From: an uncultured Bacteroidota bacterium
GTDB taxonomy: Bacteria; Bacteroidota; Bacteroidia; Bacteroidales; FEN-979
Direction: 5' to 3'
Assembly: GCA_937862805.1 (NCBI GenBank)
Contig: CALMDO010000235.1
Location: 1 to 55,745 of the forward strand
Length of the DNA: 55,745 nt
Shown here: positions 1 through 55,745 of the stretch, in pieces
Position numbering within the stretch: position 1 is the first letter of the stretch
Layout: the number at the start of each line of letters is the position of its first letter
The notes under the pieces: generated by a model
Database searches by the model: none
What the model saw: only the letters and a program-made list of their open reading frames with translations
What the model was told of the DNA's origin: nothing
Translations under genes and position numbers: made by a program

Positions 1-162
1 GGGAAAGACGATTACAGCCTGAACATCGTAAATGTACCCCTGGAGAACGAACCGGCAGAATCAGTCATGGATTCACAAGTTAACCAGATTGAAAAAAAAA
101 CCAAGACACCGATCGGGAAAAAAGCCTGGAAACAAGATACATCTGACCCAACCCTCTTTTAA
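1..162 (+). CDS. mod: Type III R-M methyltransferase (Mod), 3' fragment truncated by window edge
   Basis: Frame 1 reads GKDDYSLNIVNVPLENEP...DPTLF* with TAA at 160-162, overlapping the res ATG (TAATG). The GKDDYSLNI tail resembles Mod C-termini as I recall them, and the position directly upstream of res fits. Absent from the ORF track. Confidence 0.7.
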   Translation, partial: GKDDYSLNIVNVPLENEPAESVMDSQVNQIEKKTKTPIGKKAWKQDTSDPTLF

Positions 163-2846
163 TGCTTTGTTTCGCTATGGATAGAATTGCCAACCAGATC
201 AATAACCGCCTCAGTCTTCGCCCGCCACAGACAAGAAGCCTGGAGATCCTTTCTGAGCTCGTAAACGGGGAGCAGGATATTCTCCAGCCAGCCTCCCCCG
301 AAGAGAAACTTAAAACAGTGAATGAGCGGTTTCGTACATGCGTTGATTTTGAGCGGGATTTCCCTTCCATGTGTTTTGCACTGGCGACAGGCGTTGGAAA
401 GACCCGGCTGATGGGTGCATTTGTCACCTACTTGTATCTCGCCAAGGGAATAAAACATTTTTTTGTACTTGCTCCCAACCTTACCATTTACCAGAAACTG
501 ATGGATGATTTCCAGAATCCACAGAACCCGAAGTATGTATTTAAAGGAATTGGTGAATTTGCAACGGAACCGCCAAGAATCATTACCGGAGACAACTACG
601 GCGAAATATCACAATCCCGTTTATTTCAGTCCGACGTCCATATCAATATTTTCAACATTTCTAAAATCAATGCTGAGACCAAATCCGGAAAAGAACCAAG
701 GATAAAACGGCTTGTTGAATACTTAGGAGAGTCCTATTTCAATTACCTGAGCAAATTGGATGACCTGGTTTTGTTGATGGACGAATCCCATCATTACCGT
801 GCTGACCGGGGCATGCAGGTTATCAATGAACTTCAGCCTTTGCTTGGACTGGAGCTCACTGCAACTCCACAGGTAGAACGAGCCGGAACGCCGGTAAAAT
901 TCAGAAATGTGGTTTATGAGTATTCGCTGGCTCATGCCATCCGGGACGGATTTGTGAAAGAGCCATGCGTTGCCACCCGCAGGGATTTCAATCCAGATGC
1001 TTACAAAGCAGAGGAGCTTGACCGGATAAAAATTGAAGATGGGTTACGGATACATGAAGACACCAAAGTCGCTCTGGATATCTATGCCCGGGAAACAGGA
1101 ACAAAGCAGGTTAAACCCTTTGTCTTGATCGTTGCCAAAGAGACGGATCATGCCGCCGAGATCAAAAAGCTGATTCAACAAAACACTTTCTTTGATGGCC
1201 GCTATTCTGATAAAGTGATTGAAATCCATTCCAATCAAAGAGGAGAGGAAAAGGAAGAAAACATTCAGCAGTTACTTTCAGTTGAAGATCCGGATAACCG
1301 GACCGAAATCGTGATACATGTGAATATGCTGAAGGAAGGATGGGACGTGACGAATCTTTATACGATTGTTCCCCTGCGTACGGCAGCATCGCTTACATTG
1401 AGGGAACAGACCATTGGCCGGGGGCTTCGTTTGCCCTATGGCAAGCGTACCGGAAATCCCAAAGTTGATAAACTGACCATCGTTTCGCATGACAAATTCC
1501 AGGAAATTATTGAAGAAGCCAACAAGCCCGATTCCATTATCCGGAAAGAAAATATCATCGAGATCGATCCGGTGGAACTCTGCAGATCGAAAGAAGTAAT
1601 ATCCGTAAAGTCGGCGCTGGACACCAAATATGAAGCGGCAAAACAGGAGATAGCAAAAATCCCGGATGAAAAGAAAAGAGAGGAAGCTACACTTACACTT
1701 GAAATACAGCAGAATATCATACAAGATTTACCTGAATTGGCAAAACTTGTTAGAAATGTCAGTGAGATCAGCAGCAGTGAGGTTAAAAAAATTGCCATTG
1801 AACGTTTTAAAAGCCGGATTGAGAGCAATCCGCAGACCCAATTATTTGTTGCCGCCATGGTTGCCGAAGCTGATAGGATTTATGCTATCGCCGTACAGGA
1901 TTTTTCCGACCACATCATCGAGATTCCCAGGATCATCATCCAACAGTCGGGCGATATCAGGCATGGGTTTCATGATTTTGATCTGGATACGAAAAACCTG
2001 AATTTCCAGCCCGTATCAGAGGAGATACTCCGGCAATCCTTAAAGGATAATTCACAGGAGATCATTCAGGGCAAAGGCCGGATAATCGCCGACACAAATG
2101 AGAATATTTTAGTGAATGAATTGGTCAATTACCCGGAGGTGGATTATGATTCACAGTCGGATCTGCTTTTCAAAATGTCATCGCAGGCTATCGGGAAATT
2201 CAGGACTTACCTGAACGATGAGGATCTTTATAACGTAGTTCTGTATAATAAGCGGGAGATCGGCCGGTTCATCTTCTCCCAGATGATGCTGAATTTTTAC
2301 ATTGAAGAAGCCAAATATGAAAAACCCGTGGTTTATCCTTTTGAACGAATCCTGGATCATAATTATTCCAAGTACACCCAGGACAAGATTCATCTATACA
2401 CAGATACCATAACCCCGACCTCGTTGATTCCCGGTCTTTTATTCAGTGGATTCTCAAAGTCCTACCATCATTCCTATAAATTCGACTCAAAGACAGAGAA
2501 GGACTTTTCCATCATTCTTGAGCAAGATAAAACAGTTCTGAAATGGTTACGGCCTGCAAAAAACCAATTCAGGATTTACTGGAAGCACAATTCAAAACAG
2601 TACTCTCCTGATTTCGTAGTTGAGACAGCCGATTCAATATACCTTGTTGAAACAAAGAAAGAAGGTGACATTGACGCAACCGATGTTCAGGAAAAAGCGA
2701 AGGCAGCGTTGGAATATTGCAAGCACGCATCGGACTATACGACAAAAAATGGTGGGAAGCCTTGGAAATATTTACTGATTCCGCATACTGATGTCAGCCT
2801 TTCTAATAGTTTCAATTATTTTGTAAGCAGATGTTTACAAAAATAA
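162..2846 (+). CDS. res: Type III restriction endonuclease subunit (Res), SF2 helicase plus PD-(D/E)xK nuclease
   Basis: Walker A ATGVGKT, DESHH, LTATP, MLKEGWDV, EQTIGRGLRLP, and C-terminal YSPDFVVE...LVETK nuclease motif. Alternative start ATG 177. Confidence 0.9.
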   Translation: MLCFAMDRIANQINNRLSLRPPQTRSLEILSELVNGEQDILQPASPEEKLKTVNERFRTCVDFERDFPSMCFALATGVGKTRLMGAFVTYLYLAKGIKHFFVLAPNLTIYQKLMDDFQNPQNPKYVFKGIGEFATEPPRIITGDNYGEISQSRLFQSDVHINIFNISKINAETKSGKEPRIKRLVEYLGESYFNYLSKLDDLVLLMDESHHYRADRGMQVINELQPLLGLELTATPQVERAGTPVKFRNVVYEYSLAHAIRDGFVKEPCVATRRDFNPDAYKAEELDRIKIEDGLRIHEDTKVALDIYARETGTKQVKPFVLIVAKETDHAAEIKKLIQQNTFFDGRYSDKVIEIHSNQRGEEKEENIQQLLSVEDPDNRTEIVIHVNMLKEGWDVTNLYTIVPLRTAASLTLREQTIGRGLRLPYGKRTGNPKVDKLTIVSHDKFQEIIEEANKPDSIIRKENIIEIDPVELCRSKEVISVKSALDTKYEAAKQEIAKIPDEKKREEATLTLEIQQNIIQDLPELAKLVRNVSEISSSEVKKIAIERFKSRIESNPQTQLFVAAMVAEADRIYAIAVQDFSDHIIEIPRIIIQQSGDIRHGFHDFDLDTKNLNFQPVSEEILRQSLKDNSQEIIQGKGRIIADTNENILVNELVNYPEVDYDSQSDLLFKMSSQAIGKFRTYLNDEDLYNVVLYNKREIGRFIFSQMMLNFYIEEAKYEKPVVYPFERILDHNYSKYTQDKIHLYTDTITPTSLIPGLLFSGFSKSYHHSYKFDSKTEKDFSIILEQDKTVLKWLRPAKNQFRIYWKHNSKQYSPDFVVETADSIYLVETKKEGDIDATDVQEKAKAALEYCKHASDYTTKNGGKPWKYLLIPHTDVSLSNSFNYFVSRCLQK

Positions 2847-2888
2847 TATACCCGGGAAAAAACCGGACAGCTTTCCCCCGGGTATATT
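2845..2888. terminator. Inverted repeat between convergent res and C10 peptidase genes; probable terminator
   Basis: 12-bp perfect arms AATATACCCGGG / CCCGGGTATATT between two convergent stop codons. Confidence 0.6.
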
Positions 2889-2900
2889 GGTGGAATTGAT

Positions 2901-5042
2901 CTAATTGATGATCAGTTTACTGTTTTGAATTGCCTGGTCGGTGATCACCTGCAGGAAATAAATTCCGGGTTTGACGGTTGAAATATCGATTTTCTGGATA
3001 TTTTCCCCTGGTTGAGCAATCGCTGAACAGTTCTTCAGAAGTTTTCCCGTAAGATCCGTAATGCGAAAAGTAATCCTAATAGCTTCCGGCATGGAATACC
3101 GGATAGTAACCTCTTCGTCGGCAGGGTTTGGATAAAAAGTAAGATCCTTGAACGCAGTCTTTTCTTCGGTGCCGACTACCGGGGAATAGTCAAGGTCCCA
3201 GCCGGCTCCGCGCACCGAATTGTTGGTTTGCCAGATCAGCATCACCGAACCTGTGGTCGAAGAGATCGGGGCAGGAGGTGTTGTATAGTTACCCGACAAT
3301 GTTGCCAGTAAATCACCGGTACCGATATCATAAATCATTAGTTTATCCTGGTCTGGTTCGGTATTGAAGTTGTTGGGCGTAATAATCAGCTTGCTGGCGC
3401 CTGGAGGTGTGATGAACCATTTGCAGGTAGATAGATTTCTGTATGAGAATCGTCCGCTACCATCATCAATATGTCCCCATGCTTCCAAAAGGTTTGTGGT
3501 CATGTTACAAAACTTAATAAAGGTGGTAGAATAGTTGGCCTTCCACCCGGGAGCGGTACCGGAACCATTGGTGATAAAGGTAATGAACATGGAAGGACCG
3601 GTAGAAGTCACTGAAGGCATGGAGGTTAAATTCCCTGAAAAAGTCCCTAAAAGCGGAGCTGTCGCATCGATCCCATCATAAACATTCACGATATCTTCGG
3701 TGGCTGTGTTGAAATCGGTGAAACTGAGTGTGATCGTATGTACACTGTCGTCAGGTGCGATAAGCCAGCTGCAATTGGCGTTATTCTGGTAGTCGGCTAC
3801 CGGACCGCTGCCATCCTCAACAGAACCTAAAGTGGCAGTAACATTCACATTTCCTGCACAATAAGATGGATAGAAAGATGGATCGGGGGCAATGTGCACC
3901 ACAGCGGCCTGGTTGAGATTGAAATTACTACCATTGGGGTTGAGGTTGTTGATATAAAAATAACCGTTTGCCGTGCCACCCCACCCCCAGTTGAAATGGA
4001 ACATATAGTCGGACCCGACCTGCTGGTATCCGTCCAGTACAAAAGCATGGCCTACCACGTTGTTATCCCCGGAATATTCAATGGGTTTACCAGCGTCAAT
4101 ATCCCCTTTGAGAAGGGTGAGCCAGCTCTGGTAGTTGCTGTAACGGAGTTTATGCTGGACAGTATTGGCATATTTGAAGTAGGTCTTCAGGGCATAGGGT
4201 ACTTTACTTGTAGCTGTGCCTGAACCATCCGGACCATATTGCATATCGACGCTGATGCCACAATGCCAGGCCAGGAGGGCCAATGCGTTGGATTCAAGAT
4301 TGGTTTCGTCGGGCATTCCATTCCAATCGTAAGTGGTTTCCCCGAAATTGGCACATTGTTGTCCATAGTTTGATTGTATGGGACTGATACAGTGGGAACC
4401 TTGTCCCTGGGCAGGATACCGCCAGTAATGCATGATCTGGCTCATGGCAGTAGCCACGCATCCCGACGGAACGCGCCCAAAATAGCTGCCTGTACTGGCC
4501 GGGTCTTTCGGACACATACCATTATAAGGGAAATCCTGATTCCACATACTCCTGATCAGAGGCTCAACATCCCTGGTGGCCACAGGATGGTCAGAATAAA
4601 CCGGGCCTTTCTTTAAAAGCTGGCTCCATTCCTTGTTGATGGCAGCATCGGATTTGAGGTTTTTCTCCCGCACCGAGTTGATTTCGAATTTATAATTGGA
4701 TAACCAAAATGTAAAATTTTCAGGAACGTTTTCCGGAGAATAGGAGGATTCGAAAGAATACCCGAGGATCGGATAACAAGCATCATCGGCCGAAACAATG
4801 ATGTAACCATTTCCTGCAAAATTGAAAATATAATACACAGGAAGACCATCGGTTTTTTCAACAAATTCGTCCTTGATGGTTATAGAACTGTATGGGACTG
4901 CCTGATGAAGATTATTCGTCAGGCGTTGAAAATAAAAAGTGATCCCGGCCTGTTTTGCATCTTTGATCTCTACCAGTTTTGCAGAGACGCTGAGACTGAA
5001 AAAGATGCTCAAAACGAGAAAAACAAAGGCATTTTTTTTCAT
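2901..5042 (-). CDS. Secreted C10 (streptopain-like) cysteine peptidase with pro-domain, two CUB domains and T9SS C-terminal domain
   Basis: Signal peptide; GYIIVSADD pro-region; WNQ, GCVATAMSQ (Cys), GHAFV (His), FNWGWGG; two DGSG..Y.N...C.W.I CUB repeats; FYPNPA...GIYFL...KLII CTD. Confidence 0.9.
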   Translation of the reverse strand: MKKNAFVFLVLSIFFSLSVSAKLVEIKDAKQAGITFYFQRLTNNLHQAVPYSSITIKDEFVEKTDGLPVYYIFNFAGNGYIIVSADDACYPILGYSFESSYSPENVPENFTFWLSNYKFEINSVREKNLKSDAAINKEWSQLLKKGPVYSDHPVATRDVEPLIRSMWNQDFPYNGMCPKDPASTGSYFGRVPSGCVATAMSQIMHYWRYPAQGQGSHCISPIQSNYGQQCANFGETTYDWNGMPDETNLESNALALLAWHCGISVDMQYGPDGSGTATSKVPYALKTYFKYANTVQHKLRYSNYQSWLTLLKGDIDAGKPIEYSGDNNVVGHAFVLDGYQQVGSDYMFHFNWGWGGTANGYFYINNLNPNGSNFNLNQAAVVHIAPDPSFYPSYCAGNVNVTATLGSVEDGSGPVADYQNNANCSWLIAPDDSVHTITLSFTDFNTATEDIVNVYDGIDATAPLLGTFSGNLTSMPSVTSTGPSMFITFITNGSGTAPGWKANYSTTFIKFCNMTTNLLEAWGHIDDGSGRFSYRNLSTCKWFITPPGASKLIITPNNFNTEPDQDKLMIYDIGTGDLLATLSGNYTTPPAPISSTTGSVMLIWQTNNSVRGAGWDLDYSPVVGTEEKTAFKDLTFYPNPADEEVTIRYSMPEAIRITFRITDLTGKLLKNCSAIAQPGENIQKIDISTVKPGIYFLQVITDQAIQNSKLIIN

Positions 5043-5190
5043 GAATTTACTTTTTTTACTAAATTATTGGGTGTTTTGTACGATAAGTAATCTAAATAGG
5101 AGAATAATACACGATCCCCTGATAATGGTATCATATTACTTGTAGAAGACATTTAACTGTCTCCGGCCGGATGCAAAACCACAACCGTCC

Positions 5191-5721
5191 TTATGAAAAA
5201 ATAGTCGGGCAGAAAAGCGAACGGGGTGGCGGAGTGAGAATTTCCCTGTCGACGGATTGTAATACCACCGAATATTCCCAGTACTGAATGATTGTCATAT
5301 TGAAAAACAGGGATCCCCTAGTGGGAAGCAGATAATCATTAACGGGTTTTTTCTGAATCGTGGTTGACCGGGAATCGCTTGTTTGTTCCCTGACAAGCTT
5401 ATCCAGGTTGACCATCAGCTTTTTCTCCCTGGTATCATTAATGCAATAATAGCAGGTGGCATTACTTTTCTTTTTGATCTTGACGACGTCGTACATGTTC
5501 CCCTCATACCAGAATTCTTTGTTTTTTTCTATCCACCTTATTTGTTTGCAATTTCGCTCAGTAATGGTGATCAGGGTCAGTTGACTGATGGGAATGTTTT
5601 CCTTCAGCCTGTGTTTTATGGCATGTCTGATTGAATGTTGTTCAAGGGTATAATTCAAATAAAATCCCATCATATTGTAAAACAATATGACGATCAATGA
5701 AGCTGGCAATATCCTTTTCAT
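5191..5721 (-). CDS. Hypothetical protein with N-terminal hydrophobic anchor and C-terminal PPP motif
   Basis: 176-aa ORF with ATGA overlap to the upstream MFS stop; EFWYEGNMYDVV...YYCINDTREKKL core; ends ILTPPPRS. Confidence 0.7.
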   Translation of the reverse strand: MKRILPASLIVILFYNMMGFYLNYTLEQHSIRHAIKHRLKENIPISQLTLITITERNCKQIRWIEKNKEFWYEGNMYDVVKIKKKSNATCYYCINDTREKKLMVNLDKLVREQTSDSRSTTIQKKPVNDYLLPTRGSLFFNMTIIQYWEYSVVLQSVDREILTPPPRSLFCPTIFS

Positions 5722-7055
5722 TTCTTCTTTTTCATCAAAACCAGAAAAAAGACCATGCTGATCCCAAAGAATATGGCCAACATCATCACACCCGAACGCA
5801 TGCTGTGGGTCAGACTGTCCATAAACCCGAACAAGGCCAACCCAAATACAGTAGCGAACTTCTCCATGACATCAAAAAAACTGAAATAGGAGGTGTGGTC
5901 CGTCGTCTCAGGCAACATCTTGGAATAGGTCGAACGGGCCAGCGACTGTGAACCGCCCATCACAAAACCGATAAATACGGCTGCCGTGATAAACCCGGAA
6001 GCAGAACGGATCGTGTAAGCGCCTAAGCAAATGAGGATCCAGATCACAATGGCTAAAAGCAGGGAAGGGATATTGCCGATTTTGCCGGATAACCGGGCGA
6101 AAAACCAGGCCCCGGCAATCCCCAGGAACTGGATGAGCAAAACAGTCGGGATGACCACCTCGTTGGGGAGCTTCAACTCTTTGGTCCCGAAAGAAGCTGC
6201 CATGAACATCACCGTGATGACACCCATCATCATGAAAAGAAAACCACCAAGATAGACCGATAACCTGAAGGATTTTCTTACCTCTTTGAAAACCTTAATG
6301 ATCTCACGATACCCGGCCAGGATGACGTTTTCTTTACCGCTTCTTCGACGATAAGCGTATTTGGGAAGCCTGTTAAAAGTGATCTGTGCAAAGCCAAACC
6401 ACCAAAGGCCTACCGAAAGGAAGGAAATCTTTGCCGGAAGCAACGAATCCTGCGCGATTCCGAAAAAACCGGGGGCAAGGATCATCCAAAGGTTGAACAA
6501 CAATAAAACCACACCCCCGATATAACCCATTGAATACCCCCTCGCCGAAATCCGGTCCTGATCCTCAGGAGCGGCAATGACCGGGAGAAAGGAATTATAA
6601 AATACAATGCTCCCGGCATAACCTAACGTACCCAGCCCGAAAGCGAAGATCCCCAGAGTGATATGATCGCTGTCGAAAAAATAAAGCGCCATGCAGGAGA
6701 TGGACCCGATCAGCGTGAATACTTTCATGAAAGTCTTACGACGACCCGTGTAATCGGCCAACCCGCTGAGCAACGGGGAGAAAATTCCGATGATTAAAAA
6801 GGCAGCAGCAATGGTATAAGAATAGAGCGCACTGTTGACCACCTTCATCCCCAAAAAATTGACCATGCAATCATCTCCCCGGCAGGTTACCAGGTTGTAA
6901 TAACCGGGGAAAATGGCTGAAGAGATGGTCAACTGGTACACCGAATTGGCCCAATCGTACATGATCCATCCCCGGATGGCCTTGGGATCACCTTTGCGAA
7001 TCGGCGGTATTTTGGCAGAACTGGTCAGAAATGATACAATGGATTTACCCGGCAT
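5718..7055 (-). CDS. MFS transporter, UMF1/Atg22-like family
   Basis: WIMYDWANS, LADYTGRRK, FYNSFLP, GGSQSLARS motifs; about 12 hydrophobic segments. Confidence 0.88.
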   Translation of the reverse strand: MPGKSIVSFLTSSAKIPPIRKGDPKAIRGWIMYDWANSVYQLTISSAIFPGYYNLVTCRGDDCMVNFLGMKVVNSALYSYTIAAAFLIIGIFSPLLSGLADYTGRRKTFMKVFTLIGSISCMALYFFDSDHITLGIFAFGLGTLGYAGSIVFYNSFLPVIAAPEDQDRISARGYSMGYIGGVVLLLFNLWMILAPGFFGIAQDSLLPAKISFLSVGLWWFGFAQITFNRLPKYAYRRRSGKENVILAGYREIIKVFKEVRKSFRLSVYLGGFLFMMMGVITVMFMAASFGTKELKLPNEVVIPTVLLIQFLGIAGAWFFARLSGKIGNIPSLLLAIVIWILICLGAYTIRSASGFITAAVFIGFVMGGSQSLARSTYSKMLPETTDHTSYFSFFDVMEKFATVFGLALFGFMDSLTHSMRSGVMMLAIFFGISMVFFLVLMKKKK

Positions 7056-7081
7056 GGTTTTGAGTTTAGCAACGAGAAAGT

Positions 7082-8332
7082 TTATGACCCCAAGGGCTTT
7101 TCAACAAAAGCTGTCGAAAAGAGCAAAGCATTGAAAAAGGCGTAAAATACCACCCCGGCCTGAATTTCGAGCATCGACTCAAACAGGAGGTTGACGGCAA
7201 AGATGACAATGAAAGCGACATAGAGGTAATCCTCCTTTCTCAGGTTGTGCCATGCCGGCCTGAAAAGAACTGCCAGCAAGAGTAAAAAACCCGTCACCCC
7301 TAAGGTCAGAAAGGTCTGAATGTACTGGTTGTGAGCGTTCAGTTTTTTTTTGTACACCGGATACAATTGATGCTCACGGTACGATTCCATCAACACATTT
7401 TTCACGTCGCCCGTTCCCACACCAAACATAAAATGCTGCCGGATCAGATCTGCCGAGATCTTCCATATCTCCATCCGGGCCACCGTACCGTCATTCGGAT
7501 TGGTGGCCCGGGTCCTTGAATCGGTGATCATCTTATCGGCAGTGGAAAACCGGTTGAAACCCTTGGGAAACATCCTGGAATTGACCACAAAAACGATGGC
7601 AAGGAACATAAATACATAAACAACCCGGTACAAGGGTGTTCTTTTATGAACCAGCAAAAGCAGGAAGAGTACCTGAATCAGCGCCAGTACCATGACACCT
7701 GCCTTGGAACTGAGCAGAAAAATGAGAATTTCGAGGTACAAGGCGCAGAGACAGAGCAGCAGGGTGAGAATAAAGGGGTTTTTTGAAGAATTCGAACCGA
7801 TATGCCACAGCAAAACGGCCATCCCGAAACAGTAGTACATGGCCAGATAGGTAGGATGGAAGAACCATGCCAGGTTGGTATAGTACCACGGGTCGGGAAC
7901 TCCCCACCGGGCGTTGATCACCAGGGTATGCAACAACAACATCACCGAACCGGCGATGATCCCGTTAATATAAGCTCCAAAAAGCAGGCTTATCCTGGAA
8001 GGAGTGAAGGTGGTCAGGTCGCTCGTGGAAAAAATCAGGGGAAAGATCAGCAGGGAGAGTTTGACTTGCAGATCGAACCAGCCGTAACTGAAATCAGTGG
8101 AATAGAGCATCCCGACCAGGTATAACAGGTACAGTGCGGCAAAGAAAAGGGTTTGGCCCCTCCATTTTTCGGAGCGGAACCGGGAAATCGTTCTCAGCCA
8201 GATTCCGCTTACCAGCCAATTAATACCCATGACCATGATCAGCGAAGGAAGGATTTTGGGAGCAAGAGGAAGGAAAAAGGCCAGCGCAATGCAGGAAAGG
8301 TAAAGGATCTGTTGATGGATTCGATGGCGCAT
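7082..8332 (-). CDS. O-antigen ligase/Wzy_C family membrane protein
   Basis: Polytopic; SSKAG, R..IW, FGVGTGD, LNAHNQY motifs. Confidence 0.85.
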   Translation of the reverse strand: MRHRIHQQILYLSCIALAFFLPLAPKILPSLIMVMGINWLVSGIWLRTISRFRSEKWRGQTLFFAALYLLYLVGMLYSTDFSYGWFDLQVKLSLLIFPLIFSTSDLTTFTPSRISLLFGAYINGIIAGSVMLLLHTLVINARWGVPDPWYYTNLAWFFHPTYLAMYYCFGMAVLLWHIGSNSSKNPFILTLLLCLCALYLEILIFLLSSKAGVMVLALIQVLFLLLLVHKRTPLYRVVYVFMFLAIVFVVNSRMFPKGFNRFSTADKMITDSRTRATNPNDGTVARMEIWKISADLIRQHFMFGVGTGDVKNVLMESYREHQLYPVYKKKLNAHNQYIQTFLTLGVTGFLLLLAVLFRPAWHNLRKEDYLYVAFIVIFAVNLLFESMLEIQAGVVFYAFFNALLFSTAFVEKPLGS

Positions 8333-8344
8333 GGTCAGATCTTA

Positions 8345-9400
8345 TTATCTTGAATTTTGTAAATGCAAAGCACGTTTCCTCATGAAGACGAACCTGAAGA
8401 TTCCCGCCAGATATCCGCTCCCGTATGAAAAATGTTGTATAAAAAAGACTACCGGAAGGTAAGGGAAAAGAAAAAACTGCCGGCTCCGGATGCCTTCTTT
8501 CAATGCGAAAAACAGACCGGCTGCCAGGTACAAAGCAATACCGGCACAATAACCGATGAAGAGGGGGGGGCAGAAGATCCCCGGTACCCAGCCGATCAAC
8601 AAAAAGAGGACGAAAAGTGGAGGGATGAATTGACGTATTGTGGCAGGTTTTTTCAGTTTGAGGTTGACCAGCGGTTTGAAATAGCCGTATTGGTAATACA
8701 TCCTGCTCAATGACTTGAGGTCAGGACGGGCGAAATAGGTGATGGCGATATCGGGGATCAGGTAGATGGCTCCCCCGTTTTGAAGGATCCGGGCATTGAA
8801 TTCATCATCTTGGTTGCGAAGAAGCTCTTCGTCAAAATACCCAATACGGTCAAACAGTGAACGCCTGAAACACCCGAACGGAACGGTATCCACCGGGCAG
8901 CTTCCGGCTGGTTTCAGCCGGAAGCTGGCATCCCCCACACCAAAGACTGAGGAGAGGGCAACTGCAATAGTGCGGGCAGTCATTGAATCGTTGGCAGGAA
9001 CGGTGATCCATCTTCCTCCCACATTGTCAGCTTTCAGTTCAAAAAGGTTTTCTACCAACTGCCGGATATAATTCTCCGGGTAAACCGCGTGGGCATCCAT
9101 CCGGATGATCACTTCCCCGGCTGCTTGCCTGATCCCCAGGTTCAGGGCGAAAGGAGCGAACCGCTTTTCATTGATCAGGAGCTTAATCCGCGGATCATGC
9201 TTCCTGTACAGACCAATAATTTCCTGCGTGGTATCCTGGCTCTGACCATCGATCAGCAGGAGTTCGAGCCGGTCGGTCGGATAGTCCTGCTGTTGTAAAT
9301 TCTCAATCAAAGGACCGATGAATTTCGCTTCATTGTAACAGGGAACAATCACCGATACAAGGGGAGCCTCAGGGCCGGGTTCGACAGTCAACCGGTTCAT
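8345..9400 (-). CDS. Glycosyltransferase family 2 (ExoA-like)
   Basis: SVIVPCYNE, IDGQSQD, RMDAH, RNQDDEFN motifs and C-terminal TM segments. Confidence 0.9.
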   Translation of the reverse strand: MNRLTVEPGPEAPLVSVIVPCYNEAKFIGPLIENLQQQDYPTDRLELLLIDGQSQDTTQEIIGLYRKHDPRIKLLINEKRFAPFALNLGIRQAAGEVIIRMDAHAVYPENYIRQLVENLFELKADNVGGRWITVPANDSMTARTIAVALSSVFGVGDASFRLKPAGSCPVDTVPFGCFRRSLFDRIGYFDEELLRNQDDEFNARILQNGGAIYLIPDIAITYFARPDLKSLSRMYYQYGYFKPLVNLKLKKPATIRQFIPPLFVLFLLIGWVPGIFCPPLFIGYCAGIALYLAAGLFFALKEGIRSRQFFLFPYLPVVFFIQHFSYGSGYLAGIFRFVFMRKRALHLQNSR

Positions 9401-9413
9401 TGTTGGTTCAGAT

Positions 9414-10259
9414 TCATTGATAATACATTGAGCGGATCGATCCGCACATTTCCCGGTAATACCTGTTGGTGGTCCGGTTTACAAAAAAGCCTACCGAAGC
9501 GTGTTCATAATCAAGTATTTCCAAAGATGGATCGTAAATCACCTCCAGCCCCAGGCGCTTCGTCGTCTCCGCCACGAAAATTTCCTCTCCGAAGAGAAAA
9601 TGGGGAAGTCGGAGGTTACCTCCTTTTTCAAACCACCGGTGACTGAATATAAGGCACGATCCGTGAGGTGCATAGATGCTGGTCAGGGGAGGTACCCTGC
9701 CCTCCACCCTTTTGGCTTTCGTTTTACAGTGTCCGGTTAACCATTTTTTAAGGTAGGCGGGCAACAGGTAAAGATTGTGGATCAGGTAATGGCTGTAAAG
9801 GAGCCTGAAAAACCGGAACCTTGATGCGGAATAGGGTTTAAGTAACCCCGGGTTATAGTCGATCTTCCATTGCTTCGAGAGGATGGAGGGAGCTACCATG
9901 CCCAGTTTTTCCGGGCACTCCCTGTTCTTCAACCGCGATAGAAAACCGGGTGTGAAAACAATATCCACGTTGGTAACAAGTACCCACCGGGGAATTTCAG
10001 GTTGGTCCCTGAGGTAGTGGTCGAGCGCCTCCCTGGCTCCACCAAAATAACCAAGGTTTTTACCGGATGAAAAGTAATATACATAGGGAAGAGTTCCTAT
10101 AAAATCAAGAAAATCAGCGGGGGGCGGCTGTTCACTGTTGTCGGCAAGTACCAGCAATATTCCCTGGGTATTTTCAGGTTCAAAACTCTGAATAAAGCGG
10201 ATGGTCTCCGGGTAGGAATGATAGATAACGCTCAGGATCAGTATATCTGCTTTCTTCAT
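9414..10259 (-). CDS. Glycosyltransferase family 2-like
   Basis: LADNS, NLGYFGG, TNVDI, APHGSC, FLFGEE motifs. Confidence 0.8.
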   Translation of the reverse strand: MKKADILILSVIYHSYPETIRFIQSFEPENTQGILLVLADNSEQPPPADFLDFIGTLPYVYYFSSGKNLGYFGGAREALDHYLRDQPEIPRWVLVTNVDIVFTPGFLSRLKNRECPEKLGMVAPSILSKQWKIDYNPGLLKPYSASRFRFFRLLYSHYLIHNLYLLPAYLKKWLTGHCKTKAKRVEGRVPPLTSIYAPHGSCLIFSHRWFEKGGNLRLPHFLFGEEIFVAETTKRLGLEVIYDPSLEILDYEHASVGFFVNRTTNRYYREMCGSIRSMYYQ

Positions 10260-10290
10260 CGGTCACCGGATCAGCCGTTCAGATTGCATT

Positions 10291-11547
10291 TCAGGCAGAA
10301 GGAGTAGAAATGAATTCCCCTTTGCGCCTGAAATGGAACAAGAATGCGAAAATAACGATTAAATAGGTAATAACGGAAACCAGAGAAACCAGTGCTGCAG
10401 CAGGATACCCGAAACGTGGAACCAGCAGAAGGTTCCCGACGCCGTTCACGGCCAATGCAACGAAAATCGCTACCAACATAAAGCCGGGTTTCAGCAATAA
10501 TTCCAACGGTTTATGGACTAATAACGCTGCCTGCCATAGAAAAGCGGAAAGCAGGAGAGTCACAGAAACCTGCCAGGGATTTTTTACAGCCAGGTGAAGG
10601 ATATGGGTGTAGATTATATCGTTGAATAATAAAAAAATAACCATGATGATGAAAGTGATGGCAAGGCAGTAACGCAACCCTTCACGGATCAGCTGCAAGG
10701 CCTCTTTTCGCTGGTCACGGTTCCATTGTTCCACAATGCGCGGGTGATAAGCCAGGAGTACAGGCAGTGTTGTAAAAGTGGAGATTTTAATGATCAGATC
10801 CTTGATGGCGGCATACGTCCCCGTACTTTCATAGCTGATAAACTCTTTGATGATGAAGCGGTCGCTGATATTCAACAGGTATGAAAGAAAAAGCCAGATA
10901 GTGACCGGAAAGCCAAATTGAAATACTTTCCGGGTAAAGACCCGATCTTGTTGAAACCGCAGGAAATGCGTTCCTCCCTTGTTGGTCGAATAGAGTGTTG
11001 TACGGAGAATTTCGTTGATGATCAGAGCTGCCAGCATGGCCACGAAAAGGACAATGAACCGGGAACGGTTGAAAACCAAAGCAAGAAGCAAAAACAGGAA
11101 TAAGAAAAACAAGCTGTATCCTCCTTCCAGCAAAGCATACTGCAAGGGCTTCTTTCGCGTCTGGTTCAAGGTGAGGTGAAAAAGCAGGAAATTATAGAAA
11201 AAGAGGTAAAGGGTAACGATACCTGTCTCCAGAGCCCGGAGGTGAAAATAGAAGATGCAAACCACACTCCCTGTCAGAATAGCTATAAAAGAGCTGACCA
11301 ACGTCAGGGAAAAAAAACGTTGGGAGATCAGCGTCTCTTCACCCGGGTAAGCGCTGAGGAAACGAAGGATGCCCTGCTGAATCCAGCCGATGGTCAGCGT
11401 GCTGAGGAGCATGGTAGCATAAAACACCAGCGAATATTTTCCATACTCCTCTTTCCCGATCAGCCTGACAGCCAATATAATGATGGCCAGGTTGACCACT
11501 GCCGGAATGGCTTTACCGGAAAAATAGATCAGGATATCTTTTCTCAT
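10291..11547 (-). CDS. wzx: Oligosaccharide flippase (Wzx/PST family)
   Basis: Polytopic; EEYGKY, LLNISDRFII, LVPRFGY.AAA motifs. Start taken at ATG 11547 (MRKDILIY) to avoid overlap with the upstream gene. Confidence 0.8.
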   Translation of the reverse strand: MRKDILIYFSGKAIPAVVNLAIIILAVRLIGKEEYGKYSLVFYATMLLSTLTIGWIQQGILRFLSAYPGEETLISQRFFSLTLVSSFIAILTGSVVCIFYFHLRALETGIVTLYLFFYNFLLFHLTLNQTRKKPLQYALLEGGYSLFFLFLFLLLALVFNRSRFIVLFVAMLAALIINEILRTTLYSTNKGGTHFLRFQQDRVFTRKVFQFGFPVTIWLFLSYLLNISDRFIIKEFISYESTGTYAAIKDLIIKISTFTTLPVLLAYHPRIVEQWNRDQRKEALQLIREGLRYCLAITFIIMVIFLLFNDIIYTHILHLAVKNPWQVSVTLLLSAFLWQAALLVHKPLELLLKPGFMLVAIFVALAVNGVGNLLLVPRFGYPAAALVSLVSVITYLIVIFAFLFHFRRKGEFISTPSA

Positions 11548-11569
11548 GACATTTGGTAAAGGTAATACG

Positions 11570-13645
11570 CTATCCTTTGAGAAGTCGGATGAACGCAATT
11601 TCTGTTCCCAGGAACAAAAGGGCCAACAGGAGAAAAATTTTCCAGACCGGCTGACCCTGTCGGATTTGTTCTATCTGGCGGGTCATGGGGGTTATTCCGG
11701 TTTTCAGCACATGCAGGTCGGTGGATTGAAGCCTGACGGTAAGGGTTTCCAATTCCTTGTTGCCAAAATAATTGAGATCCGATTCATTCCGGTCATAGTT
11801 AAATCCAAGTCCTTCCACAGCCGAATTCCCGCTGAAAAGGGTGTAATGCCCTTCTTCCCGTATTTGTCCCCGGGTAAAAATGGCTGTGCCTTGCGGGGAA
11901 TTCACAACCAGCGGGACCATTTCGAAATCGCTGTTGTTTTTCCTGATCCTGAAAAGGTTTTTTTCACTCCATGATCCGTTACCGGCTTCGATCCTTGCGT
12001 TACTACCGGCACAGGAAGCAATGGGTTGATGTCGGTTGCTCAGCAATGCGATCTTGTACAAGGTTGGCAGGAAAAGAAGATGGCGTGGAAAATTGCTCCA
12101 TGAATCGAGCAGCGGGACCGCAAAAATGTAGATCACCCCTTTGCCCAGAGGAGCTGTAACCAGGAAAGGGTCGTTGTTTTGAAGCCGCATCAGTATTTCC
12201 GCATTATTTAGCGAACGGGAGGAAAATACAAAGTGTTTTGTAACCTTGGGAAGATCGAGGTTATCGGGTAAAATAAAGGGTCCCTCATTTTTTTTCTCGA
12301 AGATATCATTGAACAGATCGCTTTCAACCTGCAGGGAGGCGACCCGCTGGGGGAGGGTATCGATATGGGAGAAACCTTGCATTTCAAAGGTGGTAAATAA
12401 AGGACGGTATGCTTCAACTGCCTTGTTATCAGGTGGGAATATCACCAGGCTGCCACCGTTTCTGACAAATCCGGCTATCTCCTGTATTAGTCCTGAAGCA
12501 AGCTCTTTCACTCCGTTCAGAATGAGAAGATTGGTGGAAGGAAGGGCGCCATAATCAAGCTGGCGGTAAACGCTTTCGCTGTACTGAAAAGCCGAATCCT
12601 GACCAAATACAGCATCGAGGTAATGGTCGGGAGGATTTCCCGAAATGGTCATAACGGCGATAGAGGGGGTGACCTGGTAAGCAAAGTAGTAATGATCATC
12701 GAAGATCACGGGATAATCGTTGATTTCGACCATCCCGTATTGAATGCCGGCGGGATTTTCGGTGTAGGACAGTATAATTTCTGTTGAAGAGCCGGCTGCC
12801 AAGGTCAGGCTGCCAATAGCTTTCCGGAGGGAATTGATGGTCAGTCGGACTGGAATTTTTTCCAGGGATTCAGAGCCGGCATTGGTTACACGAACTTTGA
12901 GCCGGGACGGTTGTCCGGGCTGATGAACCGGTGATTCGAACCATGCGGTATCAATGTACAGGTTGTCTTTTTTTTCGGGATGGAGTGGGACCAGGAACCA
13001 GGTGATGGTCGTGTCGGGCCGGGTGTTTCCCGGGTTCATGGTTGACTTCTGAAAATCGGAGATCAGGTAGGCATCCCGGTTTTCCAATTTGCTTTCAATG
13101 AGCAGATCGCTTTGCCTGGTGATTACTTCCTGTAAAGTCCGGGGAACGGGTGAAGGTTTGATTTCCTCCACCAATTTTAAAAAATCATCCCGGTTCACCA
13201 CGCGTTGGTGACGGCCTTCGAAGTCGTTGGTGAGCAACTGGAATCGGTCGGAGGGCGCATAAGCGGCTACGATCTCTCGGGCTCTGGTTTTGGCGACATC
13301 GATGAGTCGTCCATTGGTAGCCAGGGCTTCCATCGAAAAGGAGTTGTCGATGTAAACACTTACGGCAAAGGTTCCTTTCCTTTTAGCTTTGTTTTTATCA
13401 TAGGGGATAAAGGGTTGTGCGAAGGCGATTACCAGTGAGATAATAGCCAGGATACGGGCCAGGAGGATCAGCAATTGCCGGAGTTGGGCATTTTTTTTTG
13501 TTTCCTGTTCAATTTGCTGAAGGAATCTGACATTGGTGAAATAGACTTTTTTAAATCTCCTGAAATTAAACAGGTGGATGATCACCGGGATGGTGATGGC
13601 GACCAAGGCTATCAGAAAGAGCGGGTGGACAAATTGCATGGTCAA
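11570..13645 (-). CDS. BatA N-terminal/vWA domain membrane protein
   Basis: F..P.FL...IPVIIHLF BatA N-terminus; DNSFSM MIDAS-like motif; ISDFQ; C-terminal TM anchor. Start may be ATG 13639. Confidence 0.85.
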   Translation of the reverse strand: MTMQFVHPLFLIALVAITIPVIIHLFNFRRFKKVYFTNVRFLQQIEQETKKNAQLRQLLILLARILAIISLVIAFAQPFIPYDKNKAKRKGTFAVSVYIDNSFSMEALATNGRLIDVAKTRAREIVAAYAPSDRFQLLTNDFEGRHQRVVNRDDFLKLVEEIKPSPVPRTLQEVITRQSDLLIESKLENRDAYLISDFQKSTMNPGNTRPDTTITWFLVPLHPEKKDNLYIDTAWFESPVHQPGQPSRLKVRVTNAGSESLEKIPVRLTINSLRKAIGSLTLAAGSSTEIILSYTENPAGIQYGMVEINDYPVIFDDHYYFAYQVTPSIAVMTISGNPPDHYLDAVFGQDSAFQYSESVYRQLDYGALPSTNLLILNGVKELASGLIQEIAGFVRNGGSLVIFPPDNKAVEAYRPLFTTFEMQGFSHIDTLPQRVASLQVESDLFNDIFEKKNEGPFILPDNLDLPKVTKHFVFSSRSLNNAEILMRLQNNDPFLVTAPLGKGVIYIFAVPLLDSWSNFPRHLLFLPTLYKIALLSNRHQPIASCAGSNARIEAGNGSWSEKNLFRIRKNNSDFEMVPLVVNSPQGTAIFTRGQIREEGHYTLFSGNSAVEGLGFNYDRNESDLNYFGNKELETLTVRLQSTDLHVLKTGITPMTRQIEQIRQGQPVWKIFLLLALLFLGTEIAFIRLLKG

Positions 13646-13651
13646 AAATAC

Positions 13652-13681
13652 AAAAAAATCCCGGCCATAAGCCGGGATTTT
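13652..13681 (-). terminator. Intrinsic terminator of gdhA
   Basis: AAAATCCCGGC-cataa-GCCGGGATTTT hairpin followed by a U-run on the minus strand. Confidence 0.8.
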
Positions 13682-13708
13682 CGTTCATTATACTGGTGTC
13701 AGGGGAGA

Positions 13709-15052
<1,344 letters not shown>

Positions 15053-15125
15053 TCAGTTTTAGGTGTTTATATACCAGAAAAATTTAATCGTTACAATGAT
15101 AACACTGTGAAATAAATAACAAATG

Positions 15126-15157
15126 CAAAATTAAACAGTTCCTGATGATTAACCAAA
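15126..15157 (-). promoter_or_regulatory. Bacteroidota primary-sigma promoter of gdhA
   Basis: Minus strand TTTG-N20-TAATTTTG matches the -33/-7 consensus TTTG/TAnnTTTG. Confidence 0.75.
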
Positions 15158-15207
15158 CAAAAGAGGGTAATTTTTTTCAAACAAACCTTCAACCGTAAAA
15201 CACGGGA

Positions 15208-15852
15208 TCAGGGACTGACTTTTTCAATCAATCGGCCTTCCTGGTACCGGTTTACATAGTCGATCGTCCCATCAGTTTTGTAGAAGATTTCCTCTCCGTG
15301 TTTCACATTATTACTGTAAGCGGTTGATTGTTTGACTTTCCCGTTTTCATAATAGGCTTTTTGAATGCCTTTTCCGCCGGTGAACCGTCCCTCCCCGATA
15401 ATGTTACCATCGGCATCGTAATACAACCAGATTCCTTCATAGTTCCCTCGGAGGTAATTCCCTTCTGTCCGGATCTGGTGGTTGGAATAGTATTCTACAA
15501 AACGACCGGATAAAAGCCCCTCCCGATACTGCGATTGAGTAATCAGGTTCCCTGTCAAATCCCGTGTGATCGCCATCCCTTGCAGTTTACCTTTGACGTA
15601 TTGCTGCTCTTCGTGGAGGGCGCCCGAGGTATAATACCTTCGCAGGGTGCCTTCCAGCAGGTTGTTTTGGTAAGTACATTCCATCTGAAGCGTTCCGCTC
15701 TCAAACCAGTAACGGGCAGGACCTTCATATTTGTCACCCTTTAGCGTGACCTCTGAACGCTTGTTACCATTGGGCCACTTTTCAGTGCGGGTATGGGAAC
15801 ATCCCCATAAAAAAAGCAACAACAGGAGACCCGGCAGGAGGCAGTTTTTCAT
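15208..15852 (-). CDS. MORN-variant repeat (YwqK-like) lipoprotein
   Basis: Lipobox LWGC; repeated G....YY..G....E..Y..G units. Confidence 0.85.
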   Translation of the reverse strand: MKNCLLPGLLLLLFLWGCSHTRTEKWPNGNKRSEVTLKGDKYEGPARYWFESGTLQMECTYQNNLLEGTLRRYYTSGALHEEQQYVKGKLQGMAITRDLTGNLITQSQYREGLLSGRFVEYYSNHQIRTEGNYLRGNYEGIWLYYDADGNIIGEGRFTGGKGIQKAYYENGKVKQSTAYSNNVKHGEEIFYKTDGTIDYVNRYQEGRLIEKVSP

Positions 15853-16508
15853 TGTTGCGATTGATTAAAATAGACGATGGTGCCCTCAACGCCAATGATG
15901 ATCATTTGAACCGCAATGACGGCCAGAATCAGTCCCATAATACGGGAAACAACCTTGAGCATTTCGTTGCTGATTTTCTCTGCGATGACCCGTGAAGAGA
16001 TGAACAGGAGATAGGTGATCAGGCACATGATAGCGAAAATACCGATCACCAGCAACACGTTGGTTATTGATTTTTCGGCTCCTACGAAGTTCATTGCCGT
16101 CGAAATGGTACCGGGACCCGCAAGGAGGGGGATGCCCAGGGGTGAAATAGCCATCTGGCGCGCGATCATTGTCATCTGTTCTTCTTCATGGGGCGCTTGG
16201 GAATGAATGGTATTTTCTTTTGCCGTCAGCATCTGGTACCCGATGATGAAAACGATAATCCCTCCGGCAATCTGAAAAGCCGGCAAGGTAATACCGAACA
16301 GCCGGAAAATGATATGTCCGAAGATGGAAAAGAAAGCAATGATGACAAAGGCAGCAAAGGTGGCACGGGCTGCGACCTGGTTTTGGGTCTTTTTATCAAA
16401 ATCCTGCACCATTCCCAAAAAAACCGGGATGTTCCCGATGGGGTTCAGCATGGCGAAAAAACCCATGAAGACCGTGATCCCATGGAGGTAAAGGTCATAG
16501 AATTTCAT
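15849..16508 (-). CDS. MarC family membrane protein
   Basis: NPIGNIPVF, FQIAGG, PLGIPLLAGPGTI, RIMGLIL motifs. Confidence 0.92.
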   Translation of the reverse strand: MKFYDLYLHGITVFMGFFAMLNPIGNIPVFLGMVQDFDKKTQNQVAARATFAAFVIIAFFSIFGHIIFRLFGITLPAFQIAGGIIVFIIGYQMLTAKENTIHSQAPHEEEQMTMIARQMAISPLGIPLLAGPGTISTAMNFVGAEKSITNVLLVIGIFAIMCLITYLLFISSRVIAEKISNEMLKVVSRIMGLILAVIAVQMIIIGVEGTIVYFNQSQQ

Positions 16509-16533
16509 GAGGGATAAGTTTTATAGTAAAGTG

Positions 16534-16541
16534 CAAAAATA
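16534..16541 (-). promoter_or_regulatory. -7 promoter box upstream of marC-family gene
   Basis: TATTTTTG on the minus strand about 25 nt upstream of the ATG. Confidence 0.55.
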
Positions 16542-16545
16542 TATA

Positions 16546-17262
16546 TTAAAAGGAATGGTACTCACAGGTCAGTTCAAGATATTCTGACGAATACCGGCCA
16601 TCGGCATCTAACAGGGTGAGTAAAGTGGTGTCAGGTACAACTGGTTGGTTAAAGCCGAATTCCATCAGGCTGCGAAAAGGAGACTTTCCGGGTTTGGATG
16701 TCACCGTCAGACTGCGATGAAGGTAAAGCCCGTGACCGGTGGCCAGGTTGATGCAGGAAGTCGTCTGGTCGAAAGGCACGATGAGCGCCATCCTCCCGGT
16801 GATATGAAGCAAAGTGGTGCCTGCCTGAAACAAATCGCTCAGGGGAAGGCTTTGTTGATGGCGGGCGAGGTTTTTCCGCTGCTTCGGTGATGGGAGATCT
16901 CTGTCGAAAAAGGGAGGGTTGGAGAAGATGTAACCATAATGATCCGGCCTTTTTTTTGCGAAATCCTGAACCTTTTCCCTGAACACCTGGATCCGGTGTT
17001 TCCACGGACTGTGATTGAAATTTTCAACTGCTTCGGTACAGGAGTCCTCATCGGGTTCAACAGCATGAACCAGGGTGTACGATTTCTGTGCCATCATCAA
17101 TGCCAGCACACCGCATCCGGTACCGATATCTAGTATGGGTAGAGGATCTGGAAGGTCACTTCCGGCCCATGAGCCAAGCAACATTGCATCGGTTCCGACC
17201 CGCATGGTACTACGGGTATCTTTAACAGTAAATTGTCCGAAACGGAAGTGGATATTACCCAC
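16546..17262 (-). CDS. tRNA1(Val) adenine-37 N6-methyltransferase (YfiC/TrmN6 family)
   Basis: MRVGTDAMLLG, LDIGTGCG, SNPPFF, ARH motifs. Probable GTG start at 17262 overlaps the rimM stop (the track uses TTG 17274). Confidence 0.88.
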   Translation of the reverse strand: MGNIHFRFGQFTVKDTRSTMRVGTDAMLLGSWAGSDLPDPLPILDIGTGCGVLALMMAQKSYTLVHAVEPDEDSCTEAVENFNHSPWKHRIQVFREKVQDFAKKRPDHYGYIFSNPPFFDRDLPSPKQRKNLARHQQSLPLSDLFQAGTTLLHITGRMALIVPFDQTTSCINLATGHGLYLHRSLTVTSKPGKSPFRSLMEFGFNQPVVPDTTLLTLLDADGRYSSEYLELTCEYHSF

Positions 17263-17782
17263 GGTACAATTCAATCAGCCCTTCAGGGACGTTAAGCTCC
17301 AGAATCTTTTTTTTTCTGTTGACTTGCAGAATTATCTCATCCACCACCGGTACCAGAATCTCTTTGTCGTTATCCATGATCTGAAAGAGTGCCTGGTGAG
17401 GATATTCGAGGATATCTTTGAGCACACCCACCTCCCCATATTTTACATCGATCACCCTGAAACCACGGATTTCATGATAATAGAAACGTTTTCCTTTCAA
17501 CCTGGGGAGGGTGTCGACCGGGAGGTACATCTCCAATCCCTGAAAGGGGATGGCATCTTCCGGTGTTGTGATATCTTTGAAGCGAACCAAGACTTTCCCG
17601 GGCGATCTCAGTTCCAGTGTTTCAATAAAAAAAGGAATCCGTTCACCATGAAGATCAAGGAAAACGGATTCCAGATTTTGATAAGCTGTCGGATCATCCA
17701 CCTCCAGGCGGATCATTAAAAAACCTTTATTACCATGTGGCTTTAAGATTTTTCCAAGGTAATAAAAATCGTCCTGACCCAT
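17255..17782 (-). CDS. rimM: Ribosome maturation factor RimM
   Basis: GKILKPHGNKG, FYYHEIRG, EILVP, VPEGLIELY motifs; downstream of rpsP. Confidence 0.95.
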   Translation of the reverse strand: MGQDDFYYLGKILKPHGNKGFLMIRLEVDDPTAYQNLESVFLDLHGERIPFFIETLELRSPGKVLVRFKDITTPEDAIPFQGLEMYLPVDTLPRLKGKRFYYHEIRGFRVIDVKYGEVGVLKDILEYPHQALFQIMDNDKEILVPVVDEIILQVNRKKKILELNVPEGLIELYRG

Positions 17783-17802
17783 GGTGACAGGGATAGGCGG
17801 GC

Positions 17803-18360
17803 TTATTCCTGAGTGGTCGTTTCTGCAGGGGCTTCGCCTTCTGCAGGAGGAGCTTCGGCCAGGGCTGCTTCAGCAGCCTGGGCAGCTTCATCCAGGCGGG
17901 CTTTGGCCAGTTTTTTCGCGATGGCTTCAGCTTTGGCCTCATTGACCTTTTTCTCTTCTTCCAGCGCTTTCTTACGAAGGTCTTTTTCACTGAGCTCCAA
18001 CGCTTTCTTCTTGCTTTCGAGTTTCAGGTTTTTCTCCTCTTTCCAGGCCTGGAATTTGGCTTCAGCCTGCTCTTCGGTCATGGCGCCTTTCTGAACTCCT
18101 TTCAACAGGTGGTTTTTGTACAAAACACCTTTGTAAGAGAGGAGGGCTTTAACGGTATCGGTAGGTTGAGCGCCTTTCTTCAGCCAATCGAGGGCTTTGT
18201 CGAAATTAAGCTCAATCTCTGCGGGTACACTGATGGGGTTATAGATGCCAATTTGTTCTATGAACTTTCCGTCTCGTGGTGCACGACCATCCGCAATAAC
18301 AATGTGGTAAAAAGCTTGTCCCTTTTTACCTCTTCTTTGTAATCTGATTTTAGTTGGCAT
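17803..18360 (-). CDS. rpsP: 30S ribosomal protein S16 with Bacteroidota C-terminal extension
   Basis: [29 protein letters not shown] motifs; Ala/Glu/Lys-rich tail. Confidence 0.97.
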
Positions 18361-18448
18361 TGTTGAATGAATTGTTTATAAAAAGGTATTGGATTTTAGG
18401 GGTGCAAATGTCGGGATTTTTTTTGAATTCACCAAACCCTGGGTTTTT

Positions 18449-19069
18449 CTATTTCCCAAACCGGATGTATTTGGCAATCGCGGTACCACAGAAGGAACAG
18501 CTGGCTTCCGGTTTGGCGACATCATAAGTATTCCCGCATTTGGGGCAAACCCAGTATAGGGTGGGCAATCCGTTCGTTTTTTTTGCTTGCATGGCGGTGA
18601 GTGCCCTCTGGTACATTACCATGTGTTTTTTTTCTGTTTCCATGGCCCAACGAAATGATTTCATGGCAGATATTTCATTTTCACCTTTGGCAGTGGCAAT
18701 GAAACCGGGATACATGGTGGTGATCTCATAACTCTCTCCTGATTTTGCATCGGCAAGGTTTTCGGCAGTGGTTTTCACCGTCAAAGCGGGCGTTGCGTCA
18801 CTCGGTTTTATACCCATGCCTTCCAGTACCTTCTTATGATTGGCGGCATGAATCGCTTCAGCGCGGGAGGCGGCTTCAAACAGGGTGGCAATGGGAACCA
18901 GCCCCTCTTTTTTAGCCTGCGCTGCATAAGCTGCATATTTCGCGGAAGCTTCGGATTCTCCTTCGTATGCTGCTTTCAGGTTTTCGGCTGTTTTTTTTGT
19001 CTGGCCAATGGCCGCCTGGCTCCAAAAAACCAAGAAAAGGAGGCAAAATGGGAAAATGATCTTTTTCAT
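18449..19069 (-). CDS. rbr: Rubrerythrin family protein with N-terminal Sec signal peptide
   Basis: NLKAAYEGES, EAIH, GESYE...MYP, EKKH diiron ligands; CPKC...CSFC rubredoxin domain; MKK-hydrophobic-AIG|Q leader. Confidence 0.88.
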   Translation of the reverse strand: MKKIIFPFCLLFLVFWSQAAIGQTKKTAENLKAAYEGESEASAKYAAYAAQAKKEGLVPIATLFEAASRAEAIHAANHKKVLEGMGIKPSDATPALTVKTTAENLADAKSGESYEITTMYPGFIATAKGENEISAMKSFRWAMETEKKHMVMYQRALTAMQAKKTNGLPTLYWVCPKCGNTYDVAKPEASCSFCGTAIAKYIRFGK

Positions 19070-19115
19070 GACTTGTTATTTTTTTTGAAAAGGATAGTTT
19101 ACTGAGTTGTTTCCA

Positions 19116-19544
19116 TCAGAGCCCGATCATGTAATCGATGACCAGAGAACCGCCTAAATACCCGGTAACGGAAACAAAGACAAAGGCAATCATAAACAAA
19201 GCGAGAGATACATACTTCAGTGGCGATTGCTCTTTGTTCTGATAGTTCAGCAGGATCCTGAACAAGGTGGCAATAACAATGGTGATCAGGGTGATGGTGG
19301 CAAAAAACTCATGACGGTCGCGAAGTAAACCGGCTTCTCCCTCCATGGGATTGGTGAAAAAATAGCCTGTACCAAAGGCAAGCAGGGTGGTGATCATGCC
19401 TGTAACTTCGAGCCAGTAGCCCATCTTTGTAAGGCATTGCTCTTTTTTGTAGAACACTGAAATCAGGTCCGTAAGAAAGCCGATGGTCAGCAGGGCGATC
19501 GGGAAGTGGACCATCATTGGGTGAAAGTGGCCGGGTGTAAACAT
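19116..19544 (-). CDS. DUF2231 family membrane protein
   Basis: HPMMVHFPIAL, TG, H(EFF), TGYLGGSLV motifs; 4 TM. Start ATG 19544 lies just downstream of a promoter box. Confidence 0.85.
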   Translation of the reverse strand: MFTPGHFHPMMVHFPIALLTIGFLTDLISVFYKKEQCLTKMGYWLEVTGMITTLLAFGTGYFFTNPMEGEAGLLRDRHEFFATITLITIVIATLFRILLNYQNKEQSPLKYVSLALFMIAFVFVSVTGYLGGSLVIDYMIGL

Positions 19545-19557
19545 CTTTTTTTTCTTA

Positions 19558-19565
19558 CAAATATA
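19558..19565 (-). promoter_or_regulatory. -7 promoter box for DUF2231-rbr
   Basis: TATATTTG on the minus strand, 13 nt upstream of ATG 19544. Confidence 0.6.
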
Positions 19566-19706
19566 AAAAACAAGAGTCAATTATCAAAATTCGTGTTTCA
19601 CGGATCACAGGGAGGCTTCAGCCGGCAATTTTATCAACAATGGCTTTTCGTAGGGTAAATTCCGGTAATTTAGCGCCTGATTCTGTATCTTTTTTCCCCT
19701 GGTTAA

Positions 19707-22700
19707 ATGGCTGATTTTGTTCACTTACACGTTCATACACAATATTCCATTCTGGATGGCGCCTGCCGTATCAAGGAGATGGTCGAAAAAGCTGTTGGAA
19801 TGGAGATGGCCGGAGTGGCCATCACAGATCATGGTAATTTATTCGGCATTAAGGAATTTGCCGAAGCCGCATCCGGGAAGAAGGATTTTAAACCCATTTT
19901 CGGGTGCGAAACTTATATCGCCCGCCGGAGCCTGAAAGACAAAACTGATCCGGTTGACCGAAAAGGCGATCACCTGATTCTCCTTGCAAAAAATGCCAAG
20001 GGTTATCATAATCTTCTCAAACTGATTTCCTTTTCGTGGATTGACGGCCATTATTATAAACCCAGGATCGACAAGGCATTGTTGCGCGAATACCATGAGG
20101 GTTTGATCGCCTCTTCCGCGTGCCTGGCAGGGGAGATCCCGCGGGCCATCCTGAACGGTAATATTCCCAAAGCAGAAGAAGCCCTCCTCGGGTACAAAGA
20201 AATTTTCAAGGATGATTTTTATCTTGAACTGATGCGTCATCCTGCCACTGATCCGACACGTGATACTGAAGTTTACAAACGCCAGCTTGAAGTGGAAAAG
20301 GTAGTGGTGGAGTTGAGCCGGAAATTCAAGATTAAGTTGTTGGCAACCAATGATGTCCATTTTTTAAATGAAGCGGATGCGGAGGCACACGACCGGTTGT
20401 TATGCATCAACACCGGAAAATTTATTGATGACCCGACCCGGATGCGCTATACAGGCCAGGAGTGGTTCAAATCAAAAGAGGAGATGAACGTTCTTTTTGC
20501 CGATCTGCCCGAAGCGCTCGAAAACACCCTTGAGGTGCTGGCAAAAGTTGAACATTACAGTCTCAACCGCGATCCGATAATGCCCGACTTCCCCTTGCCG
20601 GAGGGCTTTACCGATGCCGGTGAATACCTGAGGTACCTGACATACAAGGGCGCTGAAAAGCGGTATCCGGAATTGACCGAGACAATCAAGGAAAGAATCG
20701 AGTTTGAACTGGAGACCATTTGCCGCATGGGTTACCCCGGATACTTTCTGATCGTTCAGGATTTTCTCAATGCTGCCCGGGAAATGGGTGTTTCGGTCGG
20801 CCCCGGCAGGGGTTCGGCTGCCGGCTCGGTGGTGGCTTATTGTATCCGGATCACCGATGTCGATCCCTTACCTTATGATTTACTGTTTGAACGGTTTCTG
20901 AATCCCGATCGCATCTCCATGCCCGACATCGATATTGACTTCGATGAAGATGGAAGGGACAAAGTGCTCCGGTGGGTTGTTAACAAGTACGGACATGACA
21001 AGGTTGCGCAGGTCATCACATTTGGAACCATGGCCGCTAAAGGCGCCATCAGGGATGTTGGCAGGGTTCAGCGGCTGCCGCTCGATGAGGTTTCAAAACT
21101 GACCAAACTGGTACCCGGCCGGAATAGCATTACATTGAAAACCGCCTATGAGGAGGTTCCGGAACTGAAAGCTGCCCGTTTTTCGGACAATTCCCTGGTG
21201 GCTGAAACACTCAAATATGCTGAAAATTTAGAAGGTTCCATCCGTCAAACCGGGCTTCATGCCTGTGGGGTCATCATCAGTCGCGACCCCCTTATCGACC
21301 ACATTCCCATCACAACATCAAAGGAATCAAATCTTTTTGTCACCCAGTTTGATGGTGATTATATTGAAAAGGTGGGCATGCTGAAGATGGATTTCCTGGG
21401 ATTAAAAACCCTCTCCATCATTAAAGATGCACTGAAAAACATCCGGTTGACCCATGGGATCGACCTCGATCTGGAAGCAATCCCTTTCGACGATCAAACC
21501 ACCTACGAACTCTTCAGCACCGCCCGGACAACCGGCATTTTTCAGTTTGAGTCAGATGGAATGAAGAAATATCTGAAAGATCTCAAACCGAATAAAATAG
21601 AGGATCTGATCGCCATGAATGCCCTCTACCGGCCGGGACCCATGGATTATATTCCCAGTTTTATCAACCGGAAACATGGTAAGGAGAAGATCGTCTATGA
21701 TATCCCGGTCATGGAGAAGTATCTTAAAGATACATATGGGATCACAGTCTATCAGGAACAGGTCATGTTGTTGTCGCAGGAATTGGCAGGGTTTACAAAA
21801 GGAGAAGCCGATTCCCTGCGGAAAGGAATGGGAAAGAAGATCGGTTCCATCATCAACGATCTTAAACCCAAGTTCTTTGATGGTTGCAGAAAGAAAGGGC
21901 ACGATGAAGAGATTGTCAACAAAATCTGGAAAGATTGGACGGCCTTTGCCAATTACGCCTTCAATAAATCTCATTCTACTTGTTATGCCTTTCTTGCTTA
22001 CCGGATGGCCTGGCTGAAAGTCCATTATCCGCCCGAATTCATGGCCGCCGTTCTGAGCCGTAACCTGACCGATCTGAAGGAGATCACCCTTTTTCTTGAC
22101 GAATGCAAAAGAATGGGAATCCCGGTTCTTGGCCCCGATATCAATGAAAGCCTGGGGGCCTTCGTTGCCAATAAAAAGGGAGAGATCCGGTTTGGGATGG
22201 CGGGAATTAAAAACGTAGGTGAAAGCGCTGTAGCGAGCATTGTGGAGGAACGGGAAAACAACGGACCATTCCTCTCAATCTCGGATTTGACCCTCAGGCT
22301 CAATTCACACCTTGTGAATAAAAGATGCCTGGAGTCGCTGGCTAAAGCGGGCGCTTTTGATTGTTTTGAAAACACCCACAGAGCACAGTTTTTTTTCCAG
22401 GAAAACAATGACGATACAACCTTCCTTGAAAAAGTGATGCGTTATACTACCGATTACTTCGCCCGGAGGGATTCCATGCAACAATCCCTTTTCGGCGATT
22501 CGGAAGAGATCGGTTTCCGGGAATTACCCATGCCCGATTGCCGCCCCTGGTCATCACTCGAACGGCTTAAATATGAAAAAGAGGTGACCGGTTTTTACAT
22601 GTCGGGTCATCCCCTCGATGAGTACAGGCTTGAAATGGAGACTTTTTCAACGGTTGCTATCAGTGATCTGAAAGAGGACCTTCATACCCTGAAAGGGAAA

Positions 22701-23204
22701 GAATTTACCTTCGCCGGAATGGTCATTGAAGCCAAGCACAAAACCGGTAAAACCGGGAAACTGTTTGGCAGTTTCGTAGTAGAAGATTATTTTGATTTCA
22801 TCAGCCTGACTGTTTTTTCGGAAGATTACCTGAAGTGGTCTCATTTGCTGAAAGAGGGCCGGTTCCTGTTTATCAGAGCCCGGATTGATTCCCGGTTTGA
22901 CAATCCGGACCAATTGATAGTCAGGGTAATAAACATTATGCTCCTTTCGGAAGTGATGGAAAAATCAGCCAAAGTCTTATCGCTTACTATAGAAATCAAT
23001 GATCTGACAAAGGAGACGATCCATCTTCTACAGACCCTGGCGTATAAGCACAAGGGGCGTTGTGCGCTTCGGTTACGGATTCAGGATTATGCCGAGAACC
23101 TTACCATCGATCTTCCTTCAAGAAAATACAGGATCAATGCCGGTGAGATGGTCAGGGCGCTGCAGCAACTTCCTCAGATCGAGTATAAAGTGACCGGAGA
23201 GTAA
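19707..23204 (+). CDS. dnaE: DNA polymerase III alpha subunit
   Basis: PHP HLHVHTQYS, GPGRGSAAGS, MPDIDIDF, YAFNKSH motifs; OB fold. Confidence 0.97.
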   Translation: MADFVHLHVHTQYSILDGACRIKEMVEKAVGMEMAGVAITDHGNLFGIKEFAEAASGKKDFKPIFGCETYIARRSLKDKTDPVDRKGDHLILLAKNAKGYHNLLKLISFSWIDGHYYKPRIDKALLREYHEGLIASSACLAGEIPRAILNGNIPKAEEALLGYKEIFKDDFYLELMRHPATDPTRDTEVYKRQLEVEKVVVELSRKFKIKLLATNDVHFLNEADAEAHDRLLCINTGKFIDDPTRMRYTGQEWFKSKEEMNVLFADLPEALENTLEVLAKVEHYSLNRDPIMPDFPLPEGFTDAGEYLRYLTYKGAEKRYPELTETIKERIEFELETICRMGYPGYFLIVQDFLNAAREMGVSVGPGRGSAAGSVVAYCIRITDVDPLPYDLLFERFLNPDRISMPDIDIDFDEDGRDKVLRWVVNKYGHDKVAQVITFGTMAAKGAIRDVGRVQRLPLDEVSKLTKLVPGRNSITLKTAYEEVPELKAARFSDNSLVAETLKYAENLEGSIRQTGLHACGVIISRDPLIDHIPITTSKESNLFVTQFDGDYIEKVGMLKMDFLGLKTLSIIKDALKNIRLTHGIDLDLEAIPFDDQTTYELFSTARTTGIFQFESDGMKKYLKDLKPNKIEDLIAMNALYRPGPMDYIPSFINRKHGKEKIVYDIPVMEKYLKDTYGITVYQEQVMLLSQELAGFTKGEADSLRKGMGKKIGSIINDLKPKFFDGCRKKGHDEEIVNKIWKDWTAFANYAFNKSHSTCYAFLAYRMAWLKVHYPPEFMAAVLSRNLTDLKEITLFLDECKRMGIPVLGPDINESLGAFVANKKGEIRFGMAGIKNVGESAVASIVEERENNGPFLSISDLTLRLNSHLVNKRCLESLAKAGAFDCFENTHRAQFFFQENNDDTTFLEKVMRYTTDYFARRDSMQQSLFGDSEEIGFRELPMPDCRPWSSLERLKYEKEVTGFYMSGHPLDEYRLEMETFSTVAISDLKEDLHTLKGKEFTFAGMVIEAKHKTGKTGKLFGSFVVEDYFDFISLTVFSEDYLKWSHLLKEGRFLFIRARIDSRFDNPDQLIVRVINIMLLSEVMEKSAKVLSLTIEINDLTKETIHLLQTLAYKHKGRCALRLRIQDYAENLTIDLPSRKYRINAGEMVRALQQLPQIEYKVTGE

Positions 23205-23280
23205 AGAAATTGCCTGAGAAATAGTTTTTTTTGTACTTTAGCAGGTAAATAACTGTCTAACAAATAATAAATCAGAAAAT

Positions 23281-23598
23281 ATGTTTGAAAAATTCACCGA
23301 TCAGAATTTTGAGGAAAAAGTTGTGAAAAGCGATAAACTTGTGATTGTCGATCTTTCTGCAGAATGGTGCGGCCCTTGCCGTATGGTTTCTCCTATTATT
23401 CATGAACTGGAGGCAGAATATGAAGGCCGTATCGTTGCAGGAGAGATGAATGTTGATGACAACCCTGCTACCACAGCCCTTTATAAGGTTCGTAATATAC
23501 CCACCGTGTTGTTCTTCAAGAAAGGCCAGGTGGTCGATAAGCAGGTCGGCGCCGTCCCTAAAGCCTCCTACAAAGCGTTGATTGAAAAATATATCTAA
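23281..23598 (+). CDS. trxA: Thioredoxin
   Basis: WCGPC active site and NIPT cis-Pro loop. Confidence 0.96.
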   Translation: MFEKFTDQNFEEKVVKSDKLVIVDLSAEWCGPCRMVSPIIHELEAEYEGRIVAGEMNVDDNPATTALYKVRNIPTVLFFKKGQVVDKQVGAVPKASYKALIEKYI

Positions 23599-23655
23599 TC
23601 AGGATTCCGGAAATCATCTCCGCGTGCCGATGATGAATTTCTGATCAACCTCAGG

Positions 23656-24591
23656 ATGGTTCCAACAATTGATAAAACCCGGCTGGAGCAGTTTTCTTCA
23701 CTTGAATTCCTTGCTCGTCAGGTTGTTGAGGGTTTCATAACGGGTTTGCACAAAAGCCCTTTCCATGGCTTCAGTGTCGAATTTGCTGAACACCGGCTGT
23801 ATAATTCGGGTGAATCGGTAAGAGACATCGACTGGAAATTGTATGGCCGTACCGACCGGCTCTATACCAAACGGTATGAAGAAGAGACCAATCTGCGATG
23901 TCAGATCCTGATAGATAACTCTTCCTCCATGCATTATCCGGTGATTCCTGCACCGGATCTTTCCCATCCCAACAAAATAACGTTTTCGGTATACATGGCG
24001 GCAGCCCTTATTTATTTGCTTCATAAACAACGGGATGCATCGGGTATAAGCGTTTTCTCCGACCAGATCGAACTTCATACGCCAGCCAAATCCAACGCGA
24101 TCCACAACCGTTATCTGTTCACTGAACTGGAACATTGCCTGGCTTCCCGTTCCCTGCAAAACCTTCATAAAACGCTGGCTTCCAGGGCTATTCACGAGCT
24201 CTCGGAAAGAATCCACAAACGCTCGCTGGTGATCATCTTCAGCGATATGTTCGAGACCAACCACGATCCGGAAGCGCTCTTCCAGGCATTGCAACACCTT
24301 AAACACAATAAGCACGAAGTGGTGCTCTTCCATGTGACAGATAAAAATAAAGAGCTGGAATTTGATTTCGAAGACCGGCCTTTTCAATTCATTGACCTGG
24401 AAACCGGAGAGCGATTGAGGGCCATCCCTTCCAGGCTCAGGGAACACTATGTATCTACTGTCACCCGCTTCAGGGATGAACTGAAACTGCGTTGCGGTCA
24501 GTATCACATCGATCTGGTTGAAGCGGACATACATGCAGGATTCGAACAGGTACTCCTGCCTTACCTGGTTAAACGCAGCCGTTTGTTTTAA
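23656..24591 (+). CDS. DUF58 (vWA-like, MoxR-associated) protein
   Basis: GLHKSPFHGFSVEFAEHRLY, IDWKLY, DNSSSM, IFSD motifs. Confidence 0.9.
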   Translation: MVPTIDKTRLEQFSSLEFLARQVVEGFITGLHKSPFHGFSVEFAEHRLYNSGESVRDIDWKLYGRTDRLYTKRYEEETNLRCQILIDNSSSMHYPVIPAPDLSHPNKITFSVYMAAALIYLLHKQRDASGISVFSDQIELHTPAKSNAIHNRYLFTELEHCLASRSLQNLHKTLASRAIHELSERIHKRSLVIIFSDMFETNHDPEALFQALQHLKHNKHEVVLFHVTDKNKELEFDFEDRPFQFIDLETGERLRAIPSRLREHYVSTVTRFRDELKLRCGQYHIDLVEADIHAGFEQVLLPYLVKRSRLF

Positions 24592-24614
24592 GTCGGATGC
24601 CCTGGTTTTTTTAC

Positions 24615-24622
24615 TAATTTTG
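24615..24622 (+). promoter_or_regulatory. -7 promoter box of valS
   Basis: TAATTTTG 23 nt upstream of the valS ATG. Confidence 0.6.
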
Positions 24623-24645
24623 CTCCTTCTTAAAAATCAGCTGAA

Positions 24646-27291
24646 ATGTCGGAAATTGCTTCCAAGTACGATCCTTCCCTGGTGGAGGATAAATGGTATG
24701 ATTACTGGATGAAGCAGGGCTTTTTTCATTCTGTACCGGATGAAAGGGAACCGTACTGCATCGTCATCCCTCCTCCCAATGTTACGGGAGTGCTCCACAT
24801 GGGCCACATGCTCAACAATACCATTCAGGACATTTTTGTCCGCCGGGCCCGGATGCTGGGGAAAAATGCTTGTTGGGTACCCGGTACCGACCATGCCTCC
24901 ATTGCCACAGAAGCGAAAGTTGTCGGGAAACTCAGAGAAGAAGGTATCGATAAAGCAAGTCTTACCCGCGATGAGTTTTTAAACCATGCCTGGAAATGGA
25001 AAGCGAAACATGGTGGCATCATCCTCGACCAATTGAAAAAGTTGGGCGCTTCCTGTGACTGGGAACGAACTTGCTTTACCATGGATGAAGCCCTGTATGA
25101 TTCTGTGATCAATGTTTTTGTTGATCTGTATAATAAAGGATTGATATACAGAGGAATACGAATGGTTAACTGGGATCCTAAGGCCCTCACTGCGGTATCC
25201 GACGAAGAGGTTATTTACAAAGAGGTCAACTCAAAACTTTATTATGTCAGGTATCGGGTCGAAGGAACAGATGATGAATGGGTTACGGTAGCAACTACCC
25301 GTCCTGAAACCATTCTGGGCGATACTGCCATCTGCGTCCATCCGGAGGATGAAAGGTACCAATTCCTACGGGGTAAAAAGATACTCGTTCCCCTTGTCAA
25401 TCGTTCCATTCCGGTGATTTTTGATGAATATGTCGACCGTGAATTCGGTACAGGCGCTTTAAAGGTGACCCCGGCGCATGACATCAACGACTATAACCTG
25501 GGGTTGAAATACAAACTGGAGGTCATCGATACCTTCAATCCCAACGGAACGATGAGTGAGGCAGCGCAACGGTACATCGGCGAAGACCGTTTCGTGGTGC
25601 GGGAAAAGATCACCCGCGATCTTAGCGAAAAAGGCCACCTGGTGAAGGTAGAAGCTTACAACAATAAAGTGGGTTATTCAGAAAGAACGGATGAGGTGAT
25701 CGAACCCAGGATCTCAATCCAATGGTTCATGAAAATGAGCGCTTTGGCAAAACCCGCATTGGATTTGGTAGAGAATGACACCATCAGGTTTCACCCGCCG
25801 AAATACAAGAACATGTACCGGCACTGGATGGAAAATGTCACCGATTGGTGCATCTCCCGTCAACTATGGTGGGGTCAACGGATACCTGCCTACTACCTGC
25901 CTGATGGCACTTTCGTGGTTGCACGGAACAAAGAAGAGGCGCTGGCAATCGCACGGGAAAATCAGCCGGCCGGCGAAACAATTTTAACCTTGGAGGATCT
26001 TAACCAGGATGAAGATGTTTTGGATACCTGGTTTTCAAGCTGGCTATGGCCTATCTCTGTTTTCGACGGCATTCGCCATCCCGACAATCCGGACATCCGC
26101 TATTATTACCCTACCGACGACCTGATTACGGCGCCTGAGATCATCTTTTTCTGGGTAGCCCGGATGGTCATGGCCGGATGGGAGTACAGAAAAGAGATTC
26201 CTTTTAAAAATGTCTATTTTACAGGCATTGTCAGGGATAAACAAGGCCGTAAAATGTCGAAATCCCTTGGCAATTCACCGGAACCTCTCGAGCTGATCAG
26301 CCGTTATGGCGCTGATGCAGTGCGGGTGGGAATGCTCCTTTGCTCCCCGGCAGGGAACGACCTGCTTTACGATGAAGGGTTGATCGAACAGGGGAGGAAT
26401 TTTTGCAACAAGATATGGAATGCCATGCGGTTGGTCAGGGGTTGGCAGGTTGATCCTGAATTGCTTCAACCGGAAGTAAATAAAATATCGATTCAATGGT
26501 TTGATTCGGTGTACAACGCCTCCCTGGGAAACATCAATGATCTTTTCGATGATTACCGTCTAAGTGAAGCATTGATGGCAGCCTATAAACTGGTTTGGGA
26601 TGATTTCTGTTCCTGGTTCCTGGAGATGATCAAACCCGCTTACCAACAACCTGTCGATCAGCTTACCTATCTTTCAACCATTGAGTTTTTTGAAAAATTG
26701 TTATTGGTGCTTCACCCCTTTATGCCGTTTCTTACGGAAGAAATCTGGCATATTCTGAAAGAACGTGAATCCGGTTCTTCCCTGATGGTTGAGCGTCAAC
26801 CGGAGGCGGCCGTCTATAATCAGCATTTGATCGACCGGTTCAGCTTTGCTGAAACAGTGATCATCGCCATTCGCAGCGTCCGCAAAGAAAAGAATATCCC
26901 TCAAAAGGAGGGTCTTCAACTTTTTGTCCGTAAAAATAACGAGGAACAGCCCGATTTCCTGTTCGACGGGGTGATTTCTAAGCTATGCAACCTGTCACAA
27001 TTAGCTTACGTGGAGGAAAAAGTGGCCGACTGTCATACTTTTATTGTAGGATCCACAGAATTTTTCATTCCCCTGCAGAGCTCCATTGATGCGGAAGGAG
27101 AGATCCAAAAGCTGGAAGAAGAGTTAGCCTATACCCGTGGCTTTTTGGAGAAGGTTATGCAAAAACTAGACAATGAAAAATTTATCAGAAACGCTCCGAC
27201 AGTGGTTGTGGATGGAGAACGGAAGAAACAGCAGGATGCAGAAGCCCGCATCAGGGTGCTGGAACAGCAACTAACCTCTTATAGAATCTGA
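24646..27291 (+). CDS. valS: Valine--tRNA ligase
   Basis: [29 protein letters not shown] motifs; C-terminal coiled coil. Confidence 0.97.
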
Positions 27292-27295
27292 TTTG

Positions 27296-29107
27296 ATGAA
27301 TGAACTCAGAAACATAGCGATTATCGCTCACGTTGACCATGGCAAGACCACCCTGGTTGACCGGATTCTTCATCAGGTCCGTCTTTTCAGAGATAATCAG
27401 GAGATGGGTGAACTCATTCTCGATTCCAATGATCTGGAACGGGAACGCGGGATCACGATCCTTTCCAAGAATGTATCCGTGCGATATAAAGGATACAAAA
27501 TCAACATCATTGACACGCCCGGTCATGCCGATTTCGGAGGTGAAGTCGAGCGGGTACTCAACATGGCCGACGGGGTGTTGATTCTCGTGGATGCATTCGA
27601 AGGCCCGATGCCTCAGACCCGTTTCGTTTTACAGAAGGCGTTGGAACTGGGAAAGAAACCCATCGTTGTGATCAACAAGGTTGACAAGCCCAACTGTGCG
27701 CCCGACGAGGTGCAGGAAGCCATGTTTGAATTGATGTTCAGCCTGGATGCCAGCGAAGACCAGCTCAATTTTCCCACGGTTTACGGCTCCTCGAAACAAG
27801 GCTGGATGTCGGATGACTGGCGCAAACCGGCTTCTGATGTCAGTTATCTGTTGGACCAGATCATCGCGCATGTTCCACCGCCGGTGCAGATTCCCGGCAC
27901 CCTCCAGATGCAAATCAGTTCACTTGATTATTCCTCTTATGTAGGTCGGATTGCTGTCGGGAGGATCACAAGGGGATCGATCAAAGCGGGCATGCCCGTA
28001 TCGTTGGTGAAGAATGACCGGAGCGTAACCCGCTCCGTAGTAAAAGAGTTGTATTTATTTGAAGGGTTGGGCAAGGAAAAGGTAAAATGGGAAGTCGGTG
28101 CAGGGGAGATTTGTGCCGTGTTAGGCCCAGAAAATTTCGATATCGGGGATACCATTGCCGACATCGATGCGCCTGAAGGGATGACTCCCATCAGTGTGGA
28201 CGAGCCGACCATGAGCATGTTGTTCACCATCAATACATCTCCTTTCGCAGGAAAAGAAGGAACCTTTGTCACCTCACGGCACATCAGGGAAAGGCTTTTC
28301 AGGGAAACTGAAAAAAACCTCGCTTTGCGTGTTGAAGAGATGGATTCGCCGGAGAAATTCCAGGTTTTTGGAAGGGGAATCCTTCACCTGGCCATTCTGG
28401 TCGAAACCATGCGCCGTGAAGGTTATGAGTTTCAGTTAGGGCAACCCCAAATACTGACCAAGACAATTGACGGTGAAAAATGCGAACCGGTTGAGTTGCT
28501 TAAAGTGCAGGTGCCGGAGCCTTTCGCGGGAAAAGTAATTGAGCTGGTAAGCCGCCGAAAGGGAGACCTGATCCACATGGAACACAAACGCGACCGGGTA
28601 ATCCTCGAATTTGACATCCCGGCCCGTGGATTGATCGGCCTTCGCAACCCTGTTCTGACAGCAACCGAGGGGGAAGCGGTTATGGCCCACCGGTTCAAAT
28701 CATATCAGCCCTGGAAAGGCGATATGCAAGGCAGGATCAATGGAGCACTCATTTCCATGTACACAGGTACTGCCATTACTTATGCCATTGATAAATTGCA
28801 GGATCGGGGCAAATTTTTTATCGATCCTTTTGAAGAGGTCTATAACGGACAGGTCATTGGTGAATGTACCCGCAGCGATGACATCGTTATCAATGTCAAT
28901 AAAACCAAAAAATTATCGAATGTACGGGCAAGCGGTTCTGATGAAAAAGCTGTGATCGTACCCGCGGTGAAATTTTCGCTCGAAGAGGCCATGGAATATA
29001 TCAGAAATGATGAATACGTTGAGGTGACACCTCGTTCCATACGCATCCGAAAGATCATACTTGATGAGATTGAACGGAAAAGAAGCCGTAAGATTGAAAA
29101 TGGCTGA
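27296..29107 (+). CDS. typA: Translational GTPase TypA/BipA
   Basis: [40 protein letters not shown] motifs. ATG at 27296 (track starts at TTG 27293). Confidence 0.96.
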
Positions 29108-29108
29108 A

Positions 29109-30908
29109 TTATTCCCGCGGAATCGCTTCATAGACCAGTTCGGCGATATCCTTAACAGCCATTGAAGCATGGCGACCCAGTGTCTTTTTACAAAGAGGGC
29201 ATGAAGTCGCAATCGTTTCCGGTTGGTTTTCGACCAGGATATCCAGTGCAGCTTTGGTCATCAAATTCCTCTGACTGTTTGAAGCCTCGAACATTCCAAG
29301 GCTTCCACCGCAACAGTGTGCTTTTTCCCGTTCCTCCCTTACGTTTACCAGGTCAGCGACTTTCCCGATGAGTTCACGCGGCGCTTCATAGGTCTTGGTG
29401 CCACGCCCCAGATCGCAAGGATCATGATAGGCAACTTTCGAAAAGTGGCCCTGTAAAGGAATTTTACCCGTTTTAATCAGGTTCAGAAGGAATTGCGAGT
29501 GATGCTGTATCCGGATCGGCAGGTTGTACTCTTCACGAAAAACACGGTAACAGATGGGGCAGGAGGTGACGAGCATACGGGCTTGCGTTTGCCTGATGAG
29601 GGTTTTGTTGAATTCTATCAATTCGTTGGCCTGACGGTCTTTTCCGGCGATCATCAAGGGGCGGCCACAGCATACCGAACCATCGGCATCGAGGTGGATA
29701 AAATCAATGCCTGCACGGGTGAGAATCCCTTTCATGGCCAGGATGATTGTCGGTGTGAGGTGCGTCATACATCCTGAAAAATAGACTACATCACCCTTCC
29801 CTGAATGGCCATTGGTAAGATACCTGAAATCAGATGCCTGACCTGAAGTAATCTCCCTTCTCTTGATCAATCGGAGTGAGTCGGTGGAGATGCCCACAGG
29901 GCAAACTTCCTGGCAGCGGCCGCAAACCAGGCATTTCTGACTGATCTCCTCAGGAACATAACGATCGCGCACTCCGCTGATGAAATAAACTGCCTGCGAA
30001 TCCTGGATTCCGGCTGCGATCATGGGGCAGTCATCCAAACAGACACCACAGCGGGAGCATGACTGGACTTCAGTTTCCGAGAAGCTTGAGTACCATTTTT
30101 TAGGTTGAATACCGCAATGCCGGAAAAAGATCAACAATATTTCCGTCGGGATGTGCATGTAACGTGAATAAGGCAGCATGACGAAAAAAATGCCCAGCAC
30201 AAGACTGTAACACCACCACATGGTGTAAGCTACAAAATCGGAAGGCAAAGGGGTGAGGCTTACCAGAAAATTCCCCAACGGTTGGGTCATAAATCCACCG
30301 CCATTGCCATAATATCCTGCCGTGTAACTTTCTGCCAGCAAACGCATCGGAAAAATCAGCCAAAGGGTGGTGATGGCAACCCTGTCTGTGAAATGGTGGG
30401 AAGTGGTCTTTTTCATTCCAAACCATTTCGATTGTTTTCTTTTTAAAAAAGCCAAAACCAACCCGCTCAGGATGAAGATCAGCAAAAAATCCATGAAAAA
30501 CCGGAAAAGAAACGGTACCGAATAAACCTCGAAAAACAAAACCAGTTTGTCGTGAATGAAGAATTTCAGAAAAATCGGGTAATAGGGGGCATTCAGGTGA
30601 GTTCCACTGTAATAACGACTTTCAATGTTTCCAAGGATGATCAGCAAAAACCAACCCAGGGCAAAACTCATGTGCATGTAGCCAAGCAATGGATTCTGCT
30701 TCCACATCTTTCTGTGTATCAGTGACTCAAGAAAGATTTCGCGGAGGGCAGCTGCGATTTTTCCGGGATGTTTTAACCCATTGGTGAGTTTTACTTTATC
30801 AATGGCCGGTAATGCAGCGATCCAACGGTACCAGCTTTTCCCTACGGCAAGGAAAACATAGATCAGGCCAAGGGTGAAGGGTAAAACGAAAAAGTTAAAA
30901 TTGATCAT
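29109..30908 (-). CDS. Membrane-bound Fe-S oxidoreductase: NarI/HdrE-like TM domain, 2x[4Fe-4S] and two CCG domains (HdrDE/HdrF-like)
   Basis: N-terminal TM helices with His (YMHMSF, YMHIP); CSRCGVCLDDCP and CLVCGRCQEVCP; GC...VCCG...SCPIC and HDPC...HCCG...SCPLC. Confidence 0.85.
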   Translation of the reverse strand: MINFNFFVLPFTLGLIYVFLAVGKSWYRWIAALPAIDKVKLTNGLKHPGKIAAALREIFLESLIHRKMWKQNPLLGYMHMSFALGWFLLIILGNIESRYYSGTHLNAPYYPIFLKFFIHDKLVLFFEVYSVPFLFRFFMDFLLIFILSGLVLAFLKRKQSKWFGMKKTTSHHFTDRVAITTLWLIFPMRLLAESYTAGYYGNGGGFMTQPLGNFLVSLTPLPSDFVAYTMWWCYSLVLGIFFVMLPYSRYMHIPTEILLIFFRHCGIQPKKWYSSFSETEVQSCSRCGVCLDDCPMIAAGIQDSQAVYFISGVRDRYVPEEISQKCLVCGRCQEVCPVGISTDSLRLIKRREITSGQASDFRYLTNGHSGKGDVVYFSGCMTHLTPTIILAMKGILTRAGIDFIHLDADGSVCCGRPLMIAGKDRQANELIEFNKTLIRQTQARMLVTSCPICYRVFREEYNLPIRIQHHSQFLLNLIKTGKIPLQGHFSKVAYHDPCDLGRGTKTYEAPRELIGKVADLVNVREEREKAHCCGGSLGMFEASNSQRNLMTKAALDILVENQPETIATSCPLCKKTLGRHASMAVKDIAELVYEAIPRE

Positions 30909-31237
30909 CCGAAAAGTTCGATAGCCCGGTTAATTCTCAGCAGGACATTGCGGAGGTTCACTCCCCTGGGACAGGTGAGTTGACATTTTCCGCAGAACAT
31001 GCATTTCTTAAGTTCTTGTTTCAGTTTTTCGGTTTCTCCTCTTCGGAGCAGGGTATGGGCCATCCGTATGTTGAACAGCGTAAATTGGCCGGCAGAACAG
31101 GTAGCCGTGCAGCTTCCGCAACCAATACACCAATCCAGGGAAGGTTCGTGGTATAAAACATACCGCATCATCCTTTTATCTTTCGCATCGTAATCAATCG
31201 AATGATCCAGTTGTACGGTAAATCCGAAATCTTTCAT
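30905..31237 (-). CDS. Small HdrC-like 2x[4Fe-4S] protein
   Basis: CIGCGSCTATC and CMFCGKCQLTCPRG motifs. Confidence 0.85.
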   Translation of the reverse strand: MKDFGFTVQLDHSIDYDAKDKRMMRYVLYHEPSLDWCIGCGSCTATCSAGQFTLFNIRMAHTLLRRGETEKLKQELKKCMFCGKCQLTCPRGVNLRNVLLRINRAIELFG

Positions 31238-31238
31238 T

Positions 31239-32264
31239 TTATGGTTTCGTTTTTAACCAGGAATCAATTTGCAAAGCGGCTGCTCTGGCATCTGCGATGG
31301 TATTGGAAATAGTGGCCGGGCCTTTGACTGCCCCGGCCAGGAAGACACCCGGTACAGTCGTCAGGTTATCATTGTAGTGCTCATCAGAAGGGAGGATGAA
31401 TCCGTCTTCTCCTGTGGATAACCCGAGCATTTCAACAAGTTTGCCGGTTTCGGGTTCCGGAACGAACCCGACCAGCAATATCACCAGGTCGACAATCATG
31501 CGCAGGGGACGGCCTGTAAGGGTATCCTCTGTCTTGATGATCAGGGATTGATCAGGAGCTTCGCTGCATTCCGACAGTCTGCCGCGAATGAATTGGACCC
31601 CCCATTGTTTTTGGGCTTCAAAATAGAGTTCCTCAAAATGACGATCGTACATCCGCATGTCCATGTAAAAGGAAAAGACTTCACACTGCGGAAGCTGTTC
31701 TTTTATTTCGATGGCTTGTTTGACGCCCGTCACGCAGCAGACTTTCGAACAATAAAGATTACCGACCTTCTCATCGCGTGAGCCCACGCAATGGATCAAT
31801 GCTACGCGTTGCGGGAGAGTACCTTTACTGGTCAGCAATTTTTTCCCCTGTTTGAAAACTGTTTCCACCTCGGCGGAGGTGATCACATTGTCGTAGATGC
31901 CATAGCCATACTCTTCCTTTCTTTCGGCTTGAAACAACCGGAATCCGCTGGCTATCAACAACGCCTGACCGGTATAGGAGGTTCCTTCTTCTGTTAGCAC
32001 CGTAAAATCTTGATCGTGAGCGATGATACCGTTGATACGGATTCCCGGTTTGATCTCAACCCGGCCGTCCATTATCTTTCGGATGTGGTCTAAAACCTCG
32101 CTTCCTGGTCGGCGGCTTGGAAATAACCGGTCCCATTGCGCCACATGTCCTCCCGGTTGTGCCTCTTTTTCCAGGATCAGAACATGATGGCCTTTTTCTG
32201 CAAGGGCCCCTGCTGCGGTCAACCCCGCGATGCCAGCCCCGATGATTATAACCTGAGGATCCAT
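31239..32264 (-). CDS. hdrA: Short HdrA-like flavoprotein
   Basis: GAGIAG FAD motif; CVGSRD...YCSKVCC cluster; YMDMRMY; GVFLAG. Start ATG 32264 (MDPQVIII), 1 nt after the hdrB stop. Confidence 0.85.
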   Translation of the reverse strand: MDPQVIIIGAGIAGLTAAGALAEKGHHVLILEKEAQPGGHVAQWDRLFPSRRPGSEVLDHIRKIMDGRVEIKPGIRINGIIAHDQDFTVLTEEGTSYTGQALLIASGFRLFQAERKEEYGYGIYDNVITSAEVETVFKQGKKLLTSKGTLPQRVALIHCVGSRDEKVGNLYCSKVCCVTGVKQAIEIKEQLPQCEVFSFYMDMRMYDRHFEELYFEAQKQWGVQFIRGRLSECSEAPDQSLIIKTEDTLTGRPLRMIVDLVILLVGFVPEPETGKLVEMLGLSTGEDGFILPSDEHYNDNLTTVPGVFLAGAVKGPATISNTIADARAAALQIDSWLKTKP

Positions 32265-32265
32265 C

Positions 32266-33336
32266 TTAATAGAATTTGAGAAAAGAAGGCGCTTTGGGGC
32301 GACCCATCGATTGCCCATCACGGTTCAGGAATTTCCTGTTGCTGTCGTAAGGGATTCCCATTTTGTCCAACAAAGGTTCAGCCGGAACCTGGTGAACCTG
32401 CAAACCCAGGTCCCAGGGATCGTATCCTAAAACAAGACCGGCCAGTTCCTCATAGGTTAAAACAGGAATACCCTGGCCATTTTCCCCGTAAGTGGTCCCT
32501 TCCATTTCACTGAGAGTGTACTGCCAGCGATCTAAAAACATCGGGCAACCCGGGCAGTTGGTGAGAATGAGATCAGGTTTATAAGGGGCCATGGAATCAA
32601 ATTTCTTCTTCGAACACGAGAGAGAATAACCCCGGTTAGCCTGGATAAGGTACTGACGGAAACCAAAACCACAACAATGGCGCCTTTCAGGGTAGTCGAT
32701 GACTTCACCTCCCCATTCTTCAATCATTCCGGCCAGGACGTAAGGGTACTCAGCTCCTCCGACCCCTTTCCCCGGGAACATACGGGAGTAGTGACAGCCG
32801 ATGTGCTCAACGCACCGGAGCGGTTGACCGGTTTGCTTGTTGACCAACCGGTATCGGGCCTTTTCCCCTATCTCTTTCCTGAATTTGTAGATCACATCAC
32901 TGGCGTGGGAAAGATTAGACGGTTTGTCGAATTCACGCCCGGTAGCTTTTTTCAGGTTTTCCCTGACACGCGCTTCAACTTCCGGAAAGTGATGCCATGT
33001 CTCAAGAATTTCAGTGTACAACCCGAAAGAGGTGATGCAGGAGGTGGTGAAATTCTGATAACCCGACTCGGTCATCAGGGCAAACTGCCTGGCAACCATT
33101 GTCATAGTGGTTTCAAAGGGAACTACATCGCTGTGATAACCAATCCCTGAACAAGTCGTATGCGCTGCATTTTCAAAGATATCCTTGCCCAACTCCTCTT
33201 TTAAAATCCGGAAAAACATTTTTTCGGAGGCAGGAAAGAAGTTTTGCCTTACACAACTTCTTACATAAAAATAACGGTCATCGGCGATCTCCTTCTGGTA
33301 GTCCTTCCAGATCCTTCTTTTCCCTTCTACTTTCAT
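32266..33336 (-). CDS. hdrB: HdrB-like CCG-domain protein
   Basis: SC...TTCSG...SCITS (degenerate CCG1); GCH...CCGFGFR...NCPGC (CCG2). Confidence 0.85.
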   Translation of the reverse strand: MKVEGKRRIWKDYQKEIADDRYFYVRSCVRQNFFPASEKMFFRILKEELGKDIFENAAHTTCSGIGYHSDVVPFETTMTMVARQFALMTESGYQNFTTSCITSFGLYTEILETWHHFPEVEARVRENLKKATGREFDKPSNLSHASDVIYKFRKEIGEKARYRLVNKQTGQPLRCVEHIGCHYSRMFPGKGVGGAEYPYVLAGMIEEWGGEVIDYPERRHCCGFGFRQYLIQANRGYSLSCSKKKFDSMAPYKPDLILTNCPGCPMFLDRWQYTLSEMEGTTYGENGQGIPVLTYEELAGLVLGYDPWDLGLQVHQVPAEPLLDKMGIPYDSNRKFLNRDGQSMGRPKAPSFLKFY

Positions 33337-34046
33337 AGCTCTCTCCCGTGGTTTTGACTGTTTTCAGTGTATATTTTTTTCATGTAATCGTTGTCAAGCG
33401 TATCGTCCAGGTCAATCCCCATTTCACCGGCTTTTTGTTTCGAGTAATTTTCGATAGCATTAAATCGAGCTGTTCCGCCTGTTACATCAAAGATCTTGCG
33501 AATTTCATCCAGATCTTCCTGCGGTACCTTACGGAGGATTCCCGGTCCGGTTTTTTTATAATTAGCTCCCAATCTTTCCATTACCTCCTCAATGTGCTCA
33601 TGTTCCCATTCCCAGACAGGGCCTTGTTCGGGATGTTTTTCTGGTAAAATTTCCGATGGATAGAGGCAATAGCCGTAATCCAGAATCCATTCGCCTACTG
33701 TCCGTTTGATGGCCAGTTGTTGCCTCCCCTTTTCTGATTCCACGAAATAGCCCAAATCCTGCGAAGCAGCCCTCAGGACCGTGATAAGTAATCCGGGGGC
33801 GTTACCTCTTGGGCAGCGGGTTACGCACGACATACATTCTCCGCAATACCATATGGTTTCGCTCTTCAGGAGCGATTCGATGGCTTGGTCATCATGGGTT
33901 TGGAGAATGTCGACAATCTGTCGGGGTTGGTAAGCATAAAATTCGGCAGCGGGACAAATGGCGGTGCAGGTACCGCAATTTAAACAAGCTTTGAGGCCTT
34001 CGACGAAACGAACATCACCCGCGAGGCGGTCATACAGTTCACCCAT
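33333..34046 (-). CDS. hdrC: HdrC-like 2x[4Fe-4S] protein with C-terminal extension
   Basis: CLNCGTCTAICP and IWYCGECMSCVTRCPRG motifs. Probable start ATG 34046. Confidence 0.85.
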   Translation of the reverse strand: MGELYDRLAGDVRFVEGLKACLNCGTCTAICPAAEFYAYQPRQIVDILQTHDDQAIESLLKSETIWYCGECMSCVTRCPRGNAPGLLITVLRAASQDLGYFVESEKGRQQLAIKRTVGEWILDYGYCLYPSEILPEKHPEQGPVWEWEHEHIEEVMERLGANYKKTGPGILRKVPQEDLDEIRKIFDVTGGTARFNAIENYSKQKAGEMGIDLDDTLDNDYMKKIYTENSQNHGREL

Positions 34047-34107
34047 AAGAATGTTTAGCAACCGGTTTTTCTTCAGGAAAAGATCTTCGCTGAAAAGCCG
34101 GATAATG

Positions 34108-34115
34108 CAAAATTA
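34108..34115 (-). promoter_or_regulatory. -7 promoter box of hdr-like operon
   Basis: TAATTTTG on the minus strand, between the BMP stop and the hdrC start. Confidence 0.65.
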
Positions 34116-34131
34116 AAGAAAATTTACCAAC

Positions 34132-35172
34132 TTATTCAGGCCACCCGGTGGGTATAGAACCGTTCATGATACCGGTCTTTACATTTTCTACCGCCTGCTT
34201 AATGGTATCGGAGAGAAGGAACTCATAATCGTGATAAGGTGCCATCGCAACGCCCTGGTTCGACAGGGTCAATGTCAATGCCTTACCACCGAAAAAGGCA
34301 CCATTGCAGGCATTCAGGACTTCCTGGAAGACAACGATATCCATGCGTTTAATACAGGAGGTGAGCAGGGCAGAGCCTACCAGAGGAATGGTGTTGTACT
34401 GATCCACGTCCACTCCGATAGCCTGAACACCGGCATCCAGCGCCTTGTACAAAGCGCCATTTCCGGTTTTGGCGGCGCAGGCAAAAATAACGGAGGCCCC
34501 TTCATTGATCAGGGTATCCGCATATCTGGCTCCCTGCAAGGTATCGTTAAAACTATCGGCATAGACGCCGGATACATTGACCCGCGTGTGATATCTGGTA
34601 TTAAAATAGTCAACACCTTTGGAAAAACTCACAGTAAACTGACGGATGGCGGGTATCTCCGGACCACCCACAAAAGCAACCCGGGGATTCACAGCATCTT
34701 TCAGGTTAGCCCAGTAAGCTGCCAGAAAACCACAGGGAAAAGAGGCCTGATCGACCTCGTAGTTGACACAGATCATGTTTCGCGGTACCGGCGAAACTGT
34801 CGCATCGAGCAGCAGGAATTTAGTGCCGGGATTGGCCTGTGCCGCTGCAAGGGTATAATCTGTGGCATCCCCACTGAGGGTGATGATCAGGTTGAATTGA
34901 TTTGTGAGAAAATACCGGATGTTGCTGTCGATATCCTCGATGGACGATATTTCCCTGGCTTCGTACACTACAGGAGCCTCGCCCCCTGCAGCGATCAACC
35001 CGTTGAGAGCCTGCTGGTTGAATCCTCCGTCGTCAAATCCCCCCATGCTCGAGATGAGGCCGACTTTTAAAGGGGGTGTGCTTTCCGACTTGGTGCATGA
35101 AGATGCAGACAATCCGATCAGTACAATAACAAAGAGAAAAAGAACCAGTAGATGTTTAAAATTTCTTGTCAT
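34132..35172 (-). CDS. BMP/PnrA family substrate-binding lipoprotein
   Basis: Lipobox SSC; GGFDDGGFNQ, G.LAA, AIGVDVDQ, LTSCIKRMD motifs. Confidence 0.88.
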   Translation of the reverse strand: MTRNFKHLLVLFLFVIVLIGLSASSCTKSESTPPLKVGLISSMGGFDDGGFNQQALNGLIAAGGEAPVVYEAREISSIEDIDSNIRYFLTNQFNLIITLSGDATDYTLAAAQANPGTKFLLLDATVSPVPRNMICVNYEVDQASFPCGFLAAYWANLKDAVNPRVAFVGGPEIPAIRQFTVSFSKGVDYFNTRYHTRVNVSGVYADSFNDTLQGARYADTLINEGASVIFACAAKTGNGALYKALDAGVQAIGVDVDQYNTIPLVGSALLTSCIKRMDIVVFQEVLNACNGAFFGGKALTLTLSNQGVAMAPYHDYEFLLSDTIKQAVENVKTGIMNGSIPTGWPE

Positions 35173-35187
35173 CTTTAAAGGAGTTGG

Positions 35188-35898
35188 TTACCTGGCTAAA
35201 AAAATATATTGAAGAATATTGGATCCCATTTGCAGGGCTTTCAGGCGTGTTGCTTCTGAATCTCCGTGAACGGCCTGATCTTCCCAGCCATCACCCAGGT
35301 CACACTCGTAGGAATAGAATACGATCAACCTCCCTTCGTGGATCAGGCCGAAACCTTGGGGAGGTTTACCGTCGTGTTCGTGAATTTTAGGCAGACCATT
35401 CGAAAAATCGTATGTTTGGTGATAAATCGGGTGAGTGAAGGGCAATTCGATGAGTTCGAGTTCGGGAAACAGCCGCTTCAATTGCGGTCGGATAAAGGGA
35501 TCCAGACCGTAATTGTCGTCAATATGCAAAAAACCTCCGGCTAAAAGATAGCTTCGTAAGTTTTTAACCTCCTGATCCGAAAAAACCACATTCCCATGCC
35601 CTGTCAAATGGATGATCGGATAGTTAAAGAGTTCGGGACTCCCTGCTTCCACCGTGGCAATATCTTCGCTGATATTCATTTTAAGGTTCCGGTTGCTGAA
35701 TTTCACCAGGTTGGTCAGGGAAGTGGGGTTAGCATACCAATCGCCGCCACCGTTGTATTTTAGTAAAGCAATCTGGTACGACGGAGTGGCGAATGAAGTG
35801 GTCAGAATAATCAGGAACGCCCCGGCAAATCCCCGGATGGTGAATGGTGCTCCGTGAATCCGGTAGAGAAGTTGTTTCCTATTGAATGGTTGCTTCAT
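35188..35898 (-). CDS. DUF4159 family protein
   Basis: KYNGGGDWYANP, HLTGHG, GGFLHIDDNYG, DLGDGWE motifs. Confidence 0.9.
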   Translation of the reverse strand: MKQPFNRKQLLYRIHGAPFTIRGFAGAFLIILTTSFATPSYQIALLKYNGGGDWYANPTSLTNLVKFSNRNLKMNISEDIATVEAGSPELFNYPIIHLTGHGNVVFSDQEVKNLRSYLLAGGFLHIDDNYGLDPFIRPQLKRLFPELELIELPFTHPIYHQTYDFSNGLPKIHEHDGKPPQGFGLIHEGRLIVFYSYECDLGDGWEDQAVHGDSEATRLKALQMGSNILQYIFLAR

Positions 35899-36606
35899 TT
35901 ATCCCATCCGGTTAATAAGGTTCATCGTGTGGCAGGCTACAATACCTGCTGTTTCGGTACGTAAACGGTTTTTTCCCAGGCTTACCGGCACGTATCCCTG
36001 CTGTTTTGCAAGTGCTACCTCTTCTGCTGAAAAATCACCTTCCGGCCCGATCATGACAAGGGTATCTTTTCCCTTTTGACAGGTTTCATACAGTGGAAAG
36101 GTTTCTCCTGCTCCGCACCATGCAATAAAACGTTGTCCGATCCGCTCCTGTTGCACAAAAGGTTTAAAAAATACCGGAGGGTTGAGGAGCGGCAACCACA
36201 GGCGAAGCGATTGTTTCAGTGCTGTGATCAATACTTTCTCTAATCGCTTCATATTGAGTGTTTCCCGTTCTGAATGATGGCAATATAACGGGGTGATTTC
36301 GTCGATGCCGATCTCTGTCGCCTTCTCCAGGAACCATTCAAACCGTTCGATGTTTTTGGTCGGGGCCATGGCGATGTGCAGTTTCCATGGATGTAAAGGC
36401 TCTTCCCGAATCATGGAATGTATTTCTACCCTTGCCTTCTTTGGATCCGAATCAACGAGGATGCCCTGGAATAATTTTCCGGCACCGTCGGTCATCCGTA
36501 GTTCATCACCGGGTTTGAGGCGCAATACCCTTGTACAATGTTTTGATTCATCTTCTGAAAGCAGATATTGATCGCCAATGGCTCCGGAAACAAAAAAAAG
36601 ATGCAT
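35899..36606 (-). CDS. rsmE: 16S rRNA m3U1498 methyltransferase
   Basis: H..RVLRL, EKATEIG, IGPEGDF, LGKNRLRTETA motifs. Confidence 0.95.
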   Translation of the reverse strand: MHLFFVSGAIGDQYLLSEDESKHCTRVLRLKPGDELRMTDGAGKLFQGILVDSDPKKARVEIHSMIREEPLHPWKLHIAMAPTKNIERFEWFLEKATEIGIDEITPLYCHHSERETLNMKRLEKVLITALKQSLRLWLPLLNPPVFFKPFVQQERIGQRFIAWCGAGETFPLYETCQKGKDTLVMIGPEGDFSAEEVALAKQQGYVPVSLGKNRLRTETAGIVACHTMNLINRMG

Positions 36607-36622
36607 GCCGGTCAGTTCAAAG

Positions 36623-36721
36623 TTATTTTTCGGAGCGACGAACTTCCCAAAGGATGATCCTGTAGGAGATATAAATCAGAACAGGCCAGGAAATCAGCCA
36701 TAATATGGGGGTCAGGTACAT
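36623..36721 (-). CDS. 32-aa single-TM protein directly downstream of cydB; candidate cytochrome bd small subunit
   Basis: Read manually: ATG 36721 to TAA 36623 gives MYLTPILWLISWPVLIYISYRIILWEVRRSEK. It fills the cydB-rsmE gap and is too short for the ORF track. Confidence 0.7.
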   Translation of the reverse strand: MYLTPILWLISWPVLIYISYRIILWEVRRSEK

Positions 36722-36784
36722 AGACAAAGGGGTTTGAGCAACAAAATAATATGTTATGGATATAGAAGCAGAACGAAAAACTAC

Positions 36785-37948
36785 TTAGTAAGTATGGCTT
36801 TCTGATTTCATTTCAGCGGCATCGATTTTTTTATTATTGATCGATTTCCAGGCATACCATATATAGGCTACCACAAAAGGCACCATGATTGAAACATAGC
36901 TCATGGCGGTGAGTGTATAATGGCTCGATGAACTGTTGTGAATCGTAAGTGAGCTTTGCAGGTCGTATGTGGAGGGATAATAGGCAGTGTTGTTAAATCC
37001 GGCTAGGAGGAAAAGCGCCAGTACCGTAAAGATGGTTCCAGGCCCGGCCAGCCATATCCCGGTGGATCCTCTTTTTCCTTCACCCAATAAGGGGAGTGCG
37101 ATTCCGGCCAGCACAAGCATCACCCCAATAATGAAAAGGATCAGTACCCCCGGCATAGTGATCAGATTATGAAAATATTTGTAAGGCTCCATGAAAACAG
37201 TTCCGGAGAGAGGATCAACTGCAAAGCCAGGGTATACCATCAGAGCAATAACATACGAGAGAAAGAAGATCAGAAAGGGTATTGTATTGATCAGCAGGTG
37301 TTTTTTGCTTCTTTTCCTGATGTTCTCATCGGCGATGGTATTTAAAAAATAGAGGGTACCTAAAACCCGTGCCAGAAAGAAGACAGCCAGGCCCAGGGCG
37401 ACATTCCGCCAGTTTAATACGGCTTCCAATCCGTTGGCAGGGCCTTCCCAGCGGGAGATGATGGGGTCAGTCAGGTTGATCATGCTTGTCTTGTTGATCG
37501 AGAACTCCGAACCGGTGAAAAAGGTGGAGACGGCTGCCCCGATCAGCACCGTGCCCAGCAAGCCATTGATGATCAAAAACCACTCGTAAGTTTTTTGACC
37601 CAGGAAGTTGTTCGGTTTGCTCCTGAATTCATAAGCTACAGCCTGTATGATAAAAGGAAAGAGAATGGCCATCCATACCCAGTAAGCGCCTCCGAAGCTG
37701 GTGGAATAAAAGAGCGGGAATGAGGCAAAAAAAGCGCCTCCGAAGGTCACCAGGGTCGTGAAAGTGAACTCCCATTTACGTCCCAGCGTGTTGACCAGCA
37801 TCTTTCTTTCTTCTTCATTTTTCCCGATGGTGTAAATCAGGGTTTGCCCTCCCTGCACAAACATCAGAAAAACCAAGACACTTCCCAGCAGAGAGACGAT
37901 GATGTACCAGTAGGATTGCAGCGTTTCAATTGACATGTTTTCAAACAT
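36785..37948 (-). CDS. cydB: Cytochrome bd ubiquinol/menaquinol oxidase subunit II
   Basis: GRKWEFTFTTLVTFGGAFFASFP, SLTIHNSSSS motifs; 1-nt overlap with the cydA stop. Confidence 0.95.
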   Translation of the reverse strand: MFENMSIETLQSYWYIIVSLLGSVLVFLMFVQGGQTLIYTIGKNEEERKMLVNTLGRKWEFTFTTLVTFGGAFFASFPLFYSTSFGGAYWVWMAILFPFIIQAVAYEFRSKPNNFLGQKTYEWFLIINGLLGTVLIGAAVSTFFTGSEFSINKTSMINLTDPIISRWEGPANGLEAVLNWRNVALGLAVFFLARVLGTLYFLNTIADENIRKRSKKHLLINTIPFLIFFLSYVIALMVYPGFAVDPLSGTVFMEPYKYFHNLITMPGVLILFIIGVMLVLAGIALPLLGEGKRGSTGIWLAGPGTIFTVLALFLLAGFNNTAYYPSTYDLQSSLTIHNSSSSHYTLTAMSYVSIMVPFVVAYIWYAWKSINNKKIDAAEMKSESHTY

Positions 37949-39525
37949 TACTTGGTTCCTCCTTCCTTGGGCCCGATGGATATCTGGCGTTTCATGATCA
38001 TGATTTCAGCAATGAGAAGTGCAGTAAAGACCGCGGCAAAAAGGAAGAACGTGATGACGACGGAGGAAGCATCTATTTTAGATATTGCTGCCATAGTCGG
38101 CATCAAGTCCTGGATCACCCATGGCTGCCGTCCCATTTCTGCTACGATCCATCCTGTCTGGCTGGCCAGGTAAACCAGGGGGATGGTCCACACTGAGAGC
38201 CACAACAGCCATCGTTGCTTTTCCAGCACCTTCTTTTTAAGGGCATAAAGCACCGCAATAAAGAGCAGGATGAAAAAGACACCCAATGCCACCATGATGT
38301 GGAAACTGTAAAAGGTGACAGGTACATTGGGGATGGCGCTGGCGGGTTTGTTGAGGTAAGCATACCCGAAATAGGGGAAATTCTCCTTCATTACTTTAAG
38401 TGCAGAATCCGATTTCGCTTTGTCGTCGACCGCTTTGGCCTCTTTGTAAATACCCAATGCTGTGACCGCGGTGCGTCCCTTATTGATTTTTTCTTCGACT
38501 GAAATGGCTATTGCCGATTCCTGCGCCGGGCGAGGGCTGAATTCGGGTTTAAAACCTCCCTGTATAAGATCTTCAACACCAGGCACATAAGCATCAGTGT
38601 TCCGGTATCCCAACACGGACAATAGTTTTGGAATTTCTATCTTTACCAGGAAAGCATCTTTGCCATCTCCTGCTTTCTTTCCGGGGGTCAGAATCCCCAT
38701 GGCTACCAATCCGACACCTTTTTCTCCTTTGTACAAACCCTCCATAGCAGCCAGTTTCATGGGTTGTTTCTGGGCTACCTGGTAAGCCGATCCGTCGCCG
38801 GTAAAGGCCAGGAAAAGAGAGGTGATCAACCCGAAGATGGAAGCTACCAGAATGCTACGTTGGGCCATTAGAAGCTCCCGTTTTTTAAGGAGGAACCATG
38901 CACTGATCCCGATGACGAAAATAGCGCCGGTAACATAACCTGAAGAGACAGTATGGAGAAATTTGTTAACCGCAACGGGTGAAAGCAGCACTTCCCAGAA
39001 ATTCACCATTTCATTTCTGACGGTGTCAGGGTTGAAGTGCATCCCTGCGGGGTACTGCATCCATGCATTGGCTACCAGAATCCACAACGCCGAAAGATTA
39101 GCACCGATGGCTGTCAACCAGGAAGAAGTAAGATGAAAACCCTTACTGACTTTGTTCCAGCCAAAAAACATGACTGCAATGAACGTTGATTCCAGGAAAA
39201 AAGCCATGATCCCTTCGATAGCCAGAGGAGCGCCGAAAATATCACCAACAAACCAGGAGTAATTCGACCAATTTGTTCCGAATTGGAATTCAAGAATGAT
39301 ACCGGTAGCGACACCAATCGCAAAGTTAATCCCGAAGAGGGTCATCCAAAACTTGGTGATCCTTTTCCATTCAGGATCTCCCGTCTTAACGTAGATAGTC
39401 TCCATGATGGCGATAAGGAAAGAGAGTCCAAGGGTCAAAGGAACGAACAACCAATGATAGATGGCCGTCAGCGCAAATTGAGCCCTCGACCAATCAATGG
39501 TACTGAGGTCTACAGATTCAATCAT
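37948..39525 (-). CDS. cydA: Cytochrome bd oxidase subunit I
   Basis: RAQFALTAIYHWLFVP, EFQFGTNW, QPMKLAAMEG, EMGRQPW motifs. Confidence 0.96.
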   Translation of the reverse strand: MIESVDLSTIDWSRAQFALTAIYHWLFVPLTLGLSFLIAIMETIYVKTGDPEWKRITKFWMTLFGINFAIGVATGIILEFQFGTNWSNYSWFVGDIFGAPLAIEGIMAFFLESTFIAVMFFGWNKVSKGFHLTSSWLTAIGANLSALWILVANAWMQYPAGMHFNPDTVRNEMVNFWEVLLSPVAVNKFLHTVSSGYVTGAIFVIGISAWFLLKKRELLMAQRSILVASIFGLITSLFLAFTGDGSAYQVAQKQPMKLAAMEGLYKGEKGVGLVAMGILTPGKKAGDGKDAFLVKIEIPKLLSVLGYRNTDAYVPGVEDLIQGGFKPEFSPRPAQESAIAISVEEKINKGRTAVTALGIYKEAKAVDDKAKSDSALKVMKENFPYFGYAYLNKPASAIPNVPVTFYSFHIMVALGVFFILLFIAVLYALKKKVLEKQRWLLWLSVWTIPLVYLASQTGWIVAEMGRQPWVIQDLMPTMAAISKIDASSVVITFFLFAAVFTALLIAEIMIMKRQISIGPKEGGTK

Positions 39526-39568
39526 AAGAGCAATTTTTATGAATGGATGAATGACACTTTGAAAAGCT

Positions 39569-39576
39569 CAAATATA
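39569..39576 (-). promoter_or_regulatory. -7 promoter box upstream of cydA
   Basis: TATATTTG on the minus strand in the DUF4492-cydA gap. Confidence 0.55.
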
Positions 39577-39624
39577 GCAAGTTTTCCGGTCTGGAAAATG
39601 ATTCAGTATTATTTTACTGAAATG

Positions 39625-39849
39625 TCATTTTCTCCGGATTAACTGTTCCCTCACATAATCGCTCCGCTCCTTGTCGTTGTTGAATTTGGAATTCAAAAAA
39701 TCGGGAAACAAAAAGAGCCTGAAAATGAAAAACAAAATGAAAAGTTTGACCAGTATGATGATCCACAGCTTACGGCCGACGGTCATACTCCGAAAACCCT
39801 CGTAATAAAAGTACCAAATCTTGGAAAAAAAATTCAGGATCGTCCGCAT
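39625..39849 (-). CDS. DUF4492 family protein (cydAB-associated)
   Basis: FYYEGFRSMTVGRKLWIIILVKLFI..F...FFP motif; sits upstream of cydA. Confidence 0.88.
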   Translation of the reverse strand: MRTILNFFSKIWYFYYEGFRSMTVGRKLWIIILVKLFILFFIFRLFLFPDFLNSKFNNDKERSDYVREQLIRRK

Positions 39850-39874
39850 TACAACTCAGGATTTTACACCTGAC

Positions 39875-40732
39875 TTACCAGCTTCCTCCGGCACCGCCAC
39901 CTCCGAAACTACCGCCGCCAAAGCCGCCAAAACCACCACCTCCTCCGCCTCCGAAACCACCGGAACCGGAAGAGAAATTGTTCCAACTACCGCGGCTCCC
40001 GCCGCCCATGGAGCCAAGCATCCAGAGTGCTGCCCAAAAGGGAAGATTTTTTCCGACCGAATGGGCACCCGAACGGCTTCCACGTATTATTACAAAAACG
40101 ATCACCAGGATAACCATGGCAATAATGATCCCTGCCGGGCCGGAATTCTTTTTGGTCCGCTGCTTATACTGTTCAGCGGTGAATTCCCCTTTGAGAAGAG
40201 AGATCATGGTTGAAGTGGCAGCATTGATTCCCTGGTAGTAATTCCCTTCGCGGAACCGGGGGATCATTTCGTTCTCAACGATGCGTTTGGCCAATGCGTC
40301 CGGAATGGCGCCCTCCACTCCGTAGCCGGTCTGAATGGCAACCTGGCCGCTTTCACCCTGGTACTTGGGTTTTACCAGGATCACAGCGCCATTGTTTTTG
40401 CCTTTTTGCCCAACCCCCCAACTCTGCCCGATACGGTAAGCAAACTCATTCTTATCATAACCATTCAGCGATTTAACCGTGACCACAACCAGTTGGGTGG
40501 AAGTAGAATCATTGAATGCGACCAGTTTTGATTCCAGTTGTTGTACCTCACTGTCCGACAGAACTCCGGCCAGATCGTTGACCAACCTGGGAGGAACAGG
40601 GCGGGAGGGTATATCCTGTGCATGGATGGTGAATGCCGGGAGCAGCAGAAGGAGAAAAAGGGTAAAAGTTTTAAGCAAGGAACCCTTTGTATTAACCAAA
40701 TGAGATATCATCTGAAAGTTCGTTGTTGTCAT
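39875..40732 (-). CDS. TPM domain (YgcG-like) membrane protein with Gly-rich tail
   Basis: LVNDLAGVLS, WGVGQKGKNNG, GYGVEG, GGGSFGGGGAGGSW motifs. Start uncertain (40732 or 40711). Confidence 0.88.
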   Translation of the reverse strand: MTTTNFQMISHLVNTKGSLLKTFTLFLLLLLPAFTIHAQDIPSRPVPPRLVNDLAGVLSDSEVQQLESKLVAFNDSTSTQLVVVTVKSLNGYDKNEFAYRIGQSWGVGQKGKNNGAVILVKPKYQGESGQVAIQTGYGVEGAIPDALAKRIVENEMIPRFREGNYYQGINAATSTMISLLKGEFTAEQYKQRTKKNSGPAGIIIAMVILVIVFVIIRGSRSGAHSVGKNLPFWAALWMLGSMGGGSRGSWNNFSSGSGGFGGGGGGGFGGFGGGSFGGGGAGGSW

Positions 40733-41132
40733 CTTTCTGGCGTGGAAAATGTTTTTTCAGGTGTTTACCAGTACTTTCAATGGCATGAATCAGCCCTTCC
40801 ACGAAATGATCTTCACGGAATTTAGACAGCATATCGGTTTTGATCCCATCCCAAAAATTTTCCGGTACCACGGCATGGATCCCTTGATCTCCAAGGATGG
40901 CGAAGCGCCGGTTTTTCACGGCAAGATAGATCAAAACACCATTGCGTTGTGCGGTCTTATTCATCCCCAGTTTTTTGAAGATGTACGCGGCCCGATCCAT
41001 CACATCGCCGGAACAGGTATTTTCAATGTGGACACGAATCTCACCCGAAGTATCAAGTTCAGCGCTCATTACGGCCTGCCGTATCTCTTCCTCCTCCTGT
41101 GGTGAGAAAAAATCCCTGGCTGATTTTCTCAT
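40692..41132 (-). CDS. TPM domain protein (short)
   Basis: AELDTSGEIRVHIE, RNGVLIY, NELSDDIS motifs. Start ATG 41132 chosen to avoid overlap with lemA. Confidence 0.85.
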   Translation of the reverse strand: MRKSARDFFSPQEEEEIRQAVMSAELDTSGEIRVHIENTCSGDVMDRAAYIFKKLGMNKTAQRNGVLIYLAVKNRRFAILGDQGIHAVVPENFWDGIKTDMLSKFREDHFVEGLIHAIESTGKHLKKHFPRQKDDNNELSDDISFG

Positions 41133-41148
41133 CAGATTTTCGATTAAA

Positions 41149-41745
41149 TCAAAACTGCACCTGAGGGGCTTTTTCAGCTCCTTTATCTGCCGTAAAGTAA
41201 GCCTTTTTCTGGAACCCGAACATCCCGGAAAGAATGTTGGCAGGGAAACTTCTAAGATAAGTATTGTAAGCCTGCGCCGTTTCATTGAACTTCATTCGTT
41301 CCACTGAAATACGGTTCTCCGTACCTTCAAGCTGCGCCTGCAATTCAGAGAAATTTTGCGTGGCTTTCAATTGCGGATATTGCTCCATCACCACCATCAA
41401 CCTCCCCAAAGCTGAACTGACTCCATTTTGCGCATCCTGGAATTTTTGAAGAGATCCCTCATCCAGATTCTTAGGGTTGATCTGTACACTGGTTGCTTTG
41501 GCACGTGCCTCAATAACGGCTGTCAGGGTACTTTGTTCGAAATTGGCTACCCCCTTTACGGTATTGACCAGGTTGGGAATCAGATCCAACCTCCTTTGAT
41601 ATACATTTTCAACATTAGCCCAGGCTTTTCCAACGCCTTCTTCCTGGCTGACCAGTTTATTGTAGATTCCTGTTCCCCATGAAAAAAGAAGAAAAAGTAT
41701 TACAACGACAACGATCAGGATGATCCATCCTTTACTTATTTTCAT
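41149..41745 (-). CDS. lemA: LemA family protein
   Basis: YQRRLDLIPNLV, YPQLKA, LEGTENRI motifs. Confidence 0.93.
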   Translation of the reverse strand: MKISKGWIILIVVVVILFLLFSWGTGIYNKLVSQEEGVGKAWANVENVYQRRLDLIPNLVNTVKGVANFEQSTLTAVIEARAKATSVQINPKNLDEGSLQKFQDAQNGVSSALGRLMVVMEQYPQLKATQNFSELQAQLEGTENRISVERMKFNETAQAYNTYLRSFPANILSGMFGFQKKAYFTADKGAEKAPQVQF

Positions 41746-41828
41746 ACTGTTTGGTTTTAAATGAACAAAGGCTAAATTACGATATTTATTAGATGATCTA
41801 AAAGGATAAAAGTTACGTCACAGCAAAA

Positions 41829-43736
41829 TTATTCAACTTTTGCCAGACTGTTCGTTATAAAATCAGCAAGATCCTTGCCTTTCAGCATATTCTGAGAAAG
41901 GAGTGCCAGATCAAACAACTGCTTGATAATTCCGGCCTGTTTGGCGCCATCGGGTTCAATGAGCAGCCGGCCGATCAACGGGTTGTTGGAATTGACCACC
42001 AGGTTGTAATTCTCAGGCATCTCGCCCATGAATCCGTATCCTCCGCCTCCTAAAGCCGACATGTCTTTCATCCTTCTCATGAATTCATTCTGGGTGATGA
42101 GGAAAGGAGATTCTTTTTCCGAAAGACTTTCGAAAACCAAGGTAAATTTTTTATTGTCAATCTGTTTTTCAATCATTTCGCGAATCGATTTCTGCTGGTC
42201 CTCATTTAGTTTCGATGGCAGAACATCCTCTTTTTTAATAAGTTTGTCTAAAGTATCGGCATCCACCCTCGTAAAACGGGTCTTCTCCAGTTTTTGTTCC
42301 AGGGTGTTGATAAAATGTGCATCCAGGATACCATCCATCAGCAGTACGTCGTATCCCCGATCCTTCACCGGCTGGATAAAACTATATTGTTCCTGCGGAT
42401 TGGTGGCGTACAAGTAAATCAACTGACCCTCTTTGTCTTTCTGAACCGGCTTAACCAACTCTTCGTAAGCCTCCAGGGTAAAATATTTTCCGTCTACATT
42501 TTTCAGAAGACAAAACTTTTTAGCCCTGTCATAAAATTCCGGTTGGGAAATGATCCCGTATTCGATGAAGACCTTGATGTCATCCCATTTCGTTTCAAAT
42601 TCAGGTCTTGAATCCTTGAATAGGGCTTCCAGTTTGTCGGCCACTTTTTTTGTGATATGATTGGATATTTTCTTAACGTTGGGGTCGCTCTGCAGATAGC
42701 TGCGTGAAACATTCAACGGAATATCGGGGGAATCGATAACCCCATGCAAAAGTGTCAGAAAGTCGGGAACGATCCCCTCCACCGAATCTGTCACAAAAAC
42801 CTGGTTGCAGTAAAGCTGGATCTTGTCTTTCTGAACTTCCAGGTTTTTCTTCACTTTCGGGAAATAGAGGATCCCTGTGAGGTTGAAAGGATAATCCACG
42901 TTCAGATGGATCCAGAAAAGGGGATCCTCGAATGTAAAAGGATAAAGTTCATGATAGAATTTTTTATAATCTTCATCTTTAAGATCAACAGGTCTCTTCT
43001 TCCATAACGGCTCTGTATTATTGATAATCCGGGGCTTTTCAACTTCCACTTCTTTGTCGTTCCCGTCTTTATCTTTTTCTCCTTCAACTTTTTCCCAGAC
43101 TTTTTCGTTGCCAAAACGGATCGGAACAGGAAGGAATTTGCAGTACTTCTTGAGGATTTCAAGCAATTTATATTCCTCCAGGTAATCTTTTGAATCTTCG
43201 GCAATATGCAGGATCACCTCGGTTCCGCGTTCTGTCTTATCAGTTTCGTCCATCGTGTAATCCGGGCTGCCATCGCATTCCCATTTCACCGCTTTGGTAT
43301 CTCCTTTGGTCTGGTAAGTTTTCGAAAGGATCTCGACCTTTTTTGAAACCATAAAACTGGAATAGAACCCCAGGCCGAAGTGGCCGATGATGGCATTCAT
43401 CTCCGATTCGGTTTTGGTCTTGAATTTCTTGATGAATTCTTCAGCGCTGGAAAAAGCAATCTGGTTGATGTACTTATCAACTTCCGCTGCATTCATTCCA
43501 ATCCCTTTGTCCTTGACGGAAATGGTTTTTTTCTTTTTGTTGAGGGTCACTTCAATGGTAAGATCGGAGATGTCTCCGTCGTATTTTCCCAGTGCTGCCA
43601 GTGTTTTTAATTTTTGAGTTGCATCTACTGCATTGGAAATCAATTCTCTGAGGAAAATTTCATGTTCAGAATAAAGGAATTTCTTAATGATGGGGAAAAT
43701 GTTTTCAGTCTGGACGTTGATTTTACCTTGCTGCAT
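41829..43736 (-). CDS. htpG: Chaperone HtpG (Hsp90)
   Basis: FLRELISNAVDA, DKGIGM, IGHFGLGFYS, DIPLNVSRS motifs. Confidence 0.96.
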   Translation of the reverse strand: MQQGKINVQTENIFPIIKKFLYSEHEIFLRELISNAVDATQKLKTLAALGKYDGDISDLTIEVTLNKKKKTISVKDKGIGMNAAEVDKYINQIAFSSAEEFIKKFKTKTESEMNAIIGHFGLGFYSSFMVSKKVEILSKTYQTKGDTKAVKWECDGSPDYTMDETDKTERGTEVILHIAEDSKDYLEEYKLLEILKKYCKFLPVPIRFGNEKVWEKVEGEKDKDGNDKEVEVEKPRIINNTEPLWKKRPVDLKDEDYKKFYHELYPFTFEDPLFWIHLNVDYPFNLTGILYFPKVKKNLEVQKDKIQLYCNQVFVTDSVEGIVPDFLTLLHGVIDSPDIPLNVSRSYLQSDPNVKKISNHITKKVADKLEALFKDSRPEFETKWDDIKVFIEYGIISQPEFYDRAKKFCLLKNVDGKYFTLEAYEELVKPVQKDKEGQLIYLYATNPQEQYSFIQPVKDRGYDVLLMDGILDAHFINTLEQKLEKTRFTRVDADTLDKLIKKEDVLPSKLNEDQQKSIREMIEKQIDNKKFTLVFESLSEKESPFLITQNEFMRRMKDMSALGGGGYGFMGEMPENYNLVVNSNNPLIGRLLIEPDGAKQAGIIKQLFDLALLSQNMLKGKDLADFITNSLAKVE

Positions 43737-43768
43737 AGTCGTGAAGTTTTTATTGGTTGCCTTCTGCC

Positions 43769-43809
43769 ATCAAAGAGAGTGCCAATAAAACCCTCCTGAC
43801 AAAATGACA
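43769..43809 (-). promoter_or_regulatory. Putative sigma54-type promoter with upstream TGTCA direct repeat for htpG
   Basis: Minus strand TGTCA-ttt-TGTCA ... TGGCAC-N5-TTGAT, similar to the -24/-12 consensus TGGCAC-N5-TTGC. Confidence 0.5.
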
Positions 43810-43906
43810 AGCGGAGGTTTTTTTTCAGAAATCTCTCAAACGGGCAAAGAAAATTTTTAAATTTACATGGTATTTCGTCGGTGCAACTAACTTTAAATTC
43901 TATTAT

Positions 43907-44926
43907 ATGGAATCGATTGATTGGAAAAACCTGCCATTTGGTTATTTTAAGACGGACTACAATGTTCGTTGTTACTACAAAGATGGAAAATGGGGAGGTA
44001 TAGAGGTTACCGACTCTGAGTTTGTCACGATGCACATGGCGGCTACCTGTCTCCATTACGGGCAGGAGGCTTTTGAAGGGCTGAAGGCTTTCACCGGGAT
44101 TGACGGGAAGATCCGGATTTTCAGGTTGGGGGAGAATGCGCTGCGGATGCAACGATCGGCCAAAGATATTTTGATGGCTGAAGTTCCGGTTTCGCTGTTT
44201 GAGGAGATGGTAATTAAAGCCGTTAAGCTCAATATCAAGTATGTACCTCCGTATGGTGAAGGCGCTTCGCTTTACATCCGTCCTTTACTTATTGGTACGG
44301 GGGCAGAGGTGGGAGTAAAACCCGGGAAAGAGTATCTTTTCATGGTCTTTGTCGGCCCGGTTGGCCCCTATTTCAAAGAGGGATTCAACCCGGTCAAAAT
44401 GCAGATAGTTAGGGATTCAGACCGTGCTGCGCCCCATGGTACCGGCCACATTAAGGTGGGTGGTAACTATGCAGCCAGCCTCCGGGCAGGCGACCGTGCT
44501 CATCATGAAGGCTATGCCTCCGCCATCTTCCTGGATGCCTGTGAGAAGAAATACATTGACGAAGCAGGTCCTGCCAACTTTTTCGGGATAAAGAACAATA
44601 CCTATGTCACCCCCGATTCCCACTCGATCCTGCCCTCTATAACCAACATGTCGCTTTGCGTCCTGGCCCGCGAAATGGGATTAACAGTTGAACGCAGACC
44701 TTTCCCGGTTACCGAACTGGAAGAGATGGAAGAGGTGGGTGCCTGCGGTACCGCAGCCGTCATTTCACCCATCAAAGAGATCCATGACCGGGAGACCGGC
44801 AAGGTTTACCATTTCTGCAAAGATGGAAAAGCCGGACCTGTTTCTACCCGTCTTTACGAACAATTACGGGCAATCCAGGAAGGGAAAGCGCCCGACACCC
44901 ATGGCTGGATTACCGTGGTGGAATAA
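43907..44926 (+). CDS. ilvE: Branched-chain amino acid aminotransferase
   Basis: LHYGQEAFEGLKA, LYIRP, KVGGNYA, ILPSIT, GTAAVISP motifs. Confidence 0.95.
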   Translation: MESIDWKNLPFGYFKTDYNVRCYYKDGKWGGIEVTDSEFVTMHMAATCLHYGQEAFEGLKAFTGIDGKIRIFRLGENALRMQRSAKDILMAEVPVSLFEEMVIKAVKLNIKYVPPYGEGASLYIRPLLIGTGAEVGVKPGKEYLFMVFVGPVGPYFKEGFNPVKMQIVRDSDRAAPHGTGHIKVGGNYAASLRAGDRAHHEGYASAIFLDACEKKYIDEAGPANFFGIKNNTYVTPDSHSILPSITNMSLCVLAREMGLTVERRPFPVTELEEMEEVGACGTAAVISPIKEIHDRETGKVYHFCKDGKAGPVSTRLYEQLRAIQEGKAPDTHGWITVVE

Positions 44927-44946
44927 CCGCCTCCAAATCCTGTGTT

Positions 44947-45804
44947 TTAGTGAAAAGCCCTGCCAGTCGCGGGGCTTTTTATTAGTATTTGTTCCATCTC
45001 CGCCTGCAGAATCGTAGCTGCAGCGCGGGCTTTCATGGCGAAGTCGGTACCGGAAGAGGCAAAAAGAATATCGCGGGAGGAATTAACGATCAGTCCGCAA
45101 TCTTGATTCAAACCGTTTTCGGCAACTGCTGCCAGGCTTCCACCCTGTGCTCCGACCCCCGGAACCAGCAGGAAGTGATCGGGTACAAGATTCCTGACTT
45201 CACCCAACATTTTCGCTTGCGTGGCGCCAATCACGTACATCATGTTGCCGGTATCTCCCCAGGTGGTTGACTTGGTCAAAACTTCCTTGAACAAGGGATG
45301 ATCCCGAGGTCCGAAAAACTGAAAATCCTCTGCTCCCTTGTTGGAGGTCAGAGCCAGGAGAATGACCCATTTACCGGAATAGGCTAAAAACGGTTTTACC
45401 GAATCTTCTCCCATGTAAGGAGCCACCGTAACAGCGTCAAACTCCAATCCTGATGAACGGGGATCAAAAACAGTACAGGCATATTGCCCGGAAGTATTGC
45501 CGATATCACCTCGTTTGGCATCTGCGATGGTGAAAAGCTGCCCGGGATAGGTGTCGCGAATGTAATTTATTGTTCTGGTAAGACTTTGCCATCCTGCCGT
45601 TCCACGGCTTTCATAAAAGGCGAAGTTGGGTTTGTAAGCGATGGCAAGGTCATGCGTGGCATCGATGATCGCGCGGTTAAACGTGAACACGGGATCTTCC
45701 TCCGTGAGCAGATGAGACGGGATTTTTGCAAGATCACTGTCCAGACCGATGCAGAGAAACGATCGTTTTCGGACAATTAATTGAATGAGGGCTTGTCGGT
45801 TCAT
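44947..45804 (-). CDS. pyrF: Orotidine-5'-phosphate decarboxylase
   Basis: [38 protein letters not shown] motifs. Confidence 0.95.
44953..44980 (+). terminator. Terminator after ilvE (may be bidirectional), overlapping the pyrF 3' end
   Basis: AAAAGCCC-TGC...GCG-GGGCTTTT hairpin with a T-run. Confidence 0.65.
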
Positions 45805-45815
45805 CAGGAATGGAG

Positions 45816-46883
45816 TCAGATGGCTTCTTTCAGCCTTTCGGCGTTTTCCGCCAGCTGCAGCGCATCGATCAGCGGTTGGACATCGCCGTCAAGCACTACC
45901 GGAAGGTTATACAGGGTCAGGTTGATGCGGTGATCCGTCACACGGCTCTGCGGGTAATTATAAGTACGAATCTTTGCTGACCGGTCGCCTGTGGAGACCA
46001 TCGTCTTTCTTTTTCTTGAGATTTCATCTAAATATTTCTGGTGCTCCAGTTCGTAAAGGCGGGTGCGCAATACTTTCATCGCTTTTTCATAATTCTTGAT
46101 CTGCGATTTCTCATCCTGGCACGAAACCACGATGCCTGACGGGATGTGGGTCAGCCGGATAGCGGAATACGTCGTATTGACCGATTGCCCTCCAGGACCG
46201 GATGAACAGAAGGTATCTTTCCTTATGTCGGCAGGTTTGATTTCTACATCGAACTCGTCAGCTTCCGGAAGGATGGCTACCGTGGCAGCAGAGGTATGAA
46301 CCCGGCCCTGGGTTTCAGTCTGAGGAACCCTTTGGACCCGGTGAACCCCCGATTCGTACTTTAACTGACCGTAAACATTTTCACCGGAGACATTGAAAAT
46401 GATCTCTTTAAACCCGCCCATGGTGCCTTCTGTAAAATCGATCAACTCCACTTTCCAGCGTTTGACCTCACAAAATTTATTATACATCCTGAAAAGGTCT
46501 CCAGCAAAAATACTGGCTTCGTCACCACCGGTACCGGCACGGATCTCCACCACGGCATTTTTGCTGTCCTCCGGGTCCACCGGAATCAGCATTAGTCTGA
46601 TCTCCTCCTCCAATTGCTCCTTCTCTTCTGTCAGGGTGCTCAGCTCCTCCTTGGCCATGCTCCTGAACTCGTCATCCTTTTCATTGTGAATGATATCTTT
46701 TGCCCCGTCGATGCCTGAAAGGATGTTTTTATACCTGCCAAAAGCTTCCACGATCGGAACCAACTCCTTGTAATCCTTGTTTAATTTAATGTAACGCTTC
46801 ATATCGGCCATGACCGAAGGATCGTTCATCTCGACTTGCAGATCCTCATATTTCTGCCTGATGGCTTCCAATTTGTCTAACAT
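45816..46883 (-). CDS. prfA: Peptide chain release factor 1
   Basis: [13 protein letters not shown] (PxT), GGQ, RTYNYPQ motifs. Start ATG 46883 lies downstream of the TACTTTTG box at 46905-46912. Confidence 0.96.
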
Positions 46884-46972
46884 GGTGAACAAGAATAAAA
46901 CGTGCAAAAGTAAGAAAAAAAGCGGAAGTGGGCGGGGTGCCCGGGGAGCTGGACAAGCAGTTTGTTCAGCGG

Positions 46973-48145
46973 TTATTGGTAAACGAAGGTACCCGTTTCA
47001 CCTGTGATGGTCACTTTTTTTCCTGAAAAGGCTTCGCAGTAACCGATAATACGCGCTTCAATGCTCGACTCCTGTGCCAGTTGAAGGAGGGAAGGGGCAT
47101 CTTTTTCGGAAAGATAGACCTCCATGCGGTGACCCATGTTGAAAACACGGTACATCTCCTGCCAGGAGGTGCCTGAAGCATCGTGGATCATTTGGAACAA
47201 AGGTGGAATGGGGAAGAGGTTGTTTTTAACAACATGCAGATTATCAATAAAATGGAGGATTTTTGTCTGAGCTCCGCCAGTACAATGTACCATTCCGTGA
47301 ATGGCATCTCTTTGTTCAGAGAGCAAACGGCGGATCAACGGTGCATAAGTCCTTGTAGGGGAGAGCATCAATTGACCGACATCAAGTCCATGGACACCCG
47401 AAGGTTGTGTAAGCAGATACCGGCCTGAATAGACCAGATGACCCGGGAGCTGCGGGTCAAAGCTTTCGGGGTAGAGTGTTGCATAACTCTTTTTCAGCAG
47501 ATCGTGCCGGGCAGAGGTGAGTCCGTTGCTGCCAATACCGCTGTTATACATTGATTCATAAGTACTTTGACCGAAGGAGGCCAGTCCCACGATGACATCA
47601 CCCGGTATGATCCGGCCGTTGTCGATCACTTCATTGCGCCGCATCCGGCAAACCACCGTGGAATCCACCACGACACTCCTTACCAGGTCACCAACATCGG
47701 CAGTTTCTCCTCCGGAAGACCAGATTCCGATTCCCTGACTTCTCAAAAAAGAGAGGAAATTCTCTGTTCCACTGATGATCTCGGCGATCACTTCTCCCGT
47801 GACCAGGTTTTTATTTCTCCCAATGGTGGAAGAGAGGACCATATCGCCGGTGGCGCCAGCGCACAGCAGGTCATCGAGGTTCATGACGATGGCATCCTGG
47901 GCGATACCTCTCCAGACCGACAGGTCGCCTGTTTCTCTCCAATACAAGTAAGCCAGTGACGATTTCGTACCAGCGCCATCGGCATGCATGATGTCACACC
48001 ACGCAGGATCATTTCCAAGATAATCAGGAGTGATCTTACAAAAAGCTCTTGGAAACAGTCCGCGCCCGGTTGTCCGGATGGCGGCATGAACCTCTTCCTT
48101 CGACGCCGAAACGCCTCTTTGTTCGTAACGTGAAGGGTTTTCCAT
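46973..48145 (-). CDS. purM: Phosphoribosylformylglycinamidine cyclo-ligase (AIR synthase), Bacteroidota type
   Basis: [37 protein letters not shown] motifs. Confidence 0.92.
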
Positions 48146-48150
48146 GGCTC

Positions 48151-50610
48151 TTAATCGAACAGGATCAGGCCGCTTTCGGCATCCACCGTGTAATTTCCGA
48201 ATAACTTCAGCGTGGTGGCGCCAAAGTGAAGTGATGCGGTTCTTTTGTTAACAGTGACTTTCAGATCGCTGATGGTATTTTTACCGATTCGCACCTCTTT
48301 CAGTGTCAGGACAGCCTTATCTGCAATTTCTCCTTCGCCGATGATCCGGGTGACGTCGCCCTCGAAATTGGACTTATCGATCACCCCGTCGCGCAACAGT
48401 TTCAGAACGACAATCGGTGAGATATAACACTCTTTTTCTTTGGGATCGTAAGTGAATTCGGTGGTAATCCCGTTGATATAACCGTTGCCCAGAAGGTAAC
48501 CTTCCCTGGTTTTAGTCACCGCAACATTGTTTTCCTCCGGTTTGATGACCACCTCAATTTTGGTGGCGGGGGCATTTTTGTCCACGGTTGTTTTAGGAAT
48601 ATAATCATTGCGCAGGATGCTGAATTCGGTACGCCTGTTCAGTTGATGAGCGGCTTCTTTCACATTATTGCCCGGTAACCCTGCGATCAGGGAGTCAGTG
48701 ATAACGGTACCTGCTTTAAAGGTGTAGCCTTCCCTGGTGATATCTTTGGTCAGTGTGCGCGGAACTCTTTCGCCGTAACCTTTGGCAATCAGTCTTTCAG
48801 GGTCAATTCCGCGGGAAATCAGGTAATCAACCACACTTTGTGCCCGCTTTTGAGAAAGGATATCGTTGCGTTCTTCGGTATCCCGTGTATCGGTGTGGGA
48901 GGCCAATTCCACAACAATAGTCTCGTTGGCATCGAGGGTTTCAATGAGACCCTGCAATGAATCCTGGTACTGGGGTTTGAGGTCCCATTTAGCCAGATCG
49001 TAGAGAATATCCGGCAACACCACGGGCTTTTTTGGAATCGGTCGGAGGATGAAATTCCTCACGAGGTCTTTGCTTTTCTCAAGGCCCACAGTGGTCTCCC
49101 TTCCTTTTTCATTGAAATAGTCCTTTTTGGTGACCATGATGTCGTAAGTGGTGTTGGCTGAGATCTGCATTTTATTGAAAGCATAATGGCCTTTGTCATC
49201 GGTATTGTCTTCCAACGATTTACCATTGGTCCCGACAATGCTCACTTTTGCGCCCGGCACCGGTTGCAGGGTCCGGTCGTCTGTCACGTTCCCTTCGAGG
49301 GTGAAATAGACGGGGGGTATGACAAAGGAGTAGATGTCGTCGCGTCCTTTCCCGCCCGGCCGGTTGGAGGAAAACAGACCTTGTTCGGCTTCATCGGGAT
49401 TAAAAACAATGGCAAAATCATCAGCGGAGGAGTTCAGGGGGTATTTCATGTTGACCGGGCGACTTAAGGTATCGTCCGACAGCACGACCATAAAGATATC
49501 CAGGCCGCCCATACCGGGCAATCCATTGGAAGAAAAGTAGAGAATGCTGTCATTCCTGATGAAAGGAAAGAGTTCATCGCCCTGGGTATTGATTTCCGGT
49601 CCCAGGTTGCGTTTGACATATTTTCCGCCTTTCTTGTCTTTATAGGCCATCCAGATATCTTTTCCGCCATGTCCTCCCGGCAAATCTGCTGAAAAATAGA
49701 TGGTTTCATCGGTGGTGACGGTAGGTTGTCCCACAACAGTGGTGGAGTCGCCTCCCAGATCGACCATATCAGGTTCTGACCAGGTTGTATTTCCGGTACG
49801 ACTGGCTTTAAAGATGGCACACCCGTTTTTCTTTTTCGGTTCATTCCAGCAACGGGTAAAGTAGAAGGAAGAAAAACGGGGATTGAACTGTCCGGCGCCA
49901 TCATTGGCTTTGGAGTTGATCATCCCTGAACCATCGGCCAATACTGGTTTGCTCCAATCGTTTTTCCGGTCGATACGGCTCAGGAAAAAATCTGAAAAAC
50001 CCAAGCCGGTCCAGTTATCTACATCTTTTCCTTTGGCTCCGCTGCGATCGGAGGTAAAAATCACGGAACCCAGTTTCCGGTCAGCATAGGAAGGAGCGAA
50101 ATCGTCTTCTTTGGAGTTCAGGATCTTTTCCCATTTCACCTCGTATTTCGAAGGATTGGCCATCCATTCTTTGGCGAGGGTACAAGTTTCGATGCCAACG
50201 TCAGCTTTGGGATCGTTCGGAACCTTCTCTTTGTAAGCTTCATATTGTTTTACAGCCTCATCGTAGTTGCCGTTGACCTTGAGCATATCGGCAAAAAGAA
50301 GGATCACCTTTGGATCATCTTTCGTGTATTTGGCATTGTTGGCCAGGCGTTTGTATGCGGCTTCAGCTTTTTTTGTGTTGTTCATCATCCGGTAACATTC
50401 GGCCATCCGGAAGGAAATCCGATCCCTTTCGCCCCTGTTTTTTTTGACCTTTGAGTAGGCTTTCTGGTATTTCTGCAACGCCAGCAGGTACATCTGATCT
50501 GAAAAAGCTTCATCGGCTGCCTTGGAGAATTTATTCTGTGCAGTGACAAGGCCCGGAGCCAGCAGAAAGATCAGGAGTAAAGGAAGGATGGCAGGAAAAC
50601 GCATGATCAT
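48151..50610 (-). CDS. PorE-like TPR/PD40/carboxypeptidase-regulatory/OmpA protein with extra C-terminal retropepsin-like domain
   Basis: Signal peptide VTA|Q; TPR helices; YFSS..PG.GG.DI repeats; SHTDTR...LSQKRAQSV...NRRTEF OmpA domain; extra ~125 aa. Start ATG 50610 or 50604, downstream of TATCTTTG at 50637-50644. Confidence 0.85.
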   Translation of the reverse strand: MIMRFPAILPLLLIFLLAPGLVTAQNKFSKAADEAFSDQMYLLALQKYQKAYSKVKKNRGERDRISFRMAECYRMMNNTKKAEAAYKRLANNAKYTKDDPKVILLFADMLKVNGNYDEAVKQYEAYKEKVPNDPKADVGIETCTLAKEWMANPSKYEVKWEKILNSKEDDFAPSYADRKLGSVIFTSDRSGAKGKDVDNWTGLGFSDFFLSRIDRKNDWSKPVLADGSGMINSKANDGAGQFNPRFSSFYFTRCWNEPKKKNGCAIFKASRTGNTTWSEPDMVDLGGDSTTVVGQPTVTTDETIYFSADLPGGHGGKDIWMAYKDKKGGKYVKRNLGPEINTQGDELFPFIRNDSILYFSSNGLPGMGGLDIFMVVLSDDTLSRPVNMKYPLNSSADDFAIVFNPDEAEQGLFSSNRPGGKGRDDIYSFVIPPVYFTLEGNVTDDRTLQPVPGAKVSIVGTNGKSLEDNTDDKGHYAFNKMQISANTTYDIMVTKKDYFNEKGRETTVGLEKSKDLVRNFILRPIPKKPVVLPDILYDLAKWDLKPQYQDSLQGLIETLDANETIVVELASHTDTRDTEERNDILSQKRAQSVVDYLISRGIDPERLIAKGYGERVPRTLTKDITREGYTFKAGTVITDSLIAGLPGNNVKEAAHQLNRRTEFSILRNDYIPKTTVDKNAPATKIEVVIKPEENNVAVTKTREGYLLGNGYINGITTEFTYDPKEKECYISPIVVLKLLRDGVIDKSNFEGDVTRIIGEGEIADKAVLTLKEVRIGKNTISDLKVTVNKRTASLHFGATTLKLFGNYTVDAESGLILFD

Positions 50611-50666
50611 ACCTAATGGTTTGCTGTTAAAACGTACAAAGATAGTCAAAAGTCTTCACCGGGTAT

Positions 50667-50704
50667 AAAAAAAGCCCCTCCTGATTTGCCAGGAAGGGCT
50701 TTTT
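50667..50704 (-). terminator. Intrinsic terminator of secDF
   Basis: AAAAGCCC-CTCCTG...CAGGAA-GGGCTTTT hairpin with A/T runs, 14 nt beyond the stop. Confidence 0.75.
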
Positions 50705-50718
50705 AAAGGTTAAGATTT

Positions 50719-53700
50719 TTATTTAACTTTCTTTTTCAGCGCCAGTTCTTTATTCTCCCTACGGCGGCTTTGCCACTGGAGAATGTCATAAGCGATCGGG
50801 GTAGCGACAAATACAGAAGAGTACGTACCTGATACAACTCCGATGATCAATGCGAAGGTGAAACCTCTCAAAACCTCTCCTCCGAAGATAAAGATCACGA
50901 TCAGGGTTACCAGGGTAACACCGGAGGTATTGATGGTACGGCCCAGGGTGCTGTTGATGGCTGCGTTGATGTTGCTGCCGAGTTCCCGTTTGGGGTAGAG
51001 TGCCCGGTATTCACGGATTCTGTCGAAGATGATAACCGTATCCATAATGGAGTACCCGATGATTGTCAGCAGCGCTGCAATAAATGTCTGGTCAATCTCC
51101 ATACCGAATGGAAGGATGCCGTGGAACAAGGTAAACACGGTGAGAATGACCAGCGTATCGTGTGCCAATGAGATAACCCCTCCCAGACCGAACTGCCAGT
51201 TTTTGAACCGGATGGCAATGTAAATGAAGATGATAAGCAGAGAGAAGAGTACTGCCATGAAAGCACGCCATATTAAGGTATAGGAGATGGTGGGATCAAC
51301 CCGTTGTGAGCTTAGCTGACCAATGATTTTTTTAGCATCGGCCGATTTGAAATCGTTGTAAGAGATGGGGGTTTTATAGAATTGTTTGACCCCGTCGAAC
51401 AATTTCATGTTGACTATGGAATCCGATTTCTGATCCCGGTCGTTGATCATCACTTTGGTTGTGATTTTCACCTGGTTGCTTGGGCCAAAAGTCTTGACTT
51501 CGGGATATTCGCCCAAAGTCTTGTTGAGGGATTCACGGACATCATTGGTGGATACGTTCTGATCGAAACGGACGATATAGCTGCGTCCTCCGGTGAAATC
51601 CAGACCCGGTTCGAGGCCGCGGATGAAGAGGCTGATGATCCCCGGAATAATAATGGCGATGGAAAGGATGTACATTTTTTTCCTGAGCCCCATGAAGTCG
51701 ATGGAGATATTGTGCAGCAGGTCAAAGGTGTACTTATTACCGGTAGTAATCTTCATGTTGCGGTTAAGCATCCATTCAAAAACGAGACGTGCAATAAAGA
51801 TCGAGGAAAAGAGCGAGAGCAGCAGACCAAGTACCAGGGTGGTGGCAAAACCCTGGATGGGTCCTGTACCGAAGATATAGAGAACGATACCGGTAAGGAT
51901 CGTGGTGACGTGTCCGTCGATGATGGCAGAGAGGGCATGGTGGAAACCATCTTTAACAACCAGCCGGATTCCTTTTCCGGCACGGATCTCCTCTCGCATT
52001 CGCTCGTAGATGATCACGTTGGAGTCAACGGCCATAGCGAGGGTTAGAACAATACCGGCAATACCGGGAAGGGTGAGGACGGCGCCGATTGAAGCCAGAA
52101 CGCCGAAGAGAAAGAAGACGTTGGCGAAAAGCGCGATATCGGCCACATGACCAGCTCCGTTGTAGTAGAGTGACATATAAAGGAGAACTCCCAGGAAGGC
52201 AATGACGAAGGAGATCAGACCGGCATTGATGGATTCCTGACCCAGGGATGGGCCTACAATCTCTTCGGCCACGATCCTGGCCGGAGCAGGTAATTTACCT
52301 GCTTTCAGAATGTTGGCAAGGTCCTGTGCCTCCTCAACCGTCATGTTGCCGCCCGTGATGGAAGACATCCCGTTGGGGATTTCGTTGTTGACGTTGGGAT
52401 AACTGTACACGTAACCATCCAGGAGGATGGCAATTTGTTTGCCGATGTTTTCACCGGTGAGGCGTTTCCAGATACGTGCGCCTTCTGAGTTCATCGACAT
52501 CGACACTTCAACCCTTCCGTTTTGGTCGTAATCCTGACGGGCGTTGGTGATCACGTCTCCACCCAGGGCAGGACTGCCGTCACGGGATGTAACTTTCAGC
52601 GCTACGAGTTCCAGTACATTGGGTGATTCAGTGCGGGGTTTAACGGTCCAAGCCAGTTTCATGTCGCGTGGGAACATGTTTTTGGTCATCCGCAGCATCC
52701 GGTTGACCTGGGCGGTATCTTTGATAAAGGAGCGGCCGACCATGGCGGTCTGACCTGCCACGTATTGCCCGTTTTTGTCCTGATAAATCGCCGGGTTCAG
52801 GTAGGCAAAGAGGGGATTGACCTTGGCATACTCTTCAAAAGATTCGCTCTTTTGTTTACCCACTTTGGTTTTGGTGGTATCGGTACCCAGTTTTTTCAAC
52901 AAAGCGTTACCGGAGGTATCTTTTTTGGTGGTGTCGGCAGCTGCTTTGGAAGGTGCTTCCTTTTTTGCCGGCTCTTTCTTCTCAGCAAGGGTTTGTTTGG
53001 AGGCCAGAGTATTGGCTACGACGGCAGAATCGGCTTTCAGGGTGCTGTCGGCTTTGAGACTGTCGGCATTGGCACTCAGGATACTTACCAGTTTTTTGTT
53101 GGCTTCGGCGAAGAAGGGTTGTAGTTCGGGGAACTGATAGGTTTCCCAAAATTCAAGTTGTGCGGTTCCTTGCAGGAGTTTCCTGACCCTTTCGGGATCT
53201 TTGATGCCCGGGAGTTCGATCAGGATACGGCCGGCTGTTTGCAGCTTTTGAATATTGGGTTGAACGACACCGAAGCGGTCGATACGGGTCGTAAGGATGT
53301 TATAGGTTCTGTCAATAGCTCCGTTACTCTCTTCGCGGATTACTTTGATCACATCCTCATTGGTGGAGGAATAGTTAATCTTGTCTTTCAGTTCAACCGT
53401 GTTGAAAATAGCGGCCAACTTGGCGTTAGGATCTACTTCTTTAAATGATTCAGCGAAGAGATCCACAAAATCGCGGGTGCTGTTTTTCTCCTTTTCTGTG
53501 GCAATGAGCAAGGCTTTGTTGAAGGTCGGGTCAGGGTTGTTGCCCGACAGCGCGCGCACAACGTCTGGCACTGACACTGCCATGGTGACATTCATCCCTC
53601 CCTTGAGGTCGAGCCCGAGGTTAATTTCCCGCTCTTTTACATCCTTAAGCGTGTATTTTTTGACCAGGATGTTGTACACGTTCACGTTGGCCATCGAATC

Positions 53701-53925
53701 ATTGAAATGCTCCAGTTTTGCTTTGGAGATGGAATCATAGAAATATTCCACTTTCAACGGGTCGCCTTTTGCCATACTGGTTGCCATCGCTTTAACGGCC
53801 GGCGAGTTGGCATAATCCTGTGCTTTGGCGGAGTAGCGATAACTGATGAAAGTGAAGGACAGCTGGAACAAACAAACCAAAACGAAGGTAATCGCGAAAA
53901 ATTTAATAACGCCTTTGCTCTGCAT
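50719..53925 (-). CDS. secDF: Protein translocase fused subunit SecDF
   Basis: LGLDLKGG, RIDRFGV, LTLPGIAG...DSNVIIYER, GLDFTGG, GYSIMDTVIIFDRIRE motifs. Confidence 0.96.
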   Translation of the reverse strand: MQSKGVIKFFAITFVLVCLFQLSFTFISYRYSAKAQDYANSPAVKAMATSMAKGDPLKVEYFYDSISKAKLEHFNDSMANVNVYNILVKKYTLKDVKEREINLGLDLKGGMNVTMAVSVPDVVRALSGNNPDPTFNKALLIATEKEKNSTRDFVDLFAESFKEVDPNAKLAAIFNTVELKDKINYSSTNEDVIKVIREESNGAIDRTYNILTTRIDRFGVVQPNIQKLQTAGRILIELPGIKDPERVRKLLQGTAQLEFWETYQFPELQPFFAEANKKLVSILSANADSLKADSTLKADSAVVANTLASKQTLAEKKEPAKKEAPSKAAADTTKKDTSGNALLKKLGTDTTKTKVGKQKSESFEEYAKVNPLFAYLNPAIYQDKNGQYVAGQTAMVGRSFIKDTAQVNRMLRMTKNMFPRDMKLAWTVKPRTESPNVLELVALKVTSRDGSPALGGDVITNARQDYDQNGRVEVSMSMNSEGARIWKRLTGENIGKQIAILLDGYVYSYPNVNNEIPNGMSSITGGNMTVEEAQDLANILKAGKLPAPARIVAEEIVGPSLGQESINAGLISFVIAFLGVLLYMSLYYNGAGHVADIALFANVFFLFGVLASIGAVLTLPGIAGIVLTLAMAVDSNVIIYERMREEIRAGKGIRLVVKDGFHHALSAIIDGHVTTILTGIVLYIFGTGPIQGFATTLVLGLLLSLFSSIFIARLVFEWMLNRNMKITTGNKYTFDLLHNISIDFMGLRKKMYILSIAIIIPGIISLFIRGLEPGLDFTGGRSYIVRFDQNVSTNDVRESLNKTLGEYPEVKTFGPSNQVKITTKVMINDRDQKSDSIVNMKLFDGVKQFYKTPISYNDFKSADAKKIIGQLSSQRVDPTISYTLIWRAFMAVLFSLLIIFIYIAIRFKNWQFGLGGVISLAHDTLVILTVFTLFHGILPFGMEIDQTFIAALLTIIGYSIMDTVIIFDRIREYRALYPKRELGSNINAAINSTLGRTINTSGVTLVTLIVIFIFGGEVLRGFTFALIIGVVSGTYSSVFVATPIAYDILQWQSRRRENKELALKKKVK

Positions 53926-53979
53926 GAGTTTAGAGTTTTAATGGAAAGTATTTTTTATACCTGATTTTTTTTGAGGGTG

Positions 53980-53987
53980 CAAAATTA
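53980..53987 (-). promoter_or_regulatory. -7 promoter box of secDF
   Basis: TAATTTTG on the minus strand, 54 nt upstream of the ATG. Confidence 0.65.
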
Positions 53988-54018
53988 GGTAATTACTCTT
54001 TAATATCCAATATAATTG

Positions 54019-54609
54019 TTAAGGCTTTCCATTAAATTCGCTTTTGGAGCTGGCAGTATGATCGCGGGAAAGCCGTGTCAGCAATTTTTTCGCATACGAT
54101 CTGAAGCCGGCCCGTTCTTCCTCCATTCTCCATTGGATGGAATCGATCAGCTCCTGCCTTAGATCAGGTTCCTGTTCAACATAACGGGCAATTATCTCCA
54201 TGCTGTAAACTTTAGTTGAAACAGCTTCTTCTTTCGCCAACAACCAATCAAAACAAAGGCTTACAAGACGACCAGAAAGATCAGGGGAGGGGAGGGGTGA
54301 TCTTGCCAGAATATGCAGTGTGTGGCGTTTCAGACCATCATGTTGAAAGCACTCCAGCGCTTTAACAAGCGGGTCGATTCTCCCTTCCAACCATTCCGGT
54401 TTTTGTTCGGTGACCACATCCACAACCCACGCAGCCCGCCGGCTGACCGGTTCCAGGTTCAACAGAAACAACTCAAATAGGAGGTCAAAGAGCCTTTCCT
54501 GTGACCTAATCAGATCGGCGATCAGATCGGTATTCCGGCGTGACATCTCGCGGTTCAACAACCCGGTCAATTCCTCTTGCATCCGTTTCTGGTCGGGCTT
54601 CATGCACAA
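54019..54609 (-). CDS. Hypothetical alpha-helical (HEAT/ARM-like) protein
   Basis: SRRAAWVVD, CFDWL...KVYSM segments; TAAATTTG box at 54652-54659 upstream. Start uncertain. Confidence 0.65.
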   Translation of the reverse strand: MCMKPDQKRMQEELTGLLNREMSRRNTDLIADLIRSQERLFDLLFELFLLNLEPVSRRAAWVVDVVTEQKPEWLEGRIDPLVKALECFQHDGLKRHTLHILARSPLPSPDLSGRLVSLCFDWLLAKEEAVSTKVYSMEIIARYVEQEPDLRQELIDSIQWRMEEERAGFRSYAKKLLTRLSRDHTASSKSEFNGKP

Positions 54610-54732
54610 TCGGTTTTCATCGGGATGTGATGTTTTTCATGATTCAAAGGGCAAATTTATAAACAATTGAAATGGCTGCTTGCTCCAGTGAAAAAATTTC
54701 AGTGAACTATATCATAATCTATCGGATTGAGT

Positions 54733-54740
54733 TAATTTTG
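54733..54740 (+). promoter_or_regulatory. -7 promoter box of speA
   Basis: TAATTTTG 77 nt upstream of ATG 54818. Confidence 0.55.
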
Positions 54741-54817
54741 TCAACAAATTTTGATCCAGGTTATTTACTTGGTGGAAAAAACGATATAGTAAATCAGTTA
54801 CATTCAATTCTGATTGT

Positions 54818-55745
54818 ATGAAAAACAAGTACATTGACCTCATCGAACAAACCTTCGACTTTCCACAGGATGAGTTTGAGGTGATTGACAATGAGCTCTA
54901 CTTTTACCAGGTTCCCCTGATGGATATCATCAAACAGTATGGTACACCACTGAAAATCTCTTACCTGCCAAAGGTCAGTTCCCAGATTCAGCGGGCGAAA
55001 AGGTTGTTCAATGTCGCCATGGCAAAAGTTGATTACCAGGGGGATTATCACTACTGCTATTGCACCAAGAGTTCTCATTTCAGCTTTATTCTGGAAGAAG
55101 CACTTAAAAACGATATCCATCTGGAGACCTCCTCCGCTTTTGATATTTCCATCATTGAAGACCTTGCCGAACGTGGATTGTTCGCGAAAGACCGTTACGT
55201 CATCTGCAATGGTTTTAAACGTCCCCAGTACATTGAGAACATTGTCAATCTTTTCAATAACGGATTTACCAACATGATCCCCGTCCTTGACAATCTGTTT
55301 GAACTGGAAAAATATGAAGCCGGAATCCGGGGAAAAATGAAACTGGGCATCCGGATTGCGTCGGAAGAAGAGCCAAAATTCGACTTTTATACCTCCCGCC
55401 TGGGAATCCGGTACAACGACATCATCCCTTATTTTCAGGAAAAAATTCAGAACAACCCGAAGTTTGAACTGAAAATGCTCCATTTTTTCATCAACACCGG
55501 CATCAAAGACAAAGCTTATTATTGGAATGAGTTGAATAAAAGCGTAAGCGTCTATTGTGAGCTGAAAAAGATTTGCCCCGAACTCACTTTCCTGAACATC
55601 GGAGGAGGGCTACCTATCAAAAATTCCCTCGATTTCACCTACGATTATGAATACATGGCTGAAGAGATCATTGCCCAGGTGAAAAGCATTTGTGAGCGGA
55701 ATGATGTTCCTGAACCTGATATATTTACCGAATTCGGATCCTTCA
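54818..55745 (+). CDS. speA: Arginine decarboxylase (Bacteroidota type), 3'-truncated by window edge
   Basis: Read manually: MKNKYIDLIEQTFDFPQ..., YCYCTKSSH (PLP Lys), ETSS, CNGFK, LHFF, NIGGG, FTEFG. Open to the window end, so missing from the ORF track. Confidence 0.9.
   Translation, partial: MKNKYIDLIEQTFDFPQDEFEVIDNELYFYQVPLMDIIKQYGTPLKISYLPKVSSQIQRAKRLFNVAMAKVDYQGDYHYCYCTKSSHFSFILEEALKNDIHLETSSAFDISIIEDLAERGLFAKDRYVICNGFKRPQYIENIVNLFNNGFTNMIPVLDNLFELEKYEAGIRGKMKLGIRIASEEEPKFDFYTSRLGIRYNDIIPYFQEKIQNNPKFELKMLHFFINTGIKDKAYYWNELNKSVSVYCELKKICPELTFLNIGGGLPIKNSLDFTYDYEYMAEEIIAQVKSICERNDVPEPDIFTEFGSF

Follow-up and report, generated by a model that had tools for sequence, protein, structure and literature searches.

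A conserved five-gene Hdr-like operon with a membrane module in Bacteroidales and an archaeal lineage

We analysed a 55,745-nucleotide stretch of DNA (the window) from an uncultured member of the Bacteroidales and found an operon of five genes that encodes HdrC-, HdrB- and HdrA-like proteins, a small ferredoxin (C2) and a membrane subunit (F). We consider it rather likely, at somewhat better than an even chance, that the five products form one membrane-anchored Hdr-like complex that acts as a thiol/sulfane-sulfur (or disulfide):menaquinone oxidoreductase. The layout mirrors that of sHdr (C1-B1-A-...-C2-x) with an HdrDE/HdrF-type membrane module in place of the second B subunit, which supports assignment of the operon to a distinct Hdr class. 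Such a class, with B2 replaced by a membrane module, had been proposed in an initial annotation of this DNA, and both the layout and the domains of F bear the proposal out.

Gene organization and distribution of the operon

All five genes lie on the minus strand (29109–34061), and each either overlaps its neighbor by 4 nt or is separated from it by 1 nt. The gene coordinates give overlaps of 4 nt at the C1/B1 and C2/F junctions and gaps of 1 nt at the B1/A and A/C2 junctions; together with the Pfam domains, they confirm the initially described order C-B-A-C2-F. The features are the following:

33333–34061, minus strand: C1, HdrC-like, 242 aa from a TTG start, with two [4Fe-4S] motifs and a C-terminal extension of ~140 aa
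32266–33336, minus strand: B1, HdrB-like, 356 aa, with a complete C-terminal CCG and a degenerate N-terminal CCG
31239–32264, minus strand: A, short HdrA-like flavoprotein, 341 aa from an ATG, with an FAD fold and one [4Fe-4S] site
30905–31237, minus strand: C2, ferredoxin, 110 aa, with two [4Fe-4S] motifs
29109–30908, minus strand: F, membrane subunit, 599 aa, with five TM helices, two cubane sites and two CCG domains
34108–34115, minus strand: TAnnTTTG promoter-like box, a motif match 47 nt upstream of the TTG start

Five codons past the TTG start of C1, at 34046, lies an ATG in the same frame, and a longer GTG ORF of A, which extends to 32321 and overlaps B1, is probably not used. Pfam identifies Fer4 dicluster domains in C1, C2 and F, a Pyr_redox_2/FAD fold in A, one CCG stretch in B1 and two in F. 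The 70-nt gap 5' of C1, which follows a Bmp-family lipoprotein gene, holds the TAnnTTTG box, which we take to be the Bacteroidetes −7 consensus. The operon had been credited with its own promoter; the box is indeed present, as a match to a motif that is not enriched across the window (31 found versus 34 expected). In Bacteroidales, housekeeping genes (rsmE, DUF4159, valS, dnaE-trx) flank the operon. Contigs from RNA libraries (four libraries from four studies) span 22–30 of the 30 bins of the region and also extend over the end of the convergent typA gene and the gap upstream, a faint indication of operon expression that is compatible with several transcripts or with DNA carry-over.

A sample of 150 genomes of the same order contained F in 53 cases, and a phylum-wide sample of 400 contained it in 2. 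Every one of the 53 F-bearing genomes of the order sample also carries a B-type gene, located 1.35–2.5 kb upstream of F on the same strand in 46 of them, and B occurs without F in 2 of 55 genomes. With the arrangement recurring in 17 of 22 related loci as well, its conservation is far beyond chance. The operon is common in related Bacteroidales, where the initial annotation also placed similar genes, but it is not exclusive to Bacteroidota: in contigs of Altiarchaeales, which are archaea, all five genes are present and in an identical order, with 37–48% identity per subunit. Translational coupling of the genes and an order kept over such deep divergence, archaea included, speak for a single complex. 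The bearers in Bacteroidales are anaerobic and come from sludge and sediment, and no conserved substrate-related neighbor gene was found beside the operon in the Bacteroidales loci. The literature searched yielded no functional study, in agreement with the initial annotation; the sole mention of the operon that we found is one annotation-level sentence in an excerpt of PMC11129491.

Several loci depart from the common arrangement. Loci L010 and L017, from two related genomes, contain A-C2-F without C1-B1, locus L025 contains C2-F only, and in genome G003 the operon is broken up, yet all parts are still encoded in the genome. Stand-alone C-B pairs are encoded by the genome of the window and by 11 of the 53 further genomes with F in the sample; the pair in genome G002 lies beside a DsrE2-TusA-MvhD-Qmo-like cluster. 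The loci without C1-B1 and the stand-alone pairs indicate that the two halves of the operon are separable. Together with the C2-F locus, the G002 neighborhood and the two genomes with B alone, they would also fit two independent systems in one operon, namely C1-B1, acting with a partner of its own, and A-C2-F as a separate module linked to quinone. We regard this as highly improbable, given the presence of a B-type gene in all F-bearing genomes and its fixed position in 46, the 1-nt gap between B1 and A, the gene order conserved across domains and the rarity of B-only genomes.

Soluble subunits C1, B1 and A

C1 carries a Fer4_8 domain at residues 23–86, and its eight cluster Cys, along with C132 and H143, are invariant across 16 orthologues. 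The Pfam CCG stretch of B1 spans residues 178–268. When aligned to methanogen HdrB, the N-terminal CCG of B1 keeps three of five Cys (CC is replaced by TC and CxxC by CxxS), leaving it short of two Cys at the first noncubane site; C28, H59, C62, H68 and C100, as well as C181, C221, C222, C261 and C264, are invariant in 15 orthologues. The nearest relatives of B1 outside Bacteroidales are archaeal HdrB-like proteins of Altiarchaeales (44–49% identity), Methanomassiliicoccales and Halobacteriota. The initial annotation had likened the degenerate first CCG, the CCGFGFR motif and the C1 extension to sHdrB1/C1, whereas these relatives of B1 point elsewhere. In a 48-row tree, B1 lies outside the HdrB-like matches that retain both complete CCG motifs.

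A aligns end to end with the sHdrA structure 6tjr_A from Hyphomicrobium (residues 5–333, E = 5e-62), in keeping with the short sHdrA architecture initially ascribed to it. Methanogen HdrA matches A mainly at residues ~79/102–332, plus a short N-terminal FAD stretch, and the shared core of A scores about as well against methanogen HdrA (207–215 bits) as against 6tjr (213 bits). All 20 orthologues compared retain C159, C172, C176 and C177.

A, B1 and C1 are homologous to the subunits of methanogen HdrABC, the CoB-CoM heterodisulfide reductase (PDB matches at E = 1e-62, 6.5e-33 and 1.5e-12, respectively, the last to HdrC 5odc_C), but the NCBIfam equivalog scores are far below the cut-offs, as for C1 against HdrC (82.7 bits, cut-off 350) and against QmoC (49 bits, cut-off 300). 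Moreover, A is without the N-terminal domain of methanogen HdrA and without its ferredoxin domains, one inserted and one C-terminal, and no gene of the cluster encodes Mvh, Fdh or Flx as a partner. On contig C215, the window's genome has an HdrA-MvhD-Flx cluster of the canonical type, separate from the operon. We rejected canonical HdrABC as the identity of the operon on the basis of these scores, this separate cluster and the placement of B1 in the tree.

HdrA is the bifurcating flavoprotein of methanogenic HdrABC. Two FeS arms extend from A in the present system, with up to three potential redox sites (B1, the CCG pair of F and the quinone), so that the FAD of HdrA might divide electron pairs between the C2-F arm, which leads to menaquinone at high potential, and an acceptor of low potential reduced at B1, or perform the reverse reaction. 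Such flavin-based bifurcation or confurcation is disfavored by the three domains missing from A, and no input module of the ferredoxin, NAD(P)H or MvhD type was found either within the operon or next to it; we consider it quite unlikely. A short HdrA devoid of ferredoxin domains fits a relay between the two arms of the oxidoreductase that we favor.

Membrane subunit F and its predicted contact with C2

F is a membrane module of the HdrF/EtfD type. Pfam places a Fer4_8 domain at residues 280–340, followed by the two CCG stretches, and the AF2 model (pLDDT 87) displays five long hydrophobic helices. In fold, F matches M. smegmatis EtfD best (9ojn; E = 7.7e-21, TMq 0.63), with sequence similarity to EtfD limited to the CCG part (E = 3e-16). 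According to an excerpt of PMC13083937, two CCG clusters, two cubanes and a heme b (His78/His241) make EtfD a wire to menaquinone. H65, H79, H119 and H252 of F, together with its eight cubane Cys and ten CCG Cys, are kept in at least 97% of 119 homologues; the invariant His lie in the TM part, and H79 and H252, at similar positions, are candidate counterparts of the EtfD heme ligands. HdrF, EMO, EtfD and DgcB share with F the domain order (TM bundle, two cubane motifs, two CCG domains) and likewise adjoin a flavoprotein module, and HdrF-type proteins cluster with electron-providing modules such as GlpAB and EtfAB (excerpt of PMC2702500). The partner of F, however, is HdrA-C2 (with C1-B1), not EtfAB, GlpAB or DgcA.

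C2 carries a Fer4_7 domain at residues 37–93, and its eight Cys are invariant in 19 orthologues. Complex modeling predicts that C2 docks on the CCG loops of F, with a score of 0.88 compared to 0.01 for the best control; among solved complexes, 58 of 80 attain the mark applied, and among mismatched pairs, 2 of 110. The partner pLDDT is at least 73 and the runs share at least 10% of contacts, while one of the three runs scored only 0.17. As HdrC-HdrB complexes have already been solved, the pair may have passed the mark partly through likeness to known structures.

F has the full 5+5 Cys of catalytic HdrB/HdrD, with CC where EtfD has CT, and is without the His ligand that renders the EtfD cluster non-catalytic; F could thus be catalytic instead of a relay. 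In this case, its CCG pair would serve as a disulfide, polysulfide or trisulfide reductase, respiratory or of a repair type, fed by menaquinol and/or by HdrA-C1-B1. Weak NCBIfam similarity to DsrK, TfrB and GlpC is in line with such a reductive direction, but these scores also fall far below the cut-offs (F against DsrK, 64 bits versus 400), and the modeled C2 covers both CCG loops of F, where a substrate would need access. Menaquinol is, judging from established redox potentials, a poor reductant for common low-potential disulfides. Taken together, we find the reductive direction rather improbable.

For the oxidoreductase that we favor, we infer that all five proteins assemble into one complex. 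A soluble arm of B1-C1 would be bound to the short HdrA, probably a dimer as in sHdrA, and C2 would bridge this arm to F, in which a putative chain of two noncubane clusters, two cubane clusters and a heme b would lead to a menaquinone site. The complex would thereby link the menaquinone pool to a cytoplasmic redox couple of the thiol/disulfide type. Candidates are thiols of low molecular weight, persulfides or other forms of sulfane sulfur, and protein thiols, and the one noncubane cluster left intact in B1 would be the site at which they are handled. Of the two directions, oxidation of the substrate with reduction of menaquinone is the more likely, which would define a thiol/sulfane-sulfur:menaquinone oxidoreductase of anaerobes.

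Relation to sHdr and other Hdr-like systems

The cluster order C1-B1-A-...-C2 and the gene definitions of sHdr are given in an excerpt of PMC11094781. Type I sHdr (shdrC1B1AHC2B2-lbpA; Hyphomicrobium denitrificans, Acidithiobacillus, Aquifex) has in common with the present operon the logic of a short HdrA that carries two FeS arms (C1-B1 and C2-x), but here the membrane fusion F takes the place of B2, and HdrH and LbpA are absent. Type II sHdr (shdrC1B1AHB3-etfAB-emo; Sulfobacillus and others) has the same C1-B1-A start and short HdrA, and also a membrane protein with TM helices and two CCG domains, the proposed electron route to menaquinone (excerpt of PMC4378227). In contrast to type II, the present cluster is without HdrH, B3, etfAB, lbpA, dsrE, tusA and lipoate ligase genes, a free 110-aa ferredoxin instead of ETF is predicted to contact the membrane subunit, the N-terminal CCG of B1 is degenerate, and the cluster occurs in anaerobic Bacteroidales and an archaeon.

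No mvhD, flx, etf, lbpA/gcvH, tusA or dsrE gene was found among the annotated genes between 20079 and 43736, which agrees with the initial annotation, and a genome-wide search placed all TusA, GCV_H and ETF matches of the window's genome on other contigs. There, etfBA adjoins its own split EMO-like pair (C185), and the genome also encodes a DsrE2-TusA cluster and an extra GcvH-domain fusion protein (C279). Of the genomes with F, 23 of 53 encode TusA, compared to 38 of the 97 that are devoid of F; four of the 53 F-bearing genomes (94–99% complete) gave no GCV_H match at E ≤ 1e-10, and 22 loci searched together with up to 8 kb of flanking sequence gave no GcvH-like match. Hence neither TusA nor GcvH co-varies with the operon in Bacteroidales. 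In archaeal loci L044 and L045 (near-identical contigs), a 138-aa GCV_H-family gene with a lipoyl-lysine position lies directly downstream of F; at the second archaeal paralogue locus no GcvH gene was found.

We did not assign the operon to sHdr, given this lack of co-variation and the absence of HdrH, B2/B3, etfAB, LbpA and sulfur transferases from the cluster. The sHdr likeness initially noted holds for the layout and the short HdrA; LbpA, DsrE/TusA and the other defining partners are missing from the cluster and do not follow its distribution in Bacteroidales. The operon might still function as an sHdr in which sulfane sulfur bound to a protein is oxidised to sulfite, a gene elsewhere supplies a GcvH-like carrier that binds lipoate, and F replaces the EtfAB-EMO of type II. 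The shared gene order and short HdrA, the type II membrane protein, the GCV_H-family gene in one archaeal lineage and the DsrE2-TusA cluster and GcvH-domain fusion of the window's genome are all consistent with this function. In known sHdr, however, the genes are "inevitably associated" with lbpA (excerpt of PMC6067878) and sulfur transferases are always alongside (PMC11094781, same excerpt), and the missing partners, the dedicated neighbors of etfBA, the GcvH-free archaeal paralogue locus and the anaerobic sludge and sediment bearers make an sHdr function unlikely.

The favored thiol/sulfane-sulfur:menaquinone oxidoreductase shares its concept with QmoABC and DsrMK/HdrDE, in which an HdrA-like flavoprotein or an HdrD-like CCG protein is joined to the menaquinone pool by a heme-b membrane subunit; QmoC, however, is without CCG domains and Qmo without HdrB, while DsrMK is without HdrA. 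The window's genome encodes a separate Qmo-like cluster on contig C87.

Organization of the operon and its soluble subunits

Hdr-like modules have a central part in both anaerobic energy conservation and the cytoplasmic oxidation of sulfur. To our knowledge, roles have so far been assigned only to the soluble methanogen/Flx types, the membrane HdrDE/DsrMK, Qmo and the lipoate-dependent sHdr. In the minus-strand operon of the window, an EtfD/HdrF-type quinone module directly adjoins a short-HdrA/HdrBC module, and we lean towards a general mechanism that would wire a thiol/sulfane-sulfur-type couple to menaquinone. Its genome (G000) comprises 2.82 Mb in 329 contigs and is 91.8% complete.

Features of the operon and its immediate surroundings (window coordinates)
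34132-35172, Bmp-family lipoprotein gene, separated from the operon start by a 70-nt gap
34108-34115, minus strand, TAnnTTTG box (motif match) inside the 70-nt upstream gap
33333-34061, minus strand, C1, HdrC-like, 242 aa from a TTG start (in-frame ATG at 34046)
32266-33336, minus strand, B1, HdrB-like, 356 aa
31239-32264, minus strand, A, short HdrA-like, 341 aa counted from ATG
30905-31237, minus strand, C2, ferredoxin, 110 aa
29109-30908, minus strand, F, membrane fusion protein, 599 aa
27293-29107, plus strand, convergent ORF of 604 aa, taken to be typA/bipA as judged from its translation

The tightly packed five-gene layout described in the initial annotation was borne out by the ORF list at all four junctions, with 4-nt overlaps at C1/B1 and C2/F and 1-nt gaps at B1/A and A/C2. 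The operon had also been credited with its own promoter. A TAnnTTTG box, which we take to be the Bacteroidetes -7 box, does lie in the upstream gap, but the motif occurs 31 times in the whole window against 34 expected, no excess over chance, so we regard an own promoter only as plausible. A sigma-70 scan, whose model does not cover Bacteroidetes promoters, returned one promoter-like site against 6.9 expected, and a terminator scan returned five terminator-like sites against 6.3 expected, with no such hairpin between the stops of F and the typA/bipA ORF, which converge with 1 nt between them (29107-29109).

Among relatives, the genes conserved on either side of the operon are of the housekeeping kind or unrelated to it (rsmE, DUF4159, valS, DUF58, dnaE-thioredoxin and T9SS-sorted proteins). 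A dnaE gene (1041 aa, cut ORF) followed by a 105-aa thioredoxin gene occupies 20079-23598 on the plus strand, a pair that recurs in 10 of 22 related loci. The genes cydA (525 aa) and cydB (387 aa) for cytochrome bd oxidase lie at 36785-39525 on the minus strand, as the operon does, and 2.7 kb upstream of it, with the rsmE, DUF4159 and Bmp genes in between; cydA/cydB neighbours also occur in some related loci (gene clusters 13 and 22). Cytochrome bd and the operon products would both touch the menaquinone pool.

C1 combines a two-[4Fe-4S] Fer4_8 domain (Pfam, residues 23-86) with a long C-terminal extension, and its eight cluster cysteines, C132 and H143 are invariant in 16 orthologues. B1 contains a single Pfam CCG stretch (residues 178-268). 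When aligned to methanogen HdrB, its first CCG domain has TC for CC and CxxS for CxxC, and its second retains C...CCG...CxxC. Across 15 orthologues, the invariant residues are C28, H59, C62, H68 and C100 in the N-terminal domain, which retains three cysteines, and C181, C221, C222, C261 and C264 in the C-terminal domain, whose cysteine set is complete. A has an FAD fold and the HdrA cluster cysteines C159, C172, C176 and C177, all invariant in orthologues, and C2 is a bare two-cluster ferredoxin.

Canonical HdrABC is delimited by NCBIfam equivalog cut-offs for HdrA, HdrB and HdrC, and the operon subunits all score far below them (250 against 1100 bits for HdrA2, 130 against 450 for HdrB and 83 against 350 for HdrC). 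Canonical HdrB has two complete CCG motifs (5+5 Cys), whereas only the C-terminal set of B1 is complete, and canonical HdrA is about 650 aa long with N-terminal and ferredoxin domains, whereas A has 341 aa. We give little credence to the reading that the operon, with its FAD-fold HdrA-like subunit, encodes a bifurcating enzyme.

The short HdrA of both sHdr types (~340 aa, FAD, one [4Fe-4S]) is shared by A, a feature of the sHdr system already named in the initial annotation and upheld here by an end-to-end alignment with the sHdrA structure 6tjr_A (query 5-333, chain 4-336, E 5e-62, 213 bits). Five methanogen HdrA chains matched with 177-215 bits (four at 207-215), mainly over residues ~79/102-332. 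A full-length match to sHdrA beside partial matches of like score to methanogen HdrA points to an sHdrA-like architecture in A, with a sequence not clearly nearer to sHdrA. PDB searches with B1 and C1 returned methanogen chains only, and an ESM Atlas search with B1 returned Bacteroidota HdrB-like clusters only, none of them with a structure.

Gene content can likewise be compared. Type I sHdr is described as shdrC1B1AHC2B2 and type II as shdrC1B1AHB3-etfAB-emo (PMC11094781), and the Sulfobacillus type II cluster is reported to include a protein with 6 TM helices and 2xCCG (PMC4378227). The operon shares C1, B1, A and C2 with type I, but has neither HdrH nor a soluble B2 and places a membrane fusion after C2; the shdrB3 and etfAB of type II clusters are both absent from it. 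The distribution of sHdr over 20 phyla is the subject of Table S1 of PMC11094781.

The membrane subunit and the proposed electron path

Residues 1-270 of F match no Pfam family and are followed by a two-cluster ferredoxin domain and two CCG domains. Among 119 homologues, the eight cubane cysteines, the ten CCG cysteines and, in the membrane part, H65, H79, H119, H252 and several arginines are each conserved in at least 97%. An AF2 model of F (pLDDT 87.1, pTM 0.83) displays five long hydrophobic helices, and its best fold match is EtfD (9ojn, E 7.7e-21, TMq 0.63). EtfD is also the sole solved relative with CCG domains at the sequence level (E 3e-16 over the CCG part); the other solved matches are three weak ferredoxin-fold hits to complex I TYKY/NUIM chains (E 7e-5 to 4e-4).

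As described in PMC13083937, EtfD has five TM helices, a heme b on His78/His241 beside menaquinone, and two cubanes; of its two further clusters, one is a linear [3Fe-4S] cluster at a CCG motif whose second Cys has become Thr, and the other is a noncubane cluster to which a His supplies the final ligand. F, in contrast, has CC and no such His, and so keeps the full catalytic-type HdrB/HdrD ligand set. From motifs and models such as these we infer the heme b, quinone and cluster types. HdrF is defined in PMC2702500 by TM, HdrC and HdrB domains and by clustering with glpAB or etfAB. F resembles HdrF, EMO and EtfD in that a single polypeptide combines an N-terminal TM bundle with two [4Fe-4S] motifs and a pair of CCG domains; those proteins have an adjacent donor of the ETF, GlpAB or DgcA type, whereas the neighbours of F are C2 and a short HdrA.

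Contact between C2 and F was modeled from F residues 265-599 and C2, each supplied as an alignment of our own, so that the calibration counts hold only roughly: 58 of 80 solved complexes attain the mark, as do 2 of 110 mismatched pairs. The pair scored 0.88 (runs 0.88, 0.17 and 0.89) against 0.01 for the best control, with a partner pLDDT of at least 73 and agreement between runs in at least 10% of contacts. Predicted contacts on F fall at 380-384, 409-418, 535-544 and 572-576, the loops with the CCG cysteines, and those on C2 at 77-84 and 92-97, around its second cluster motif. As HdrB-HdrC complexes have been solved, resemblance to those structures may in part explain why the pair passed.

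The five products would form one wire. Electrons would leave a substrate site in B1, with its one intact noncubane cluster, pass through C1 to the [4Fe-4S]/FAD of HdrA, which is probably a dimer, and continue via C2 to the two CCG clusters, two cubanes and heme b of F and finally to menaquinone. We infer both direction and substrate; thiol or sulfane-sulfur oxidation with menaquinone reduction is favoured by analogy, because EtfD, EMO and HdrF pass electrons from a neighbouring flavoprotein to quinone. A reductive enzyme, for which F with its catalytic-type ligands would be the catalytic site, seems improbable. If the oxidative reading is true, the operon would connect respiration with the sulfur cycle in fermentative Bacteroidales in a way not recognised so far, for example in sulfide tolerance, and would offer a simple LbpA-free system for studying how noncubane clusters handle sulfur substrates.

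Distribution in Bacteroidales and Archaea

At least 4172 F homologues were found at E<=1e-3 among 8000 candidates scored, and the best 120 (58-97% identity) are named just "(Fe-S)-binding protein" or "Fe-S oxidoreductase". Genome contigs yielded 22 loci, all from MAGs of Bacteroidales, Bacteroidota, Prolixibacteraceae or Paludibacteraceae apart from one labelled "bacterium". All five genes occur in the same order in 17 of them, some cut by contig ends and one (L024) with a 3-kb insertion between B1 and A. Of the others, L013 begins inside B1, L026 is too short to tell, L010 and L017 hold A-C2-F only and L025 holds C2-F only; the genomes of these last three carry a B-type gene elsewhere (61-69% identity). 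A stand-alone short hdrA is also present in G003.

We then sampled 150 further genomes from the order, in essence a single one for each family, with thresholds of E<=1e-60 for F and E<=1e-40 for the B type. F was present in 53 and the B type in 55, so that the operon reaches roughly one in three of the families sampled from this order, whose members are abundant anaerobes that degrade polymers; a sample of 400 other genomes of the phylum contained F in two. Every one of the 53 F-bearers has a B type. For 46 of these genomes, B is encoded on the strand of F and 1354-2527 nt upstream of it, with a median of 1430 nt that corresponds to the length of A plus C2; B is downstream of F in one genome (G490) and on another contig in six. 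Eleven genomes have two B copies, and two have B without F. Partial loci and stand-alone genes notwithstanding, these counts leave us regarding two independent modules as a very improbable reading.

The nearest full-length relative of B1 outside the group belongs to a Candidatus Altiarchaeales MAG cluster (49% identity by phmmer, 44% by BLASTP). Nine full-length B1 hits reached E<=1e-30, and the three of their clusters with an organism name are all archaeal; among the 20 clusters of more distant hits, the few with organism names include no known sulfur oxidiser. A metagenome scan with the Altiarchaeales relative gave seven loci, of which L044 and L045 encode C1-B1-A-C2-F in the order of the window and L040 and L046 encode B1-A-C2-F from the contig start. 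Identities to the window proteins are 46% for C1, 44% for B1, 46-47% for A, 45-48% for C2 and 37-38% for F. For the MoaA encoded on the L044 contig, every relative with a name among the 120 best matches is archaeal; the contig is therefore archaeal, which rules out mis-binned bacterial DNA. The operon is shared by both domains, Bacteria and Archaea, and its conservation across them offers a marker for an old gene transfer between archaea and Bacteroidota.

A maximum-likelihood tree of the B type was built from 48 rows, all from B1-seeded searches and hence free of sHdr references. Bacteroidales B copies form one clade (support 100/99), sister to one unnamed sequence and then to Altiarchaeales (100/100), within a ladder of archaeal-type proteins in which the first CCG motif is likewise degenerate; hits with both CCG motifs complete fall outside this group. 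The operon B copies of two distant loci (L024 and L030) group with stand-alone B copies.

Both sHdr types are described as always accompanied by LbpA and sulfur transferases (PMC11094781, PMC6067878). Genes for lipoate attachment belong to these companions too, and the transferases include TusA, DsrE and rhodanese. The initial annotation had named lbpA and tusA among the genes to be sought in the genome. The only TusA of G000 lies on another contig (C87), inside a Qmo-like cluster, and an lbpA/GcvH-like gene is absent from the window and from the 22 loci with flanks up to 8 kb. Across the order sample, 23 of the 53 F-bearing genomes have TusA, as do 38 of the 97 others, and GCV_H occurs in 138 of 150; we rejected both as predictors of the operon, there being no enrichment among the 150 genomes. 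GCV_H at E<=1e-10 is missing from four of the 53 F-bearers, which are 94-99% complete, and among the matches listed only G474 has it within 10 kb of the operon. A true LbpA-dependent sHdr is for us an unlikely reading, kept alive by the GcvH neighbour of the archaeal version. That neighbour is a 138-aa GCV_H-family gene directly after F (L044 12666-13082 and L045 12398-12814, both plus strand) whose product has Lys at the lipoylation position; neither gcvT nor gcvP lies in the stretch of L044/L045 flank covered.

In a second archaeal paralogue, which lacks the GcvH neighbour, B is preceded by a Nitro_FeMo-Co gene and F is followed by a nitrogenase-component-1-like (Oxidored_nitro) gene. In the archaeal loci, the Nitro_FeMo-Co-family gene (123 aa) either separates the HdrC-like gene from the HdrB-like one or immediately precedes HdrB, and the family may serve this HdrB type in maturation or as a cofactor carrier.

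Archaeal Nitro_FeMo-Co and Oxidored_nitro sites
L040, 163-534
L043, 2853-3224
L046, 4410-5642

Tentatively, the operon could represent a third, so far unnamed Hdr-like class, a quinone-coupled, membrane-anchored and ancient "HdrCBA-C2-F" whose intact form would be common to anaerobic Bacteroidales and Altiarchaeales. On the same tentative reading, fermentative anaerobes might feed persulfide/thiol electrons through menaquinone to cytochrome bd or fumarate reductase, which would amount to respiration or detoxification based on sulfur without recourse to SQR, Sox, Dsr or lipoate-dependent sHdr. The half-degenerate B1 site might then bind a new cluster type, whose maturation could involve the Nitro_FeMo-Co-family proteins found repeatedly next to B-type genes.

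Besides the archaeon, the operon is found in sludge, sediment and aquatic metagenomes and in metatranscriptomes. Thirteen DNA runs contain 0.99-1.00 of the region's sampled words and come from such metagenomes, apart from two under coded organism names. Six runs recorded as RNA contain 0.23-0.80 of these words, and contig cover reaches 30, 26, 23 and 22 of 30 bins in four RNA runs, each from a different study. Some RNA-run contigs span junctions between genes (such as 32288-33358, 30843-31215 and 32256-32514); others extend over the point where typA and F converge and over the upstream gap, and X15-X17 have uncovered bins, so that the contigs say nothing on transcript ends or operon structure. 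They are compatible with expression in situ, but also with more than one transcript and with DNA carry-over.

Other Hdr-related loci in the genome

G000 carries four other Hdr-related sets, on contigs C311, C87, C215 and C185. On C311 (L005 3045-6015, minus strand), a stand-alone C-B pair, 60-62% identical to the window C1-B1, adjoins two Nitro_FeMo-Co-family genes, a thioesterase and a NUBPL-type ATPase. The stand-alone pair of another genome, G002 (L036 1848-12326), directly follows a DsrE2-TusA-MvhD-Qmo-like cluster and an ArsP_2-type permease, and is itself followed by a Cys/Met-metabolism PLP enzyme and a peroxiredoxin. TusA is thus adjacent to the pair in G002; it lies 10-17 kb away in G456, G457 and G489, and no TusA gene is near the remaining stand-alone pairs. 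We considered extending this TusA link to the window operon and set it aside, the association being too loose.

The C87 cluster (L007 4254-11472, plus strand), preceded by a divergent Crp-family regulator, encodes a DsrE_2-family protein, TusA, MvhD, a 930-aa HdrA/GltD-like (HdrL-like) protein, a 665-aa HdrA-like protein and a 374-aa QmoC-like protein (Fer4 + NarI-like), and is a Qmo-like complex joined to sulfur-carrier genes. The C215 set (L006 4061-10035, minus strand, at the contig end) is of the canonical soluble type, with a 249-aa CCG protein, a long HdrA of 657 aa, MvhD, two FeS proteins and an NAD-binding flavoprotein (Flx-like). On C185 (L008 7265-11146, minus strand), etfB-etfA are followed by genes for a 440-aa NarI-like TM + Fer4 protein and a 292-aa 2xCCG protein. 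Together they make up a split ETF:quinone module of the EMO/EtfD kind, which differs from the window F.

Finally, a 310-aa protein encoded on contig C279 (20451-22596, minus strand) has a C-terminal GcvH domain with an ESSKA-type lipoyl-lysine motif and an N-terminal part resembling two small Cys-rich proteins encoded just downstream; a regulator, probably of ArsR type as judged from its sequence, follows. G457 has a similar open frame of 285 aa, 12 kb from its TusA gene.
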